Positions 1 through 64,000 of a DNA stretch of 64,000 nt are shown piece after piece. The stretch lies in assembly GCA_000004985.1 (NCBI GenBank), contig GG738845.1. One strand, written 5' to 3'. A model generated the notes under the pieces. That model was given only the letters and a program-made list of their open reading frames with translations. It did no database searches and was not told the origin of the DNA. Source of the DNA: Naegleria gruberi (lineage: Eukaryota). Position 1 is the first letter of the stretch; every line of letters begins with the position of its first letter. A program made the translations under genes and the position numbers.

Positions 1-52962: not shown

Positions 52963-53718
52963 TTAATCGAATCTTCTTGACATTTTAGATTGTGGTGTTG
53001 ACAGTGTATTATTGGAAGGAGGAATAGTCACCGAAGGAGCATTATTACCAACTACTGTATTTTGTTGTAAAGTGGGTGGATTTGAATTAGTTGCTCCCAT
53101 TTTCAATGAGTTTATCATTTCTGGAGGAATAAAATCCATTAGTCTTGAATTATTTACCAAATTATAAGCAGCATCATCTTGTAAATCTCTTTCCTGTTGA
53201 ATAGTATTTCCCATTTTTGCAAGAGTTTCTTTCAACATATTACTAAATTCAACAACCATACTTTGCATTTTCTGTTTTTGTTCTTCAATTTCTCTTTGTT
53301 TTAATTCAATAATTTGATCTTTTTCCTTCTTAACTTCATGAAGAGCAACTTTAGCAAGATGTAACTGATCTGCTAAAGAGGTATTCTTTTGCTCACTCGT
53401 ATTTAATTTTTCAATTAAAGTTTTTTGCAGAGCTTTGTATTGTCTAATCATGTCCGAGGCAATATGAAATCTTTCCATCTTTTCCTTTTCAAAATCTTCA
53501 TCCAATTGAGATAATTTTGACTTCATTTCCATCTCGGAGGCTCTTGCCTTTTGCGTTTGTTCAGATCTTAATACCATATACCTTTCTAACGTTTCAATGC
53601 GTAGTTTTAATTTTTTAATTTCCTCCTTTTGTTCCTGTATTAAGTCAGCATCTGTTTTCTCTCCAGGTTTGCTGTTTTTGTTTCCCTTTTGATTTTTGCT
53701 AGGTGTTTTAGAAGACAT
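52963..53718 (-). CDS. Short coiled-coil flagellar protein, DRC12/CCDC153-like (DUF4515 family), 251 aa
   Basis: ATG at 53718..53716. The N-terminus is basic and continues into a coiled coil carrying the family hallmark IASDMIRQYKALQ (compare DMTRQYK.MQ in CCDC153/BBOF1) and a later MQSMVVEFSNMLKETLAKM segment. Its stop codon (52965..52963) lies 1 bp from the PHF5A stop. Confidence 0.5.
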   Translation of the reverse strand: MSSKTPSKNQKGNKNSKPGEKTDADLIQEQKEEIKKLKLRIETLERYMVLRSEQTQKARASEMEMKSKLSQLDEDFEKEKMERFHIASDMIRQYKALQKTLIEKLNTSEQKNTSLADQLHLAKVALHEVKKEKDQIIELKQREIEEQKQKMQSMVVEFSNMLKETLAKMGNTIQQERDLQDDAAYNLVNNSRLMDFIPPEMINSLKMGATNSNPPTLQQNTVVGNNAPSVTIPPSNNTLSTPQSKMSRRFD

Positions 53719-53762
53719 TGTTTGAAATCAATTTTTTTGAAAGAAGTGATTGAACAATAAAA

Positions 53763-53777
53763 ATAAAGGCGGGAGAG
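53763..53777. promoter_or_regulatory. E2F-like GC box (ATAAAGGCGGGAGAG; core GGCGGGA at 53768..53774), DRC12-like / IFT52 bidirectional promoter
   Basis: It lies 45-59 bp upstream of the DRC12-like ATG (53718) and 82-96 bp upstream of the IFT52 ATG (53859). Confidence 0.45.
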
Positions 53778-53820
53778 ATACCAGGACAGTTTGTAGAGTC
53801 AGTTTAAAATTCTGTTACAT

Positions 53821-53834
53821 TTTTGGCGGGAACA
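53821..53834. promoter_or_regulatory. E2F-like GC box (TTTTGGCGGGAACA; core GGCGGGA at 53825..53831), IFT52 / DRC12-like bidirectional promoter
   Basis: It matches the textbook E2F site TTTTGGCGGGAA. It lies 25-38 bp upstream of the IFT52 ATG (53859) and 57 bp from the other box, in the same orientation. Confidence 0.5.
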
Positions 53835-53858
53835 TAACTACAACAACAAAGAAAAAAA

Positions 53859-55385
53859 ATGACGGAAATACAATCAAAGGGTTCTGAACAGTCTTCAAAG
53901 ACAATAATGTTCAATGTTTGTAAGAATGAGTACGGAACACCTAAAAACAACTTACAAAAGCTCTATAAAAAACTAAGGATGGAATATAAAACGATAATGT
54001 AAGTGATGATGACAATACAATTTCTAAAGAGTCCTGCAAATAGCAATGAAGAGGATTTTAACCTTGAAAAATTAAAACAAGCGGATTTGGTAATATTTTG
54101 TGGCCCTAGGTTGAAGTTTACAGAGCAAGAGGTACGTAAATTAATTTGGAATTTTCATACCCAACAATTGTAGTTTGCTGCCATAGGACAATATATTAAA
54201 GAGGGAGGAAGCGTGCTATTCCAATTAGGAGAGGGAGGTGAACCAAGATTTGAAACTAATATTAACTATCTTTTAGAAGAATGGGGTGTTTTCATTAATT
54301 CCGATACTGTGATCAGAACATCCTTCTTTAAATATTACCATCCAAAGGAAGTTTGTGTACAAAAGGGTGTGCTTAACAGATCAATTAATAGAGAGGCTGG
54401 TAAAGGAAACGATCTTGGTAGTGATTTATCAGATCCAAACTCTCACCTTACATTCGTTTATCCATATGGAGCCACTTTAAATGTTGAAAGTCCATCAACT
54501 GCCATTCTTGCTTCTGGGCATATTTCATATCCTGTTAATAGACCTGTATGTGCCTTTTATTCCTCCAAAAATGACAAAGGGAGAGTAGCTGTTATTGGAA
54601 GTGTTCATTTATTTGATGATAAGTGGCTGGAAAAAGAGGAAAACTCAGTTCTTCAAGATGTAATTTTCAAATGGCTGTTGTTTGGATTTGATTTGAATCA
54701 GATTGATGCAACTTCACCAGAAGTTAATGATTATCAATTCCTTCCTGATTCCAAATCACTTTCTGAAAAGGTTAAACCATGTCTACAGGAGAGCGAGGAG
54801 CTGCCCATTGATTTTACAGAATTGTTTGTGGACAAGATGTTTAAATTTGATACTGATTTGATACCTGAGGCTGTTAATTTATATGCTCAACTTGGTGTGA
54901 AACATTCACCTCTTACTTTGATTCCACCTGCTTTTGAAACTCCATTGCCGAGTTTAAGACCTGCAGTTTATCCTCCTTCACTTCGAGAATTTGCCCCTCC
55001 AGAAATTGACCTTTTTGATTTGGATGAACAATTTGCCTCTGAAGATGTTCGTTTGGCTCAACTCACTAACAGATGTACAGATGAGGATGCTGATTATTTT
55101 ATTCAGAAGGCTGGAGAAATTGTTGGTGTTACCAAATTATTGAAATCTGAATATTCTTTCAGTGCAAAACATATTCTTGAATTAATGTTTAGACAGATAG
55201 TGCAATTCAAGAAGGTTAATCCAAGTAATGAAGACATTTTGCCATCACATTTGAGGCACAATAAGGTTCTTCCAAAGTTGGCAAAAAATATTGAAACCAT
55301 ATCAAACCCTGTAACAAATCCTCCAACACCAATTTCTTCTCCACTCAGAGGAGGAAATTTGAGTGATGATGAATATGTAGATTAA
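53859..55385 (+). CDS. IFT52: Intraflagellar transport protein IFT52 (IFT-B core), 479 aa, 3 exons
   Basis: join(53859..53998,54044..54131,54174..55385) is 1440 nt. The introns are 45 and 42 nt (GTAAGT...AAATAG and GTACGT...TTGTAG), and the phases close. The sequence is colinear with human IFT52: TIMFNVCKNE / TILFNAYKKE, CGPRLKFTEQEF / AGPREKFTAAEF, and LGEGGEPRFETNINYLLEEWGVFINSDTVIRTSFFKYYHPKE / LGEGGESRFDTNINFLLEEYGIMVNNDAVVRNVYHKYFHPKE. Confidence 0.9.
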
Positions 55386-55536
55386 AGATGTTAAAACTGT
55401 TTTAATATTACACTTATCCAACTTTGTATCTTTATTAATAATTATTGCTATTTTGCTATTTTCGTTTCAAAGCAGAAAAAATTCTTTTTTGGTCTTGTTG
55501 GTTATTAATATTTTGGCTTAAGACTCTTTAAAAAAA

Positions 55537-56295
55537 ATGCGTACACCATACATTGGAGGAAACTGGAAGTGCAACGGAACTGTTGAATCAATCAAACAAC
55601 TTGTCCAAGATTTAAATCAAGGACCTTCAACTGAAGGAAAAGTTGAAGTTATTGTTGCTCCATCATCTATCCACATTGGTCTTGTTCAATCACTTAACTT
55701 GAGAAAAGATTGGAAGATCAGTGCTCAAAATATTGTTCAAGAAAAGAACGGTGGAGCCTTTACTGGTGAAATCAGTGCTTCAATGTTGAAGGATTTAGGT
55801 ATCGATAGTACTCTTCTTGGTCATAGTGAACGTCGACATGTTTTTGGTGAGTCAAACACTGTTATTGCCAAGAAGGTAAAGGTTTCAGAGGAAGTTGGCT
55901 TGACAATTATTGGATGTGTTGGTGAAACTTTAGAAGAAAGGGAAAGAGGAGAAACCAATCAAGTCATTACCTCACAATTGAAGGATTTCAATGTTACTAA
56001 TTGGGACAAGTTTGTTATTGCTTATGAACCTGTATGGGCCATCGGAACTGGTAAAACAGCCTCTCCTCAACAAGCACAAGAAGCTCACAAGGTTTTGAGA
56101 GATTGGTTGGCTGATAATGTAAATTCCGAAGTTGCTCAAAAAGTCAGAATTATCTATGGTGGTAGTGTAAATAGTGCCAACTCTGATGAACTTATTAAGC
56201 AACCAGATATTGATGGATTCCTTGTTGGTGGTGCATCCCTCAAGAGCAAGGACTTCTTGTCAATTGTTAATTCTGGTTTGAAAAGTGTCGAATGA
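55537..56295 (+). CDS. TPI1: Triosephosphate isomerase, 252 aa
   Basis: ATG at 55537 and TGA at 56293..56295. Canonical TIM motifs are present: GGNWKCNG, catalytic His in LLGHSERR, catalytic Glu in AYEPVWAIGTGKTASPQQAQE, and IIYGGSV. Confidence 0.97.
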   Translation: MRTPYIGGNWKCNGTVESIKQLVQDLNQGPSTEGKVEVIVAPSSIHIGLVQSLNLRKDWKISAQNIVQEKNGGAFTGEISASMLKDLGIDSTLLGHSERRHVFGESNTVIAKKVKVSEEVGLTIIGCVGETLEERERGETNQVITSQLKDFNVTNWDKFVIAYEPVWAIGTGKTASPQQAQEAHKVLRDWLADNVNSEVAQKVRIIYGGSVNSANSDELIKQPDIDGFLVGGASLKSKDFLSIVNSGLKSVE

Positions 56296-56412
56296 CTCAA
56301 TTTAAGACAAAGTAAATTGTAATTTAAATTTTATTTACAATAGCTTCACATAATTTTTCATATTCAGAGCTGGTAGTTAAGGTTATTAGAATAATAACAA
56401 ATAATGCTCTAC

Positions 56413-59400
56413 TTACTTATTTTTGTGTTTAAACATGTTGAGGAAATTGAATCTGTAATCTTTGTTTTCCTTTAGGATAGTACTTAGTACACCAACATCA
56501 CAAAGGAGGGTTGCAATAAGGAGAGCATAGCCAATTGTTTCTCCTTCAACAAAACATTCTAATAAATGCTCTAGATCATTTTTCAAATCTGTTGTAATAT
56601 ATAATAGGTTTTGAGTGGTTGTAAAATATTCATGATTCAATAAGTGTTCGTTTTGTTTGGTATCTAACATATTGTTGACGGCTGACTTGTTGGCTCTTGG
56701 AATGTTGAAGGATTTGTGAATTTTGGAGAACATTTCCTCCCATGAGGGAGAATCTTCAATAAGTGTGGATGGGAATTTACCAGACTTGAGTTTCTCTCCA
56801 TCTTGTAACCATTTCTTCAAAGATACAGTCTTTATGGATCTCTCCAATTGGAGTAAGGCAAATAGATCACAACTTGTCATTAGTTCTCTCATCTGTATGG
56901 AAATGATACTTTCTACAATTGGATTATCTTCTTTCTCGGACATTTCAGTATTATCTTCAGCCTTTTTCTCCTCTTCTATTAAATTAATGAAACGCAAAAT
57001 GTCATTTGCTAATTCAAACTCTAATTGTGAGAGAGTAATGGTCAAGACTTGATATGAAAACTTCAAAACTTGATCAATACCTTCGGTGTGTTGTAATATT
57101 TTCAACATGTTAGCAGCTGAGTGTACGGATTTTTTATGGATGAAACTCTCAAACATAGCTAGAGGAGACTGTGGCAAACATTTGAAAATCTTGTCCCAAT
57201 GTACAATATCTGTTTTTCTCAAACAATTAACAACAATATCTAAAAGTGTTATTAATAATTTGTAATAAAGCTTACCATTAAATTGTGAAAAGTGGTGCAA
57301 GAAATTTACAACTTTCTGGAGGGAATCCCTCATATCTACTTTTACAAATTTGTGGTCCTCTTGTAATTTTTCAATTGATAAATAACTAGAGCTATCTGTA
57401 CTTCCCAAAGCACAATGTAGCATCCATTCCAAATTAGCAGTGAAGGAGGCCATTGGAGAATTTTGAAAGGCAGGTAAATTCTTGGTAAATGAAACCAACT
57501 TTTCATGATCCTCTTCCGAAGACTCAATCAAAAATCCTAATAAGAGGCCATGTATATAGGGGTACATTTTTGGTTGCATTTCATAATGAGGAAACCCCAG
57601 AGGATTTTCAAGAAACAAAATTTCACGACCACTAAATCTATGAGGAGAAAGATCTGAAATTTTGGTGGAAGACTTCTTCTTTTCTATAGGAGCACAAATT
57701 CTTTGTTTAACACTTTCTGATATTTGTAAAAAAACTCCAAACTCTTTTAACATTCCAATTGGCACACCCTCTGTATCGAAAGGGATTATATTTTTGACCT
57801 TGACATGGTTTAATTTTGGTAATTGTGAAAGATCTACAATTGATAAATCAGTTCCTCCTCTGCTCATTTTTCCATTAAAGGTAAAATAAACCATATTATC
57901 ACCAAACGATTTTTCTGTGTCAATCCAAATACCGTCAACTCCCCTCTCTAAGATGAGTTCCATTCTTGAACCATGTAATCTGAAGGCGCCAATATCTCCA
58001 TTCGTGTGTAAAAATATTAATCTGGTTGATGAGAGTAATTTAGTATTTTCAGAGGAATTGATACTACACCTAGAATGGCAAGAAACACTAATCATAGACT
58101 TTGGAGGTATTGAATGAAATTTAGACATGTCTATCACTTCAAGCTTTGTTAATGATACAGAAATACTATTATTATTACCATAGTCAATTGGGCATGTATA
58201 AATGTGTAGTGTCATTGATTCATCGTACATAAAAATCAAATGTACTAATTTCATTTGATTTTCTGTAATTCTTAACAATACAGATGTAGTATCAATAAAA
58301 AGAATATTTGAATTTGTAATTATACGCTTCTCTAATCTTGTTGTATCACTCAAGTGATGTTTTGGGTAGAGAAGTAATTCACTTTCACCAAGGTCATTTC
58401 TAGAAACAATTGCCAATACAATATTATCAATCCAAACCATTCCAATACAATTAATACAATACTCTTGTTCAAGATTTCCAAACATTCTCCACTTTTTAAC
58501 ATTTCCAGAATAAATTATACATCCTTTTCTTCCAGATAATGCTAAAGAATTACCATCAGGACTTGTAGCAACATTTTCTATAGGATAATTGAAACCAAGA
58601 TAGGAACGAGGTATTTCAAGAGGTTCCCAGTCAGCATTTACAAAATCAGTTCCAGAAGACATGTGAAATCTCAGTAATTTTTCGCTTGTTTGAAGTACAA
58701 CCTTAGAATTTTTACTTTGTGCAAAATTATTGGATAGAATACTCTTACAAAAAGTAAAATCAGCAAGGGTACTAGTACCATTAGAAACAGCAACGAGATG
58801 GCACCCGTCACTATTCCAAACAAGTGATCTGACACCAGATCCGAACGGTTCAATAAGCTTGTTTTTAGAAACATGTGTCTGATTGGTTTGAGACAGAATA
58901 CTACATGGTTCAATTCAATTGGTAAAAAAGTACTCACCTTTGCATTTCCTTTTCTGAAAATTGGGGTAAAGTTGTCATTATACAAATACCTGAAATGTGA
59001 AAAACAGCAAATCCCCTCTTACTGAATCCCACAGCTACCACTAAGCCATCATGGGGGCTGAAACATATGGATGCAACTGATCCAAGTTCTTTTCGTGTAG
59101 AAAAATACAGTTGTTAACATGATAGATTCATTACTAACCTTCATAGGTGAATCCTCTGTAGGCTAAAGAGAGACGAGATCTTTCAGTCAATTGATTGTTT
59201 TTTGCAATTTCAAAGAGAATAACCTGACTATTTTTACATCCAACAGCCAATAGATTATTTGCCTTATTAAATTGAACGCATACAGCCTCAAGATTTTCAA
59301 TAACTCGAAGAGTTCTAAGATTTTGTAAATCCATTGTCTTTTCTGAAATAATTATTAAAACTGCACCCAATTCTAACACAATAGCAAAAATATTATTATT

Positions 59401-60132
59401 GGTATTATAACTAAGGCTTTTGATAGACTTGATGAGAGAAATTCAACTCAAAATGTTATGAGAAACCTACAAGTAATCTGTCATCTTGCTCCACTAGTTT
59501 TTTTGATGTTGATGATAATTGTTGTAAAATAAAATCCGAGCCAATGTATTGGGAAAAGTTTTTTGATTTGCTCTTTTCAAATTCAGTTTTTGTAAAAAGT
59601 AAACCTCCAGTATTTGTTCCAATTATAATTCCAGTTTTTTTGTCTGATGCACATATCCCACCAATATTTCCATATTCACATTCCAACTCGGCATACTCGG
59701 AAATGTTTAATTTCTCATGAAAAGATGATGTATTATTTGTTCTTTGTTTGATATATTCTTGTTCATAGGAAGATCCAGATTGAACGGAATGTAGTTGATA
59801 TCCACTTATTTTAAAAACAAGTACTGAATTATTTGAAAGAGATACGATGAGTAGGGAATAGGAAGGGAATATCTTCCACAAAATATCGGCTTTTGGTAAA
59901 TATTTTACCTTTGCTCTATATTCTAAATGGTAACCATCCTATTTTCATTAAAATTGAATCACCATTTGCAAATAATTACCTGTTCAATTGTCCAAATAGA
60001 AATGTGTTTAGATGTTGCTACTGCCAACAAGGGTAAATTTTCGTTAAAAGCAACCCCACATATTTCCTCGTTTTCATCTATCCTGTCCACACATTTGATT
60101 GTGTTAACCCAACCAACAGGAAAGTGTACCAT
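56413..60132 (-). CDS. RIC1: RIC1 homologue (Rab6 GEF complex, WD40 plus RIC1 domain), about 1165 aa, 5 exons
   Basis: Minus-strand exons are 60132..59980, 59938..59467, 59372..59139, 59088..58938 and 58900..56413, totalling 3498 nt. Introns 59939..59979 (41 nt), 59089..59138 (50 nt) and 58901..58937 (37 nt) are clean. The exon 2/3 junction is ambiguous (see findings). The N-terminus MVHFPVGWVNTIKC resembles MYFLSGWPKRLLC. SYLGFNYPIENVATSPDGNSLALSGRKGCIIYSGNVKKWRMFGNLEQE matches human [76 protein letters not shown] matches [27 protein letters not shown]. Confidence 0.75.
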
Positions 60133-60213
60133 TTTTTTGATGATTTTTCATCACTTTCAAGAATGGTCCAAAAAACTGTGAGCTCATCCTACCTATAATT
60201 GATTTAAAAAATT

Positions 60214-60294
60214 CGCGGTCTACAGGATTCGAACCTGTGCGGGTCGCCCCAATTGATTTCTAGTCAATCACCTTAACCACTCGGTCAAGACCGC
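60214..60294 (-). tRNA. tRNA-Ser (anticodon AGA), class II with long variable arm, no intron
   Basis: The reverse complement folds by hand. Acceptor stem GCGGTCT pairs with AGACCGC, and the discriminator is G. The D arm is ACC-GAGTGGTTAA-GGT. The anticodon stem is ATTGA/TCAAT with loop CTAGAAA (anticodon AGA). The variable arm is TGGGGCGACCCGC. The T arm is ACAGG-TTCGAAT-CCTGT. Confidence 0.9.
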
Positions 60295-60348
60295 TTCATG
60301 ATGGCAAACAAACTAAAATTAATTGGTGAAAGGTATGAATTTTTACTT

Positions 60349-64000: not shown

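Follow-up and report, generated by a model that had tools for sequence, protein, structure and literature searches.

The DNA analysed here, called the window, is a stretch of 64,000 nucleotides from the Naegleria gruberi contig GG738845.1 (assembly GCA_000004985.1). Towards one end it contains a divergent intergenic spacer of 140 bp, which is bounded on one side by a minus-strand ATG (CAT at 53716–53718) and on the other by a plus-strand ATG at 53859–53861 (Table 1). The preliminary description of this locus had placed both start codons exactly and had considered both flanking genes flagellar, which is borne out by homology. The product of the plus-strand gene matches the IFT52_GIFT, central, and C-terminal domains of Pfam (1e-68, 1e-34, and 2e-20, respectively) and has hundreds of orthologues named IFT52, while the minus-strand product, named "Dynein regulatory complex protein 12" in UniRef, has a match at E = 2e-16 to CCDC153 (DRC12) in the solved structure of an axoneme (chain 8th8_S). 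Barring unseen upstream exons, both promoters must be located within the spacer.

Table 1. Positions in the window of the spacer, its flanking genes, and the sequence elements discussed in the text.
Feature	Position	Strand	Remarks
IC97/CASC1 variant GGCGGCA	3903..3909	-	TTTTGGGCGGCAAAAA in gene orientation; GGGCGGCAAAAA at -25; 25 bp upstream of ATG 3884
Box upstream of LRR gene NAEGRDRAFT_61232	6111..6117	+	126 bp from first in-frame ATG (5985); 258 bp from annotated ATG (5853)
NAEGRDRAFT_77710 variant GGCGGCA	9514..9520	+	GCGGCAAA; upstream of coiled-coil gene, ATG 9453, minus strand
BBS4 box	22587..22593	-	TTTCCCGCCAAAA on + strand; 46 bp upstream of BBS4 ATG 22633
Box in 102-bp divergent spacer	38361..38367	-	TTCCCGCCAAAT on + strand; between NAEGRDRAFT_56451 (minus) and multi-exon coiled-coil gene (ATG 38403, plus)
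DRC12/CCDC153 gene NAEGRDRAFT_45024	52963..53718	-	251 aa, single exon
Divergent intergenic spacer, DRC12/CCDC153 (minus) / IFT52 (plus)	53719..53858	.	N-termini of both proteins match orthologues
Distal GGCGGGA box	53768..53774	+	Context AAAGGCGGGAGAG; 50 bp from DRC12 ATG; antisense to DRC12
CTACAA sense to DRC12	53791..53796	-	TTGTAG on + strand; between both boxes; 78 bp from DRC12 ATG
Proximal GGCGGGA box	53825..53831	+	Context TTTTTGGCGGGAAC (TTCCCGCCAAAAA on opposite strand); 34 bp start-to-start upstream of IFT52 ATG
CTACAA sense to IFT52	53838..53843	+	Between proximal box and ATG
IFT52 gene NAEGRDRAFT_77715	53859..55385	+	Three exons; two short introns, about 31-42 nt

The spacer contains two GGCGGGA cores which, as first described, share the same orientation and are 57 bp apart; the gap to the nearer ATG is 49 nt for the distal box, on the DRC12 side, and 27 nt for the proximal box, on the IFT52 side. 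Only the 7-mer core is common to the two boxes, whose flanks have no similarity, and an origin by duplication was considered and rejected, as no extended repeat surrounds them.

In the window GGCGGGA occurs 5 times versus 0.41 expected, a count that none of 100 dinucleotide-preserving shuffles reaches, so that the initial view of the boxes as non-random promoter elements holds. The genome is compact, and the DNA outside long ORFs amounts to about 9.2 kb (14%) of the window; all five GGCGGGA copies and all seven copies of GGCGG[GC]A, two of them GGCGGCA variants, are located in this fraction. Here GGCGGGAA is the top over-represented G+C-containing 8-mer (4 observed versus 0.026 expected). On the opposite strand three of the five GGCGGGA sites read TTCCCGCCAAA, an 11-mer with three copies in the window versus about 0.01 expected. 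A scan of the window for Rfam families and tRNAs returned one tRNA-Ser only, which is unconnected with the boxes.

Relaxed copies of the box precede five recognisably flagellar genes of the window, namely IFT52, DRC12, BBS4, IC97/CASC1, and the LRR gene NAEGRDRAFT_61232. BBS4 is identified by many orthologues of this name, and IC97/CASC1, an inner-arm dynein I1 subunit, by the Pfam domain Casc1_N (7e-41) and the PDB chain 8glv_AE. The UniRef name of the LRR gene is "FM140", in which we take "FM" to refer to the genes that the genome paper assigned to flagellar motility by phylogenetic profile. Three uncharacterised genes are also preceded by relaxed copies (NAEGRDRAFT_77710, NAEGRDRAFT_56451, and the coiled-coil gene at 38403), and none of the three has a significant match in Pfam, searched to E = 1, or among PDB sequences; a GGCGCC palindrome (9468–9475) is also present upstream of NAEGRDRAFT_77710. 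An ENA contig with this last gene is 100% identical to the window and belongs to the same species, hence it gives no footprint. None of twelve housekeeping genes of the window (TspO, AP-sigma, HSP70-like, CCDC93, BCD1, FKBP, TFIIIC, BOP1, CDC73, PHF5A, TPI, and GCFC) has a site upstream, and this distribution, set against the five flagellar carriers, agrees with the tie between motif and flagellar genes that had been proposed.

The conservation of the sites was followed in six genomes, those of N. gruberi, N. fowleri, N. lovaniensis, an environmental Naegleria (JGI 3300002220), Willaertia magna, and Acrasis kona, the loci retrieved from the relatives being IFT52, BBS4, DRC12, and CASC1. At the IFT52 locus of N. 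fowleri, the only GGCGGGA in 13.5 kb is found at -34, with strand and offset identical to those in N. gruberi. No other block is conserved in the alignment of the two upstream regions, the remainder of which is unalignable, and a box placed at random would fall within ±3 bp of this offset with a probability of about 7 in 27,056. IFT52 is likewise preceded by TTTGGCGGCAAAA at -37 in the environmental Naegleria and by TGGCGCCAAAAA at -31 in Acrasis kona. At BBS4 the sites are TTTCCCGCCAAAA at -46 in N. gruberi, AAATGGCGCCAAAA at -46 in N. fowleri, ATGGCGCCAAA at -24 in the environmental Naegleria, and GCGGCAAA at -13 in Acrasis; a possible alternative start codon abuts or overlaps the site in N. 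fowleri BBS4 and in Acrasis IFT52. Upstream of DRC12, N. fowleri has GGCGCCA at -153 and not GGCGGGA, and N. lovaniensis only AAGGCGGT, with a GGCGG core. The recurrence of the boxes in sister species, on which the preliminary description had made its interpretation depend, is therefore observed for the IFT52 box (at -34 in N. fowleri) and not for the distal box, which is not kept as GGCGGGA. No site is present upstream of IFT52 or BBS4 in Willaertia magna, the nearest relative sampled beyond the genus Naegleria, or upstream of CASC1 in N. lovaniensis; a metagenome scan for DRC12 is uninformative, since the homologues recovered are all distant (60–64% identical, in unidentified eukaryotes) and none has an upstream box.

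Across the six genomes a site within 150 bp of the ATG is found in 10 of 15 ciliary promoters and in 1 of 80 controls, the latter being all annotated neighbour genes in the fetched loci (Fisher p = 3e-9); p-values of this kind are optimistic, since the promoters are related by descent and the relaxed pattern (GGCG[GC][GC]A type) was in part widened with the N. fowleri sites already in view. A chance or compositional artefact, in which G+C-rich words are simply conspicuous in A+T-rich intergenic DNA, might be suspected from the small sample and from the 30% G+C of the intergenic DNA; it is effectively refuted by the shuffles, by the excess of the 11-mer, by the single control promoter with a site, and by the N. 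fowleri box, whose offset and strand are retained. The boxes are thus predicted, with high confidence, to be functional cis-elements associated with flagellar genes.

The most informative point, which the preliminary description missed, is the E2F-family identity of the box. The consensus of this family is GCGSSAAA / TTTSSCGC (Rabinovich 2008, in the form cited in PMC4862756). All GGCGGGA-type sites fit this consensus or nearly so; both spacer boxes are imperfect, the proximal one matching at 7 of 8 positions on either strand and containing an exact TTCCCGCCAAA, the distal one (GGCGGGAGAG), which has no A-run, being weaker with 6 of 8. Complete 8/8 matches are found at BBS4 and CASC1 in N. gruberi (in the latter case through GCGGCAAA) and at both IFT52 and BBS4 in N. 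fowleri, in the environmental Naegleria, and in Acrasis. Moreover, the orthologous sites interchange GGCGGGA, GGCGGCA, and GGCGCCA, that is, exactly the S-S degeneracy of GCGSSAAA, and variation that remains within this degeneracy is the pattern that selective constraint by an E2F-type protein would be expected to produce. The strict form GCGSSAAA, an a priori consensus whose result is independent of the widening of the pattern, has 18 matches in 209 kb, and 8 of these are located within 50 bp upstream of IFT52, BBS4, or CASC1 ATGs, a target that represents about 0.4% of the DNA. Among SELEX and JASPAR motifs, TTCCCGCCAAA(A) corresponds to the E2F7/8 type, GGCGGGAA to the E2F4/6 ChIP motif, and AAATGGCGCCAAAA to the E2F1-4 SELEX motif.

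Most sites are 13–70 bp from the ATG (distances being taken to the ATG and not to the transcription start), in both orientations and usually in single copy; the box is sense at IFT52 and antisense at BBS4 and DRC12, and the use of both orientations suggests a DNA-binding factor and not an RNA element. A composite of the CDE/CHR type was also inspected by eye and rejected, since TTTGAA is found 4 nt downstream of the GGCGG core at no site. Taken jointly with the action proposed below, the assignment of the GGCGGGA boxes to predicted sites of the E2F-family type, with TTCCCGCCAAA as the full form, is probable. Judged from its sequence and conservation, the proximal box is predicted to be the ancestral IFT52 promoter element and an E2F-type site, and the distal box, on the DRC12 side, appears evolutionarily labile. 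No published description of such an element in Naegleria was found in the literature on Naegleria and E2F, motif, or promoter.

A candidate second element is the hexamer CTACAA, two divergent copies of which flank the proximal box in the spacer (Table 1). Sense CTACAA within 100 bp of the ATG is found in 6 of 16 ciliary promoters and in 0 of 80 controls, a post hoc comparison that is borderline after multiple-testing correction. In N. gruberi, copies 9–34 bp upstream of the ATG are found at IFT52, BBS4, and the coiled-coil gene at 38403; IFT52 has such a copy in N. fowleri and Willaertia also, and BBS4 in Willaertia, the two Willaertia matches being outside the discovery set. CTACAA may be an initiator-like element or the site of a second factor, and its presence might account for the ability of Willaertia to do without the box.

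The factors that could recognise an E2F-type site are encoded by N. gruberi, for which one E2F (RRIYD), one DP (RRVYD), one DEL (RRIYD), and one RB have been described, with sequences in the supplement of PMC4862756. In these published sequences NgruE2F, NgruDP, and NgruDEL all contain the DNA-recognition motif RRXYD, and the acidic C-terminus of NgruE2F (...GEGVSDLFL) is read as RB-binding-like. On the other hand, the boxes could be functional elements of a flagellar regulon bound by a protein outside the E2F family, such as a lineage-specific zinc-finger or another GC-box binder, their E2F likeness being coincidental. The GGCGGG/GGGCGG core is indeed also GC-box-like, the A-run is missing from the distal box, and the occurrence in Willaertia of CTACAA without the box implies that another factor may be the real determinant of the regulon. 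A coincidence of this kind is nevertheless rather unlikely, given that the orthologous sites (GCGGGAAA, GCGGCAAA, GCGCCAAA) vary exactly within the E2F degeneracy, that some of them are of the palindromic TTTGGCGCCAAA type, from which a GGGCGG core is absent, that most of them are flanked by T/A runs, and that E2F, DP, and DEL proteins with an intact RRXYD are encoded.

If the binder belongs to the E2F family, the function of the sites has to be considered, the textbook role of E2F being G1/S control. Ordinary cell-cycle sites, concerned with proliferation or quiescence and linked to flagellar genes only incidentally in a small sample, might be envisaged because differentiation follows removal from growth conditions, so that cell-cycle exit and flagellar induction coincide; in addition, the comparison sample included no classical E2F target. 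No E2F site was found at cell-cycle genes in the sampled DNA, which contained no canonical G1/S gene (MCM, PCNA, RNR, cyclin). What makes this explanation quite improbable is that every identifiable box-bearing gene is structural and flagellar: the identifiable targets are IFT52, BBS4, DRC12, IC97/CASC1, and FM140, and do not form a classical E2F cell-cycle regulon. Furthermore, 79 of the 80 other promoters have no site, including those of the growth-related BOP1, TFIIIC, CDC73, and MAD, and Naegleria amoebae divide without centrioles or flagella (PMC5839779).

The arrangement of the two genes is a separate matter. With 140 bp between them they fall well within the distance, less than 1 kb between divergent genes, by which bidirectional promoters are defined, and the preliminary description had regarded the spacer as a natural minimal bidirectional element, with boxes roughly five to six helical turns apart. 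Such an integrated unit would drive both genes through cooperation of the two same-orientation boxes, held at a fixed spacing of 57 bp, as is suggested by the flagellar nature of both and by the 140 bp common to them; moreover, the divergent CTACAA copies on either side of the proximal box mean that one box could serve both directions. The comparison with relatives argues otherwise. N. fowleri and N. lovaniensis both keep the PHF5A-DRC12 block of the window, but there the divergent neighbour of DRC12 is an HSP20-like gene. The gene ahead of IFT52 in N. fowleri and the environmental Naegleria is a TauE gene on the same strand, and in Willaertia it is an unrelated gene, with no DRC12 nearby. Neither a TauE nor an HSP20 homologue is present in the window. 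Among the genomes compared, the head-to-head DRC12-IFT52 pair is thus found in N. gruberi only, and its absence from N. fowleri, N. lovaniensis, the environmental Naegleria, and Willaertia, which argues against the idea of a natural bidirectional element, indicates that the spacer is a lineage-specific juxtaposition, a rearrangement junction. As for the spacing, the distance itself is correct and corresponds to 5.4 turns, which places the boxes out of helical phase, and a role for the spacing or for the shared orientation is unsupported; other promoters as a rule have one box, in either orientation, and one box suffices at BBS4, IC97, FM140, and N. fowleri IFT52. Considering also the dissimilar flanks of the two boxes, an integrated unit is very unlikely, and the spacer is best read as two abutted single-box minimal flagellar promoters that would have been set back to back in the N. 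gruberi lineage. The earlier interpretation is in this way partly supported, being right on the flagellar promoter element and wrong in its emphasis on the bidirectional unit and on spacing.

Returning to the E2F reading, the proposed mechanism would be as follows. E2F-type boxes would mark flagellar proximal promoters in Naegleria and in at least one other heterolobosean, and their most likely binder would be the N. gruberi E2F-DP heterodimer or the atypical, E2F7/8-like DEL, possibly under RB control. Starvation activation through E2F-DP, or the loss of repression by DEL/RB, might then switch on the flagellar regulon at the amoeba-to-flagellate transition, both the sign and the timing of the effect being conjectural. 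The induction of flagellar mRNAs in Naegleria is transcriptional according to work cited in a 2025 review (PMC12183034), and the same review reports that Naegleria has no RFX, FOXJ1, or XAP5 and that its cilia-gene transcription factors are unknown. In its strongest form, the proposal is that an E2F-family factor (E2F-DP or DEL, possibly RB-gated) is the direct master regulator of the heterolobosean flagellar and basal-body regulon, acting via a single promoter-proximal TTCCCGCCAAA-type site on IFT, BBSome, and axonemal genes; this is a serious possibility that is put forward tentatively.

The predicted E2F-type sites of Naegleria can be compared with several known systems. They resemble the E2F/DP sites of animals and plants in sequence (TTCCCGCCAAA three times in the window, GCGSSAAA at orthologous positions), in their number, usually one or two copies, and in the presence of cognate E2F, DP, DEL, and RB genes in the N. 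gruberi genome; their closeness to the ATG, in either orientation, may be a further likeness. They differ in the genes that carry them, structural flagellar ones (IFT-B, BBSome, nexin-DRC, inner-arm dynein I1) in place of G1/S replication genes. The animal X-box/RFX ciliary regulon is similar in that one short promoter-proximal motif, near the start codon, is common to IFT, BBS, and axonemal genes; however, it is based on another motif and another factor family, no match to the X-box (GTNRCC N0-3 RGYAAC) is present anywhere in the window, and Naegleria has no RFX (PMC12183034).

A closer parallel is offered by vertebrate multiciliated cells, in which the Multicilin-E2F4/5-DP1 complex (EDM) redirects E2F to centriole-biogenesis genes after exit from mitosis (Ma et al. 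2014, PMC4083089); geminin-family co-factors (Multicilin/GEMC1) are described there for vertebrates. As in those cells, an E2F-type site would serve in Naegleria a cell that is not dividing and has to form basal bodies de novo before its cilia, with E2F diverted from cell-cycle genes. The division of labour is different, since in vertebrates E2F4/5 acts on centriole genes and RFX/FOXJ1 on IFT, BBS, and axonemal genes, whereas in Naegleria, which has neither RFX nor FOXJ1, the sites are directly on IFT, BBS, and axonemal genes. Among protists, regeneration of the oral apparatus in the ciliate Stentor coeruleus involves early induction of E2F, whose predicted targets peak with centriole genes and whose RNAi blocks regeneration (Sood et al. 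2022, PMC9371601), the proposed parallel being the involvement of a protist E2F in the rebuilding of a ciliary structure. In contrast to the Naegleria carriers, the 13 targets predicted in Stentor cannot be grouped under any characteristic function and count a cyclin and a cyclin A-associated protein among them, and no conserved site on IFT/BBS genes is reported in that study (PMC9371601).

Naegleria makes its basal bodies and flagella from nothing in about an hour. An E2F-consensus motif whose position is kept on IFT52 and BBS4 from Naegleria to Acrasis makes the question of its cilia regulator experimentally concrete, and the interest of the finding rises once the box is seen as an E2F-type site kept at these two genes across Heterolobosea. 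If the proposal is true, the role of E2F in ciliogenesis would reach beyond vertebrate multiciliated cells and one ciliate into a deep-branching lineage, and E2F would act directly on structural cilia genes. Should E2F be the heterolobosean master regulator, the link between E2F and ciliogenesis would be ancient, possibly ancestral to eukaryotes, and not an animal invention.

The hexamer CTACAA is found in gene sense 9-34 bp ahead of the ATG of IFT52 in N. gruberi, N. fowleri, and Willaertia, of BBS4 in N. gruberi and Willaertia, and of the coiled-coil gene starting at 38403. In a post hoc count it is present in this orientation in 6 of 16 ciliary promoters versus none of the 80 control promoters, which belong to annotated neighbour genes in the fetched comparison loci, and it occurs even at promoters devoid of an E2F-type box (GGCGGGA and relatives). 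CTACAA, recognised post hoc, may be an initiator-like or a second regulatory element.

Positions of the promoter features and of the LRR gene (window coordinates unless a fetched comparison locus, L001, L002, or L010, is named)
Feature	Position	Strand	Remark
CTACAA in IFT52 sense, 140-bp spacer	53838-53843	+	
CTACAA in DRC12 sense, 140-bp spacer	53791-53796	-	-78 of DRC12
CTACAA upstream of BBS4, N. gruberi	about 22601-22606	+	
CTACAA upstream of the coiled-coil gene at 38403	about 38373-38378	+	
CTACAA in comparison loci	L001 about 5990; L002 about 5989; L010 about 5992		
Second compact divergent promoter	38301-38402		102 bp; one TTCCCGCCAAAT box
Region upstream of NAEGRDRAFT_77710	9454-9530		two E2F-type sites
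LRR gene NAEGRDRAFT_61232	4012-5985	-	UniRef name 'FM140'; downstream of box at 6111

As regards the E2F-type motif in the relatives, it is absent from IFT52 and BBS4 of Willaertia; a single perfect GGCGGGAAA site (L010 1135-1143), which falls in 1.7 kb of DNA where no gene is called and is separated by about 290 bp from an uncharacterised gene, shows that the motif is present in the genome of this organism. In N. fowleri BBS4 (L008 9952-10003) an in-frame ATG in an A-rich context lies inside the box AAATGGCGCC, 48 nt before the annotated start, and in Acrasis IFT52 (L018 3969-4003) the box is immediately followed by an in-frame ATG. The annotated start codons of both genes are possibly incorrect; the boxes would then abut or overlap the translation start.

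At the other end of DRC12 (-), its stop codon and that of the convergent PHF5A (+) are one base apart (52961-52963) and the 3' UTRs of both genes must therefore overlap; the convergent order is kept in N. fowleri and N. lovaniensis with a gap of about 120-130 bp. The sole RNA gene detected within the window is a tRNA-Ser (anticodon AGA; 60214-60294, minus strand).

The annotation of NAEGRDRAFT_61232 uses the ATG at 5853 and the first in-frame ATG is at 5985. An LRRC56/ODA8 homologue is induced early in differentiation (PMC4361367), and its putative identity with NAEGRDRAFT_61232 was considered. The metagenome contig ERZ929261 from ENA (L017 2445-2796) is 100% identical to window 9451-9802 across the intergenic region; a public metagenome thus contains DNA like that of N. 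gruberi NEG-M.

NAEGRDRAFT_77710, an uncharacterised coiled-coil protein gene (750 aa), is preceded by GCGGCAAA at about -67 and by a GGCGCC palindrome at about -21, and is a candidate further flagellar gene. The second compact divergent promoter is flanked by NAEGRDRAFT_56451 and the multi-exon coiled-coil gene at 38403, both uncharacterised; by association, each is a candidate for a new gene of the flagellum or basal body.
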